Below are positions 1-64,000 of a stretch of 64,000 nt of DNA, piece after piece (the first letter of the stretch is position 1; each line of letters begins with the position of its first letter). Source of the stretch: Auanema rhodensis (Eukaryota; Animalia; Nematoda). Under the pieces are notes generated by a model. It saw only the letters and a list, made by a program, of their open reading frames with translations, did no database searches and was not told the origin of the DNA. The position numbers were made by a program, and so were the translations under genes. The stretch is taken from NCBI GenBank assembly GCA_964057225.1, contig OZ059899.1, forward strand, positions 9,672,001 to 9,736,000, in the 5' to 3' direction.

Positions 1-932
1 AATCCCATAGGCATTCGGCAATACTGATAGGTACCTGATGGAGTGGTAAAAGCAGTTAGGTATCTATCTGAGCGTTTCAACGGTATTTGGAAGAAACCAG
101 AAATGAGATCAAAATTCGAAAAGAACTGAGCTCCAGCCGCTAAGTCTATGATATCAGGAATGTGTGGAATGCTGTATGTTTGTTTCTTAGTAACACTATT
201 CAATGCTCTAAAGTCAGTAACGAACCGGAAAGAATTATCTTTCTTTTTCACAAGAACAACTGGACTAGTGAAAGTGGCCGTCGAATTTTCGATTATACCT
301 TGCGACAACATTTCTTTCACTTGCCGTTCTACTTCTTCTTGCTTACCCAATGGTACTCTTTAAGATCTACTTTTTGGAAAATCCATATCAGATCTTATAG
401 GAATGGCATGTTCAACTGGTCCGCAAAAGAGACCAATATTATGATCATGGTTGAAAAATGCCGTTTGGTTTTCCTTAATGATTGTGATCAGATTTTTCTT
501 CATTTTATGGGACAGAGTGCAAGAATTGAAGTTCAAATCATCCAAAAGATGCTGAGGAAAAGTTGGTAACTTATCTTCCCAATCAGCTTCAGGTGGAACA
601 TAATCGTTCATAATTTCTTTAGATGCTATAAGTCCTGAACCAATGTGGTCATTTTTATTAATTTTAATTGGCTTTGAAGAATTAAGAACCACTTCTCCTC
701 CGCTCAACGAAAACTGGGAGGTGTCTGAGACGTTTGGGGAAACTATCAGACAATCAGTTTTGACGAGCGTTACCTTTTTGTTATGCACGCGCGTGCTATT
801 TTGATTCATTACTTTATGATGTGAATGTCCAGTGTGGCAACAGAGCTCACTTTTTAGCTGAGTTGTTTGGAAGCTGGAGGCTGTTGGGATAATTTTATTT
901 ACGATTTTTGATTTTGATTCACATCCAAGGGT
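1..932 (-). pseudogene. pol: Ty3/gypsy pol fragment (PR-RT linker and RT N-terminus), in-frame stop at 360-362; continues off the left edge
   Basis: Reverse complement of 17592-18523; reads ...VEHAIPIRSDMDFPKSRS*RVPLGKQEEVERQVKEMLSQGIIENSTATFTSPVVLVKKKDNSFRFVTDFRALN, typical of a gypsy RT N-terminus. Confidence 0.9.
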
Positions 933-2394
933 TCATCAGGGTTCTACTCCTGTTAACTCTTTTCTTATTAGTTCAGAGATAATAAGAATATTTAAATTCC
1001 TACCCACCCAAGTCCACTCTACGTCTGCCAACGTTTCCTTTTTCCTATATTATTGACAGATTACTGAATTTAAAATCCTATATCAATCTTAAATTACCTT
1101 CTAAATCTTTTGGAATTAAATTAAAAATTATCTTAATTAAGATTTATTTTGAAATTCTTTCTACAAATCTTAATAACCTTTATGAAATTGAACTTAATAT
1201 ACGAGATGAGACATTTTTGTTTACTTTAAGCTTACTCACATTCAAATAGTTGGCCCACGCGTACCAGCTGTTCGACATGTGTAGTCAATAACAGCTGTTA
1301 AAATTCAAAAGTTTTCAAACAGGCTTAAGGCACCATCTGTGATTCCTTATTTGTCTCTAAGCTGACATTAGTGATTATAATATTCAAATATCACGACAGA
1401 CGGTCAATGGTTGTTTACCATAAGCGCTAACATCTGGTGTCGTGACACATGGCTGGAGGCGGAGCTTGAAGCTTCAACGATCCTCCTTCATCAGACGCCA
1501 TTGTCACAAACGTTTTTACTGGAGTCTAGTTGCTTCCAGTACGCGCTCTTATATTCATCTAACTGTATTCACCAGCCACCCTGTCGGACTCGGACATCAG
1601 CGAGGAAAACAAAGATCAGGAACAAGGATCACCAGAGGTACGCCAAGTTTTTGAATTTAATTCTAAAAACTTAAATACTCCATTCACCTACCTCTCTCCT
1701 TTTGAATTTTTGAGAGAAGAAGGTGATTCCTCTTCTTCTTCTCACTCTTCTTCTCTAACAATTAGAACGAGAAGTAAAAGCAGAAAGGCCATCACTGAGG
1801 AAACACCTCGGGCACCTACTACAGTACGAAATAGATCACCAAGTCGGTGAGCCGCTGCTATAACTAAAGCTTTTGAAAGAAAAATGACTCCTACCTCTCC
1901 ATCTCCTAATTCTAATGTTGCTCCACCCTCTAGAAATATGGCAACTATTTTGAATTGCCATCTCTGTCCCAGTATGACGGCTCTCGTAGCTTTCGTTCTT
2001 TTGTTGAATCTTTAAATAGATTTTTTAATGTTATGAATCTAAGCTTACCTGAGAGACTATTAATTTTGCCTCTTCTTCTTTTGGAATCAAATGAAACAGC
2101 TCTCTCCTTGTATAATAGTATTCCTAGTGGCATAAGAACTAATGGCCCATGGATTGTTTTGATGGATCAGCTCACTGAGCTTTTAGCGCCTAAAACAGAT
2201 AAAAATTTCACCATAGCGCTTATTCATCGAGTACAACAAGGAGATAAATCTGTTCTTGATTTTAGTATGGAATTAGAGAGAATGGCAAGCACCATAATGT
2301 CACCAATGGATCCCGAGCGGGAACCAATGTTGAAAACGGCATTTTTAAATGGTTTAAAAGAGGAGCTGGGTATTGCGGTTTTAACTAAAAACCC
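1..2394. repeat. Left arm of a large inverted repeat (partner 16129-18523)
   Basis: Mirror ORFs: 360-809(-)/17715-18164(+) and 1411-1674(+)/16850-17113(-); coordinate sums 18523-18524; only a few differences seen. Confidence 0.95.
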
Positions 2395-2623
2395 CGCCAC
2401 TTATGAACAAGCTAAGAAATTAGCTAGGTTTGGAGAAGGCGTTTGAAATAGCTTCATGAAAAGAAATGAAGACACTAGCACCTTGAAGGAGCTCATAAAT
2501 GCTTTACAGCATAAATTAAGCTTTAGTGAAGAAAGAGAAAGAAGTAGGAATAATAATAATAATAAAAATTATAAAAATTATAAAAAAAATAATAACTGGA
2601 CTCAGCACAATAATGGCTCTAAT
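1698..2623 (+). pseudogene. gag: Ty3/gypsy gag, disrupted (stop at ~1848, frameshift at ~1945-1970, stop at 2444), truncated at 2623 where it joins the tRNA array
   Basis: Capsid-like YDGSRSFRSFVESLNRFF...RVQQGDKSVLDFSMELERMA...FLNGLKEEL...NPATYEQA; the C-terminal WTQHNNGSN matches the gag frame at 63935-64000(-). Confidence 0.85.
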
Positions 2624-2659
2624 TTTTTCATAAGAGTTTCTGAAATCTTAGTTGAACAA

Positions 2660-2732
2660 GGCCGCGTGGCGCAATGGATAACGCGTCTGCCTACGGAGCA
2701 GAAGATTGTAGGTTCGAATCCTGCCGTGGTCG
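2660..2732 (+). tRNA. tRNA-Arg(ACG)
   Basis: 73-nt cloverleaf GGCCGCG...TCTGC-CTACGGA-GCAGA...GGTTCGAATCC...CGTGGTCG with A and B boxes, followed by an oligo-T Pol III terminator. Confidence 0.95.
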
Positions 2733-4085
2733 TAAATTTTTTTCATTTCACTTGTCATACATAAAAATCGAATTTATTTTTTTCAATGATTTTTTTTTGC
2801 AATGTGTCATAAGAATTACACAGTTGAACAAAACGTTTTTTAAGAATTTTCTTTGTTGTCAACATATATATTTTCCTGGAATTCGAAAGCATTTGGGATG
2901 GAAATTTGAAAGAAAAGAACTAGTTTTTCCTACTTTAAAACAAACAATAAGAAATAAAATGAAAAAGATTGTTAGATATCCAATTTAAACTTATACATTT
3001 ACTTTGATGAAGAGCCTATTAGACTGAAATTTTATGTCTTACAGTTCTCCAACAGAACAGACTGATCCTGATTTTTCTACGATTACATAAAACTCTCGTT
3101 TGATATGAAAAAAGGAGAGGAATAACGTTTCCAGGATATCAATGATATCGAATCTAGTGATATTGTAGAAAAATGTAATGTCAGCTCCATAGGTTTTCTT
3201 TTAATTTCTCTCATCACAATTGTCTTAGTTTTTTTTCTCATAAGAGTTTCTGAAATCTTAGGTGTACAAGGCCGTATATATTTTCCTGGAATTCAAAAGC
3301 ATTTGGGATGGAAATTAGAAAGAAAAGAACTAGTTTTTCCTACTTTAAAACAAACAGTAAGAAATAAAATAAAAAAGATTGTTAGATATCCAATTTAAAC
3401 TTATACATTTACTTCGATAAAGAGCCTATTAGTTTGAAATTTTATGTCTTACAGTTCTACAACAGAACAGACTGGTCCTGATTTCTCTATGATTACATAA
3501 AACTCTCGTTTGATATACAAAAAGGAGAGGAATAACGTTTCCAGGATATCAATGATATCGAATCTAGTGATATTGTAAAAGTAATGTCAGCTCCATAGGT
3601 TTTTTTTTAATTTCTCTCATCACAATTGTCTTAGTTTTTTTTCTCATAAGAGTTTCTGAAATGTTAGGTGAACAAGGCAGTATATATTTTTTTCTGGAAT
3701 TCGACAGCATTTGGGATGGAAATTAGAAAGAAAAGAACTAGTTTTTCCTACTTTAAAACAAACAATAAGAAATAAAATGAAAAAGATTGTTAGATATCCA
3801 ATTTAAACTTATACATTTACTTCGATAAAGAGCCTATTAGTTTGAAATTTTATGTCTTACAGTTCTCCAACAGAACAGACTGATCCTGATTTCTCTATGA
3901 TTACATGAAACTCTCGTTTGATATACAAAAAGAAGAGGAATAACGTTTCCAGGATATCAATGATATCGAATCTAGTGATATTGTAGAAAAATGTAATGTC
4001 AGCTCCATAGTTTTTCTCTTAATTTCTCTCATCAAAATAGTCTTAGTTTTTTTTCATAAGAGTTTCTGAAATCTTAGTTGAACAA

Positions 4086-4158
4086 GGCCGCGTGGCGCAA
4101 TGGATAACCCGTCTGCCTACGGAGCAGAAGATTGTAGGTTCGAATCCTGCCGTGGTCG
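4086..4158 (+). tRNA. tRNA-Arg(ACG), D-stem variant G24C
   Basis: Consensus except ATAACCCG, which breaks the C11-G24 pair. Confidence 0.8.
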
Positions 4159-5343
4159 TAAATTTTTTTCATTTCACTTGTCATTTACAAAAATCGAATT
4201 TATCTTCTTCAACGATTATTTTTGCAATGTGTCATAAGAATTTCACAGTTGAACAAAACGTTTTTTAAGAAGTTTTTTTGTTGTCAACATATATATTTTC
4301 CTGGAATTCGAAAGCATTTGAGATGGAAATTAGAAAGAAAAGAACTAGTTTTTCCTACTTTAAAACAAACAATAAGAAGTAAAATGAAAAAGATTGTTAG
4401 ATATCCAATTTAAACTTATTCATTTACTTTGATAAAGAGTCTATTAGACTGAAATTTTATGTCTTACAGTTCTCCAACAGAACAGACTGATCCTGATTTT
4501 TCTACGATTACATAAAACTCTCGTTTGATATAAAAGCATATTGGATAGAAATTTCAAAAACATTTTGGATTTAAAATAGAACGAAAAGAACTAGTTTTTT
4601 CTACTTTAAAACAAACAAAAATAAACAAAATGAAAAGATTGTTAGATATCCAATTTTAACTCATACATTTACTTCGATAAAGAGCCTATTAGTTTGAAAT
4701 TTTATGTCTTACAGTTCTCCAACAGAACAGACTGATCCTGATTTCTCTATGATTACATAAAACTCTCGTTTGATATACAAAAAGGAGAGGAATAACGTTT
4801 CCAGGATATCAATGATATCGAATCTAGTGATATTGTAAAAGTAATGTCAGCTCCATAGGTTTTCTCTTAATTTCTCTCATCACAATTGTCTTAGTTTTTT
4901 TTCTCATAAGAGTTTCTGAAATCTTAGGTGTACAAGGCCGTATATATTTTCCTGGAATTCAAAAGCATTTGGGATGGAAATTAGAAAGAAAAGAACTAGT
5001 TTTTCCCACTTTAAAACAAACAATAAGAAATAAAATAAAAAAGATTGTTAGATATCCAATTTAAACTTATACATTTACTTCGATAAAGAGCCTATTAGTT
5101 TGAAATTTTATGTCTTACAGTTCTCCAACAGAACAGACTGATCCTGATTTCTCTATGATTACATGAAACTCTCGTTTGATATACAAAAAGAAGAGGAATA
5201 ACGTTTCCAGGATATCAATGATATCGAATCTAGTGATATTGTAGAAAAATGTAATGTCAGCTCCATAGTTTTTCTCTTAATTTCTCTCATCACAATTGTC
5301 TTAGTTTTTTTTCATAAGAGTTTCTGAAATCTTAGTTGAACAA

Positions 5344-5416
5344 GGCCGCGTGGCGCAATGGATAACCCGTCTGCCTACGGAGCAGAAGATTGTAGGTTCG
5401 AATCCTGCCGTGGTCG
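5344..5416 (+). tRNA. tRNA-Arg(ACG), D-stem variant G24C
   Basis: As 4086. Confidence 0.8.
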
Positions 5417-6601
5417 TAAATTTTTTTCATTTCACTTGTCATTTACAAAAATCGAATTTATCTTCTTCAACGATTATTTTTGCAATGTGTCATAAGAATT
5501 TCACAGTTGAACAAAACGTTTTTTAAGAAGTTTTTTTGTTGTCAACATATATATTTTCCTGGAATTCGAAAGCATTTGGGATGGAAATTAGAAAGAAAAG
5601 AACTAGTTTTTCCTACTTTAAAACAAACAATAAGAAGTAAAATGAAAAAGATTGTTAGATATCCAATTTAAACTTATTCATTTACTTTGATAAAGAGCCT
5701 ATTAGACTGAAATTTTATGTCTTACAGTTCTCCAACAGAACAGACTGATCCTGATTTTTCTACGATTACATAAAACTCTCGTTTGATATAAAAGCATATT
5801 GGATAGAAATTTCAAAAACATTTTGGATGGAAAATAGAACGAAAAGAACTAGTTTTTTCTACTTTAAAACAAACAAAAATAAACAAAATGAAAAGATTGT
5901 TAGATATCCAATTTTAACTCATACATTTACTTCGATAAAGAGCCTATTAGTTTGAAATTTTATGTCTTACAGTTCTCCAACAGAACAGACTGATCCTGAT
6001 TTCTCTATGATTACATAAAACTCTCGTTTGATATACAAAAAGGAGAGGAATAACATTTCCAGGATATCAATGATATCGAATCTAGTGATATTGTAAAAGT
6101 AATGTCAGCTCCATAGGTTTTCTCTTAATTTCTCTCATCACAATTGTCTTAGTTTTTTTTCTCATAAGAGTTTCTGAAATCTTAGGTGTACAAGGCCGTA
6201 TATATTTTCCTGGAATTCAAAAGCATTTGGGATGGAAATTAGAAAGAAAAGAACTAGTTTTTCCTACTTTAAAACAAACAATAAGAAATAAAATAAAAAA
6301 GATTGTTAGATATCCAATTTAAACTTATACATTTACTTCGATAAAGAGCCTATTAGTTTGAAATTTTATGTCTTACAGTTCTCCAACAGAACAGACTGAT
6401 CCTGATTTCTCTATGATTACATGAAACTCTCGTTTTATATACAAAAAGAAGAGGAATAACGTTTCCAGGATATCAATGATATCGAATCTAGTGATATTGT
6501 AGAAAAATGTAATGTCAGCTCCATAGTTTTTCTCTTAATTTCTCTCATCAAAATAGTCTTAGTTTTTTTTCATAAGAGTTTCTGAAATCTTAGTTGAACA
6601 A

Positions 6602-6674
6602 GGCCGCGTGGCGCAATGGATAACCCGTCTGCCTACGGAGCAGAAGATTGTAGGTTCGAATCCTGCCGTGGTCG
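6602..6674 (+). tRNA. tRNA-Arg(ACG), D-stem variant G24C
   Basis: As 4086. Confidence 0.8.
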
Positions 6675-7859
6675 TAAATTTTTTTCATTTCACTTGTCAT
6701 TTACAAAAATCGAATTTATCTTCTTCAACGATTATTTTTGCAATGTGTCATAAGAATTTCACAGTTGAACAAAACGTTTTTTAAGAAGTTTTTTTGTTGT
6801 CAACATATATATTTTCCTGGAATTCGAAAGCATTTGGGATGGAAATTAGAAAGAAAAGAACTAGTTTTTCCTACTTTAAAACAAACAATAAGAAGTAAAA
6901 TGAAAAAGATTGTTAGATATCCAATTTAAACTTATTCATTTACTTTGATAAAGAGCCTATTAGACTGAAATTTTATGTCTTACAGTTCTCCAACAGAACA
7001 GACTGATCCTGATTTTTCTACGATTACATAAAACTCTCGTTTGATATAAAAGCATATTGGATAGAAATTTCAAAAACATTTTGGATGGAAAATAGAACGA
7101 AAAGAACTAGTTTTTTCTACTTTAAAACAAACAAAAATAAACAAAATGAAAAGATTGTTAGATATCCAATTTTAACTCATACATTTACTTCGATAAAGAG
7201 CCTATTAGTTTGAAATTTTATGTCTTACAGTTCTCCAACAGAACAGACTGATCCTGATTTCTCTATGATTACATAAAACTCTCGTTTGATATACAAAAAG
7301 GAGAGGAATAACATTTCCAGGATATCAATGATATCGAATCTAGTGATATTGTAAAAGTAATGTCAGCTCCATAGGTTTTCTCTTAATTTCTCTCATCACA
7401 ATTGTCTTAGTTTTTTTTCTCATAAGAGTTTCTGAAATCTTAGGTGTACAAGGCCGTATATATTTTCCTGGAATTCAAAAGCATTTGGGATGGAAATTAG
7501 AAAGAAAAGAACTAGTTTTTCCTACTTTAAAACAAACAATAAGAAATAAAATAAAAAAGATTGTTAGATATCCAATTTAAACTTATACATTTACTTCGAT
7601 AAAGAGCCTATTAGTTTGAAATTTTATGTCTTACAGTTCTCCAACAGAACAGACTGATCCTGATTTCTCTATGATTACATGAAACTCTCGTTTGATATAC
7701 AAAAAGAAGAGGAATAACGTTTCCAGGATATCAATGATATCGAATCTAGTGATATTGTAGAAAAATGTAATGTCAGCTCCATAGTTTTTCTCTTAATTTC
7801 TCTCATCACAATTGTCTTAGTTTTTTTTCATAAGAGTTTCTGAAATCTTAGTTGAACAA

Positions 7860-7932
7860 GGCCGCGTGGCGCAATGGATAACCCGTCTGCCTACGGAGCA
7901 GAAGATTGTAGGTTCGAATCCTGCCGTGGTCG
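7860..7932 (+). tRNA. tRNA-Arg(ACG), D-stem variant G24C
   Basis: As 4086. Confidence 0.8.
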
Positions 7933-9117
7933 TAAATTTTTTTCATTTCACTTGTCATTTACAAAAATCGAATTTATCTTCTTCAACGATTATTTTTGCA
8001 ATGTGTCATAAGAATTTCACAGTTGAACAAAACGTTTTTTAAGAAGTTTTTTTGTTGTCAACATATATATTTTCCTGGAATTCGAAAGCATTTGGGATGG
8101 AAATTAGAAAGAAAAGAACTAGTTTTTCCTACTTTAAAACAAACAATAAGAAGTAAAATGAAAAAGATTGTTAGATATCCAATTTAAACTTATTCATTTA
8201 CTTTGATAAAGAGCCTATTAGACTGAAATTTTATGTCTTACAGTTCTCCAACAGAACAGACTGATCCTGATTTTTCTACGATTACATAAAACTCTCGTTT
8301 GATATAAAAGCATATTGGATAGAAATTTCAAAAACATTTTGGATGGAAAATAGAACGAAAAGAACTAGTTTTTTCTACTTTAAAACAAACAAAAATAAAC
8401 AAAATGAAAAGATTGTTAGATATCCAATTTTAACTCATACATTTACTTCGATAAAGAGCCTATTAGTTTGAAATTTTATGTCTTACAGTTCTCCAACAGA
8501 ACAGACTGATCCTGATTTCTCTATGATTACATAAAACTCTCGTTTGATATACAAAAAGGAGAGGAATAACATTTCCAGGATATCAATGATATCGAATCTA
8601 GTGATATTGTAAAAGTAATGTCAGCTCCATAGGTTTTCTCTTAATTTCTCTCATCACAATTGTCTTAGTTTTTTTTCTCATAAGAGTTTCTGAAATCTTA
8701 GGTGTACAAGGCCGTATATATTTTCCTGGAATTCAAAAGCATTTGGGATGGAAATTAGAAAGAAAAGAACTAGTTTTTCCTACTTTAAAACAAACAATAA
8801 GAAATAAAATAAAAAAGATTGTTAGATATCCAATTTAAACTTATACATTTACTTCGATAAAGAGCCTATTAGTTTGAAATTTTATGTCTTACAGTTCTCC
8901 AACAGAACAGACTGATCCTGATTTCTCTATGATTACATGAAACTCTCGTTTTATATACAAAAAGAAGAGGAATAACGTTTCCAGGATATCAATGATATCG
9001 AATCTAGTGATATTGTAGAAAAATGTAATGTCAGCTCCATAGCTTTTCTCTTAATTTCTCTCATCAAAATAGTCTTAGTTTTTTTTCATAAGAGTTTCTG
9101 AAATCTTAGTTGAACAA

Positions 9118-9190
9118 GGCCGCGTGGCGCAATGGATAACCCGTCTGCCTACGGAGCAGAAGATTGTAGGTTCGAATCCTGCCGTGGTCG
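9118..9190 (+). tRNA. tRNA-Arg(ACG), D-stem variant G24C
   Basis: As 4086. Confidence 0.8.
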
Positions 9191-9726
9191 TAAATTTTTT
9201 TCATTTCACTTGTCATTTACAAAAATCGAATTTATCTTCTTCAACGATTATTTTTGCAATGTGTCATAAGAATTTCACAGTTGAACAAAACGTTTTTTAA
9301 GAAGTTTTTTTGTTGTCAACATATATATTTTCCTGGAATTCGAAAGCATTTGGGATGGAAATTAGAAAGAAAAGAACTAGTTTTTCCTACTTTAAAACAA
9401 ACAATAAGAAGTAAAATGGAAAAGATTGTTAGATATCCAATTTAAACTTATTCATTTACTTTGATAAAGAGCCTATTAGACTGAAATTTTATGTCTTACA
9501 GTTCTCCAACAGAACAGACTGATCCTGATTTTTCTACGATTACATAAAACTCTCGTTTGATATAAAAAAAGGAGAGGAATAACGTTTCCAGGATGTCAAT
9601 GATATCGAATCTAGTGATATTGTAGAAAAATGTAATGTCAGCTCCATAGGTTTTCTCTTAATTTCTCTCATCACAATATTCTTAGTTTTTTTTCTCATAA
9701 GAGTTTCTGAAATCTTAGTTGAACAA

Positions 9727-9799
9727 GGCCGCGTGGCGCAATGGATAACGCGTCTGCCTACGGAGCAGAAGATTGTAGGTTCGAATCCTGCCGTGGTCG
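9727..9799 (+). tRNA. tRNA-Arg(ACG)
   Basis: Consensus copy. Confidence 0.95.
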
Positions 9800-10335
9800 T
9801 AAATTTTTTTCATTTCACTTGTCATTTATATAAATCGAATTTATCTTTTTCAACGATTATTTTTGAATCGTGTCATAAGAATTTCATAGTTGAAAAAAAC
9901 GTTTTTTAAGAACTTTTTTTGTTGTCAACATATATATTTTCCTGGAATTCGAAAGCATTTGGGATGGAAAATAGAAAGAAAAGAACTAGTTTTTTCTACT
10001 TTAAAACAAACAATAAGAAATAAAATAAAAAAGATTGTTAGATATCCAATTTAAACTTATACATTTACTTCGATAAAGAGCCTATTAGTTTGAAATTTTA
10101 TGTCTTACAGTTCTCCAACAGAACAGACTGATCCTGATTTTTCTATGATTACATAAAACTCTCGTTTGATATAAAAAAAGGAGAGGAATAACGTTTCCAG
10201 GATGTCAATGATATCGAATCTAGTGATATTGTAGAAAAATGTAATGTCAGCTCCATAGGTTTTCTCTTAATTTCTCTCATCACAATATTCTTAGTTTTTT
10301 TTCTCATAAGAGTTTCTGAAATCTTAGTTGAACAA

Positions 10336-10408
10336 GGCCGCGTGGCGCAATGGATAACGCGTCTGCCTACGGAGCAGAAGATTGTAGGTTCGAATCCTGC
10401 CGTGGTCG
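10336..10408 (+). tRNA. tRNA-Arg(ACG)
   Basis: Consensus copy. Confidence 0.95.
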
Positions 10409-11357
10409 TAAATTTTTTTCATTTCACTTGTCATTTATATAAATCGAATTTATCTTTTTCAACGATTATTTTTGAATCGTGTCATAAGAATTTCACAGTT
10501 GAACAAAACGTTTTTTAAGAAGTTTTTTTGTTGTCAACATATATATTTTCCTGGAATTCGAAAGCATTTGGGATGGAAAATAGAAAGAAAAGAACTAGTT
10601 TTTCCTACTTTAAAACAAACAATAAGAAATAAAATAAAAAAGATTGTTAGATATCCAATTTAAACTTATATATTTACTTCGATAAAGAGCCTATTAGTTT
10701 GAAATTCTATGTCTTACAGTTCTCCAACAGAACAGACTGATCCTGATTTCTCTATGATTACATAAAACTCTCGTTTGATATAAAAAAAGGAGAGGAATAA
10801 CGTTTCCAGGATGTCAATGATATCGAATCTAGTGATATTGTAGAAAAATGTAATGTCAGCTCCATAGGTTTTTTTTTAATTTCTCTCATCACAATTGTCT
10901 TAGTTTTTTCTCTCATAAGAGTTTCTGAAATCTTAGTTGAACAAGGCATTATATATCTTTTTCTGAAATTCGAAAGCATTTGGGATGGAAATTAGAAAGA
11001 AAAGAACTAGTTTTTCCTACTTTAAAACAAACAATAAGAAATAAAATGAAAAAGATTGTTAGATATCCAATTTAAACTTATACATTTACTTCGATAAAGA
11101 GCCTATTAGTTTGAAATTTTATGTCTTACAGTTCTCCAACACAACAGACTGATCCTGATTTCTCTATGATTACATAAAACTCTCGTTTGATATAAAAAAA
11201 GGAGAGGAATAACGTTTCCAGGATGTCAATGATATCGAATCTAGTGATATTGTAGAAAAATGTAATGTCAGCTCCATAGGTTTTCTCTTAATTTCTCTCA
11301 TCACAATATTCTTAGTTTTTTTTCCTCATAAGAGTTTCTGAAATCTTAGTTGAACAA

Positions 11358-11430
11358 GGCCGCGTGGCGCAATGGATAACGCGTCTGCCTACGGAGCAGA
11401 AGATTGTAGGTTCGAATCCTGCCGTGGTCG
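11358..11430 (+). tRNA. tRNA-Arg(ACG)
   Basis: Consensus copy. Confidence 0.95.
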
Positions 11431-11577
11431 TAAATTTTTTTCATTTCTACATTTATTTCGATAAAGAGCCTATTAGATTGAAATTTTATGTTTTACAGTT
11501 CTCCAACACAACAGACTGATCCTTATTTCTCTATGATTACATAAAACTCTCGTTTGATATGAAAAAAGGAGAGGAAT

Positions 11578-11957
11578 TGTCACATCTGCTAGCACATGGT
11601 AAACATGTGCGCGCTATTCAAATAGCGGGAGCCTGAACAAGCCCCGCCAACAACATGGGACACACATGGCACTCTTGCTTCTGGCCTAACCCAGATAGGT
11701 TGTCTTATAGTCATGTGAGTCTCATCTCTATATCATCTATATATATACTCTATTTAATACTTTATTATATCTCTTTATATTCTTTCTTAATGTAATTCTT
11801 ATATTGTATTTTCTTGTTATCTGATAATGAATCCTTTTCGCTTAAGTATTTGTCTTAATAAGGAAATCGGGGCGTTCGGGTCTGCCTACCTAAGGAACAA
11901 GGTAGAAGTACATATATCTTCCGACCATGAAAAGACGGGAAGAAACAATATGTAACG
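11578..11957 (+). mobile_element. Solo LTR (380 bp) of the gag-env-pol gypsy element, TSD GAAT (or GGAAT)
   Basis: TGTCACAT...ATGTAACG interrupts the array sequence GGAGAGGAAT|AACG with a duplication; near-identical to the PPT-adjacent LTR at 57525-57905. Confidence 0.95.
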
Positions 11958-12107
11958 GAATAACGTTTCCAGGATATCAATGATATCGAATCTAGTGATA
12001 TTGTAAAAAAATGTAATGTCAGCTCCATAGGTTTTCTCTTAATTTCTCTCATCACAATTGTCTTAGTTTTTTTTCTCATAAGAGTTTCTGAAATCTTAGT
12101 TGAACAA

Positions 12108-12180
12108 GGCCGCGTGGCGCAATGGATAACGCGTCTGCCTACGGAGCAGAAGATTGTAGGTTCGAATCCTGCCGTGGTCG
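12108..12180 (+). tRNA. tRNA-Arg(ACG)
   Basis: Consensus copy. Confidence 0.95.
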
Positions 12181-12716
12181 TAAATTTTTTTCATTTCACT
12201 TGACATTTACAAAAATCGAATTTATCTTCTTCAACCATTATTTTTGCAATGTGTCATAAGAATTTCACAGTTGAACAAAACGTTTTTTAAGAACTTTTTT
12301 TGTTGTCAACATATATATTTTCCTGGAATTCGAAAGCATTTGGGATGGAAAATAGAAAGAAAAGAACTAGTTTTTCCTACTTTAAAACAAACAATAAGAA
12401 ATAAAATAAAAAAGATTGTTAGATATCCAATTTAAACTTATACATTTACTTCGATAAAGAGCCTATTAGTTTGAAATTTTATGTCTTACAGTTCTCCAAC
12501 AGAACAGACTGATCCTGATTTCTCTATGATTACATAAAACTCTCGTTTGATATAAAAAAAGGAGAGGAATAACGTTTCCAGGATGTCAATGATATCGAAT
12601 CTAGTGATATTGTAGAAAAATGTAATGTCAGCTCCATAGGTTTTCTCTTAATTTCTCTCATCACAATATTCTTAGTTTTTTTTCTCATAAGAGTTTCTGA
12701 AATCTTAGTTGAACAA

Positions 12717-12789
12717 GGCCGCGTGGCGCAATGGATAACGCGTCTGCCTACGGAGCAGAAGATTGTAGGTTCGAATCCTGCCGTGGTCG
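12717..12789 (+). tRNA. tRNA-Arg(ACG)
   Basis: Consensus copy. Confidence 0.95.
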
Positions 12790-14392
12790 TAAATTTTTTT
12801 CATTTCACTTGTCATTTATATAAATCGAATTTATCTTTTTCAACGATTATTTTTGAATCGTGTCATAAGAATTTCACAGTTGAACAAAACGTTTTTTAAG
12901 AAGTTTTTTTGTTGTCAACATATATATTTTCCTGGAATTCGAAAGCATTTGGGATGGAAAATAGAAAGAAAAGAACTAGTTTTTCCTACTTTAAAACAAA
13001 CAATAAGAAATAAAATAAAAAAGATTGTTAGATATCCAATTTAAACTTATACATTTACTTCGATAAAGAGCCTATTAGTTTGAAATTCTATGTCTTACAG
13101 TTCTCCAACAGAACAGACTGATCCTGATTTCTCTATGATTACATAAAACTCTCGTTTGATATAAAAAAAGGAGAGGAATAACGTTTCCAGGATGTCAATG
13201 ATATCGAATCTAGTGATATTGTAGAAAAATGTAATGTCAGCTCCATAGGTTTTTTTTTAATTTCTCTCATCACAATTGTCTTAGTTTTTTCTCTCATAAG
13301 AGTTTCTGAAATCTTAGTTGAACAAGGCATTATATATCTTTTTCTGAAATTCGAAAGCATTTGGGATGGAAATTAGAAAGAAAAGAACTAGTTTTTCCTA
13401 CTTTAAAACAAACAATAAGAAATAAAATGAAAAAGATTGTTAGATATCCAATTTAAACTTATACATTTACTTCGATAAAGAGCCTATTAGTTTGAAATTT
13501 TATGTCTTACAGTTCTCCAACACAACAGACTGATCCTGATTTTTCTACGATTACATAAAACTCTCGTTTGATATAAAAGCATATTGGATAGAAATTTCGA
13601 AAGCATTTTAGATGGAAATTAGAACGAAAAGAACTAGTTTTTTCTAATTTAAAACAAACAATAATAAACAAAATGAAAAGATTGTTAGATATCCAATTTT
13701 AACTTATACATTTACTTCGATGAAGAGCCTATTAGATTGAATTTTTGAGTCTTACAGTTCTCCAACAGAACAGACTGATCCTGATTTCTCTATGATTACA
13801 TAAAACTCTCGTTTGATATACAAAAAGGAGAGGAATAACGTTTCCAGGATATCAATGATATCGAATCTAGTGATATTGTAGAAAAATGTAATGTCAGCTC
13901 CATAGTTTTTCTCTTAATTTCTCTCATCACAATAGTCTTAGTTTTTTTTCATAAGAGTTTCTGAAATCTTAGTTGAACAAGGCATTATATATCTTTTTCT
14001 GGAATTCGAAAGCATTTGGGATGGAAATTAGAAAGAAAAGAACTAGTTTTTCCTACTTTAAAACAAACAATAAGAAATAAAATGAAAAAGATTGTTAGAT
14101 ATCCAATTTAAACTTATACATTTACTTCGATAAAGAGCCTATTAGTTTGAAATTTTATGTCTTACAGTTCTCCAACACAACAGACTGATCCTGATTTCTC
14201 TATGATTACATAAAACTCTCGTTTGATATAAAAAAAGGAGAGGAATAACGTTTCCAGGATGTCAATGATATCGAATCTAGTGATATTGTAGAAAAATGTA
14301 ATGTCAGCTCCATAGGTTTTCTCTTAATTTCTCTCATCACAATATTCTTAGTTTTTTTTCTCATAAGAGTTTCTGAAATCTTAGTTGAACAA

Positions 14393-14465
14393 GGCCGCGT
14401 GGCGCAATGGATAACGCGTCTGCCTACGGAGCAGAAGATTGTAGGTTCGAATCCTGCCGTGGTCG
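14393..14465 (+). tRNA. tRNA-Arg(ACG)
   Basis: Consensus copy. Confidence 0.95.
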
Positions 14466-15000
14466 TAAATTTTTTTCATTTCACTTGTCATTTACAAAAA
14501 TCGAATTCATCTTCTTCAACCATTATTTTTGCAATGTGTCATAAGAATTTCACAGTTGAACAGAACGTTTTTCAAGAAGTTTTTTTGTTGTCAACATATA
14601 TATTTTCCTGAAATTCGAAAGCATTTGGGATGAAAATTAGAAAGAAAAGAACTAATTTTTCCTACTTTAAAACAAACAATAAGAAATAAAATAAAAAAGA
14701 TTGTTAGATATCCAATTTAAACTTATACATTTACTTCGATAAAGAGCCTATTAGTTTGAAATTTTATGTCTTACAGTTCTCCAACAGAACAAACTGATCC
14801 TGATTTCTCTATGATTACAAAACTCTCGTTTGATATAAAAAAAGGAGAGGAATAACGTTTCCAGGATGTCAATGATATCGAATCTAGTGATATTGTAGAA
14901 AAATGTAATGTCAGCTCCATAGGTTTTCTCTTAATTTCTCTCATCACAATATTCTTAGTTTTTTTTTCTCATAAGAGTTTCTGAAATCTTAGTTGAACAA

Positions 15001-15073
15001 GGCCGCGTGGCGCAATGGATAACGCGTCTGCCTACGGAGCAGAAGATTGTAGGTTCGAATCCTGCCGTGGTCG
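15001..15073 (+). tRNA. tRNA-Arg(ACG)
   Basis: Consensus copy. Confidence 0.95.
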
Positions 15074-15608
15074 TAAATTTTTTTCATTTCACTTGTCATT
15101 TATAAAAATCGAATTTATCTTTTTCAACGATTATTTTTGCAATGTGTCATAAGAATTTCACAGTTAAACAAAACGTTTTTTTAGAAGTTTTTTTGTTGTT
15201 AACATATATATTCTCCTGGAATTTGAAAGCATTTGGGATGGAAATAAGAAAGAAAAGAACTAGTTTTTCCTACTTCAAAACAAACAATAAGAAATAAAAT
15301 GAAAAAGATTGTTAGATATCCAATTTAAACTTATACATTTACTTTGATAAAGAGCCTATTAGATTGAAATTTTATGTCTTACAGTTCTCCAACAGAACAG
15401 ACTGGTCCTGATTTTTCTACGATTACAAAACTCTCGTTTGATATGAAAAAAGCAGAGGAATAACGTTTCCAGGATGTCAATGATATCGAATCTAGTGATA
15501 TTGTAGAAAAATGTAATGTCAGCTCCATAGGTTTTCTCTTAATTTCTCTCATCACAATATTCTTAGTTTTTTTTTCTCATAAGAGTTTCTGAAATCTTAG
15601 TTGAACAA

Positions 15609-15681
15609 GGCCGCGTGGCGCAATGGATAACGCGTCTGCCTACGGAGCAGAAGATTGTAGGTTCGAATCCTGCCGTGGTCG
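15609..15681 (+). tRNA. tRNA-Arg(ACG)
   Basis: Consensus copy. Confidence 0.95.
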
Positions 15682-16128
15682 TAAATTTTTTTCATTTCAC
15701 TTGTCATTTATAAAAATCGAATTTATCTTTTTCAACGATTATTTTTGCAATGTGTCATAAGAATTTCACAGTTAAACAAAACGTTTTTTTAGAAGTTTTT
15801 TTGTTGTTAACATATATATTCTCCTGGAATTTGAAAGCATTTGGGATGGAAATAAGAAAGAAAAGAACTAGTTTTTCCTACTTCAAAACAAACAATAAGA
15901 AATAAAATGAAAAAGATTGTTAGATATCCAATTTAAACTTATACATTTACTTTGATAAAGAGCCTATTAGATTGAAATTTTATGTCTTACAGTTCTCCAA
16001 CAGAACAGACTGGTCCTGATTTTTCTACGATTACAAAAAACTCTCGTTTGATATAAAAAAAGGAGAGGAATAACGTTTCCAGGATGTCAATGATATCGAA
16101 TCTAGTGATATTGTAGAAAAATTTTTTA

Positions 16129-16826
16129 GGGTTTTTAGTTAAAACCGCAATACCCAGCTCCTCTTTTAAACCATTTAAAAATGCCGTTTTCAACATTGGT
16201 TCCCGCTCGGGATCCATTGGTGACATTATGGTGCTTGCCATTCTCTCTAATTCCATACTAAAATCAAGAACAGATTTATCTCCTTGTTGTACTCGATGAA
16301 TAAGCGCTATGGTGAAATTTTTATCTGTTTTAGGCGCTAAACGCTCAGTGAGCTGATCCATCAAAACAATCCATGGGCCATTAGTTCTTATGCCACTAGG
16401 AATACTATTATACAAGGAGAGAGCTGTTTCATTTGATTCCAAAAGAAGAAGAGGCAAAATTAATAGTCTCTCAGGTAAGCTTAGATTCATAACATTAAAA
16501 AATCTATTTAAAGATTCAACAAAAGAACGAAAGCTACGAGAGCCGTCATACCTGGGACAGAGATGGCAATTCAAAATAGTTGCCATATTTCTAGAGGGTG
16601 GAGCAACATTAGAATTAGGAGATGGAGAGGTAGGAGTCATTTTTCTTTCAAAAGCTTTAGTTATAGCAGCGGCTCACCGACTTGGTGATCTATTTCGTAC
16701 TGTAGTAGGTGCCCGAGGTGTTTCCTCAGTGATGGCCTTTCTGCTTTTACTTCTCGTTCTAATTGTTAGAGAAGAAGAGTGAGAAGAAGAAGAGGAATCA
16801 CCTTCTTCTCTCAAAAATTCAAAAGG
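16129..16826 (-). pseudogene. gag: Ty3/gypsy gag fragment, truncated after VLTKNP where it joins the array
   Basis: ORF 15987-16640 carries the same capsid-like sequence; its tail (KKFFYNITRF...) is read-through into antisense array DNA. Confidence 0.85.
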
Positions 16827-18523
16827 AGAGAGGTAGGTGAATGGAGTATTTAAGTTTTTAGAATTAAATTCAAAAACTTGGCGTACCTCTGGTGATCCTT
16901 GTTCCTGATCTTTGTTTTCCTCGCTGATGTCCGAGTCCGACAGGGTGGCTGGTGAATACAGTTAGATGAATATAAGAGCGCGTACTGGAAGCAACTAGAC
17001 TCCAGTAAAAACGTTTGTGACAATGGCGTCTGATGAAGGAGGATCGTTGAAGCTTCAAGCTCCGCCTCCAGCCATGTGTCACGACACCAGATGTTAGCGC
17101 TTATGGTAAACAACCATTGACCGTCTGTCGTGATATTTGAATATTATAATCACTAATGTCAGCTTAGAGACAAATAAGGAATCACAGATGGTGCCTTAAG
17201 CCTGTTTGAAAACTTTTGAATTTTAACAGCTGTTATTGACTACACATGTCGAACAGCTGGTACGCGTGGGCCAACTATTTGAATGTGAGTAAGCTTAAAG
17301 TAAACAAAAATGTCTCATCTCGTATATTAAGTTCAATTTCATAAAGGTTATTAAGATTTGTAGAAAGAATTTCAAAATAAATCTTAATTAAGATAATTTT
17401 TAATTTAATTCCAAAAGATTTAGAAGGTAATTTAAGATTGATATAGGATTTTAAATTCAGTAATCTGTCAATAATATAGGAAAAAGGAAACGTTGGCAGA
17501 CGTAGAGTGGACTTGGGTGGGTAGGAATTTAAATATTCTTATTATCTCTGAACTAATAAGAAAAGAGTTAACAGGAGTAGAACCCTGATGAACCCTTGGA
17601 TGTGAATCAAAATCAAAAATCGTAAATAAAATTATCCCAACAGCCTCCAGCTTCCAAACAACTCAGCTAAAAAGTGAGCTCTGTTGCCACACTGGACATT
17701 CACATCATAAAGTAATGAATCAAAATAGCACGCGCGTGCATAACAAAAAGGTAACGCTCGTCAAAACTGATTGTCTGATAGTTTCCCCAAACGTCTCAGA
17801 CACCTCCCAGTTTTCGTTGAGCGGAGGAGAAGTGGTTCTTAATTCTTCAAAGCCAATTAAAATTAATAAAAATGACCACATTGGTTCAGGACTTATAGCA
17901 TCTAAAGAAATTATGAACGATTATGTTCCACCTGAAGCTGATTGGGAAGATAAGTTACCAACTTTTCCTCAGCATCTTTTGGATGATTTAAACTTCAATT
18001 CTTGCACTCTGTCCCATAAAATGAAGAAAAATCTGATCACAATCATTAAGGAAAACCAAACGGCATTTTTCAACCATGATCATAATATTGGTCTCTTTTG
18101 CGGACCAGTTGAACATGCCATTCCTATAAGATCTGATATGGATTTTCCAAAAAGTAGATCTTAAAGAGTACCATTGGGTAAGCAAGAAGAAGTAGAACGG
18201 CAAGTGAAAGAAATGTTGTCGCAAGGTATAATCGAAAATTCGACGGCCACTTTCACTAGTCCAGTTGTTCTTGTGAAAAAGAAAGATAATTCTTTCCGGT
18301 TCGTTACTGACTTTAGAGCATTGAATAGTGTTACTAAGAAACAAACATACAGCATTCCACACATTCCTGATATCATAGACTTAGCGGCTGGAGCTCAGTT
18401 CTTTTCGAATTTTGATCTCATTTCTGGTTTCTTCCAAATACCGTTGAAACGCTCAGATAGATACCTAACTGCTTTTACCACTCCATCAGGTACCTATCAG
18501 TATTGCCGAATGCCTATGGGATT
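16129..18523. repeat. Right arm of the large inverted repeat (partner 1-2394)
   Basis: Reverse complement of 1-2394 with one extra base at ~16551 and a few substitutions. Confidence 0.95.
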
Positions 18524-19996
18524 GTGTGGAGCGCCACACACTTTTCAATCCGCAGTACGATACTTGCAATCTCTTGTTAGATGCAAACTGTTTGTATATC
18601 TAGATGATTTGCTAATAATTTCGAACTCAGCTGAAAAACATTTAAGAGATATACAAGAAGTGCTGAACAAGGTCACTGAACTAGGGTTAAAAATTAAGTT
18701 ATCTAAATGTTGCTTTGCAGCCACTGAAGTAAAGTTTTTGGGTTTTATAATAGGTAGAAATGGTGTTAAACCAGATCCTGCTAAAATACAGGCTGTTTCC
18801 GAATTTCCAAATCCAAGCACAGTTACGGCTGTCAGATCCTTTCTAGGTATGACTAACTATTTTCGACGGTTTATTCAAAATTATGCCGGAATAGCTGAGC
18901 CATTGTATAAGTTAACACATAAGGATACTCCTTTTGAGTGGAAATCGGAACATGCAGACGCATTTAAAACTTTAAAAACATTACTGTATAAAAACATTAC
19001 TGGAAATATCCTCCTATTGAAGTTGAAGCACTCGGTTTAGTCTTTGCTCTTCAACAATTCCGTACCTATGTATTAGGAGTACCTACCACAGTTATCACAG
19101 ATCACCGACCATTAACCAGTTTAATGTCGCGTAAAGATCTCATAGGTAGATTAGCCAAGTATCAACTAATGATACAAGATTTCAACATAAAGATTGAATA
19201 TCGTCCTGGCAAATTAAACAGTGTCTGTGATGCTCTCTCCAGGTATATAGGAAACGAAGCAAATGACAGTCGTCCTACTTAACCAAAGGACAAAGTAAAA
19301 CCTGTTGATGCTTTTATTGCTCATATCACAACTATTTCTTCTATTGACCAACTAAATTGTGAAGAAATACGGAAAGTTCAAGCTGGAGTTCCCTGGATTC
19401 GCGAAGCACTTTCTCAAATTAATAATGATAACTGTCCGGCTAATATATCAGACCGGTATGAAGAACGAGAAGGCATATTACATGCAAAACAAGCGAAAAA
19501 TTATTTGAAACCATCTATTATTTTGCCTCGTAACGACAAAATAACTGATGTTGTTATCAAGTTTTTTCATGAAGATTCCAAAATTGGTGCACACCTAGGT
19601 ATAAATAAAACTACTGATGCGATTCGACGACGATTCTTTTGGACTAATATGGTTCCACAAATAACTGAATTTATTAATCGTTGTACAAAATGTGCAAGTA
19701 GGAAATCTAACCCACACCAATCGTATATTCAACCTATGGGAAGATTTGTTATACCCGAAAAGCCATTTGATCGTATTCATGTAGATATACTAGGTCCTTT
19801 ACCTCGCACTAATGATGGACATCGATACATCTTGAGTATTCAAGACGCTTTTAGTAAATGGGGAACAACTTGCCCATTAATAACACAAACGGCTACTGAA
19901 ATCACAAAAGCGTTTGTAATTAGATTTGTTTTCATATATGGACCACCAATGAGTATGATAACCGATAATGGTAGTAGCTTTTTGTCATCTGAATTT
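17592..19996 (+). pseudogene. pol: Ty3/gypsy pol (PR-RT linker, RT, partial RNase H, partial integrase), disrupted
   Basis: RT motifs MPMGLCGAP and YLDD; integrase H..H..CTKC and IHVDILGP...ITDNG; stops at 18162 and ~19280; 162-bp RNase H deletion at ~18988 relative to 60123-60284; truncated after SSEF. Confidence 0.93.
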
Positions 19997-20004
19997 AAAA
20001 AAAC

Positions 20005-20151
20005 AAATGTTGCTTTGCAGCCACTGAAGTGAAGTTTTTGGGTTTTGTAATAGGTAGAAATGGTGTTAAACCAGATCCTGCTAAAATACAGGCTGTTTCC
20101 GAATTTCCAAATCCAAGCACAGTTACGGCTGTCAGATCCTTTCTAGGTATG
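20005..20151 (+). pseudogene. Extra RT fragment (KCCFAATEVKFLGFVIG...SFLGM)
   Basis: Repeats 18705-18851, but carries the GFVIG allele seen in the copy near 60520. Confidence 0.85.
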
Positions 20152-20154
20152 GGT

Positions 20155-20202
20155 CGTTCGGGTCTGCCTACCTAAGGAACAAGGTAGAAGTACATATATC
20201 TT
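20155..20202 (+). mobile_element. Internal LTR fragment
   Basis: CGTTCGGGTCTGCCTACCTAAGGAACAAGGTAGAAGTACATATATCTT is identical to the LTR at 11873-11920. Confidence 0.9.
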
Positions 20203-20722
20203 TTTTTTGTAAAAGTAATGTCAGCTCCATAGGTTTTTTTTTAATTTCTCTCATCACAATTGTCTTAGTTTTTTCTCTCATAAGAGTTTCTGAAATCTTA
20301 GTTGAACAAGGCATTATATATCTTTTTCTGAAATTCGAAAGCATTTGGGATGGAAATTAGAAAGAAAAGAACTAGTTTTTCCTACTTTAAAACAAACTAT
20401 AAGAAATAAAAAGAAAAAGATTGTTAGATATCCAATTTAAACTTATACATTTACTTCGATAAAGAGCCTATTAGTTTGAAATTTTATGTCTTACAGTTCT
20501 CCAACAGAACAGACTGATCCTGATTTCTCTATGATTACATGAAACTCTCGTTTGATATACAAAAAGAAGAGGAATAACGTTTCCAGGATATCAATGATAT
20601 CGAATCTAGTGATATTGTAGAAAAATGTAATGTCAGCTCCATAGTTTTTCTCTTAATTTCTCTCATCAAAATAGTCTTAGTTTTTTTTCCTCATAAGAGT
20701 TTCTGAAATCTTAGTTGAACAA

Positions 20723-20795
20723 GGCCGCGTGGCGCAATGGATAACGCGTCTGCCTACGGAGCAGAAGATTGTAGGTTCGAATCCTGCCGTGGTCG
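20723..20795 (+). tRNA. tRNA-Arg(ACG)
   Basis: Consensus copy. Confidence 0.95.
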
Positions 20796-20942
20796 TAAAT
20801 TTTTTTCATTTCTACATTTATTTCGATAAAGAGCCTATTAGATTGAAATTTTATGTTTTACAGTTCTCCAACACAACAGACTGATCCTTATTTCTCTATG
20901 ATTACATAAAACTCTCGTTTGATATGAAAAAAGGAGAGGAAT

Positions 20943-21322
20943 TGTCACATCTGCTAGCACATGGTAAACATGTGCGCGCTATTCAAATAGCGGGAGCCTG
21001 AACAAGCCCCGCCAACAACATGGGACACACATGGCACTCTTGCTTCTGGCCTAACCCAGATAGGTTGTCTTATAGTCATGTGAGTCTCATCTCTATATCA
21101 TCTATATATATACTCTATTTAATACTTTATTATATCTCTTTATATTCTTTCTTAATGTAATTCTTATATTGTATTTTCTTGTTATCTGATAATGAATCCT
21201 TTTCGCTTAAGTATTTGTCTTAATAAGGAAATCGGGGCGTTCGGGTCTGCCTACCTAAGGAACAAGGTAGAAGTACATATATCTTCCGACCATGAAAAGA
21301 CGGGAAGAAACAATATGTAACG
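20943..21322 (+). mobile_element. Solo LTR (380 bp)
   Basis: Same sequence, site and TSD as 11578-11957. Confidence 0.95.
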
Positions 21323-21472
21323 GAATAACGTTTCCAGGATATCAATGATATCGAATCTAGTGATATTGTAAAAAAATGTAATGTCAGCTCCATAGGTTTT
21401 CTCTTAATTTCTCTCATCACAATTGTCTTAGTTTTTTTTCTCATAAGAGTTTCTGAAATCTTAGTTGAACAA

Positions 21473-21545
21473 GGCCGCGTGGCGCAATGGATAACGCGTC
21501 TGCCTACGGAGCAGAAGATTGTAGGTTCGAATCCTGCCGTGGTCG
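21473..21545 (+). tRNA. tRNA-Arg(ACG)
   Basis: Consensus copy. Confidence 0.95.
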
Positions 21546-23011
21546 TAAATTTTTTTCATTTCACTTGACATTTACAAAAATCGAATTTATCTTCTTCAAC
21601 CATTATTTTTGCAATGTGTCATAAGAATTTCACAGTTGAACAAAACGTTTTTTAAGAACTTTTTTTGTTGTCAACATATATATTTTCCTGGAATTCGAAA
21701 GCATTTGGGATGGAAAATAGAAAGAAAAGAACTAGTTTTTCCTACTTTAAAACAAACAATAAGAAATAAAATAAAAAAGATTGTTAGATATCCAATTTAA
21801 ACTTATACATTTACTTCGATAAAGAGCCTATTAGTTTGAAATTTTATGTCTTACAGTTCTCCAACAGAACAGACTGATCCTGATTTCTCTATGATTACAT
21901 AAAACTCTCGTTTGATATAAAAGCATATTGGATAGAAATTTCGAAAGCATTTTAGATGGAAATTAGAACGAAAAGAACTAGTTTTTTCTAATTTAAAACA
22001 AACAATAATAAACAAAATGAAAAGATTGTTAGATATCCAATTTTAACTTATACATTTACTTCGATGAAGAGCCTATTAGATTGAATTTTTGAGTCTTACA
22101 GTTCTCCAACAGAACAGACTGATCCTGATTTCTCTATGATTACATAAAACTCTCGTTTGATATACAAAAAGGAGAGGAATAACGTTTCCAGGATATCAAT
22201 GATATCGAATCTAGTGATATTGTAGAAAAATGTAATGTCAGCTCCATAGTTTTTCTCTTAATTTCTCTCATCACAATAGTCTTAGTTTTTTTTCATAAGA
22301 GTTTCTGAAATCTTAGTTGAACAAGGCATTATATATCTTTTTCTGGAATTCGAAAGCATTTGGGATGGAAATTAGAAAGAAAAGAACTAGTTTTTCCTAC
22401 TTTAAAACAAACAATAAGAAATAAAATGAAAAAGATTGTTAGATATCCAATTTAAACTTATACATTTACTTCGATAAAGAGCCTATTAGTTTGAAATTTT
22501 ATGTCTTACAGTTCTCCAACACAACAGACTGATCCTGATTTCTCTATGATTACATAAAACTCTCGTTTGATATAAAAAAAGGAGAGGAATAACGTTTCCA
22601 GGATGTCAATGATATCGAATCTAGTGATATTGTAGAAAAATGTAATGTCAGCTCCATAGGTTTTCTCTTAATTTCTCTCATCACAATATTCTTAGTTTTT
22701 TTTCTCATAAGAAAATTTAAACCAATTTAAACTTATACATTTACTTCGATAAAGAGCCTATTAGTTTGAAATTTTATGTCTTACAGTTCTCCAACAGAAC
22801 AGACTGATCCTGATTTCTCTATGATTACATAAAACTCTCGTTTGATATAAAAAAAGGAGAGGAATAACGTTTCCAGGATGTCAATGATATCGAATCTAGT
22901 GATATTGTAGAAAAATGTAATGTCAGCTCCATAGGTTTTCTCTTAATTTCTCTCATCACAATATTCTTAGTTTTTTTTCTCATAAGAGTTTCTGAAATCT
23001 TAGTTGAACAA

Positions 23012-23084
23012 GGCCGCGTGGGGCAATGGATAACGCGTCTGCCTACGGAGCAGAAGATTGTAGGTTCGAATCCTGCCGTGGTCG
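23012..23084 (+). tRNA. tRNA-Arg(ACG), D-stem/A-box variant C11G
   Basis: GTGGGGCAATGG instead of GTGGCGCAATGG. Confidence 0.75.
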
Positions 23085-23620
23085 TAAATTTTTTTCATTT
23101 CACTTGTCATTTATATAAATCGAATTTATCTTTTTCAACGATTATTTTTGAATCGTGTCATAAGAATTTCATAGTTGAAAAAAACGTTTTTTAAGAACTT
23201 TTTTTGTTGTCAACATATAAATTTTCCTGGAATTCGAAAGCATTTGGGATGGAAAATAGAAAGAAAAGAACTAGTTTTTTCTACTTTAAAACAAACAATA
23301 AGAAATAAAATAAAAAAGATTGTTAGATATCCAATTTAAACTTATACATTTACTTCGATAAAGAGCCTATTAGTTTGAAATTTTATGTCTTACAGTTCTC
23401 CAACAGAACAGACTGATCCTGATTTCTCTATGATTACATAAAACTCTCGTTTGATATAAAAAAAGGAGAGGAATAACGTTTCCAGGATGTCAATGATATC
23501 GAATCTAGTGATATTGTAGAAAAATGTAATGTCAGCTCCATAGGTTTTCTCTTAATTTCTCTCATCACAATATTCTTAGTTTTTTTTCTCATAAGAGTTT
23601 CTGAAATCTTAGTTGAACAA

Positions 23621-23693
23621 GGCCGCGTGGCGCAATGGATAACGCGTCTGCCTACGGAGCAGAAGATTGTAGGTTCGAATCCTGCCGTGGTCG
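23621..23693 (+). tRNA. tRNA-Arg(ACG)
   Basis: Consensus copy. Confidence 0.95.
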
Positions 23694-24640
23694 TAAATTT
23701 TTTTCATTTCACTTGTCATTTATAAAAATCGAATTTATCTTTTTAAACGATTATTTTTGCATCGTGTCATAAGAATTTTACAGTTGAACAAAACGTTTTT
23801 TAAGAAGTTTTTTTGTTGTCAACATATATATTTTCCTGGAATTCGAAAGCATTTGGGATGGCAAATAGAAAGAAAAGAACTAGTTTTTCCTACTTTAAAA
23901 CAAACAATAAGAAATAAAATAAAAAAGATTGTTAGATATCCAATTTAAACTTATACATTTACTTCGATAAAGAGCCTATTAGTTTGAAATTTTATGTCTT
24001 ACAGTTCTCCAACAGAACAGACTGATCCTGATTTCTCTATGATTACATAAAACTCTCGTTTGATATAAAAAAAGGAGAGGAATAACGTTTCCAGGATGTC
24101 AATGATATCGAATCTAGTGATATTGTAGAAAAATGTAACGTCAGCTCCATAGGTTTTCTCTTAATTTCTCTCATCACAATAGTCTTAGTTTTTTTTCATA
24201 AGAGTTTCTGAAATCTTAGTTGAACAAGGCATTATATATCTTTTTCTGAAATTCGAAAGCATTTGGGATGGAAATTAGAAAGAAAAGAACTAGTTTTTCC
24301 TACTTTAAAACAAACAATAAGAAATAAAATGAAAAAGATTGTTAGATATCCAATTTAAACTTATACATTTACTTCGATAAAGAGCCTATTAGTTTGAAAT
24401 GTTATGTCTTACAGTTCTCCAACACAACAGACTAATCCTGATTTCTCTATGATTACATAAAACTCTCGTTTGATATAAAAAAAGGAGAGGAATAACGTTT
24501 CCAGGATGTCAATGATATCGAATCTAGTGATATTGTAGAAAAATGTAATGTCAGCTCCATAGGTTTTCTCTTAATTTCTCTCATCACAATATTCTTAGTT
24601 TTTTTTCCTCATAAGAGTTTCTGAAATCTTAGTTGAACAA

Positions 24641-24713
24641 GGCCGCGTGGCGCAATGGATAACGCGTCTGCCTACGGAGCAGAAGATTGTAGGTTCGAAT
24701 CCTGCCGTGGTCG
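24641..24713 (+). tRNA. tRNA-Arg(ACG)
   Basis: Consensus copy. Confidence 0.95.
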
Positions 24714-24860
24714 TAAATTTTTTTCATTTCTACATTTATTTCGATAAAGAGCCTATTAGATTGAAATTTTATGTTTTACAGTTCTCCAACACAACAGACT
24801 GATCCTTATTTCTCTATGATTACATAAAACTCTCGTTTGATATGAAAAAAGGAGAGGAAT

Positions 24861-25240
24861 TGTCACATCTGCTAGCACATGGTAAACATGTGCGCGCTAT
24901 TCAAATAGCGGGAGCCTGAACAAGCCCCGCCAACAACATGGGACACACATGGCACTCTTGCTTCTGGCCTAACCCAGATAGGTTGTCTTATAGTCATGTG
25001 AGTCTCATCTCTATATCATCTATATATATACTCTATTTAATACTTTATTATATCTCTTTATATTCTTTCTTAATGTAATTCTTATATTGTATTTTCTTGT
25101 TATCTGATAATGAATCCTTTTCGCTCAAGTATTTGTCTTAATAAGGAAATCGGGGCGTTCGGGTCTGCCTACCTAAGGAACAAGGTAGAAGTACATATAT
25201 CTTCCGACCATGAAAAGACGGGAAGAAACAATATGTAACG
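24861..25240 (+). mobile_element. Solo LTR (380 bp)
   Basis: Same site and TSD as 11578-11957. Confidence 0.95.
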
Positions 25241-25390
25241 GAATAACGTTTCCAGGATATCAATGATATCGAATCTAGTGATATTGTAAAAAAATGTAAT
25301 GTCAGCTCCATAGGTTTTCTCTTAATTTCTCTCATCACAATTGTCTTAGTTTTTTTTCTCATAAGAGTTTCTGAAATCTTAGTTGAACAA

Positions 25391-25463
25391 GGCCGCGTGG
25401 CGCAATGGATAACGCGTCTGCCTACGGAGCAGAAGATTGTAGGTTCGAATCCTGCCGTGGTCG
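25391..25463 (+). tRNA. tRNA-Arg(ACG)
   Basis: Consensus copy. Confidence 0.95.
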
Positions 25464-25998
25464 TAAATTTTTTTCATTTCACTTGTCATTTACAAAAATC
25501 GAATTTATCTTCTTCAACCATTATTTTTGCAATGTGTCATAAGAATTTCACAGTTGAACAAAACGTTTTTTAAGAAGTTTTTTTGTTGTCAACATATATA
25601 TTTTCCTGGAATTTGAAAGCATTTGGGATGGAAATTAGAAAGAAAAGAACTAGTTTTTCCTACTTCAAAACAAACAATAAGAAATAAAATGAAAAAGATT
25701 GTTGGATATCCAATTTAAACTTATACATTTACTTTGATAAAGAGCCTATTAGATTGAAATTTTATGTCTTACAGTTCTCCAACAGAACAGACTGGTCCTG
25801 ATTTTTCTACGATTACAAAAAACTCTCGTTTGATATAAAAAAAGGAGAGGAATAACGTTTCCAGGATGTCAATGATATCGAATCTAGTGATATTGTAGAA
25901 AAATGTAATGTCAGCTCCATAGTTTTTCTCTTAATTTCTCTCATCACAATAGTCTTAGTTTTTTTTTCATAAGAGTTTCTGAAATCTTAGTTGAACAA

Positions 25999-26071
25999 GG
26001 CCGCGTGGCGCAATGGATAACGCGTCTGCCTACGGAGCAGAAGATTGTAGGTTCGAATCCTGCCGTGGTCG
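25999..26071 (+). tRNA. tRNA-Arg(ACG)
   Basis: Consensus copy. Confidence 0.95.
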
Positions 26072-26608
26072 TAAATTTTTTTCATTTCAATTGTCACATA
26101 TAAAAATCGAATTTATCTTTTTCAACGATCATTTTTGCAATGTGTCATAAGAATTTCATAGTTGAACAAAACGTTTTTCAAGAAGTTTTTTTGTTGTCAA
26201 CATATAAATTTTCCTGGAATTCGAGAGCATTTGGGATGGAAATTAGAAAGAAAAGAACTAGTTTTTCCTACTTTAAAACAAACAATAAGAAATAAAATAA
26301 AAAAGATTGTTAGATATCCAATTTAAACTTATACATTTACTTCGATAAAGAGCCTATTAGTTTGAAATTTTATGTCTTACAGTTCTCCAACAGAACAGAC
26401 TGATCCTGATTTCTCTATGATTACATAAAACTCTCGTTTGATATAAAAAAAGAAGAGGAATAACGTTTCCAGGATGTCAATGATATCGAATCTAGTGATA
26501 TTGTAGAAAAATGTAATGTCAGCTCCATAGGTTTTCTCTTAATTTCTCTCATCACAATATTCTTAGTTTTTTTTTCTCATAAGAGTTTCTGAAATCTTAG
26601 TTGAACAA

Positions 26609-26681
26609 GGCCGCGTGGCGCAATGGATAACGCGTCTGCCTACGGAGCAGAAGATTGTAGGTTCGAATCCTGCCGTGGTCG
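26609..26681 (+). tRNA. tRNA-Arg(ACG)
   Basis: Consensus copy. Confidence 0.95.
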
Positions 26682-27628
26682 TAAATTTTTTTCATTTCAC
26701 TTGTCATTTATAAAAATCGAATTTATCTTTTTCAACGATTATTTTTGCATCGTGTCATAAGAATTTCACAGTTGAACAAAACGTTTTTTAAGAAGTTTTT
26801 TTGTTGTCAACATATATATTTTCCTGGAATTCGAAAGCATTTGGGATGGAAATTAGAAAGAAAAGAACTAGTTTTTCCTACTTTAAAACAAACAATAAGA
26901 AATAAAATAAAAAAGATTGTTAGATATCCAATTTAAACTTATACATTTACTTCGATAAAGAGCCTATTAGTTTGAAATTTTATGTCTTACAGTTCTCCAA
27001 CAGAACAGACTGATCCTGATTTCTCTATGATTACATAAAACTCTCGTTTGATATAAAAAAAGGAGAGGAATAACGTTTCCAGGATGTCAATGATATCGAA
27101 TCTAGTGATATTGTAGAAAAATGTAACGTCAGCTCCATAGGTTTTCTCTTAATTTCTCTCATCACAATAGTCTTAGTTTTTTTTCATAAGAGTTTCTGAA
27201 ATCTTAGTTGAACAAGGCATTATATATCTTTTTCTGAAATTCGAAAGCATTTGGGATGGAAATTAGAAAGAAAAGAACTAGTTTTTCCTACTTTAAAACA
27301 AACAATAAGAAATAAAATGAAAAAGATTGTTAGATATCCAATTTAAACTTATACATTTACTTCGATAAAGAGCCTATTAGTTTGAAATTTTATGTCTTAC
27401 AGTTCTCCAACACAACAGACTAATCCTGATTTCTCTATGATTACATAAAACTCTCGTTTGATATAAAAAAAGGAGAGGAATAACGTTTCCAGGATGTCAA
27501 TGATATCGAATCTAGTGATATTGTAGAAAAATGTAATGTCAGCTCCATAGGTTTTCTCTTAAGTTCTCTCATCACAATATTCTTAGTTTTTTTTCCTCAT
27601 AAGAGTTTCTGAAATCTTAGTTGAACAA

Positions 27629-27701
27629 GGCCGCGTGGCGCAATGGATAACGCGTCTGCCTACGGAGCAGAAGATTGTAGGTTCGAATCCTGCCGTGGTC
27701 G
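27629..27701 (+). tRNA. tRNA-Arg(ACG)
   Basis: Consensus copy. Confidence 0.95.
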
Positions 27702-27848
27702 TAAATTTTTTTCATTTCTACATTTATTTCGATAAAGAGCCTATTAGATTGAAATTTTATGTTTTACAGTTCTCCAACACAACAGACTGATCCTTATTTC
27801 TCTATGATTACATAAAACTCTCGTTTGATATGAAAAAAGGAGAGGAAT

Positions 27849-28228
27849 TGTCACATCTGCTAGCACATGGTAAACATGTGCGCGCTATTCAAATAGCGGG
27901 AGCCTGAACAAGCCCCGCCAACAACATGGGACACACATGGCACTCTTGCTTCTGGCCTAACCCAGATAGGTTGTCTTATAGTCATGTGAGTCTCATCTCT
28001 ATATCATCTATATATATACTCTATTTAATACTTTATTATATCTCTTTATATTCTTTCTTAATGTAATTCTTATATTGTATTTTCTTGTTATCTGATAATG
28101 AATCCTTTTCGCTTAAGTATTTGTCTTAATAAGGAAATCGGGGCGTTCGGGTCTGCCTACCTAAGGAACAAGGTAGAAGTACATATATCTTCCGACCATG
28201 AAAAGACGGGAAGAAACAATATGTAACG
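27849..28228 (+). mobile_element. Solo LTR (380 bp)
   Basis: Same site and TSD as 11578-11957. Confidence 0.95.
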
Positions 28229-28378
28229 GAATAACGTTTCCAGGATATCAATGATATCGAATCTAGTGATATTGTAAAAAAATGTAATGTCAGCTTCATA
28301 GGTTTTCTCTTAATTTCTCTCATCACAATTGTCTTAGTTTTTTTTCTCATAAGAGTTTCTGAAATCTTAGTTGAACAA

Positions 28379-28451
28379 GGCCGCGTGGCGCAATGGATAA
28401 CGCGTCTGCCTACGGAGCAGAAGATTGTAGGTTCGAATCCTGCCGTGGTCG
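28379..28451 (+). tRNA. tRNA-Arg(ACG)
   Basis: Consensus copy. Confidence 0.95.
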
Positions 28452-28986
28452 TAAATTTTTTTCATTTCACTTGTCATTTACAAAAATCGAATTTATCTTC
28501 TTCAACCATTATTTTTGCAATGTGTCATAAGAATTTCACAGTTGAACAAAACGTTTTTTAAGAAGTTTTTTTGTTGTCAACATATATATTTTCCTGGAAT
28601 TTGAAAGCATTTGGGATGGAAATTAGAAAGAAAAGAACTAGTTTTTCCTACTTCAAAACAAACAATAAGAAATAAAATGAAAAAGATTGTTGGATATCCA
28701 ATTTAAACTTATACATTTACTTTGATAAAGAGCCTATTAGATTGAAATTTTATGTCTTACAGTTCTCCAACAGAACAGACTGGTCCTGATTTTTCTACGA
28801 TTACAAAAAACTCTCGTTTGATATAAAAAAAGGAGAGGAATAACGTTTCCAGGATGTCAATGATATCGAATCTAGTGATATTGTAGAAAAATGTAATGTC
28901 AGCTCCATAGTTTTTCTCTTAATTTCTCTCATCACAATAGTCTTAGTTTTTTTTTCATAAGAGTTTCTGAAATCTTAGTTGAACAA

Positions 28987-29059
28987 GGCCGCGTGGCGCA
29001 ATGGATAACGCGTCTGCCTACGGAGCAGAAGATTGTAGGTTCGAATCCTGCCGTGGTCG
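28987..29059 (+). tRNA. tRNA-Arg(ACG)
   Basis: Consensus copy. Confidence 0.95.
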
Positions 29060-29596
29060 TAAATTTTTTTCATTTCAATTGTCACATATAAAAATCGAAT
29101 TTATCTTTTTCAACGATCATTTTTGCAATGTGTCATAAGAATTTCATAGTTGAACAAAACGTTTTTCAAGAAGTTTTTTTGTTGTCAACATATAAATTTT
29201 CCTGGAATTCGAGAGCATTTGGGATGGAAATTAGAAAGAAAAGAACTAGTTTTTCCTACTTTAAAACAAACAATAAGAAATAAAATAAAAAAGATTGTTA
29301 GATATCCAATTTAAACTTATACATTTACTTCGATAAAGAGCCTATTAGTTTGAAATTTTATGTCTTACAGTTCTCCAACATAACAGACTGATCCTGATTT
29401 CTCTATGATTACATAAAACTCTCGTTTGATATAAAAAAAGAAGAGGAATAACGTTTCCAGGATGTCAATGATATCGAATCTAGTGATATTGTAGAAAAAT
29501 GTAATGTCAGCTCCATAGGTTTTCTCTTAATTTCTCTCATCACAATATTCTTAGTTTTTTTTTCTCATAAGAGTTTCTGAAATCTTAGTTGAACAA

Positions 29597-29669
29597 GGCC
29601 GCGTGGCGCAATGGATAACGCGTCTGCCTACGGAGCAGAAGATTGTAGGTTCGAATCCTGCCGTGGTCG
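29597..29669 (+). tRNA. tRNA-Arg(ACG)
   Basis: Consensus copy. Confidence 0.95.
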
Positions 29670-30206
29670 TAAATTTTTTTCATTTCACTTGTCATTTATA
29701 AAAATCGAATTTATCTTTTTCAACGATTATTTTTGCATCGTGTCATAAGAACTTCACAGTTGAACAAAACGTTTTTTAAGAAGTTTTTTTGTTGTCAACA
29801 TATATATTTTCCTGGAATTCGAAAGCATTTGGGATGGAAATTAGAAAGAAAAGAACTAGTTTTTCCTACTTTAAAACAAACAATAAGAAATAAAATAAAA
29901 AAGATTGTTAGATATCCAATTTAAACTTATACATTTACTTCGATAAAGAGCCTATTAGTTTGAAATTTTATGTCTTACAGTTCTCCAACAGAACAGACTG
30001 ATCCTGATTTCTCTATGATTACATAAAACTCTCGTTTGATATAAAAAAAGGAGAGGAATAACGTTTCCAGGATGTCAATGATATCGAATCTAGTGATATT
30101 GTAGAAAAATGTAATGTCAGCTCCATAGGTTTTCTCTTAATTTCTCTCATCACAATATTCTTAGTTTTTTTTCCTCATAAGAGTTTCTGAAATCTTAGTT
30201 GAACAA

Positions 30207-30279
30207 GGCCGCGTGGCGCAATGGATAACGCGTCTGCCTACGGAGCAGAAGATTGTAGGTTCGAATCCTGCCGTGGTCG
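30207..30279 (+). tRNA. tRNA-Arg(ACG)
   Basis: Consensus copy. Confidence 0.95.
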
Positions 30280-30426
30280 TAAATTTTTTTCATTTCTACA
30301 TTTATTTCGATAAAGAGCCTATTAGATTGAAATTTTATGTTTTACAGTTCTCCAACACAACAGACTGATCCTTATTTCTCTATGATTACATAAAACTCTC
30401 GTTTGATATGAAAAAAGGAGAGGAAT

Positions 30427-30806
30427 TGTCACATCTGCTAGCACATGGTAAACATGTGCGCGCTATTCAAATAGCGGGAGCCTGAACAAGCCCCGCCAAC
30501 AACATGGGACACACATGGCACTCTTGCTTCTGGCCTAACCCAGATAGGTTGTCTTATAGTCATGTGAGTCTCATCTCTATATCATCTATATATATACTCT
30601 ATTTAATACTTTATTATATCTCTTTATATTCTTTCTTAATGTAATTCTTATATTGTATTTTCTTGTTATCTGATAATGAATCCTTTTCGCTTAAGTATTT
30701 GTCTTAATAAGGAAATCGGGGCGTTCGGGTCTGCCTACCTAAGGAACAAGGTAGAAGTACATATATCTTCCGACCATGAAAAGACGGGAAGAAACAATAT
30801 GTAACG
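30427..30806 (+). mobile_element. Solo LTR (380 bp)
   Basis: Same site and TSD as 11578-11957. Confidence 0.95.
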
Positions 30807-30956
30807 GAATAACGTTTCCAGGATATCAATGATATCGAATCTAGTGATATTGTAAAAAAATGTAATGTCAGCTCCATAGGTTTTCTCTTAATTTCTCTCA
30901 TCACAATTGTCTTAGTTTTTTTTCTCATAAGAGTTTCTGAAATCTTAGTTGAACAA

Positions 30957-31029
30957 GGCCGCGTGGCGCAATGGATAACGCGTCTGCCTACGGAGCAGAA
31001 GATTGTAGGTTCGAATCCTGCCGTGGTCG
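30957..31029 (+). tRNA. tRNA-Arg(ACG)
   Basis: Consensus copy. Confidence 0.95.
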
Positions 31030-31564
31030 TAAATTTTTTTCATTTCACTTGTCATTTACAAAAATCGAATTTATCTTCTTCAACCATTATTTTTGCAATG
31101 TGTCATAAGAATTTCACAGTTGAACAAAACGTTTTTTAAGAAGTTTTTTTGTTGTCAACATATATATTTTCCTGGAATTTGAAAGCATTTGGGATGGAAA
31201 TTAGAAAGAAAAGAACTAGTTTTTCCTACTTCAAAACAAACAATAAGAAATAAAATGAAAAAGATTGTTGGATATCCAATTTAAACTTATACATTTACTT
31301 TGATAAAGAGCCTATTAGATTGAAATTTTATGTCTTACAGTTCTCCAACAGAACAGACTGGTCCTGATTTTTCTACGATTACAAAAAACTCTCGTTTGAT
31401 ATAAAAAAAGGAGAGGAATAACGTTTCCAGGATGTCAATGATATCGAATCTAGTGATATTGTAGAAAAATGTAATGTCAGCTCCATAGTTTTTCTCTTAA
31501 TTTCTCTCATCACAATAGTCTTAGTTTTTTTTTCATAAGAGTTTCTGAAATCTTAGTTGAACAA

Positions 31565-31637
31565 GGCCGCGTGGCGCAATGGATAACGCGTCTGCCTACG
31601 GAGCAGAAGATTGTAGGTTCGAATCCTGCCGTGGTCG
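31565..31637 (+). tRNA. tRNA-Arg(ACG)
   Basis: Consensus copy. Confidence 0.95.
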
Positions 31638-34600
31638 TAAATTTTTTTCATTTCAATTGTCACATATAAAAATCGAATTTATCTTTTTCAACGATCATTT
31701 TTGCAATGTGTCATAAGAATTTCATAGTTGAACAAAACGTTTTTCAAGAAGTTTTTTTGTTGTCAACATATAAATTTTCCTGGAATTCGAGAGCATTTGG
31801 GATGGAAATTAGAAAGAAAAGAACTAGTTTTTCCTACTTTAAAACAAACAATAAGAAATGAAATAAAAAAGATTGTTAGATATCCAATTTAAACTTATAC
31901 ATTTACTTCGATAAAGAGCCTATTAGTTTGAAATTTTATGTCTTACAGTTCTCCAACAGAACAGACTGATCCTGATTTCTCTATGATTACATAAAACTCT
32001 CGTTTGATATAAAAAAAGGAGAGGAATAACGTTTCCAGGATGTCAATGATATCGAATCTAGTGATATTGTAGAAAAATGTAATGTCAGCTCCATAGGTTT
32101 TCTCTTAATTTCTCTCATCACAATAGTCTTAGTTTTTTTTCATAAGAGTTTCTGAAATCTTAGTTGAACAAGGCATTATATATCTTTTTCTGAAATTCGA
32201 AAGCATTTGGGATGGAAATTAGAAAGAAAAGAACTAGTTTTTCCTACTTTAAAACAAACAATAAGAAATAAAATGAAAAAGATTGTTAGATATCCAATTT
32301 AAACTTATACATTTACTTCGATAAAGAGCCTATTAGTTTGAAATTTTATGTCTTACAGTTCTCCAACACAACAGACTGATCCTGATTTTTCTACGATTAC
32401 ATAAAACTCTCGTTTGATATAAAAGCATATTGGATAGAAATTTCGAAAGCATTTTGGATGGAAATTAGAACGGAAAGAACTAGTTTTTTCTAATTTAAAA
32501 CAAACAATAATAAACAAAATAAAAAGATTGTTAGATATCCAATTTTAACTTATACATTTACTTCGATGAAGAGCCTATTAGATTGAATTTTTATGTCTTA
32601 CAGTTCTCCAACAGAACAGACTGATCCTGATTTCTCTATGATTACATAAAACTCTCGTTTGATATACAAAAAGAAGAGGAATAACGTTTCCAGGATATCA
32701 ATGATATCGAATCTAGTGATATTGTAGAAAAATGTAATGTCAGCTCCATAGTTTTTCTCTTAATTTCTCTCATCACAATAGTCTTAGTTTTTTTCCATAA
32801 GAGTTTCTGAAATCTTAGTTGAACAAGGCATTATATATCTTTTTCTGGAATTTGAAAGCATTTGGGATGGAAATTAGAAAGAAAAGAACTAGTTTTTCCT
32901 ACTTCAAAACAAACAATAAGAAATAAAATGAAAAAGATTGTTAGATATCCAATTTAAACTTATACATTTACTTCGATAAAGAGCCTATTAGTTTGAAATT
33001 TTATGTCTTACAGTTCTCCAACACAACAGACTGATCCTGATTTCTCTATGATTACATAAAACTCTCGTTTGATATACAAAAAGGAGAGGAATAACGTTTC
33101 CAGGATATCAATGATATCGAATCTAGTGATATTGTAGAAAAATGTAATGTCAGCTCCATAGTTTTTCTCTTAATTTCTCTCATCACAATAGTCTTAGTTT
33201 TTTTTCATAAGAGTTTCTGAAATCTTAGTTGAACAAGGCATTATATATTTTTTTCTGGAATTCGAAAGCATTTGGGATGGAAATTAGAAAGAAAAGAACT
33301 AGTTTTTCCTACTTCAAAACAAACAATAAGAAATAAAATGAAAAAGATTGTTAGATATCCAATTTAAACTTATACATTTACTTCGATAAAGAGCCTATTA
33401 GTTTGAAATTTTATGTCTTACAGTTCTCCAACACAACAGACTGATCCTGATTTCTCTATGATTACATAAAACTCTCGTTTGATATACAAAAAGGAGAGGA
33501 ATAACGTTTCCAGGATATCAATGATATCGAATCTAGTGATATTGTAGAAAAATGTAATGTCAGCTCCATAGTTTTTCTCTTAATTTCTCTCATCACAATA
33601 GTCTTAGTTTTTTTTCATAAGAGTTTCTGAAATCTTAGTTGAACAAGGCATTATATATCTTTTTCTGGAATTCGAAAGCATTTGGGATGGAAATTAGAAA
33701 GAAAAGAACTAGTTTTTCCTACTTCAAAACAAACAATAAGAAATAAAATGAAAAAGATTGTTAGATATCCAATTTAAACTTATACATTCACTTCGATAAA
33801 GAGCCTATTAGTTTGAAATTTTATGTCTTACAGTTCTCCAACACAACAGACTGATCCTGATTTCTCTATGATTACATAAATCTCTCGTTTGATATACAAA
33901 AAGGAGAGGAATAACGTTTCCAGGATATCAATGATATCGAATCTAGTGATATTGTAGAAAAATGTAATGTCAGCTCCATAGTTTTTCTCTTAATTTCTCT
34001 CATCACAATAGTCTTAGTTTTTTTTCATAAGAGTTTCTGAAATCTTAGTTGAACAAGGCATTATATATTTTTTTCTGGAATTCGAAAGCATTTGGGATGG
34101 AAATTAGAAAGAAAAGAACTAGTTTTTCCTACTTCAAAACAAACAATAAGAAATAAAATGAAAAAGATTGTTAGATATCCAATTTAAACTTATACATTTA
34201 CTTCGATAAAGAGCCTATTAGTTTGAAATTTTATGTCTTACAGTTCTCCAACACAACAGACTGATCCTGATTTCTCTATGATTACATAAAACTCTCGTTT
34301 GATATACAAAAAGGAGAGGAATAACGTTTCCAGGATATCAATGATATCGAATCTAGTGATATTGTAGAAAAATGTAATGTCAGCTCCATAGTTTTTCTCT
34401 TAATTTCTCTCATCACAATAGTCTTAGTTTTTTTTCATAAGAGTTTCTGAAATCTTAGTTGAACAAGGCATTATATATCTTTTTCTGGAATTCGAAAGCA
34501 TTTGGGATGGAAATTAGAAAGAAAAGAACTAGTTTTTCCTACTTCAAAACAAACAATAAGAAATAAAATGAAAAAGATTGTTAGATATCCAATTTAAACT

Positions 34601-34877
34601 TATACATTCACTTCGATAAAGAGCCTATTAGTTTGAAATTTTATGTCTTACAGTTCTCCAACACAACAGACTGATCCTGATTTCTCTATGATTACATAAA
34701 TCTCTCGTTTGATATACAAAAAGGAGAGGAATAACGTTTCCAGGATATCAATGATATCGAATCTAGTGATATTGTAGAAAAATGTAATGTCAGCTCCATA
34801 GGTTTTCTCTTAATTTCTCTCATCACAATAGTCTTAGTTTTTTTTTCATAAGAGTTTCTGAAATCTTAGTTGAACAA

Positions 34878-34950
34878 GGCCGCGTGGCGCAATGGATAAC
34901 GCGTCTGCCTACGGAGCAGAAGATTGTAGGTTCGAATCCTGCCGTGGTCG
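34878..34950 (+). tRNA. tRNA-Arg(ACG)
   Basis: Consensus copy. Confidence 0.95.
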
Positions 34951-35895
34951 TAATTTTTTTTCATTTCACTTGTCATTTACAAAAATCGAATTCATCTTTT
35001 TCAACGATTATTTTTGCAATGTGTCATAAGAATTTCACAGTTGAACAAAACGTTTTTTAAGAAGTTTTTTTGTTGTCAACATATATATTTTCCTGGAATT
35101 TGAAAGCATTTGGGATGGAAATTAGAAAGAAAAGAACTAGTTTTCCCTACTTCAAAACAAACAATAAGAAATAAAATGAAAAAGATTGTTGGATATCCAA
35201 TTTAAACTTATACATTTACTTCGATAAAGAGCCTATTAGTTTGAAATTTTATGTCTTACAGTTCTCCAACAGAACAGACTGATCCTGATTTCTCTATGAT
35301 TACATAAAACTCTCGTTTGATATAAAAAAAGGAGAGGAATAACGTTTCCAGGATGTCAATGATATCGAATCTAGTGATATTGTAGAAAAATGTAATGTCA
35401 GCTCCATAGTTTTTCTCTTAATTTCTCTCATCACAATAGTCTTAGTTTTTTTTCATAAGAGTTTCTGAAATCTTAGTTGAACAAGGCATTATATATCTTT
35501 TTCTGGAATTCGAAAGCATTTGGGATGGAAATTAGAAAGAAAAGAACTAGTTTTTCCTACTTCAAAACAAACAATAAGAAATAAAATGAAAAAGATTGTT
35601 AGATATCCAATTTAAACTTATACATTCACTTCGATAAAGAGCCTATTAGTTTGAAATTTTATGTCTTACAGTTCTCCAACACAACAGACTGATCCTGATT
35701 TCTCTATGATTACATAAATCTCTCGTTTGATATACAAAAAGGAGAGGAATAACGTTTCCAGGATATCAATGATATCGAATCTAGTGATATTGTAGAAAAA
35801 TGTAATGTCAGCTCCATAGGTTTTCTCTTAATTTCTCTCATCACAATAGTCTTAGTTTTTTTTTCATAAGAGTTTCTGAAATCTTAGTTGAACAA

Positions 35896-35968
35896 GGCCG
35901 CGTGGCGCAATGGATAACGCGTCTGCCTACGGAGCAGAAGATTGTAGGTTCGAATCCTGCCGTGGTCG
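35896..35968 (+). tRNA. tRNA-Arg(ACG)
   Basis: Consensus copy. Confidence 0.95.
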
Positions 35969-36503
35969 TAATTTTTTTTCATTTCACTTGTCATTTACAA
36001 AAATCGAATTCATCTTTTTCAACGATTATTTTTGCAATGTGTCATAAGAATTTCACAGTTGAACAAAACGTTTTTTAAGAAGTTTTTTTGTTGTCAACAT
36101 ATATATTTTCCTGGAATTTGAAAGCATTTGGGATGGAAATTAGAAAGAAAAGAACTAGTTTTCCCTACTTCAAAACAAACATTAAGAAATAAAATGAAAA
36201 AGATTGTTGGATATCCAATTTAAACTTATACATTTACTTTGATAAAGAGCCTATTAGATTGAAATTTTATGTCTTACAGTTCTCCAACAGAACAGACTGG
36301 TCCTGATTTTTCTACGATTACAAAAAACTCTCGTTTGATATAAAAAAAGGAGAGGAATAACGTTTCCAGGATGTCAATGATATCGAATCTAGTGATATTG
36401 TAGAAAAATGTAATGTCAGCTCCATAGTTTTTCTCTTAATTTCTCTCATCACAATAGTCTTAGTTTTTTTTTCATAAGAGTTTCTGAAATCTTAGTTGAA
36501 CAA

Positions 36504-36576
36504 GGCCGCGTGGCGCAATGGATAACGCGTCTGCCTACGGAGCAGAAGATTGTAGGTTCGAATCCTGCCGTGGTCG
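36504..36576 (+). tRNA. tRNA-Arg(ACG)
   Basis: Consensus copy. Confidence 0.95.
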
Positions 36577-38586
36577 TAAATTTTTTTCATTTCAATTGTC
36601 ACATATAAAAATCGAATTTATCTTTTTCAACGATCATTTTTGCAATGTGTCATAAGAATTTCATAGTTGAACAAAACGTTTTTTAAGAAGTTTTTTTGTT
36701 GTCAACATATAAATTTTCCTGGAATTCGAGAGCATTTGGGATGGAAATTAGAAAGAAAAGAACTAGTTTTTCCTACTTTAAAACAAACAATAAAAAATAA
36801 AATAAAAAAGATTGTTAGATATCCAATTTAAACTTATACATTTACTCCGATAAAGAGCCTATTAGTTTGAAATTTTATGTCTTACAGTTCTCCAACACAA
36901 CAGACTGATCCTGATTTTTCTACGATTACATAAAACTCTCGTTTGATATAAAAGCATATTGGATAGAAATTTCGAAAGCATTTTGGATGGAAATTAGAAC
37001 GGAAAGAACTAGTTTTTTCTAATTTAAAACAAACAATAATAAACAAAATGAAAAGATTGTTAGATATCCAATTTTAACTTATACATTTACTTCGATGAAG
37101 AGCCTATTAGATTGAATTTTTATGTCTTACAGTTCTCCAACAGAACAGACTGATCCTGATTTCTCTATGATTACATAAAACTCTCGTTTGATATACAAAA
37201 AGGAGAGGAATAACGTTTCCAGGATATCAATGATATCGAATCTAGTGATATTGTAGAAAAATGTAATGTCAGCTCCATAGTTTTTCTCTTAATTTCTCTC
37301 ATCACAATAGTCTTAGTTTTTTTTCATAAGAGTTTCTGAAATCTTAGTTGAACAAGGCATTATATATCTTTTTCTGGAATTTGAAAGCATTTGGGATGGA
37401 AATTAGAAAGAAAAGAACTAGTTTTTCCTACTTCAAAACAAACAATAAGAAATAAAATGGAAAAGATTGTTAGATATCCAATTTAAACTTATACATTTAC
37501 TTCGATAAAGAGCCTATTAGTTTGAAATTTTATGTCTTACAGTTCTCCAACACAACAGACTGATCCTGATTTCTCTATGATTACATAAAACTCTCGTTTG
37601 ATATACAAAAAGGAGAGGAATAACGTTTCCAGGATATCAATGATATCGAATCTAGTGATATTGTAGAAAAATGTAATGTCAGCTCCATAGTTTTTCTCTT
37701 AATTTCTCTCATCACAATAGTCTTAGTTTTTTTTCATAAGAGTTTCTGAAATCTTAGTTGAACAAGGCATTATATATTTTTTTCTGGAATTCGAAAGCAT
37801 TTGGGATGGAAATTAGAAAGAAAAGAACTAGTTTTTCCTACTTCAAAACAAACAATAAGAAATAAAATGAAAAAGATTGTTAGATATCCAATTTAAACTT
37901 ATACATTTACTTCGATAAAGAGCCTATTAGTTTGAAATTTTATGTCTTACAGTTCTCCAACACAACAGACTGATCCTGATTTCTCTATGATTACATAAAA
38001 CTCTCGTTTGATATACAAAAAGGAGAGGAATAACGTTTCCAGGATATCAATGATATCGAATCTAGTGATATTGTAGAAAAATGTAATGTCAGCTCCATAG
38101 TTTTTCTCTTAATTTCTCTCATCACAATAGTCTTAGTTTTTTTTCATAAGAGTTTCTGAAATCTTAGTTGAACAAGGCATTATATATCTTTTTCTGGAAT
38201 TCGAAAGCATTTGGGATGGAAATTAGAAAGAAAAGAACTAGTTTTTCCTACTTCAAAACAAACAATAAGAAATAAAATGAAAAAGATTGTTAGATATCCA
38301 ATTTAAACTTATACATTCACTTCGATAAAGAGCCTATTAGTTTGAAATTTTATGTCTTACAGTTCTCCAACACAACAGACTGATCCTGATTTCTCTATGA
38401 TTACATAAATCTCTCGTTTGATATACAAAAAAGAGAGGAATAACGTTTCCAGGATATCAATGATATCGAATCTAGTGATATTGTAGAAAAATGTAATGTC
38501 AGCTCCATAGTTTTTCTCTTAATTTCTCTCATCACAATAGTCTTAGTTTTTTTTTCATAAGAGTTTCTGAAATCTTAGTTGAACAA

Positions 38587-38659
38587 GGCCGCGTGGCGCA
38601 ATGGATAACGCGTCTGCCTACGGAGCAGAAGATTGTAGGTTCGAATCCTGCCGTGGTCG
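38587..38659 (+). tRNA. tRNA-Arg(ACG)
   Basis: Consensus copy. Confidence 0.95.
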
Positions 38660-39604
38660 TAAATTTTTTTCATTTCAATTGTCACATATAAAAATCGAAT
38701 TTATCTTTTTCAACGATCATTTTTGCAATGTGTCATAAGAATTTCATAGTTGAACAAAACGTTTTTCAAGAAGTTTTTTTGTTGTCAACATATAAATTTT
38801 CCTGGAATTCGAGAGCATTTGGGATGGAAATTAGAAAGAAAAGAACTAGTTTTTCCTACTTTAAAACAAACAATAAGAAATAAAATAAAAAAGATTGTTA
38901 GATATCCAATTTAAACTTATACATTTACTTCGATAAAGAGCCTATTAGTTTGAAATTTTATGTCTTACAGTTCTCCAACAGAACAGACTGATCCTGATTT
39001 CTCTATGATTACATAAAACTCTCGTTTGATATAAAAAAAGAAGAGGAATAACGTTTCCAGGATGTCAATGATATCGAATCTAGTGATATTGTAGAAAAAT
39101 GTAATGTCAGCTCCATAGTTTTTCTCTTAATTTCTCTCATCACAATAGTCTTAGTTTTTTTTCATAAGAGTTTCTGAAATCTTAGTTGAACAAGGCATTA
39201 TATATCTTTTTCTGGAATTCGAAAGCATTTGGGATGGAAATTAGAAAGAAAAGAACTAGTTTTTCCTACTTCAAAACAAACAATAAGAAATAAAATGAAA
39301 AAGATTGTTAGATATCCAATTTAAACTTATACATTCACTTCGATAAAGAGCCTATTAGTTTGAAATTTTATGTCTTACAGTTCTCCAACACAACAGACTG
39401 ATCCTGATTTCTCTATGATTACATAAATCTCTCGTTTGATATACAAAAAAGAGAGGAATAACGTTTCCAGGATATCAATGATATCGAATCTAGTGATATT
39501 GTAGAAAAATGTAATGTCAGCTCCATAGTTTTTCTCTTAATTTCTCTCATCACAATAGTCTTAGTTTTTTTTTCATAAGAGTTTCTGAAATCTTAGTTGA
39601 ACAA

Positions 39605-39677
39605 GGCCGCGTGGCGCAATGGATAACGCGTCTGCCTACGGAGCAGAAGATTGTAGGTTCGAATCCTGCCGTGGTCG
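39605..39677 (+). tRNA. tRNA-Arg(ACG)
   Basis: Consensus copy. Confidence 0.95.
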
Positions 39678-40214
39678 TAAATTTTTTTCATTTCAATTGT
39701 CACATATAAAAATCGAATTTATCTTTTTCAACGATCATTTTTGCAATGTGTCATAAGAATTTCATAGTTGAACAAAACGTTTTTCAAGAAGTTTTTTTGT
39801 TGTCAACATATAAATTTTCCTGGAATTCGAGAGCATTTGGGATGGAAATTAGAAAGAAAAAAACTAGTTTTTCCTACTTTAAAACAAACAATAAGAAATA
39901 AAATAAAAAAGATTGTTAGATATCCAATTTAAACTTATACATTTACTTCGATAAAGAGCCTATTAGTTTGAAATTTTATGTCTTACAGTTCTCCAACAGA
40001 ACAGACTGATCCTGATTTCTCTATGATTACATAAAACTCTCGTTTGATATAAAAAAAGAAGAGGAATAACGTTTCCAGGATGTCAATGATATCGAATCTA
40101 GTGATATTGTAGAAAAATGTAATGTCAGCTCCATAGGTTTTCTCTTAATTTCTCTCATCACAATATTCTTAGTTTTTTTTTCTCATAAGAGTTTCTGAAA
40201 TCTTAGTTGAACAA

Positions 40215-40287
40215 GGCCGCGTGGCGCAATGGATAACGCGTCTGCCTACGGAGCAGAAGATTGTAGGTTCGAATCCTGCCGTGGTCG
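40215..40287 (+). tRNA. tRNA-Arg(ACG)
   Basis: Consensus copy. Confidence 0.95.
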
Positions 40288-40822
40288 TAAATTTTTTTCA
40301 TTTCACTTGACATTTACAAAAATCGAATTTATCTTCTTCAACCATTATTTTTGCAATGTGTCATAAGAATTTCACAGTTGAACAAAACGTTTTTTAAGAA
40401 GTTTTTTTGTTGTCAACATATATATTTTCCTGGAATTTGAAAGCATTTGGGATGGAAATTAGAAAGAAAAGAACTAGTTTTTCCTACTTCAAAACAAACA
40501 ATAAGAAATAAAATGAAAAAGATTGTTGGATATCCAATTTAAACTTATACATTTACTTTGATAAAGAGCCTATTAGATTGAAATTTTATGTCTTACAGTT
40601 CTCCAACAGAACAGACTGGTCCTGATTTTTCTACGATTACAAAAAACTCTCGTTTGATATAAAAAAAGGAGAGGAATAACGTTTCCAGGATGTCAATGAT
40701 ATCGAATCTAGTGATATTGTAGAAAAATGTAATGTCAGCTCCATAGTTTTTCTCTTAATTTCTCTCATCACAATAGTCTTAGTTTTTTTTTCATAAGAGT
40801 TTCTGAAATCTTAGTTGAACAA

Positions 40823-40895
40823 GGCCGCGTGGCGCAATGGATAACGCGTCTGCCTACGGAGCAGAAGATTGTAGGTTCGAATCCTGCCGTGGTCG
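40823..40895 (+). tRNA. tRNA-Arg(ACG)
   Basis: Consensus copy. Confidence 0.95.
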
Positions 40896-41432
40896 TAAAT
40901 TTTTTTCATTTCAATTGTCACATATAAAAATCAAATTTATCTTTTTCAACGATCATTTTTGCAATGTGTCATAAGAATTTCATAGTTGAACAAAACGTTT
41001 TTTAAGAAGTTTTTTTGTTGTCAACATATAAATTTTCCTGGAATTCGAGAGCATTTGGGATGGAAATTAGAAAGAAAAGAACTAGTTTTTCCTACTTTGA
41101 AACAAACAATAAAAAATAAAATAAAAAAGATTGTTAGATATCTAATTTAAACTTATACATTTACTTCGATAAAGAGCCTATTAGTTTGAAATTTTATGTC
41201 TTACAGTTCTCCAACAGAACAGACTGATCCTGATTTCTCTATGATTACATAAAACTCTCGTTTGATATAAAAAAAGAAGAGGAATAACGTTTCCAGGATG
41301 TCAATGATATCGAATCTAGTGATATTGTAGAAAAATGTAATGTCAGCTCCATAGGTTTTCTCTTAATTTCTCTCATCACAATATTCTTAGTTTTTTTTTC
41401 TCATAAGAGTTTCTGAAATCTTAGTTGAACAA

Positions 41433-41505
41433 GGCCGCGTGGCGCAATAGATAACGCGTCTGCCTACGGAGCAAAAGATTGTAGGTTCGAATCCTGCCGT
41501 GGTCG
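41433..41505 (+). pseudogene. tRNA-Arg(ACG), probable pseudogene
   Basis: Invariant D-loop GG changed to AG (CAATAGAT) and anticodon stem GCAGA changed to GCAAA. Confidence 0.7.
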
Positions 41506-42451
41506 TAAATTTTTTTCATTTCACTTGTCATCGAATAAAATTCGAATTTATCTTTTTCAACGATTATTTTTGCATCGTGTCATAAGAATTTCACAGTTGA
41601 ACAAAACGTTTTTTAAGAAGTTTTTTTGTTGTCAACATATATATTTTCCTGGAATTCGAAAGCATTTGGGATGGAAATTAGAAAGAAAAGAACTAGTTTT
41701 TCCTACTTTAAAACAAACAATAAGAAATAAAATAAAAAAGATTGTTAGATATCCAATTTAAACTTATACATTTACTTCGATAAAGAGCCTATTAGTTTGA
41801 AATTTTATGTCTTACAGTTCTCCAACAGAACAGACTGATCCTGATTTCTCTATGATTACATAAAACTCTCGTTTGATATAAAAAAAGGAGAGGAATAACG
41901 TTTCCAGGATGTCAATGATATCGAATCTAGTGATATTGTAGAAAAATGTAATGTCAGCTCCATAGGTTTTCTCTTAATTTCTCTCATCACAATAGTCTTA
42001 GTTTTTTTTCATAAGAGGTTCTGAAATCTTAGTTGAACAAGGCATTATATATCTTTTTCTGGAATTCGAAAGCATTTGGGATGGAAATTAGAAAGAAAAG
42101 AACTAGTTTTTCCTACTTCAAAACAAACAATAAGAAATAAAATGAAAAAGATTGTTAGATATCCAATTTAAACTTATACATTCACTTCGATAAAGAGCCT
42201 ATTAGTTTGAAATTTTATGTCTTACAGTTCTCCAACACAACAGACTGATCCTGATTTCTCTATGATTACATAAATCTCTCGTTTGATATACAAAAAAGAG
42301 AGGAATAACGTTTCCAGGATATCAATGATATCGAATCTAGTGATATTGTAGAAAAATGTAATGTCAGCTCCATAGTTTTTCTCTTAATTTCTCTCATCAC
42401 AATAGTCTTAGTTTTTTTTTCATAAGAGTTTCTGAAATCTTAGTTGAACAA

Positions 42452-42524
42452 GGCCGCGTGGCGCAATGGATAACGCGTCTGCCTACGGAGCAGAAGATTG
42501 TAGGTTCGAATCCTGCCGTGGTCG
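42452..42524 (+). tRNA. tRNA-Arg(ACG)
   Basis: Consensus copy. Confidence 0.95.
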
Positions 42525-43469
42525 TAAATTTTTTTCATTTCAATTGTCACATATAAAAATCGAATTTATCTTTTTCAACGATCATTTTTGCAATGTGTCA
42601 TAAGAATTTCATAGTTGAACAAAACGTTTTTCAAGAAGTTTTTTTGTTGTCAACATATAAATTTTCCTGGAATTCGAGAGCATTTGGGATGGAAATTAGA
42701 AAGAAAAGAACTAGTTTTTCCTACTTTAAAACAAACAATAAGAAATAAAATAAAAAAGATTGTTAGATATCCAATTTAAACTTATACATTTACTTCGATA
42801 AAGAGCCTATTAGTTTGAAATTTTATGTCTTACAGTTCTCCAACAGAACAGACTGATCCTGATTTCTCTATGATTACATAAAACTCTCGTTTGATATAAA
42901 AAAAGAAGAGGAATAACGTTTCCAGGATGTCAATGATATCGAATCTAGTGATATTGTAGAAAAATGTAATGTCAGCTCCATAGTTTTTCTCTTAATTTCT
43001 CTCATCACAATAGTCTTAGTTTTTTTTCATAAGAGTTTCTGAAATCTTAGTTGAACAAGGCATTATATATCTTTTTCTGGAATTCGAAAGCATTTGGGAT
43101 GGAAATTAGAAAGAAAAGAACTAGTTTTTCCTACTTCAAAACAAACAATAAGAAATAAAATGAAAAAGATTGTTAGATATCCAATTTAAACTTATACATT
43201 CACTTCGATAAAGAGCCTATTAGTTTGAAATTTTATGTCTTACAGTTCTCCAACACAACAGACTGATCCTGATTTCTCTATGATTACATAAATCTCTCGT
43301 TTGATATACAAAAAAGAGAGGAATAACGTTTCCAGGATATCAATGATATCGAATCTAGTGATATTGTAGAAAAATGTAATGTCAGCTCCATAGTTTTTCT
43401 CTTAATTTCTCTCATCACAATAGTCTTAGTTTTTTTTTCATAAGAGTTTCTGAAATCTTAGTTGAACAA

Positions 43470-43542
43470 GGCCGCGTGGCGCAATGGATAACGCGTCTGC
43501 CTACGGAGCAGAAGATTGTAGGTTCGAATCCTGCCGTGGTCG
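43470..43542 (+). tRNA. tRNA-Arg(ACG)
   Basis: Consensus copy. Confidence 0.95.
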
Positions 43543-44079
43543 TAAATTTTTTTCATTTCAATTGTCACATATAAAAATCGAATTTATCTTTTTCAACGAT
43601 CATTTTTGCAATGTGTCATAAGAATTTCATAGTTGAACAAAACGTTTTTCAAGAAGTTTTTTTGTTGTCAACATATAAATTTTCCTGGAATTCGAGAGCA
43701 TTTGGGATGGAAATTAGAAAGAAAAAAACTAGTTTTTCCTACTTTAAAACAAACAATAAGAAATAAAATAAAAAAGATTGTTAGATATCCAATTTAAACT
43801 TATACATTTACTTCGATAAAGAGCCTATTAGTTTGAAATTTTATGTCTTACAGTTCTCCAACAGAACAGACTGATCCTGATTTCTCTATGATTACATAAA
43901 ACTCTCGTTTGATATAAAAAAAGAAGAGGAATAACGTTTCCAGGATGTCAATGATATCGAATCTAGTGATATTGTAGAAAAATGTAATGTCAGCTCCATA
44001 GGTTTTCTCTTAATTTCTCTCATCACAATATTCTTAGTTTTTTTTTCTCATAAGAGTTTCTGAAATCTTAGTTGAACAA

Positions 44080-44152
44080 GGCCGCGTGGCGCAATGGATA
44101 ACGCGTCTGCCTACGGAGCAGAAGATTGTAGGTTCGAATCCTGCCGTGGTCG
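44080..44152 (+). tRNA. tRNA-Arg(ACG)
   Basis: Consensus copy. Confidence 0.95.
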
Positions 44153-44687
44153 TAAATTTTTTTCATTTCACTTGACATTTACAAAAATCGAATTTATCTT
44201 CTTCAACCATTATTTTTGCAATGTGTCATAAGAATTTCACAGTTGAACAAAACGTTTTTTAAGAAGTTTTTTTGTTGTCAACATATATATTTTCCTGGAA
44301 TTTGAAAGCATTTGGGATGGAAATTAGAAAGAAAAGAACTAGTTTTTCCTACTTCAAAACAAACAATAAGAAATAAAATGAAAAAGATTGTTGGATATCC
44401 AATTTAAACTTATACATTTACTTTGATAAAGAGCCTATTAGATTGAAATTTTATGTCTTACAGTTCTCCAACAGAACAGACTGGTCCTGATTTTTCTACG
44501 ATTACAAAAAACTCTCGTTTGATATAAAAAAAGGAGAGGAATAACGTTTCCAGGATGTCAATGATATCGAATCTAGTGATATTGTAGAAAAATGTAATGT
44601 CAGCTCCATAGTTTTTCTCTTAATTTCTCTCATCACAATAGTCTTAGTTTTTTTTTCATAAGAGTTTCTGAAATCTTAGTTGAACAA

Positions 44688-44760
44688 GGCCGCGTGGCGC
44701 AATGGATAACGCGTCTGCCTACGGAGCAGAAGATTGTAGGTTCGAATCCTGCCGTGGTCG
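44688..44760 (+). tRNA. tRNA-Arg(ACG)
   Basis: Consensus copy. Confidence 0.95.
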
Positions 44761-45297
44761 TAAATTTTTTTCATTTCAATTGTCACATATAAAAATCAAA
44801 TTTATCTTTTTCAACGATCATTTTTGCAATGTGTCATAAGAATTTCATAGTTGAACAAAACGTTTTTTAAGAAGTTTTTTTGTTGTCAACATATAAATTT
44901 TCCTGGAATTCGAGAGCATTTGGGATGGAAATTAGAAAGAAAAGAACTAGTTTTTCCTACTTTGAAACAAACAATAAAAAATAAAATAAAAAAGATTGTT
45001 AGATATCTAATTTAAACTTATACATTTACTTCGATAAAGAGCCTATTAGTTTGAAATTTTATGTCTTACAGTTCTCCAACAGAACAGACTGATCCTGATT
45101 TCTCTATGATTACATAAAACTCTCGTTTGATATAAAAAAAGAAGAGGAATAACGTTTCCAGGATGTCAATGATATCGAATCTAGTGATATTGTAGAAAAA
45201 TGTAATGTCAGCTCCATAGGTTTTCTCTTAATTTCTCTCATCACAATATTCTTAGTTTTTTTTTCTCATAAGAGTTTCTGAAATCTTAGTTGAACAA

Positions 45298-45370
45298 GGC
45301 CGCGTGGCGCAATAGATAACGCGTCTGCCTACGGAGCAAAAGATTGTAGGTTCGAATCCTGCCGTGGTCG
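45298..45370 (+). pseudogene. tRNA-Arg(ACG), probable pseudogene
   Basis: Same two lesions as 41433; duplicated with the 3865-bp block. Confidence 0.7.
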
Positions 45371-46317
45371 TAAATTTTTTTCATTTCACTTGTCATCGAA
45401 TAAAATTCGAATTTATCTTTTTCAACGATTATTTTTGCATCGTGTCATAAGAATTTCACAGTTGAACAAAACGTTTTTTAAGAAGTTTTTTTGTTGTCAA
45501 CATATATATTTTCCTGGAATTCGAAAGCATTTGGGATGGAAATTAGAAAGAAAAGAACTAGTTTTTCCTACTTTAAAACAAACAATAAGAAATAAAATAA
45601 AAAAGATTGTTAGATATCCAATTTAAACTTATACATTTACTTCGATAAAGAGCCTATTAGTTTGAAATTTTATGTCTTACAGTTCTCCAACAGAACAGAC
45701 TGATCCTGATTTCTCTATGATTACATAAAACTCTCGTTTGATATAAAAAAAGGAGAGGAATAACGTTTCCAGGATGTCAATGATATCGAATCTAGTGATA
45801 TTGTAGAAAAATGTAATGTCAGCTCCATAGGTTTTCTCTTAATTTCTCTCATCACAATAGTCTTAGTTTTTTTTCATAAGAGGTTCTGAAATCTTAGTTG
45901 AACAAGGCATTATATATCTTTTTCTGGAATTCGAAAGCATTTGGGATGGAAATTAGAAAGAAAAGAACTAGTTTTTCCTACTTTAAAACAAACAATAAGA
46001 AATAAAATAAAAAAGATTGTTAGATATCCAATTTAAACTTATACATTTACTTCGATAAAGAGCCTATTAGTTTGAAATTTTATGTCTTACAGTTCTCCAA
46101 CACAACAGACTGATCCTGATTTCTCTATGATTACATAAAACTCTCGTTTGATATACAAAAAGGAGAGGAATAACGTTTCCAGGATATCAATGATATCGAA
46201 TCTAGTGATATTGTAGAAAAATGTAATGTCAGCTCCATAGGTTTTCTCTTAATTTCTCTCATCACAATATTCTTAGTTTTTTTTCTCATAAGAGTTTCTG
46301 AAATCTTAGTTGAACAA

Positions 46318-46390
46318 GACCGCGTGGCGCAATGGATAACGCGTCTGCCTACGGAGCAGAAGATTGTAGGTTCGAATCCTGCCGTGGTCG
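46318..46390 (+). tRNA. tRNA-Arg(ACG), G2A isodecoder
   Basis: GACCGCG start; converts the G2:U71 wobble to an A:U pair. Confidence 0.9.
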
Positions 46391-46927
46391 TAAATTTTTT
46401 TCATTTCACTTGTCATTTATAAAAATCGAATTTATCTTGTTCAACGATTATTATTGCAATGTGTCATAAAAATTTCATAGTTGAACAAAACGTTTTTTAA
46501 GAAGTTTTTTTGTTGTCAACATATATATTTTCCTGGAATTCGAAAGCATCTGGGATGGAAATTAGAAAGAAAAGAACTAGTTTTTCCTACTTTAAAACAA
46601 ACAATAAGAAATAAAATAAAAAAGATTGTTAGATATCCAATTTAAACTTATACATTTACTTCGATAAAGAGCCTATTAGTTTGAAATTTTATGTCTTACA
46701 GTTTTCCAACAGAACAGACTAATCCTGATTTCTCTATGATTACATAAAACTCTCGTTTGATATAAAAAAAGAAGAGGAATAACGTTTCCAGGATGTCAAT
46801 GATATCGAATCTAGTGATATTGTAGAAAAATGTAATGTCAGCTCCATAGGTTTTCTCTTAATTTCTCTCATCACAATATTCTTAGTTTTTTTTTCTCATA
46901 AGAGTTTCTGAAATCTTAGTTGAACAA

Positions 46928-47000
46928 GGCCGCGTGGCGCAAGGGATAACGCGTCTGCCTACGGAGCAGAAGATTGTAGGTTCAAATCCTGCCGTGGTCG
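46928..47000 (+). tRNA. tRNA-Arg(ACG), loop variant
   Basis: CAAGGGAT in the D loop and GTTCAAATC in the T loop; stems intact. Confidence 0.8.
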
Positions 47001-47292
47001 TAAATTTTTTTCATTTCTACATTTACTTCGATAAAGAGCCTCTTAGATTGAAATTTTATGTTTTACAGTTCTCCAACACAACAGACTGATCCTGATTTCT
47101 CTATGATTACATAAAACTCTCGTTTGATATGAAAAAAGGAAAGGAATAACGTTTCCAGGATATCAATGATATCGAATCTAGTGATATTGTAAAAAAATGT
47201 AATGTCAGCTCCATAGGTTTTCTCTTAATTTCTCTCATCACAATTGTCTCAGTTTTTTTCTCATAAGAGTTTCTGAAATCTTAGTTGAACAA

Positions 47293-47365
47293 GGCCGCGT
47301 GGCGCAATGGATAACGCGTCTGCCTACGGAGCAGAAGATTGTAGGTTCGAATCCTGCCGTGGTCG
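47293..47365 (+). tRNA. tRNA-Arg(ACG)
   Basis: Consensus copy. Confidence 0.95.
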
Positions 47366-47900
47366 TAAATTTTTTTCATTTCACTTGTCATTTACAAAAA
47401 TCGAATTTATCTTCTTCAACCATTATTTTTGCAATGTGTCATAAGAATTTCACAATTGAACAAAACGTTTATTAAGAAGTTTTTTTGTTGTCAACATATA
47501 TATTTTCCTGAAATTCGAAAGCATTTGGGATGAAAATTAGAAAGAAAAGAACTAGTTTTTCCTACTTTAAAACAAACATTAAGAAATAAAATAAAAAAGA
47601 TTGTTGGATATCCAATTTAAACTTATACATTTACTTTGATAAAGAGCCTATTAGATTGAAATTTTATGTCTTACGGTTCTCCAACAGAACAGACTGGTCC
47701 TGATTTTTCTACGATTACAAAAAACTCTCGTTTGATATGAAAAAAGGAAAGGAATAACGTTTCCAGGATATCAATGATATCGAATCTAGTGATATTGTAA
47801 AAAAATGTAATGTCAGCTCCATAGTTTTTCTCTTAATTTCTCTCATCACAATAGTCTTAGTTTTTTTTTCATAAGAGTTTCTGAAATCTTAGTTGAACAA

Positions 47901-47973
47901 GGCCGCGTGGCGCAATGGATAACGCGTCTGCCTACGGAGCAGAAGATTGTAGGTTCGAATCCTGCCGTGGTCG
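47901..47973 (+). tRNA. tRNA-Arg(ACG)
   Basis: Consensus copy. Confidence 0.95.
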
Positions 47974-48922
47974 TAAATTTTTTTCATTTCAATTGTCACA
48001 TATAAAAATCGAATTTATCTTTTTCAACGATCATTTTTGCAATGTGTCATAAGAATTTCATAGTTGAACAAAACGTTTTTTAAGAAGTTTTTTTGTTGTC
48101 AACATATATATTTTCCTGAAATTCGAAAGCATTTGGGATGAAAATTAGAAAGAAAAGAACTAGTTTTTCCTACTTTAAAACAAACAATAAGAAATAAAAT
48201 AAAAAAGATTGTTAGATATCCAATTTAAACTTATACATTTACTTCGATGAAGAGCCTATTAGTTTGAAATTTTATGTCTTACAGTTCTCCAACAGAACAG
48301 ACTGATCCTGATTTCTCTATGATTACATAAAACTCTCGTTTGATATAAAAAAAGGAGAGGAATAACGTTTCCAGGATGTCAATGATATCGAATCTAGTGA
48401 TATTGTAGAAAAATGTAATGTCAGCTCCATAGGTTTTCTCTTAATTTCTCTCATCACAATATTCTTAGTTTTTTTTTCTCATAAGAGTTTCTGAAATCTT
48501 AGTTGAACAAGGCATTATATATCTTTTTCTGGAATTTGAAAGCATTTGGGATGGAAATTAGAAAGAAAAGAACTAGTTTTTCCTACTTTAAAACAAACAA
48601 TAAGAAATAAAATGAAAAAGATTGTTAGATATCCAATTTAAACTTATACATTTACTTCGATAAAGAGCCTATTAGTTTGAAATTTTATGTCTTACAGTTC
48701 TCCAACACAACAGACTGATCCTGATTTCTCTATGATTACATAAAACTCTCGTTTGATATACAAAAAGGAGAGGAATAACGTTTCCAGGATATCAATGATA
48801 TCGAATCTAGTGATATTGTAGAAAAATGTAATGTCAGCTCCATAGGTTTTCTCTTAATTTCTCTCATCACAATATTCTTAGTTTTTTTTCTCATAAGAGT
48901 TTCTGAAATCTTAGTTGAACAA

Positions 48923-48995
48923 GACCGCGTGGCGCAATGGATAACGCGTCTGCCTACGGAGCAGAAGATTGTAGGTTCGAATCCTGCCGTGGTCG
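48923..48995 (+). tRNA. tRNA-Arg(ACG), G2A isodecoder
   Basis: As 46318. Confidence 0.9.
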
Positions 48996-49531
48996 TAAAT
49001 TTTTTTCATTTCACTTGTCATTTATAAAAATCGAATTTATCTTCTTCAACGATTTTTTTTGCAATGTGTCATAAAAATTTCATAGTTGAACAAAACGTTT
49101 TTTAAGAAGTTTTTTTGTTGTCAACATATATATTTTCCTGGAATTCGAAAGCATCTGGGATGGAAATTAGAAAGAAAAGAACTAGTTTTTCCTACTTTAA
49201 AACAAACAATAAGAAATAAAATAAAAAAGATTGTTAGATATCCAATTTAAACTTATACATTTACTTCGATAAAGAGCCTATTAGTTTGAAATTTTATGTC
49301 TTACAGTTCTCCAACAGAACAGACTGATCCTGATTTCTCTATGATTACATAAAACTCTCGTTTGATATAAAAAAAGGAGAGGAATAACGTTTCCAGGATA
49401 TCAATGATATCGAATCTAGTGATATTGTAAAAAATTGTAATGTCAGCTCCATAGGTTTTCTCTTAATTTTTCTCATCACAATTGTCTTAGTTTTTTTTCT
49501 CATAAGAGTTTCTGAAATCTTAGTTGAACAA

Positions 49532-49604
49532 GGCCGCGTGGCGCAATGGATAACGCGTCTGCCTACGGAGCAGAAGATTGTAGGTTCGAATCCTGCCGTG
49601 GTCG
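49532..49604 (+). tRNA. tRNA-Arg(ACG)
   Basis: Consensus copy. Confidence 0.95.
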
Positions 49605-50965
49605 TAAATTTTTTTCATTTCACTTGTCATTTACAAAAATCGAATTTATCTTCTTCAACCATTATTTTTGCAATGTGTCATAAGAATTTCACAGTTGAAC
49701 AGAACGTTTTTTAAGAAGTTTTTTTGTTGTCAACATATATATTTTCCTGAAATTCGAAAGCATTTGGGATGAAAATTAGAAAGAAAAGAACTAGTTTTTC
49801 CTACTTTAAAACAAACAATAAGAAATAAAATAAAAAAGATTGTTAGATATCCAATTTAAACTTATACATTTACTTCAATAAAGAGCCTATTAGTTTGAAA
49901 TTTTATGTCTTACAGTTCTCCAACAGAACAGACTGATCCTGATTTCTCTATGATTACATAAAACTCTCGTTTGATATAAAAAAAGGAGAGGAATAACGTT
50001 TCCAGGATGTCAATGATATCGAATCTAGTGATATTGTAGAAAAATGTAATGTCAGCTCCATAGGTTTTCTCTTAATTTCTCTCATCACAATATTCTTTGT
50101 TTTTTTTTCTCATAAGAGTTTCTGAAATCTTAGTTGAACAAGGCATTATATATCTTTTTCTGGAATTCGAAAGCATTTGGGATGGAAATTAGAAAGAAAA
50201 GAACTAGTTTTTCCTACTTTAAAACAAACAATAAGAAATAAAATGAAAAAGATTGTTAGATATCCAATTTAAACTTATACATTTACTTCGATAAAGAGCC
50301 TATTAGTTTGAAATTTTATGTCTTACAGTTCTCCAACACAACAGACTGATCCTGATTTCTCTATGATTACATAAAACTCTCGTTTGATATACAAAAAGGA
50401 GAGGAATAACGTTTCCAGGATATCAATGATATCGAATCTAGTGATATTGTAGAAAAATGTAATGTCAGCTCCATAGGTTTTCTCTTAATTTCTCTCATCA
50501 CAATTTTCTTAGTTTTTTTTCTCATAAGAGTTTCTGAAATCTTAGTTGAACAAGGCATTATATATCTTTTTCTGGAATTTGAAAGCATTTGGGATGGAAA
50601 TTAGAAAGAAAAGAACTAGTTTTTCCTACTTTAAAACAAACAATAAGAAATAAAATGAAAAAGATTGTTAGATATCCAATTTAAACTTATACATTTACTT
50701 CGATAAAGAGCCTATTAGTTTGAAATTTTATGTCTTACAGTTCTCCAACACAACAGACTGATCCTGATTTCTCTATGATTACATAAAACTCTCGTTTGAT
50801 ATACAAAAAGAAGAGGAATAACGTTTCCAGGATATCAATGATATCGAATCTAGTGATATTGTAGAAAAATGTAATGTCAGCTCCATAGGTTTTCTCTTAA
50901 TTTCTCTCATCACAATATTCTTAGTTTTTTTTCTCATAAGAGTTTCTGAAATCTTAGTTGAACAA

Positions 50966-51038
50966 GACCGCGTGGCGCAATGGATAACGCGTCTGCCTAC
51001 GGAGCAGAAGATTGTAGGTTCGAATCCTGCCGTGGTCG
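50966..51038 (+). tRNA. tRNA-Arg(ACG), G2A isodecoder
   Basis: As 46318. Confidence 0.9.
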
Positions 51039-51574
51039 TAAATTTTTTTCATTTCACTTGTCATTTATAAAAATCGAATTTATCTTCTTCAACGATTTTT
51101 TTTGCAATGTGTCATAAAAATTTCATAGTTGAACAAAACGTTTTTTAAGAAGTTTTTTTGTTGTCAACATATATATTTTCCTGGAATTCGAAAGCATCTG
51201 GGATGGAAATTAGAAAGAAAAGAACTAGTTTTTCCTACTTTAAAACAAACAATAAGAAATAAAATAAAAAAGATTGTTAGATATCCAATTTAAACTTATA
51301 CATTTACTTCGATAAAGAGCCTATTAGTTTGAAATTTTATGTCTTACAGTTCTCCAACAGAACAGACTGATCCTGATTTCTCTATGATTACATAAAACTC
51401 TCGTTTGATATAAAAAAAGGAGAGGAATAACGTTTCCAGGATATCAATGATATCGAATCTAGTGATATTGTAAAAAATTGTAATGTCAGCTCCATAGGTT
51501 TTCTCTTAATTTTTCTCATCACAATTGTCTTAGTTTTTTTTCTCATAAGAGTTTCTGAAATCTTAGTTGAACAA

Positions 51575-51647
51575 GGCCGCGTGGCGCAATGGATAACGCG
51601 TCTGCCTACGGAGCAGAAGATTGTAGGTTCGAATCCTGCCGTGGTCG
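51575..51647 (+). tRNA. tRNA-Arg(ACG)
   Basis: Consensus copy. Confidence 0.95.
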
Positions 51648-52596
51648 TAAATTTTTTTCATTTCACTTGTCATTTACAAAAATCGAATTTATCTTCTTCA
51701 ACCATTATTTTTGCAATGTGTCATAAGAATTTCACAGTTGAACAGAACGTTTTTTAAGAAGTTTTTTTGTTGTCAACATATATATTTTCCTGAAATTCGA
51801 AAGCATTTGGGATGAAAATTAGAAAGAAAAGAACTAGTTTTTCCTACTTTAAAACAAACAATAAGAAATAAAATAAAAAAGATTGTTAGATATCCAATTT
51901 AAACTTATACATTTACTTCGATAAAGAGCCTATTAGTTTGAAATTTTATGTCTTACAGTTCTCCAACAGAACAGACTGATCCTGATTTCTCTATGATTAC
52001 ATAAAACTCTCGTTTGATATAAAAAAAGGAGAGGAATAACGTTTCCAGGATGTCAATGATATCGAATCTAGTGATATTGTAGAAAAATGTAATGTCAGCT
52101 CCATAGGTTTTCTCTTAATTTCTCTCATCACAATATTCTTTGTTTTTTTTTCTCATAAGAGTTTCTGAAATCTTAGTTGAACAAGGCATTATATATCTTT
52201 TTCTGGAATTCGAAAGCATTTGGGATGGAAATTAGAAAGAAAAGAACTAGTTTTTCCTACTTTAAAACAAACAATAAGAAATAAAATGAAAAAGATTGTT
52301 AGATATCCAATTAAAACTTATACATTTACTTCGATAAAGAGCCTATTAGTTTGAAATTTTATGTCTTACAGTTCTCCAACACAACAGACTGATCCTGATT
52401 TCTCTATGATTACATAAAACTCTCGTTTGATATACAAAAAGGAGAGGAATAACGTTTCCAGGATATCAATGATATCGAATCTAGTGATATTGTAGAAAAA
52501 TGTAATGTCAGCTCTATAGGTTTTCTCTTAATTTCTCTCATCACAATATTCTTAGTTTTTTTTCTCATAAGAGTTTCTGAAATCTTAGTTGAACAA

Positions 52597-52669
52597 GACC
52601 GCGTGGCGCAATGGATAACGCGTCTGCCTACGGAGCAGAAGATTGTAGGTTCGAATCCTGCCGTGGTCG
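52597..52669 (+). tRNA. tRNA-Arg(ACG), G2A isodecoder
   Basis: As 46318. Confidence 0.9.
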
Positions 52670-53205
52670 TAAATTTTTTTCATTTCACTTGTCATTTATA
52701 AAAATCGAATTTATCTTCTTCAACGATTTTTTTTGCAATGTGTCATAAAAATTTCATAGTTGAACAAAACGTTTTTTAAGAAGTTTTTTTGTTGTCAACT
52801 TATATATTTTCCTGGAATTCGAAAGCATCTGGGATGGAAATTAGAAAGAAAAGAACTAGTTTTTCCTACTTTAAAACAAACAATAATAAACAAAATGAAA
52901 AGATTGTTAGATATCCAATTTTAACTTATACATTTACTTCGATAAAGAGCCTATTAGATTGAAATTTTATGTCTTACAATTCTCCAACAGAACATACTGA
53001 TCCTGATTTCTCTATGATTACATAAAACTCTCGTTTGATATAAAAAAAGGAGAGGAATAACGTTTCCAGGATGTCAATGATATCGAATCTAGTGATATTG
53101 TAGAAAAATGTAATGTCAGCTCCATAGGTTTTCTCTTAATTTCTCTCATCACAATATTCTTAGTTTTTTTTTCTCATAAGAGTTTCTGAAATCTTAGTTG
53201 AACAA

Positions 53206-53278
53206 GGCCGCGTGGCGCAATGGATAACGCGTCTGCCTACGGAGCAGAAGATTGTAGGTTCGAATCCTGCCGTGGTCG
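53206..53278 (+). tRNA. tRNA-Arg(ACG)
   Basis: Consensus copy. Confidence 0.95.
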
Positions 53279-53813
53279 TAAATTTTTTTCATTTCACTTG
53301 TCATTTATAAAAATCGAATTTATCTTTTTCAACGATTATTTTTGCAATGTGTCATAAGAATTTCATAGTTGAACAAAACGTTTTTTAAGAAGTTTTTTTG
53401 TTGTCAACATATATATTTTCCTGGAATTCGAAAGCATTTGGGATGGAAATTAGAAAGAAAAGAACTAGTTTTTTCTATTTTAAAACAAACAATAATAAAC
53501 AAAATGAAAAGATTGTTAGATATCCAATTTTAACTTATACATTTACTTCGATAAAGAGCCTATTAGATTGAAATTTTATGTCTTACAATTCTCCAACAGA
53601 ACAGACTGATCCTGATTTCTCTATGATTACATAAAACTCTCGTTTGATATAAAAAAAGGAGAGGAATAACGTTTCCAGGATGTCAATGATATCGAATCTA
53701 GTGATATTGTAGAAAAATGTAATGTCAGCTCCATAGGTTTTCTCTTAATTTCTCTCATCACAATATTCTTAGTTTTTTTTCTCATAAGAGTTTCTGAAAT
53801 CTTAGTTGAACAA

Positions 53814-53886
53814 GGCCGCGTGGCGCAATGGATAACGCGTCTGCCTACGGAGCAGAAGATTGTAGGTTCGAATCCTGCCGTGGTCG
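53814..53886 (+). tRNA. tRNA-Arg(ACG)
   Basis: Consensus copy. Confidence 0.95.
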
Positions 53887-54419
53887 TAATTTTTTTTCAT
53901 TTCACTTGTCATTTACAAAAATCGAATTCATCTTTTTCAACGATTATTTTTGCAATGTGTCATAAGAATTTCACAGTTGAACAAAACGTTTTTTAAGAAG
54001 TTTTTTTGTTGTCAACATATATATTTTCCTGGAATTTGAAAGCATTTGGGATGGAAATTAGAGAGAAAAGAACTAGTTTTTCCTACTTTAAAACAAACAA
54101 TAAGAAATTAAAAACGATTGTTAGATATCCAATTTAAACTTATACATTTACTTCGATAAAGAGCCTATTAGTTTGAAATTTTATGTCTTACAGTTTTCCA
54201 ACAGAACAGACTAATCCTGATTTCTCTATGATTACATAAAACTATCGTTTGATATAAAAAAAAGAGAGGAATAACGTTTCCAGGATGTCAATGATATCGA
54301 ATCTAGTGATATTGTAGAAAAATGTAATGTCAGCTCCATAGGTTTTCTCTTAATTTCTCTCATCACAATATTCTTAGTTTTTTTTTCTCATAAGAGTTTC
54401 TGAAATCTTAGTTGAACAA

Positions 54420-54492
54420 GGCCGCGTGGCGCAATGGATAACGCGTCCGCCTACGGAGCAGAAGATTGTAGGTTCGAATCCTGCCGTGGTCG
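54420..54492 (+). tRNA. tRNA-Arg(ACG), anticodon-stem variant
   Basis: TCCGC instead of TCTGC, giving a C:A mismatch. Confidence 0.75.
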
Positions 54493-54785
54493 TAAATTTT
54501 TTTCATTTCTACATTTACTTCGATAAAGAGCCTATTAGTTTGAAATTTTATGTCTTACAGTTCTCCAACAGAACAGACTGATCCTGATTTCTCTATGATT
54601 ACATAAAACTCTCGTTTGATATAAAAAAAGGAGAGGAATAACGTTTCCAGGATGTCAATGATATCGAATCTAGTGATATTGTAGAAAAATGTAATGTCAG
54701 CTCCATAGGTTTTCTCTTAATTTCTCTCATCACAATATTCTTAGTTTTTTTTCTCATAAGAGTTTCTGAAATCTTAGTTGAACAA

Positions 54786-54858
54786 GGCCGCGTGGCGCAA
54801 TGGATAACGCGTCTGCCTACGGAGCAGAAGATTGTAGGTTCGAATCCTGCCGTGGTCG
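54786..54858 (+). tRNA. tRNA-Arg(ACG)
   Basis: Consensus copy. Confidence 0.95.
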
Positions 54859-56468
54859 TAATTTTTTTTCATTTCACTTGTCATTTACAAAAATCGAATT
54901 CATCTTTTTCAACGATTATTTTTGCAATGTGTCATAAGAATTTCACAGTTGAACAAAACGTTTTTTAAGAAGTTTTTTTGTTGTCAACATATATATTTTC
55001 CTGGAATTTGAAAGCATTTGGGATGGAAATTAGAGAGAAAAGAACTAGTTTTTCCTACTTTAAAACAAACAATAAGAAATTAAAAACGATTGTTAGATAT
55101 CCAATTTAAACTTATACATTTACTTCGATAAAGAGCCTATTAGTTTGAAATTTTATGTCTTACAGTTCTCCAACAGAACAGAGTGATCCTGATTTCTCTA
55201 TGATTACATAAAACTCTCGTTTGATATAAAAAAAGGAGAGGAATAACGTTTCCAGGATGTCAATGATATCGAATCTAGTGATATTGTAGAAAAATGTAAT
55301 GTCAGCTCCATAGGTTTTCTCTTAATTTCTCTCATCACAATAGTCTTAGTTTTTTTTCATAAGAGTTTCTGAAATCTTAGTTGAACAAGGCATTATATAT
55401 CTTTTTCTGAAATTCGAAAGCATTTGGGATGGAAATTAGAAAGAAAAGAACTAGTTTTTCCTATTTTAAAACAAACAATAAGAAATAAAATGAAAAAGAT
55501 TGTTAGATATCCAATTTAAACTTATACATTTACTTCGATAAAGAGCCTATTAGTTTGAAATTTTATGTCTTACAGTTCTCCAACACAACAGACTGATCCT
55601 GATTTTTCTACGATTACATAAAACTCTCGTTTGATATAAAAGCATATTGGATAGAAATTTCGAAAGCATTTTGGATGGAAATTAGAACGAAAAGAACTAG
55701 TTTTTTCTAATTTAAAACAAACAATAAGTAATAAAATAAAAAAGATTGTTAGATATCCAATTTAAACTTATACATTTACTTCGATAAAAAGTCTATTAGT
55801 TTGAAATTTTATGTCTTACAGTTTTCCAACAGAACAGACTAATCCTGATTTCTCTATGATTACATAAAACTCTCGTTTGATATAAAAAAAAGGAGAGGAA
55901 TAACGTTTCCAGGATGTCAATGATATCGAATCTAGTGATATTGTAGAAAAATGTAATGTCAGCTCCATAGGTTTTCTCTTAATTTCTCTCATCACAATAT
56001 TCTTAGTTTTTTTTAAGGTAAGGAAACCTTATATAGTATTCCTTACGAGCATAAAAAGTGGTTATCAGGTCCGCGGAACTTGGTTCCGCTTGAATTGGGC
56101 TTTCTTTAATTAAACTTAATATGAAAAAGTGTTCTTTCATTGTTGCATTGAATTCCTGTTTCTCAAATGTAGCGTCAGCTATTTGTTTTTATAATGTTCC
56201 GTTTTATAAGCGATTGACGTTGTCAATCGCTCTACTTATAGGACACGTATGGAACATGCCTAATATCGAAAAAGTAGCTGACCTCAGCTACATCGAGAAA
56301 GTGAAATTCCATGCAAATGTGAAAGTTGTATGAAATGTTTCAAAAAATAAAAGAATACTGATAATACAGAACAATTTTATGAGAAAAAATAAAGGAAAAC
56401 AATGTAATTACAAAATAATATATCATATATCATACTGGGAATCTTTCAAAAGTTCTTTTTAGTCTTCT

Positions 56469-57008
56469 TCATAATACTGGTGTATCTCTGGTAATGGTGA
56501 TGATCCTAGGTCGTGGAGAAGATCCATAGTCTTGTTGCATAAATCCGTTTTTCTTTCCATTTCTTTTTCTTGCCTCTGTGGATGGCAGTTCGCTGCAATG
56601 TTGCAGGCTCCATTCTTGATAGGCCGAATGGGTCTCGGCAATAATCCAGTTTGGTGTCTGCTGTTCTGGTGAATCGCAACTAGGTGAATAACCTAGTTGG
56701 TCCCTTAGTTCAGCAATGGCATCTCGGATGACTCCTGCTGTGTTGGTCCATGGTCCTATGCAGTGGTCAACCTCCGACAGTTGATCCTTGTCGTATTGGT
56801 AACATAGGATTTTGAGCGTTTCAGTACTGGTGTTCGCTCTTGTTAGTCCTTGAACTAACTCTTTCAGGATCTTCTCTTTCCTGGGGCGGTTGGCGATGGT
56901 ATTGGCGCCTAGCTGCTTCAATTCTCTTACTAATAGTTGAATTGAAAGCCATCTCTTCTTGGCCATCATGAGGGGAATTTCGACGGCTTCAGGAAGTTGG
57001 GTGGACAT
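56469..57008 (-). CDS. Hypothetical 179-aa protein, family not recognised
   Basis: ATG-initiated ORF (AACA-ATG context), higher GC than its AT-rich flanks, helical-looking N-terminal half. Confidence 0.4.
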   Translation of the reverse strand: MSTQLPEAVEIPLMMAKKRWLSIQLLVRELKQLGANTIANRPRKEKILKELVQGLTRANTSTETLKILCYQYDKDQLSEVDHCIGPWTNTAGVIRDAIAELRDQLGYSPSCDSPEQQTPNWIIAETHSAYQEWSLQHCSELPSTEARKRNGKKNGFMQQDYGSSPRPRIITITRDTPVL

Positions 57009-57370
57009 TGTTATCTTTGTTACTGTTTTCTGTCCTTTTATCCTTTTTAAAACTAGGTCGGTCTGTTCCTTCCTTTTTGTCGCCTCCTTTTTGACCAGTT
57101 AGGTGAAAAAGTGATGAAGATTGTTGATTAAAACTTTGCAGTGATTTTTGAAAGATTCCAAGTATGATGTATAATTTTATTTTGAAATTTTTGGTTATTA
57201 ATACAATATTTTTATGAGAGTGAAAAATAAAAATGTACAAACATTTGTGTAGAATTTTATGTATTACTTAAATGAGAAAAAAAAATTATATATAGGTTCA
57301 AGTTTAGATGAAAATTATGAAAATGGTATTATACTTTTTGTGATTTTTATATAGAAATTATGGATTTTTA

Positions 57371-57523
57371 CTATTGTTCTAGCTTCTTACTTGTAGTCCC
57401 AATAACTGTTGATGGTCTTTTCTTATGGATGACTGGTACTGTTGGTGCCACGAAGTTTGGGTCCGGGATCTGACTCTTCGAAACTCTCTTCTTCGGCTCT
57501 GTTACTGGTATGGTGCTGTGATA
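57371..57523 (-). other. 3' end of an ORF interrupted by the provirus insertion
   Basis: Open frame directly after the LTR end: YHSTIPVTEPKKRVSKSQIPDPNFVAPTVPVIHKKRPSTVIGTTSKKLEQ*. Confidence 0.35.
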
Positions 57524-57524
57524 C

Positions 57525-57905
57525 CGTTACATATTGTTTCTTCCCGTCTTTTCATGGTCGGAAGATATATGTACTTCTACCTTGTTCCTTAGGTAGGCAG
57601 ACCCGAACGCCCCGATTTCCTTATTAAGACAAATACTCAAAGAGAAAAGGATTCATTATCAGATAACAAGAAAATACAATATAAGAATTACATTAAGAAA
57701 GAATATAAAGAGATATAATAAAGTATTAAATAGAGTATATATATAGATGATATAGAGATGAGACTCACATGACTATAAGACAACCTATCTGGGTTAGGCC
57801 AGAAGCAAGAGTGCCATGTGTGTCCCATGTTGTGGGCGGGGCTTGTTCAGGCTCCCGCTATTTGAATAGCGCGCACATGTTTACCATGTGCTTGCAGATG
57901 TGACA
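57525..57905 (-). repeat. 3' LTR (381 bp), TGTCACAT...ATGTAACG
   Basis: Immediately follows the PPT; differs from the solo LTRs at only a handful of positions. Confidence 0.95.
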
Positions 57906-57917
57906 TCCCCCCACCTT
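57906..57917 (-). promoter_or_regulatory. Polypurine tract AAGGTGGGGGGA
   Basis: Directly abuts the TG start of the LTR. Confidence 0.9.
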
Positions 57918-57923
57918 AAAAAG

Positions 57924-57941
57924 TTGAACGTCCTCGTTCAA
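57924..57941 (-). promoter_or_regulatory. Pre-PPT hairpin TTGAACG-AGGA-CGTTCAA
   Basis: Perfect 7-bp stem; contains the GAGGAC motif often found just before gypsy PPTs. Confidence 0.65.
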
Positions 57942-58488
57942 AAACAAAATAAATTAATTCAATTTTTAAGATAGTTGGATGTTGGAAAAAAAATCATGGT
58001 GTAGTGGATAAAAAAATGTATACAATACGATTTGAAAGTTTAGCTATTGTCTCTTCAAGTTTGTTGAATTCGAAATGTAGTATCGAGTAGATTCTATTCC
58101 ATTCACTTGCAAACGAGAGCTTTGCTTCTAAACCATTCGACTGTGATATAGTCGTTCATTTTCTCGAGTTGTACAGGTACGGTGTTACCCTGAGAATAGG
58201 TCGAGCCCGTTCTGTACAAAAAAATGAAAACTCGTTTAACCCGTATGACTAATGTCCATAAGGTGAATACAAGTAATGATTATGCATAAAAAAATAGCAA
58301 GATTCACAAGAGAATGTTGAAAAATCTACTCAATGAGAGTTGGAGTAATAAAACAAAACCTTGTAAAACAATAGCAGACTTTTCAGAGAAAATCAATCAA
58401 CAACAAAGAAGTGTTACAATCAGAAATGGCACAAAATAAAATAAAATAAAAATTTCAACAATTTGATTTTGTTAAAAAAAAACTACCT

Positions 58489-60989
58489 TCAAGAAATTGT
58501 GATAACCGGAATAGATGTGGTCCGTTGGTAAGGTTTGACGAAGTCCTTGTGTACTCTTCTGCTTTTTCCTTTATCTGTTTGAACCACGACGAAAGATCTT
58601 TGAAGTGCTGTAACTAAATAAGGCCCTTCGAATGAAGGTGTTAGTTTGTTTCGAGTAGAATTCACTTTTATCATAACTAAGTCATCAACCTGAATTTCTT
58701 TATTTTGTGTTCTATTTCGTGTATTGTACCGTTGTTCATTCTTCTTTGTGCATGTTTCAATTCTATCTTTTACTATATTAGATGTGCTTTCATTTTGTAT
58801 TAGCGATCTATTGACAAAATCTTCTGTAGGATTGGCTGGTTCTTCAGTTTGAAGATTGTTTCCAGGCAATTGATGGTCAATAGGAAGTCTTGCATCCCGA
58901 CCAAATAATACAACATATGGACTAATAGATGTTGATGAGTTTGGTAACGTATTGATCGCAAACATAACTTTGGGTAGGTGTATATCCCAGTTAGTTTGTT
59001 GTTCATTCACGAATGAAGAGAGAGCTTCTTCCAAAGTTCTATGAAGTCTCTCAACTTGTCCATTAGCATTTTTATGATATGGTAGCGTAGTAGTGTGTTT
59101 AATTCCAAATTGTTTACACATAGCTTGAAATTCAGATGACAAAAAGCTACTACCATTATCGGTTATCATACTCATTGGTGGTCCATATATGAAAACAAAT
59201 CTAATTACAAACGCTTTTGTGATTTCAGTAGCCGTTTGTGTTATTAATGGGCAAGTTGTTCCCCATTTACTAAAAGCATCTTGAATACTCAAGATGTATC
59301 GATGTCCATCATTAGTGCGAGGTAAAGGACCTAGTATATCTACATGAATACGATCAAATGGCTTTTCGGGTATAACAAATCTTCCCATAGGTTGAATATA
59401 CGATTGGTGTGGGTTAGATTTCCTACTTGCACATTTTGTACAACGATTAATAAATTCAGTTATTTGTGGAACCATATTAGTCCAAAAGAATCGTCGTCGA
59501 ATCGCATCAGTAGTTTTATTTATACCTAGGTGTGCACCAATTTTGGAATCTTCATGGAAAAACTTGATAACAACATCAGTTATTTTGTCGTTTCGAGGCA
59601 AAATAATAGATGGTTTTAAATAATTTTTCGCTTGTTTTGCATGTAATATGCCTTCTCGTTCTTCATACCGGTCTGATATATTAGCCGGACAGTTATCATT
59701 ATTAATTTGAGAAAGTGCTTCGCGAATCCAGGGAACTCCAGCTTGAACTTTCCGTATTTCTTCACAATTTAGTTGGTCAATAGAAGAAATAGTTGTAATA
59801 TGAGCAATAAAAGCATCAACAGGTTTTACTTTGTCTTTTGGTTTAGTAGGACGACTGTCATTTGCTTCGTTTCCTATATACCTAGAGAGAGCATCACAGA
59901 CACTGTTTAATTTGCCAGGACGATATTCAATCTTTATGTTGAAATCTTGTATCATTAGTTGATACTTGGCTAATCTACCTATGAGATCTTTACGCGACAT
60001 TAAACTGGTTAATGGTCGGTGATCTGTGATAACTGTGGTAGGTACTCCTAATACATAGGTATGGAATTGTTGAAGAGCAAAGACTAAACCGAGTGCTTCA
60101 ACTTCAATAGGAGGATATTTCCGTTCCGCTGGAGTCAACTTTCTACTAGCAAACGCAATCGGGTGTAAAGGAGAATTTTTCTCTGCTGATTGCAATAAAA
60201 CTGCTCCCACAGCGATCATACTGCCATCACTTTCTATAACAAAAGGTTGGTCTGCTTTAGGAGGTTTCAGTACAGGGGCAGTACACAGTAATGTTTTTAA
60301 AGTTTTAAATGCGTCTGCATGTTCCGATTTCCACTCAAAAGGAGTATCCTTATGTGTTAACTTATACAATGGCTCAGCTATTCCGGCATAATTTTGAATA
60401 AACCGTCGAAAATAGTTAGTCATACCTAGAAAGGATCTGACAGCCGTAACTGTGCTTGGATTTGGAAATTCGGAAACAGCCTGTATTTTAGCAGGATCTG
60501 GTTTAACACCATTTCTACCTATTACAAAACCCAAAAACTTTACTTCAGTGGCTGCAAAGCAACATTTAGATAATTTAATTTTTAACCCTAGTTCAGTTAC
60601 CTTTTTCAGCACTTCTTGTATATCTTTTAAATGTTCTTCAGCTGAGTTCGAAATTATTAGCAAATCATCTAGATATACAAACAGTTTGCATCTAACAAGA
60701 GATTGCAAGTATCGTACTGCGGATTGAAAAGTGTGTGGCGCTCCACACAATCCCATAGGCATTCGGCAATACTGATAGGTACCTGATGGAGTGGTAAAAG
60801 CAGTTAGGTATCTATCTGAGTGTTTCAACGGTATTTGGAAGAAACCAGAAATGAGATCAAAATTCGAAAAGAACTGAGCTCCAGCCGCTAAGTCTATGAT
60901 ATCAGGAATGTGTGGGATGCTGTATGTTTGTTTCTTAGTAACACTATTCAATGCTCTAAAGTCAGTAACGAACCGGAAAGAATTATCTT
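58489..60989 (-). CDS. pol: Pol: RT (N-terminally truncated), RNase H and integrase; frame open, but the 5' end is lost
   Basis: YLDD; IESDGS...VGAVL and YPPIEVEALG...TDHRPL...CDALSR; H-x7-H...CTKC; VDILGP, ITDNG, NGQVERLHRTL; FEGPY. The ORF-track N-terminus MYNSD...FHFQ is env DNA read in another frame. Confidence 0.92.
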
Positions 60990-63900
60990 GAAAGTGAAAT
61001 ATAATGCTATCATTAGACATAATATCAGAGTTATACAACAGATGGTAATGAGTGTTCGTTCAATTGAACCTATACAAAAGTCAATGAACAGATCCCAATT
61101 GGAGAAAACAATTTTCCTGGCATCTCTTATAAGTTTACTTCCTTTGAAGATGAAAGAGGAAATTTGAGGCCAATCACGTGAACGAGAAATTACGCGGAGA
61201 AGATCATGGTGAGGTGAAGTAGATAAACTATAACCATAAGTTAATCCAATAGATAGGGCTAAGGATTTTTCAGTCGAATTTTCAAACAAATTCCGCCCTG
61301 TGAATCGAAGTTTACTCAATTCAGCATAATGATCATGTTTTTCTGAATGAATACTATCTACTTTATGTGTGTCACCTTTATAATCTCTCCATGTTCCATT
61401 TTCATACCAAATCTCTGTCTCTTTGTGTTCACAATTGATCTCATGTCCTTCAGTGCTCAAATCGTAGCTATCGATAGGAGCAAAGAATAATTGTTTATCG
61501 TGTGTTAAAACAGGGGTCTCTGCATAACATTTATCATTGTAAGAATGATTACGATAAATGAAATGTGGTTCTATTTCCTGACAAGTTGTTATTTTTAAAA
61601 CATTTCTTCCAACAAATCGGGCAACGATATCATCCCGCTGAAGCATAGCTCTTACTCCTATTGTAGGATGTATACGTAATATAGCTTGCCAGCTTTTTAC
61701 AGTTTCCATTTGAGATTTACAGATGGTATGAAACTGTTGATGAAATTCGTCAATTATGGAGAGACGCGCTTTCTCAAACCCATAATTCAACTTATTATCT
61801 ATTATCGTTTTAGTTTTATGCTCTGATTTGTGGAGAACATTGTCATATACTTCTGCTACATACAACTCTCGACCTCTCTCGTACGCATTAGGGGTAGGAG
61901 TTGTTAAACTACGAATTGTAGTTTTGGTGGCAGTTATTGGGGTTACAGTAGTATGCTGTACCATATTTTTATCAGTTGTGATTTGAGTTTTAACCCAACT
62001 TATGAATTCTAAAACTTCTGTTTTATTGAATTTAGGATTTTCCTGTGGGTATTCGATGGACTGTGGAGGAAATCCATAATATGCTGTACTATTCTTTGTA
62101 TAAAGGTTGTGATAGTCAGGCAGCTTGGATATAATTGCTAAATCTTGCTCTTGGTTGTTTCTAACAGTAGCATCAGCTTTTTGTTGTCGACTGACTTGCA
62201 TGTCACGAGATATTTGTTCTTTTCCCGATTGTTGTTGGATCATGAATAACATGCCTTGAGCAGTTGCAATAATTTCAGATTGATTCATATTTCCACTGCG
62301 TGCTAATATAGATGGATATAAGGCTCTGGCCAACTGTTCGATTGATGGAACTGTTTGTGTACCATCAAGAATTGTGGCTTGATATACTACTGCGTGAGCC
62401 ATTCCTCGAAAGAAGTCTTCTATGGATGTTGTAGATTTCATCAACGATCTTTTTAACCGAGGAACTTCTATACGACGAGCTACTTGAGTGATAAGATCAT
62501 CCAATTTCATGCTATTAATCACCTGTCTAGTAGCCAGTTTAATTTCCTCTATACCCATACATTGTAAAATCAAAAGATTGGGATCTTTGAAATTATTAGA
62601 CTTTGCCCAGTTAGTTATGTGATCTTTTGTCAATCCTAAACTAACAATTGTGTCAATGAACAGTGGATTATCTATCGCGAATTGGAGCAAACTCTCATAA
62701 GATGATGTAGCTGCATATCTCATATATTTTGCGTAAAACTTAGTGATAGATGCAGATCCAAAAATGAAAGTAGGTCTTAGAAATGGAAACGCATATGGTT
62801 GGGATTTCGCATTAACAAAAAGATAATCATCACTGAAAGAGCGATGTTTTTGAGGTAATGCATTACGTTTATTTCTGCGTCTATCAGCATTAAGCAAAGT
62901 ATTGGAAAGATCAAGCAAATTATAAACACGGGGATATGCTGTGAATCGGATAATTGCCTCAGAGGATGATTCAAAAACAGCGAATTCGAAACAAGATTGA
63001 ACGTGAGCGGATGTGGAATGATTTTGGAGAACAAAAGCGCTTTCAATAGAGTGAACTAGAAGAATATGATCACCCAACATGGCGGAGAAGGGGCCAAGTT
63101 TTTGATAGTGACAGACAACTGATGGGATAGGTGATTGCCAGATAACTGCACCTTCACCAGTTGCACAAAACCCTTCATTTCCTTTACAATTATCAGTATT
63201 TATAAATAAGTCTGATACAATGTGATCTTCTTTCAATCTAGTTATTATCCCTCGCTTCAATACAAATTGTTCAATTTCTACACATTCTTCAGTGGACCAA
63301 GAGCGAGTTGGATTATGCTCGTTTAATGGTGTTTCAAAAACTGAATGCTGTTGGGCATTCATGATTTTATCATTCCACATACGATTTCTATGTGCTCGAA
63401 CACAATCTTTCTTATCTACTGTTTCAATATGAGAGAATGTGGTGTTACGATCTCTCAAAAACATGAAATCTCTCACACAGCTTTTATACTTTTTCACATA
63501 GCATTTCCATGCTTCCCATGACTCTATCTCAGCCTTTGGTAGATATATTTCTACCTCAACACTGTGAGCCTTTTCAATTTCTGCCTTATGGCAGCCTGTG
63601 ACCACAGGAGGTGTTACTAATATACCCCCTTCAGATTGAGCGCAAATCTGATATTTTGCCGACCCAAAGGGAAGGCATGAGAGTGCCAATAAAGTCAGGC
63701 ACAACGTGACCGGTGGCATGAATGGGGTCGCTACGCTGTATACCCTTGAGTTACCATTCCCATTGGCTGATGGTCTTTGTCTTCTTGGGGAACTAGGCCT
63801 AGGGTTCCAAGACGAGCTATTGGCATTTCTGCCATTGGCAAATGGGCGGTTTCCCGGGTTAGGACGCCTATTCATATTCCCGTTCTGCGAGTTATTATTC

Positions 63901-64000
63901 TTATAACGTACGGCAGAAGGTCGCTCTCTCTCTCGCTCATAATCATTAGAGCCATTATTGTGCTGAGTCCAGTCATTATTTCTTTCATAATTTTCATAAT
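60948..64000 (-). CDS. env: Gag-Env polyprotein: Gag C-terminus fused in frame to a gB-like class III viral fusion glycoprotein (5'-partial)
   Basis: Frame is open upstream of the 63875 ATG to the window edge (YENYERNNDWTQHNNGSNDYERERERP...); signal peptide VTLCLTLLALSCLPFGSA; furin sites RRRNKR and RLKR; gB-like ICKSQ...W...IHPT...ARFVG..L.ITTC...CYAETPV; TM TLITICCITLILCLMIALYF. Confidence 0.85.
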   Translation of the reverse strand, partial: YENYERNNDWTQHNNGSNDYERERERPSAVRYKNNNSQNGNMNRRPNPGNRPFANGRNANSSSWNPRPSSPRRQRPSANGNGNSRVYSVATPFMPPVTLCLTLLALSCLPFGSAKYQICAQSEGGILVTPPVVTGCHKAEIEKAHSVEVEIYLPKAEIESWEAWKCYVKKYKSCVRDFMFLRDRNTTFSHIETVDKKDCVRAHRNRMWNDKIMNAQQHSVFETPLNEHNPTRSWSTEECVEIEQFVLKRGIITRLKEDHIVSDLFINTDNCKGNEGFCATGEGAVIWQSPIPSVVCHYQKLGPFSAMLGDHILLVHSIESAFVLQNHSTSAHVQSCFEFAVFESSSEAIIRFTAYPRVYNLLDLSNTLLNADRRRNKRNALPQKHRSFSDDYLFVNAKSQPYAFPFLRPTFIFGSASITKFYAKYMRYAATSSYESLLQFAIDNPLFIDTIVSLGLTKDHITNWAKSNNFKDPNLLILQCMGIEEIKLATRQVINSMKLDDLITQVARRIEVPRLKRSLMKSTTSIEDFFRGMAHAVVYQATILDGTQTVPSIEQLARALYPSILARSGNMNQSEIIATAQGMLFMIQQQSGKEQISRDMQVSRQQKADATVRNNQEQDLAIISKLPDYHNLYTKNSTAYYGFPPQSIEYPQENPKFNKTEVLEFISWVKTQITTDKNMVQHTTVTPITATKTTIRSLTTPTPNAYERGRELYVAEVYDNVLHKSEHKTKTIIDNKLNYGFEKARLSIIDEFHQQFHTICKSQMETVKSWQAILRIHPTIGVRAMLQRDDIVARFVGRNVLKITTCQEIEPHFIYRNHSYNDKCYAETPVLTHDKQLFFAPIDSYDLSTEGHEINCEHKETEIWYENGTWRDYKGDTHKVDSIHSEKHDHYAELSKLRFTGRNLFENSTEKSLALSIGLTYGYSLSTSPHHDLLRVISRSRDWPQISSFIFKGSKLIRDARKIVFSNWDLFIDFCIGSIERTLITICCITLILCLMIALYFTFKIILSGSLLTLEH

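Follow-up and report, generated by a model that had tools for sequence, protein, structure and literature searches.

The locus and its features

Positions 57525..64000 of the window, the whole 64,000-nt stretch of DNA analysed here, hold on the minus strand what is very probably a Ty3/gypsy LTR retroelement copy with an internal deletion; its relatives make a rhabditid nematode the likely host. The genes of the element stand in the order gag-env-pol. In the same strongly favoured reading, gag is in frame with an env predicted to encode a gB-like fusogen of class III, and intact kin would encode a single gag-env-protease-RT-RNase H-integrase polyprotein. The features of the element, all on the minus strand, are listed with the evidence for each.

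57525..57905: 3' LTR, 381 nt (98% identical to five solo LTRs)
57906..57917: polypurine tract (sequence)
57918..58488: 571-nt 3' untranslated stretch without env (ORF list)
58489..60989: 5'-truncated pol with RT (YLDD at 60675), RNase H and integrase (HHCC, DDE) (Pfam, motifs)
60990..60992: break, env joined to mid-RT (start of RT homology, contigs of public runs, relatives)
60993..61067: transmembrane anchor (hydropathy)
61074..61898: predicted gB-like domains III-V, comprising a long helix, domain IV and a membrane-proximal part (Pfam PF24664 and PF00606; model)
61899..62861: insert of ~320 aa between domains II and III, a helical part followed by a Thr/Pro-rich spacer (comparison of relatives, model)
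62865..62882: furin-type site, aa 373-378 (motif)
62919..63656: predicted gB-like domains I-II with ten conserved Cys (model pLDDT mostly 85-98, Cys conservation, VIA match to prefusion gB)
63657..63722: internal signal sequence, aa 93-114, predicted cleavage after A114 (hydropathy peak; cleavage site by eye)
63723..64000: gag end with an N/R/P/S-rich tail and no CCHC knuckle, the element extending past the window (ORF, match to a gag fragment, contigs of runs X1 and X7)

Further pieces of the family lie elsewhere in the window.

1..683, minus strand: second fragment, pre-RT linker and RT start, inverted relative to the leader at 683/688 (sequence comparison)
688..2623, plus strand: second fragment, 5' leader and broken gag, cut at 2623 by a tRNA array (sequence comparison)
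11578..11957, plus strand: solo LTR in a tRNA-Arg array with a 4-nt flanking duplication (repeats at 20943, 24861, 27849, 30427)
16129..20202, no strand assigned: third fragment, a near-identical (99.9%) inverted copy of 1-2394 with more broken pol and 52 nt of LTR (sequence comparison)

In the run contigs, not in the window, the LTR end runs into a tRNA-Gln-type primer-site 12-mer, recognized by eye. A non-autonomous derivative of the family is also present in the public runs.

The Gag-Env reading frame

A single frame of 1016 codons (60948-63998, minus strand) is open from the window end to a stop at 60948 and holds the gag end, the internal signal, the fusogen and the transmembrane (TM) helix. 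The original prediction described an in-frame fusion of Gag, signal and glycoprotein whose frame continues past 63875 to 64000; this is what is found, at 1016 codons and not 975. The stretch at the window end had been equated with the end of a capsid-bearing gag, and 63945-64000 indeed matches 2568-2623 over 56 nt (92.9% identity, E 2e-17); the matched stretch lies in the reading frame of that fragment's capsid ORF (1934-2446). With Pfam Retrotrans_gag the twin fragment at 15990-16673 scores 24.4 bits (E 3.4e-5), over the cut-off of 24.1. No CCHC knuckle occurs in aa 1-110 of the frame, as the original prediction had it for the N/R/P/S-rich tail. Gag end and env are both carried on single contigs from two studies, X1 (1802 nt) and X7 (820 nt), which cover the 63723..64000 stretch together with the gag end of the fragment at 2309/2477-2623.

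Hydropathy reveals only two hydrophobic segments in the ORF. One, aa 93-113 (63660-63722), coincides with the signal peptide predicted behind the gag tail (~63658-63710); the other, aa 978-1012 (60963-61067), with the predicted TM helix (~60995-61060). A comparable hydrophobic segment precedes the ectodomain in relatives.

A truncated gypsy-type Pol

Env sits between gag and pol, and none follows the integrase: the 571 nt between the integrase stop and the polypurine tract, close to the ~580 bp first estimated, contain no ORF of at least 60 aa. The predicted gag-env-pol order is upheld by the contigs bridging gag and env and by an integrase that runs directly to the polypurine tract and LTR. 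The assignment of Pol to Ty3/gypsy also holds, from the RT/RNase H tree described below and from the order of Pfam domains (RVT_1, RT_RNaseH, Integrase_H2C2, rve). Pfam yields no match to Pao peptidase, DUF1759 or DUF5641 in the element and env precedes RT, which argues against an env-bearing member of the Belpaoviridae.

That Pol follows env is correct for RT, RNase H and integrase; it does not hold at the join itself, an internal deletion at 60990-60992 that had been overlooked. RT homology begins mid-domain at 60989, Pfam finds no protease domain in the element at 57525..64000, and about 1.2-1.3 kb of family sequence (env tail, protease and RT start) is absent. Run contigs leave the window at 60989 (X1, X4, X7, X12) and at 60993 (X1, X4, X7), and the depth of X1 and X4 in the bin holding the break equals that of the two flanking contigs alone. 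The env-RT junction is private to the window copy and unseen in X1 or X4 contigs. Contigs show presence and not absence, and the break could be an assembly error; contig depth is not read as copy number, and the contig cover of X12 and X13 is patchy and has no bearing on expression.

RT DNA read in another frame supplies the final 14 codons of the env ORF and its stop. Because of the break, this stop and the env/pol overlap are by-products; the 112-nt overlap was considered as a frameshift site and rejected, as it arises from the break. From the window copy only Gag-Env, ending in a short tail from another frame, could be made, and Pol would be lacking, so that its mobility would depend on help from intact copies. 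PMC13524379 defines an intact errantivirus by a Pol without large truncation and a full-length RT; the window copy has neither.

A predicted class III fusogen

The monomer model and its fold matches predict a gB-like class III fusogen, in agreement with the original prediction. In Pfam, the C-terminal part of the ectodomain scores 33.9 bits with Monjiviricetes_fusion (E 1.1e-8), exceeding the cut-off of 27, and 24.1 bits with Glycoprotein_B (E 3e-5), short of the cut-off of 43. Fold comparison with gB and viral G, which had been suggested as a check, gives a class III match: the model aligns to prefusion EBV gB with Z 13.3 (364 residues, rmsd 5.7), herpes gB entries head the list of a wide structure search, and Nyavirus G comes second in BFVD. 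Foldseek whole-chain TM-scores to gB are low (0.16-0.18), the model has a pTM of 0.54, and a sequence search of the PDB with the ectodomain gave no matches. Across the alignment 14 of the 16 ectodomain Cys are conserved, and 44 of 93 relatives carry R-x-[KR]-R close to the domain II end. The hydrophobic hairpin tip at aa 178-181 is a likely fusion loop, judging from the model.

From anchor to anchor the post-furin insert measures 385 aa, against about 180 in the Clat_4 type. Folded alone it reaches a pLDDT of 42.8, and in the wide search with the whole model it drew only generic coiled-coil matches. Its match to PBS_linker (E 0.011) is far below the cut-off, an Atlas search with the insert returned nothing above 0.82, and direct BLAST against the Auanema protein P0158 was blank. 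A speculative and rather doubtful idea is that this loop is a slot for swappable modules in nematode fusogens, filled by unrelated inserts of 150-500 aa in different lineages and here by a helical domain on a Thr/Pro-rich stalk acting as an attachment or trigger module. If so, a gB acting alone would have in the insert a counterpart of the gD and gH/gL that serve herpes gB.

Relatives

The RT phylogeny proposed as a check places the element in a nematode clade. In a tree of 62 RT/RNase H sequences, built without the Pol sequences of PMC13524379, the window is sister to an Auanema element (support 0.975) within a clade (support 0.998) that otherwise comprises 11 Caenorhabditis, Diploscapter and Auanema proteins, all 11 with env upstream of RT. 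Pol is 43-59% identical to its nearest relatives and env 27-32%. Both an env match and an RT or integrase match are present in 44 of 271 stored proteins, with env first in 39; among the other five, the two that were scanned are BEL/Pao.

All 37 relatives with env and a downstream RT have a strong hydrophobic peak after env, followed in 32 by a protease motif 71-270 aa behind it. In seven of them, all from Caenorhabditis, another stretch of moderate hydrophobicity (1.9-2.3) lies between TM and protease and might make the topology less simple. Env, TM, protease and RT lie in one protein in many relatives, including Logan/JGI ORF calls (P0021, P0024, P0032, P0042); the protein searches favour long ORFs, one covering only 1457-4160 aa, and NCBI gene models of relatives may splice over frameshifts. 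Word-index protein searches with env found none among 2743 candidates (longer proteins) and none among 5522 (region 340-800), which is weak evidence since another search found 259 relatives.

Proposed expression and alternative readings

The continuous frame from gag to env is seen in the window copy, and that from env and TM to protease in relatives only; the relatives suggest one gag-env-protease-RT-integrase polyprotein. As a working scheme for sorting it across the ER membrane, Gag would be made in the cytosol, the internal signal would bring the ribosome to the ER, and signal peptidase would free the N-terminus of the ectodomain in the lumen. The single TM would stop transfer, and protease, RT and integrase would therefore emerge on the cytosolic side, so that the earlier suggestion of Pol as a cytosolic continuation after the TM is likely, with the topology seen in relatives. 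Release of Gag from the signal stub and of Pol from the env tail would then fall to the element's protease, and cleavage of the ectodomain behind domain II to furin; capsids would bud at membranes carrying Env. A 1:1:1 output of Gag, Env and Pol from one frame is unusual.

That stoichiometry would, we infer, be eased if Gag-Env ended after the TM and Pol were made separately by frameshifting, by readthrough or by splicing past env. Some relatives do end soon after the TM (e.g. P0002, labelled partial), and the leader has a GT directly after 1637, the site of the derivative's junction. However, many relatives read from env through TM and protease to RT as one protein, and no gag-to-pol join is found among the joints and loose ends listed for the run contigs; splicing past env, offered in the original prediction, has no support, and a separately made Pol is improbable. 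That the host retained a Pol-less Gag-Env unit as a fusogen or receptor-blocking gene is very unlikely: the frame is open over 1016 codons and the break spares the TM, but the useless pol remnant is equally open and the junction is missing from X1 and X4 contigs. Env differs from run contigs at only 4 of 1335 and 12 of 1696 letters, and because it differs so little its open frame is explained by youth. It is scarcely credible that the gene order arose just once, by rearrangement of this copy, in a family that is otherwise gag-pol-env or without env. Rearrangement affects all three family fragments of the window, and the env-RT junction occurs in this copy alone; yet gag-env is bridged by contigs in two studies, the integrase continues straight to the polypurine tract and LTR, and env precedes RT in every clade relative (11/11), which largely refutes this reading.

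Comparison with known systems

The deleted gag-env-pol copy in the window is a further member of a published nematode group of Ty3/gypsy elements with GAG-ENV-POL order and gB-type env, and the layout itself is not novel. Chary and Hayashi (eLife 2026, PMC13524379) report this order with an HSV/gB-type env in nematodes, bryozoans and flatworms, and credit the nematode case to Sacco et al. 2022 (J Gen Virol, doi 10.1099/jgv.0.001739), who by their account described a metavirus in which env and pol have changed places. The literature check thus finds the lineage already in print. An undescribed lineage with its own env capture is not upheld, as the same layout is reported there and both Pol and Env fall among elements of Caenorhabditis and Auanema; the view that env-bearing nematode elements are BEL/Pao and not gypsy is outdated. 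The window family shares gene order, gB-type env and gypsy Pol with the nematode 'errantiviruses', especially the Caenorhabditis tRNA-Gln group (Clat_errantivirus_4, Ctro_errantivirus_1). Its primer 12-mer is identical to the one listed there as the tRNA-Gln PBS of two Caenorhabditis elements, and its eight domain I-II Cys match, by eye and via C. japonica P0004, the Clat_4-type pattern, which may point to Cys-bridge class Nematoda_C1. The identities of its Pol and env mark it as a distinct family; its post-furin insert is longer than that of the Clat_4 type, and the window copy carries the deletion.

Herpesvirus gB and the Monjiviricetes glycoproteins (nyamivirus, chuvirus, rhabdovirus) have fold and domain order in common with the window env. 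In contrast, identity is ~10%, and the window env carries a large post-furin insert and is made inside a retroelement polyprotein. The non-canonical nematode ERVs of Sacco 2022 reportedly have a continuous gag-env-pro-pol ORF and an env resembling Nyamiviridae; Nyavirus G is likewise the second BFVD match of the window env. BEL/Pao elements of the Tas and Anakin type also have a gB-like env, and the BEL/Pao proteins P0031 and P0064 among the env matches have a related env. Those elements place env after integrase and have a BEL/Pao Pol, whereas the window element has env before RT and a gypsy Pol.

The window copy adds a further, young family to a striking layout already published for nematodes, bryozoans and flatworms (PMC13524379). 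In it a retroelement places a class III fusogen midway along its polyprotein, an arrangement also used by alphaviruses and flaviviruses.

Anatomy and Integrity of the Window Copy

The retroelement copy at 57525–64000 comprises the following parts, together with a neighbouring ORF:

60948–63998, minus strand: gag-env ORF of 1016 codons, its frame open as far as the window end
aa 93–113 and aa 978–1012 of that ORF: two hydrophobic segments
aa 373–378 of that ORF: furin-type site
pol, minus strand: RT, RNase H and integrase, each with catalytic motifs
3′ end: integrase stop, 571 nt, PPT, 381-nt LTR
56469–57098, minus strand: 209-aa ORF past the LTR, without a Pfam match

The first 56 nt of the gag-env ORF are 92.9% identical (E 2e-17) to 2568–2623, where a gag fragment ends. 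The capsid part of that fragment is in frame with this stretch, and the fragment's twin matches Retrotrans_gag slightly over the Pfam cut-off. No CCHC knuckle was found in aa 1–110, and three of the 11 N-glycosylation sequons precede the signal. The original prediction's account of a gag-signal-env ORF, including the open frame, gag-end match, hydrophobic segments, missing knuckle and spacing of integrase stop and PPT, was thus borne out. The flank adjoining 57525 continues into other sequence in contigs from public sequencing runs, so either the flank is repetitive or these runs have an empty site.

As assembled, the window copy is a broken, internally deleted element. Pfam found no protease in its pol and an RT match that begins within the domain, not at its start, while identity to the window's other two pol fragments starts at 60989. 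Contigs from four of 15 listed public runs were placed on 57400–64000, and contigs diverge from the window at 60989 (runs X1, X4, X7 and X12) and 60993 (X1, X4 and X7). Env-side contigs extend 185 nt past the break, and RT-side contigs from X1 and X7 carry 1073 nt ahead of it. Junction-bin depth (382.8 in X1, 11.3 in X4) equals the sum from the two flanking contigs alone, so no X1 or X4 contig carries the env-RT junction, though contigs lose rare forms and a junction missing from them is not proof of absence. The TM-to-RT distance is 426–446 aa in nine of 11 clade relatives (neighbours in the RT/RNase H tree) and close kin, and 397 aa in two, a spacing by which some 1.2–1.3 kb is absent from the window copy. 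RT DNA read in another frame supplies the final 14 codons and the stop of the env ORF, and the apparent env/pol overlap carries no meaning.

Gag-Env Join and a Putative Derivative Form

The gag-env join is a trait of the family. Gag end and env are spanned by an X1 contig of 1802 nt (62299–63994 plus 2477–2623) and an X7 contig of 820 nt (63449–63994 plus 2309–2623); the bridging contig records, from studies P1 and P3, were paired by length and depth. A 1373-nt X4 contig joins the LTR to 688–1606, which is thus the 5′ leader. The LTR end runs on into a 12-mer identical to the tRNA-Gln primer site of Clat_errantivirus_4 and Ctro_errantivirus_1, a type assigned to eight of 36 nematode elements (Chary and Hayashi, 2026; PMC13524379).

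Contigs from X1, X4, X7 and X12 also contain a form, seen in run contigs only, in which 1637 (plus strand) is joined to 58749 (minus strand): the leader passes through about 26 nucleotides from neither side into the integrase tail, without gag, env or RT. These contigs point to a non-autonomous derivative of the element, with depths for derivative versus gag of 781 versus 445 (X1), 7.2 versus 9.8 (X4) and 156 versus 152 (X7). Since GT directly follows 1637 in the window, a splice origin of the junction is possible.

A Predicted Class III Fusogen

The call of a gB-like fold was correct by Pfam, structure model and Foldseek/VIA comparison. The C-terminal 274 aa of env match Monjiviricetes_fusion over and Glycoprotein_B under the Pfam cut-off. 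A model built from a 71-sequence alignment has a mean pLDDT of 72, mostly 85–98 across domains I-II and III-IV, with low values over the final 90 residues and some stretches of the insert. Herpes gB was the top Foldseek match in the PDB (E 3e-10, with low TM-scores), and glycoproteins of Beihai rhabdo-like virus 3 and Nyavirus led in BFVD. VIA aligned prefusion EBV gB (Z 13.3, rmsd 5.7, 364 residues); a Foldseek-free structure search placed five herpes gB chains in the lead (Z 8.9–10.9), followed by a gB domain, rhabdovirus G and thogotovirus GP. Fourteen of 16 ectodomain cysteines are conserved, each in 42 to 63 of 50 to 64 occupied alignment rows. The hairpin tip at aa 178–181 is hydrophobic in the model, as would be expected for a fusion loop.

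Anchor to anchor, domains II and III are 385 aa apart in the window and 21 to 518 aa in 93 relatives. The 31 relatives with spans of at least 150 aa form several groups without mutual matches, many of them Ser/Thr/Pro-rich. The window insert directly matches only the Auanema protein P0001 (E 8e-17), and a two-sequence insert profile picks up P0163 of C. auriculariae (7.6e-5) and Auanema P0158 (2e-4). When five Caenorhabditis inserts were combined into a profile, P0001 scored 0.027, no better than a reversed control (0.029). The insert is thus common to part of the clade. A word search of the main text of PMC13524379 found no discussion of it, though that paper's figures may depict it.

Relatives and Placement of Pol

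With an E-value limit of 0.001, the env ORF search found 259 proteins, of which 150 were listed; an organism was named for 12 of 20 looked up, in all 12 a nematode (Auanema, five Caenorhabditis species, Acrobeloides, Halicephalobus and Aphelenchoides). Caenorhabditis, Diploscapter and Auanema ranked first in the Pol search, restricted to proteins of 1457–4160 aa, and its top proteins hold fusion-protein domains in the same chain. Env occurs with RT or IN matches in 44 of 271 stored proteins and comes first in 39 of the 44, in searches biased to long ORFs and with NCBI models that may mask frameshifts. Some env-first polyproteins have additional parts, namely P0032 (RRM in gag), P0060 (3316 aa long), and P0159 and P0162 (Pfam marks of GTPase-family and phlebovirus-G2-type), which possibly stem from fused gene models.

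A FastTree RT/RNase H tree of 62 sequences comprised the window, every env-first protein with at least 300 aligned residues (30 in all) and 31 of the 106 proteins that lack env. Its closest placement joins the window with Auanema P0158 as sisters within a clade of support 0.998, in which env lies upstream in all 11 other members. Across the whole tree, env-first proteins do not form a single clade, as also stated by PMC13524379.

Proposed Polyprotein Organization

In every one of the 37 relatives whose env and RT share a chain, a strong hydrophobic peak lies downstream of env; a protease motif follows it in 32. With a signal and one TM, Gag and Pol would be cytosolic and the ectodomain would face the ER lumen. 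The motif [IV][NY][ASYT][IVL] occurs in the 50 aa ahead of the signal in 9/24 relatives and in the 50 aa past the TM in 12/37, against 17/517 background windows; the window copy has one, at aa 86–89. The motif was picked and broadened after viewing the sequences, and the rows share ancestry, so it only hints at protease sites flanking Env on both of its cytosolic sides. A second, proline-rich hydrophobic stretch ahead of the protease in seven of the 37, all Caenorhabditis, counts against a simple one-signal-one-TM topology. In P0153, P0154, P0155, P0157, P0159, P0161 and P0163 a stretch of this kind is conserved, 50–60 aa after the env TM and immediately before the protease, and it somewhat resembles a second signal sequence. 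The reading frame of the nematode elements in the 2022 work of Sacco and colleagues is reportedly continuous.

Genomic Setting

The deleted copy sits at the edge of a tandem array of 55 tRNA-Arg(ACG) genes (2660–54858). Solo LTRs at 11578, 20943, 24861, 27849 and 30427 share the same flanks and a 4-nt duplication; given the identical flanks, the five represent a single insertion amplified along with the array. The LTR terminus is CG, not CA. At 683/688 and 17836/17841 each of the two fragments has an inversion junction at which pol and leader-gag abut back to back, and run contigs depart from the window on both sides of it. A few nucleotides of neither side occur there and at the env-RT break, and may be traces of end-joining repair.

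Comparison With Known Elements

The feature proposed by the original prediction is real, its fold call is correct and the layout is a known one: elements of Nematoda, Bryozoa and Platyhelminthes that have an ENV of the HSV/gB type in GAG-ENV-POL order are described in PMC13524379, which credits the nematode case to Sacco et al. (2022) and scores ENV-POL matches in the Auanema and Diploscapter pachys genomes. The words polyprotein and single ORF are absent from its accessible main text. P0004 of C. japonica, the fourth env match, resembles Clat_errantivirus_4 at about 80% identity, estimated by eye, across domains I-II, and has all eight cysteines of these domains in common with the window env. 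The layout is thus already known for nematodes, and the window element represents a new and young family within the gB-type GAG-ENV-POL gypsy elements of nematodes.
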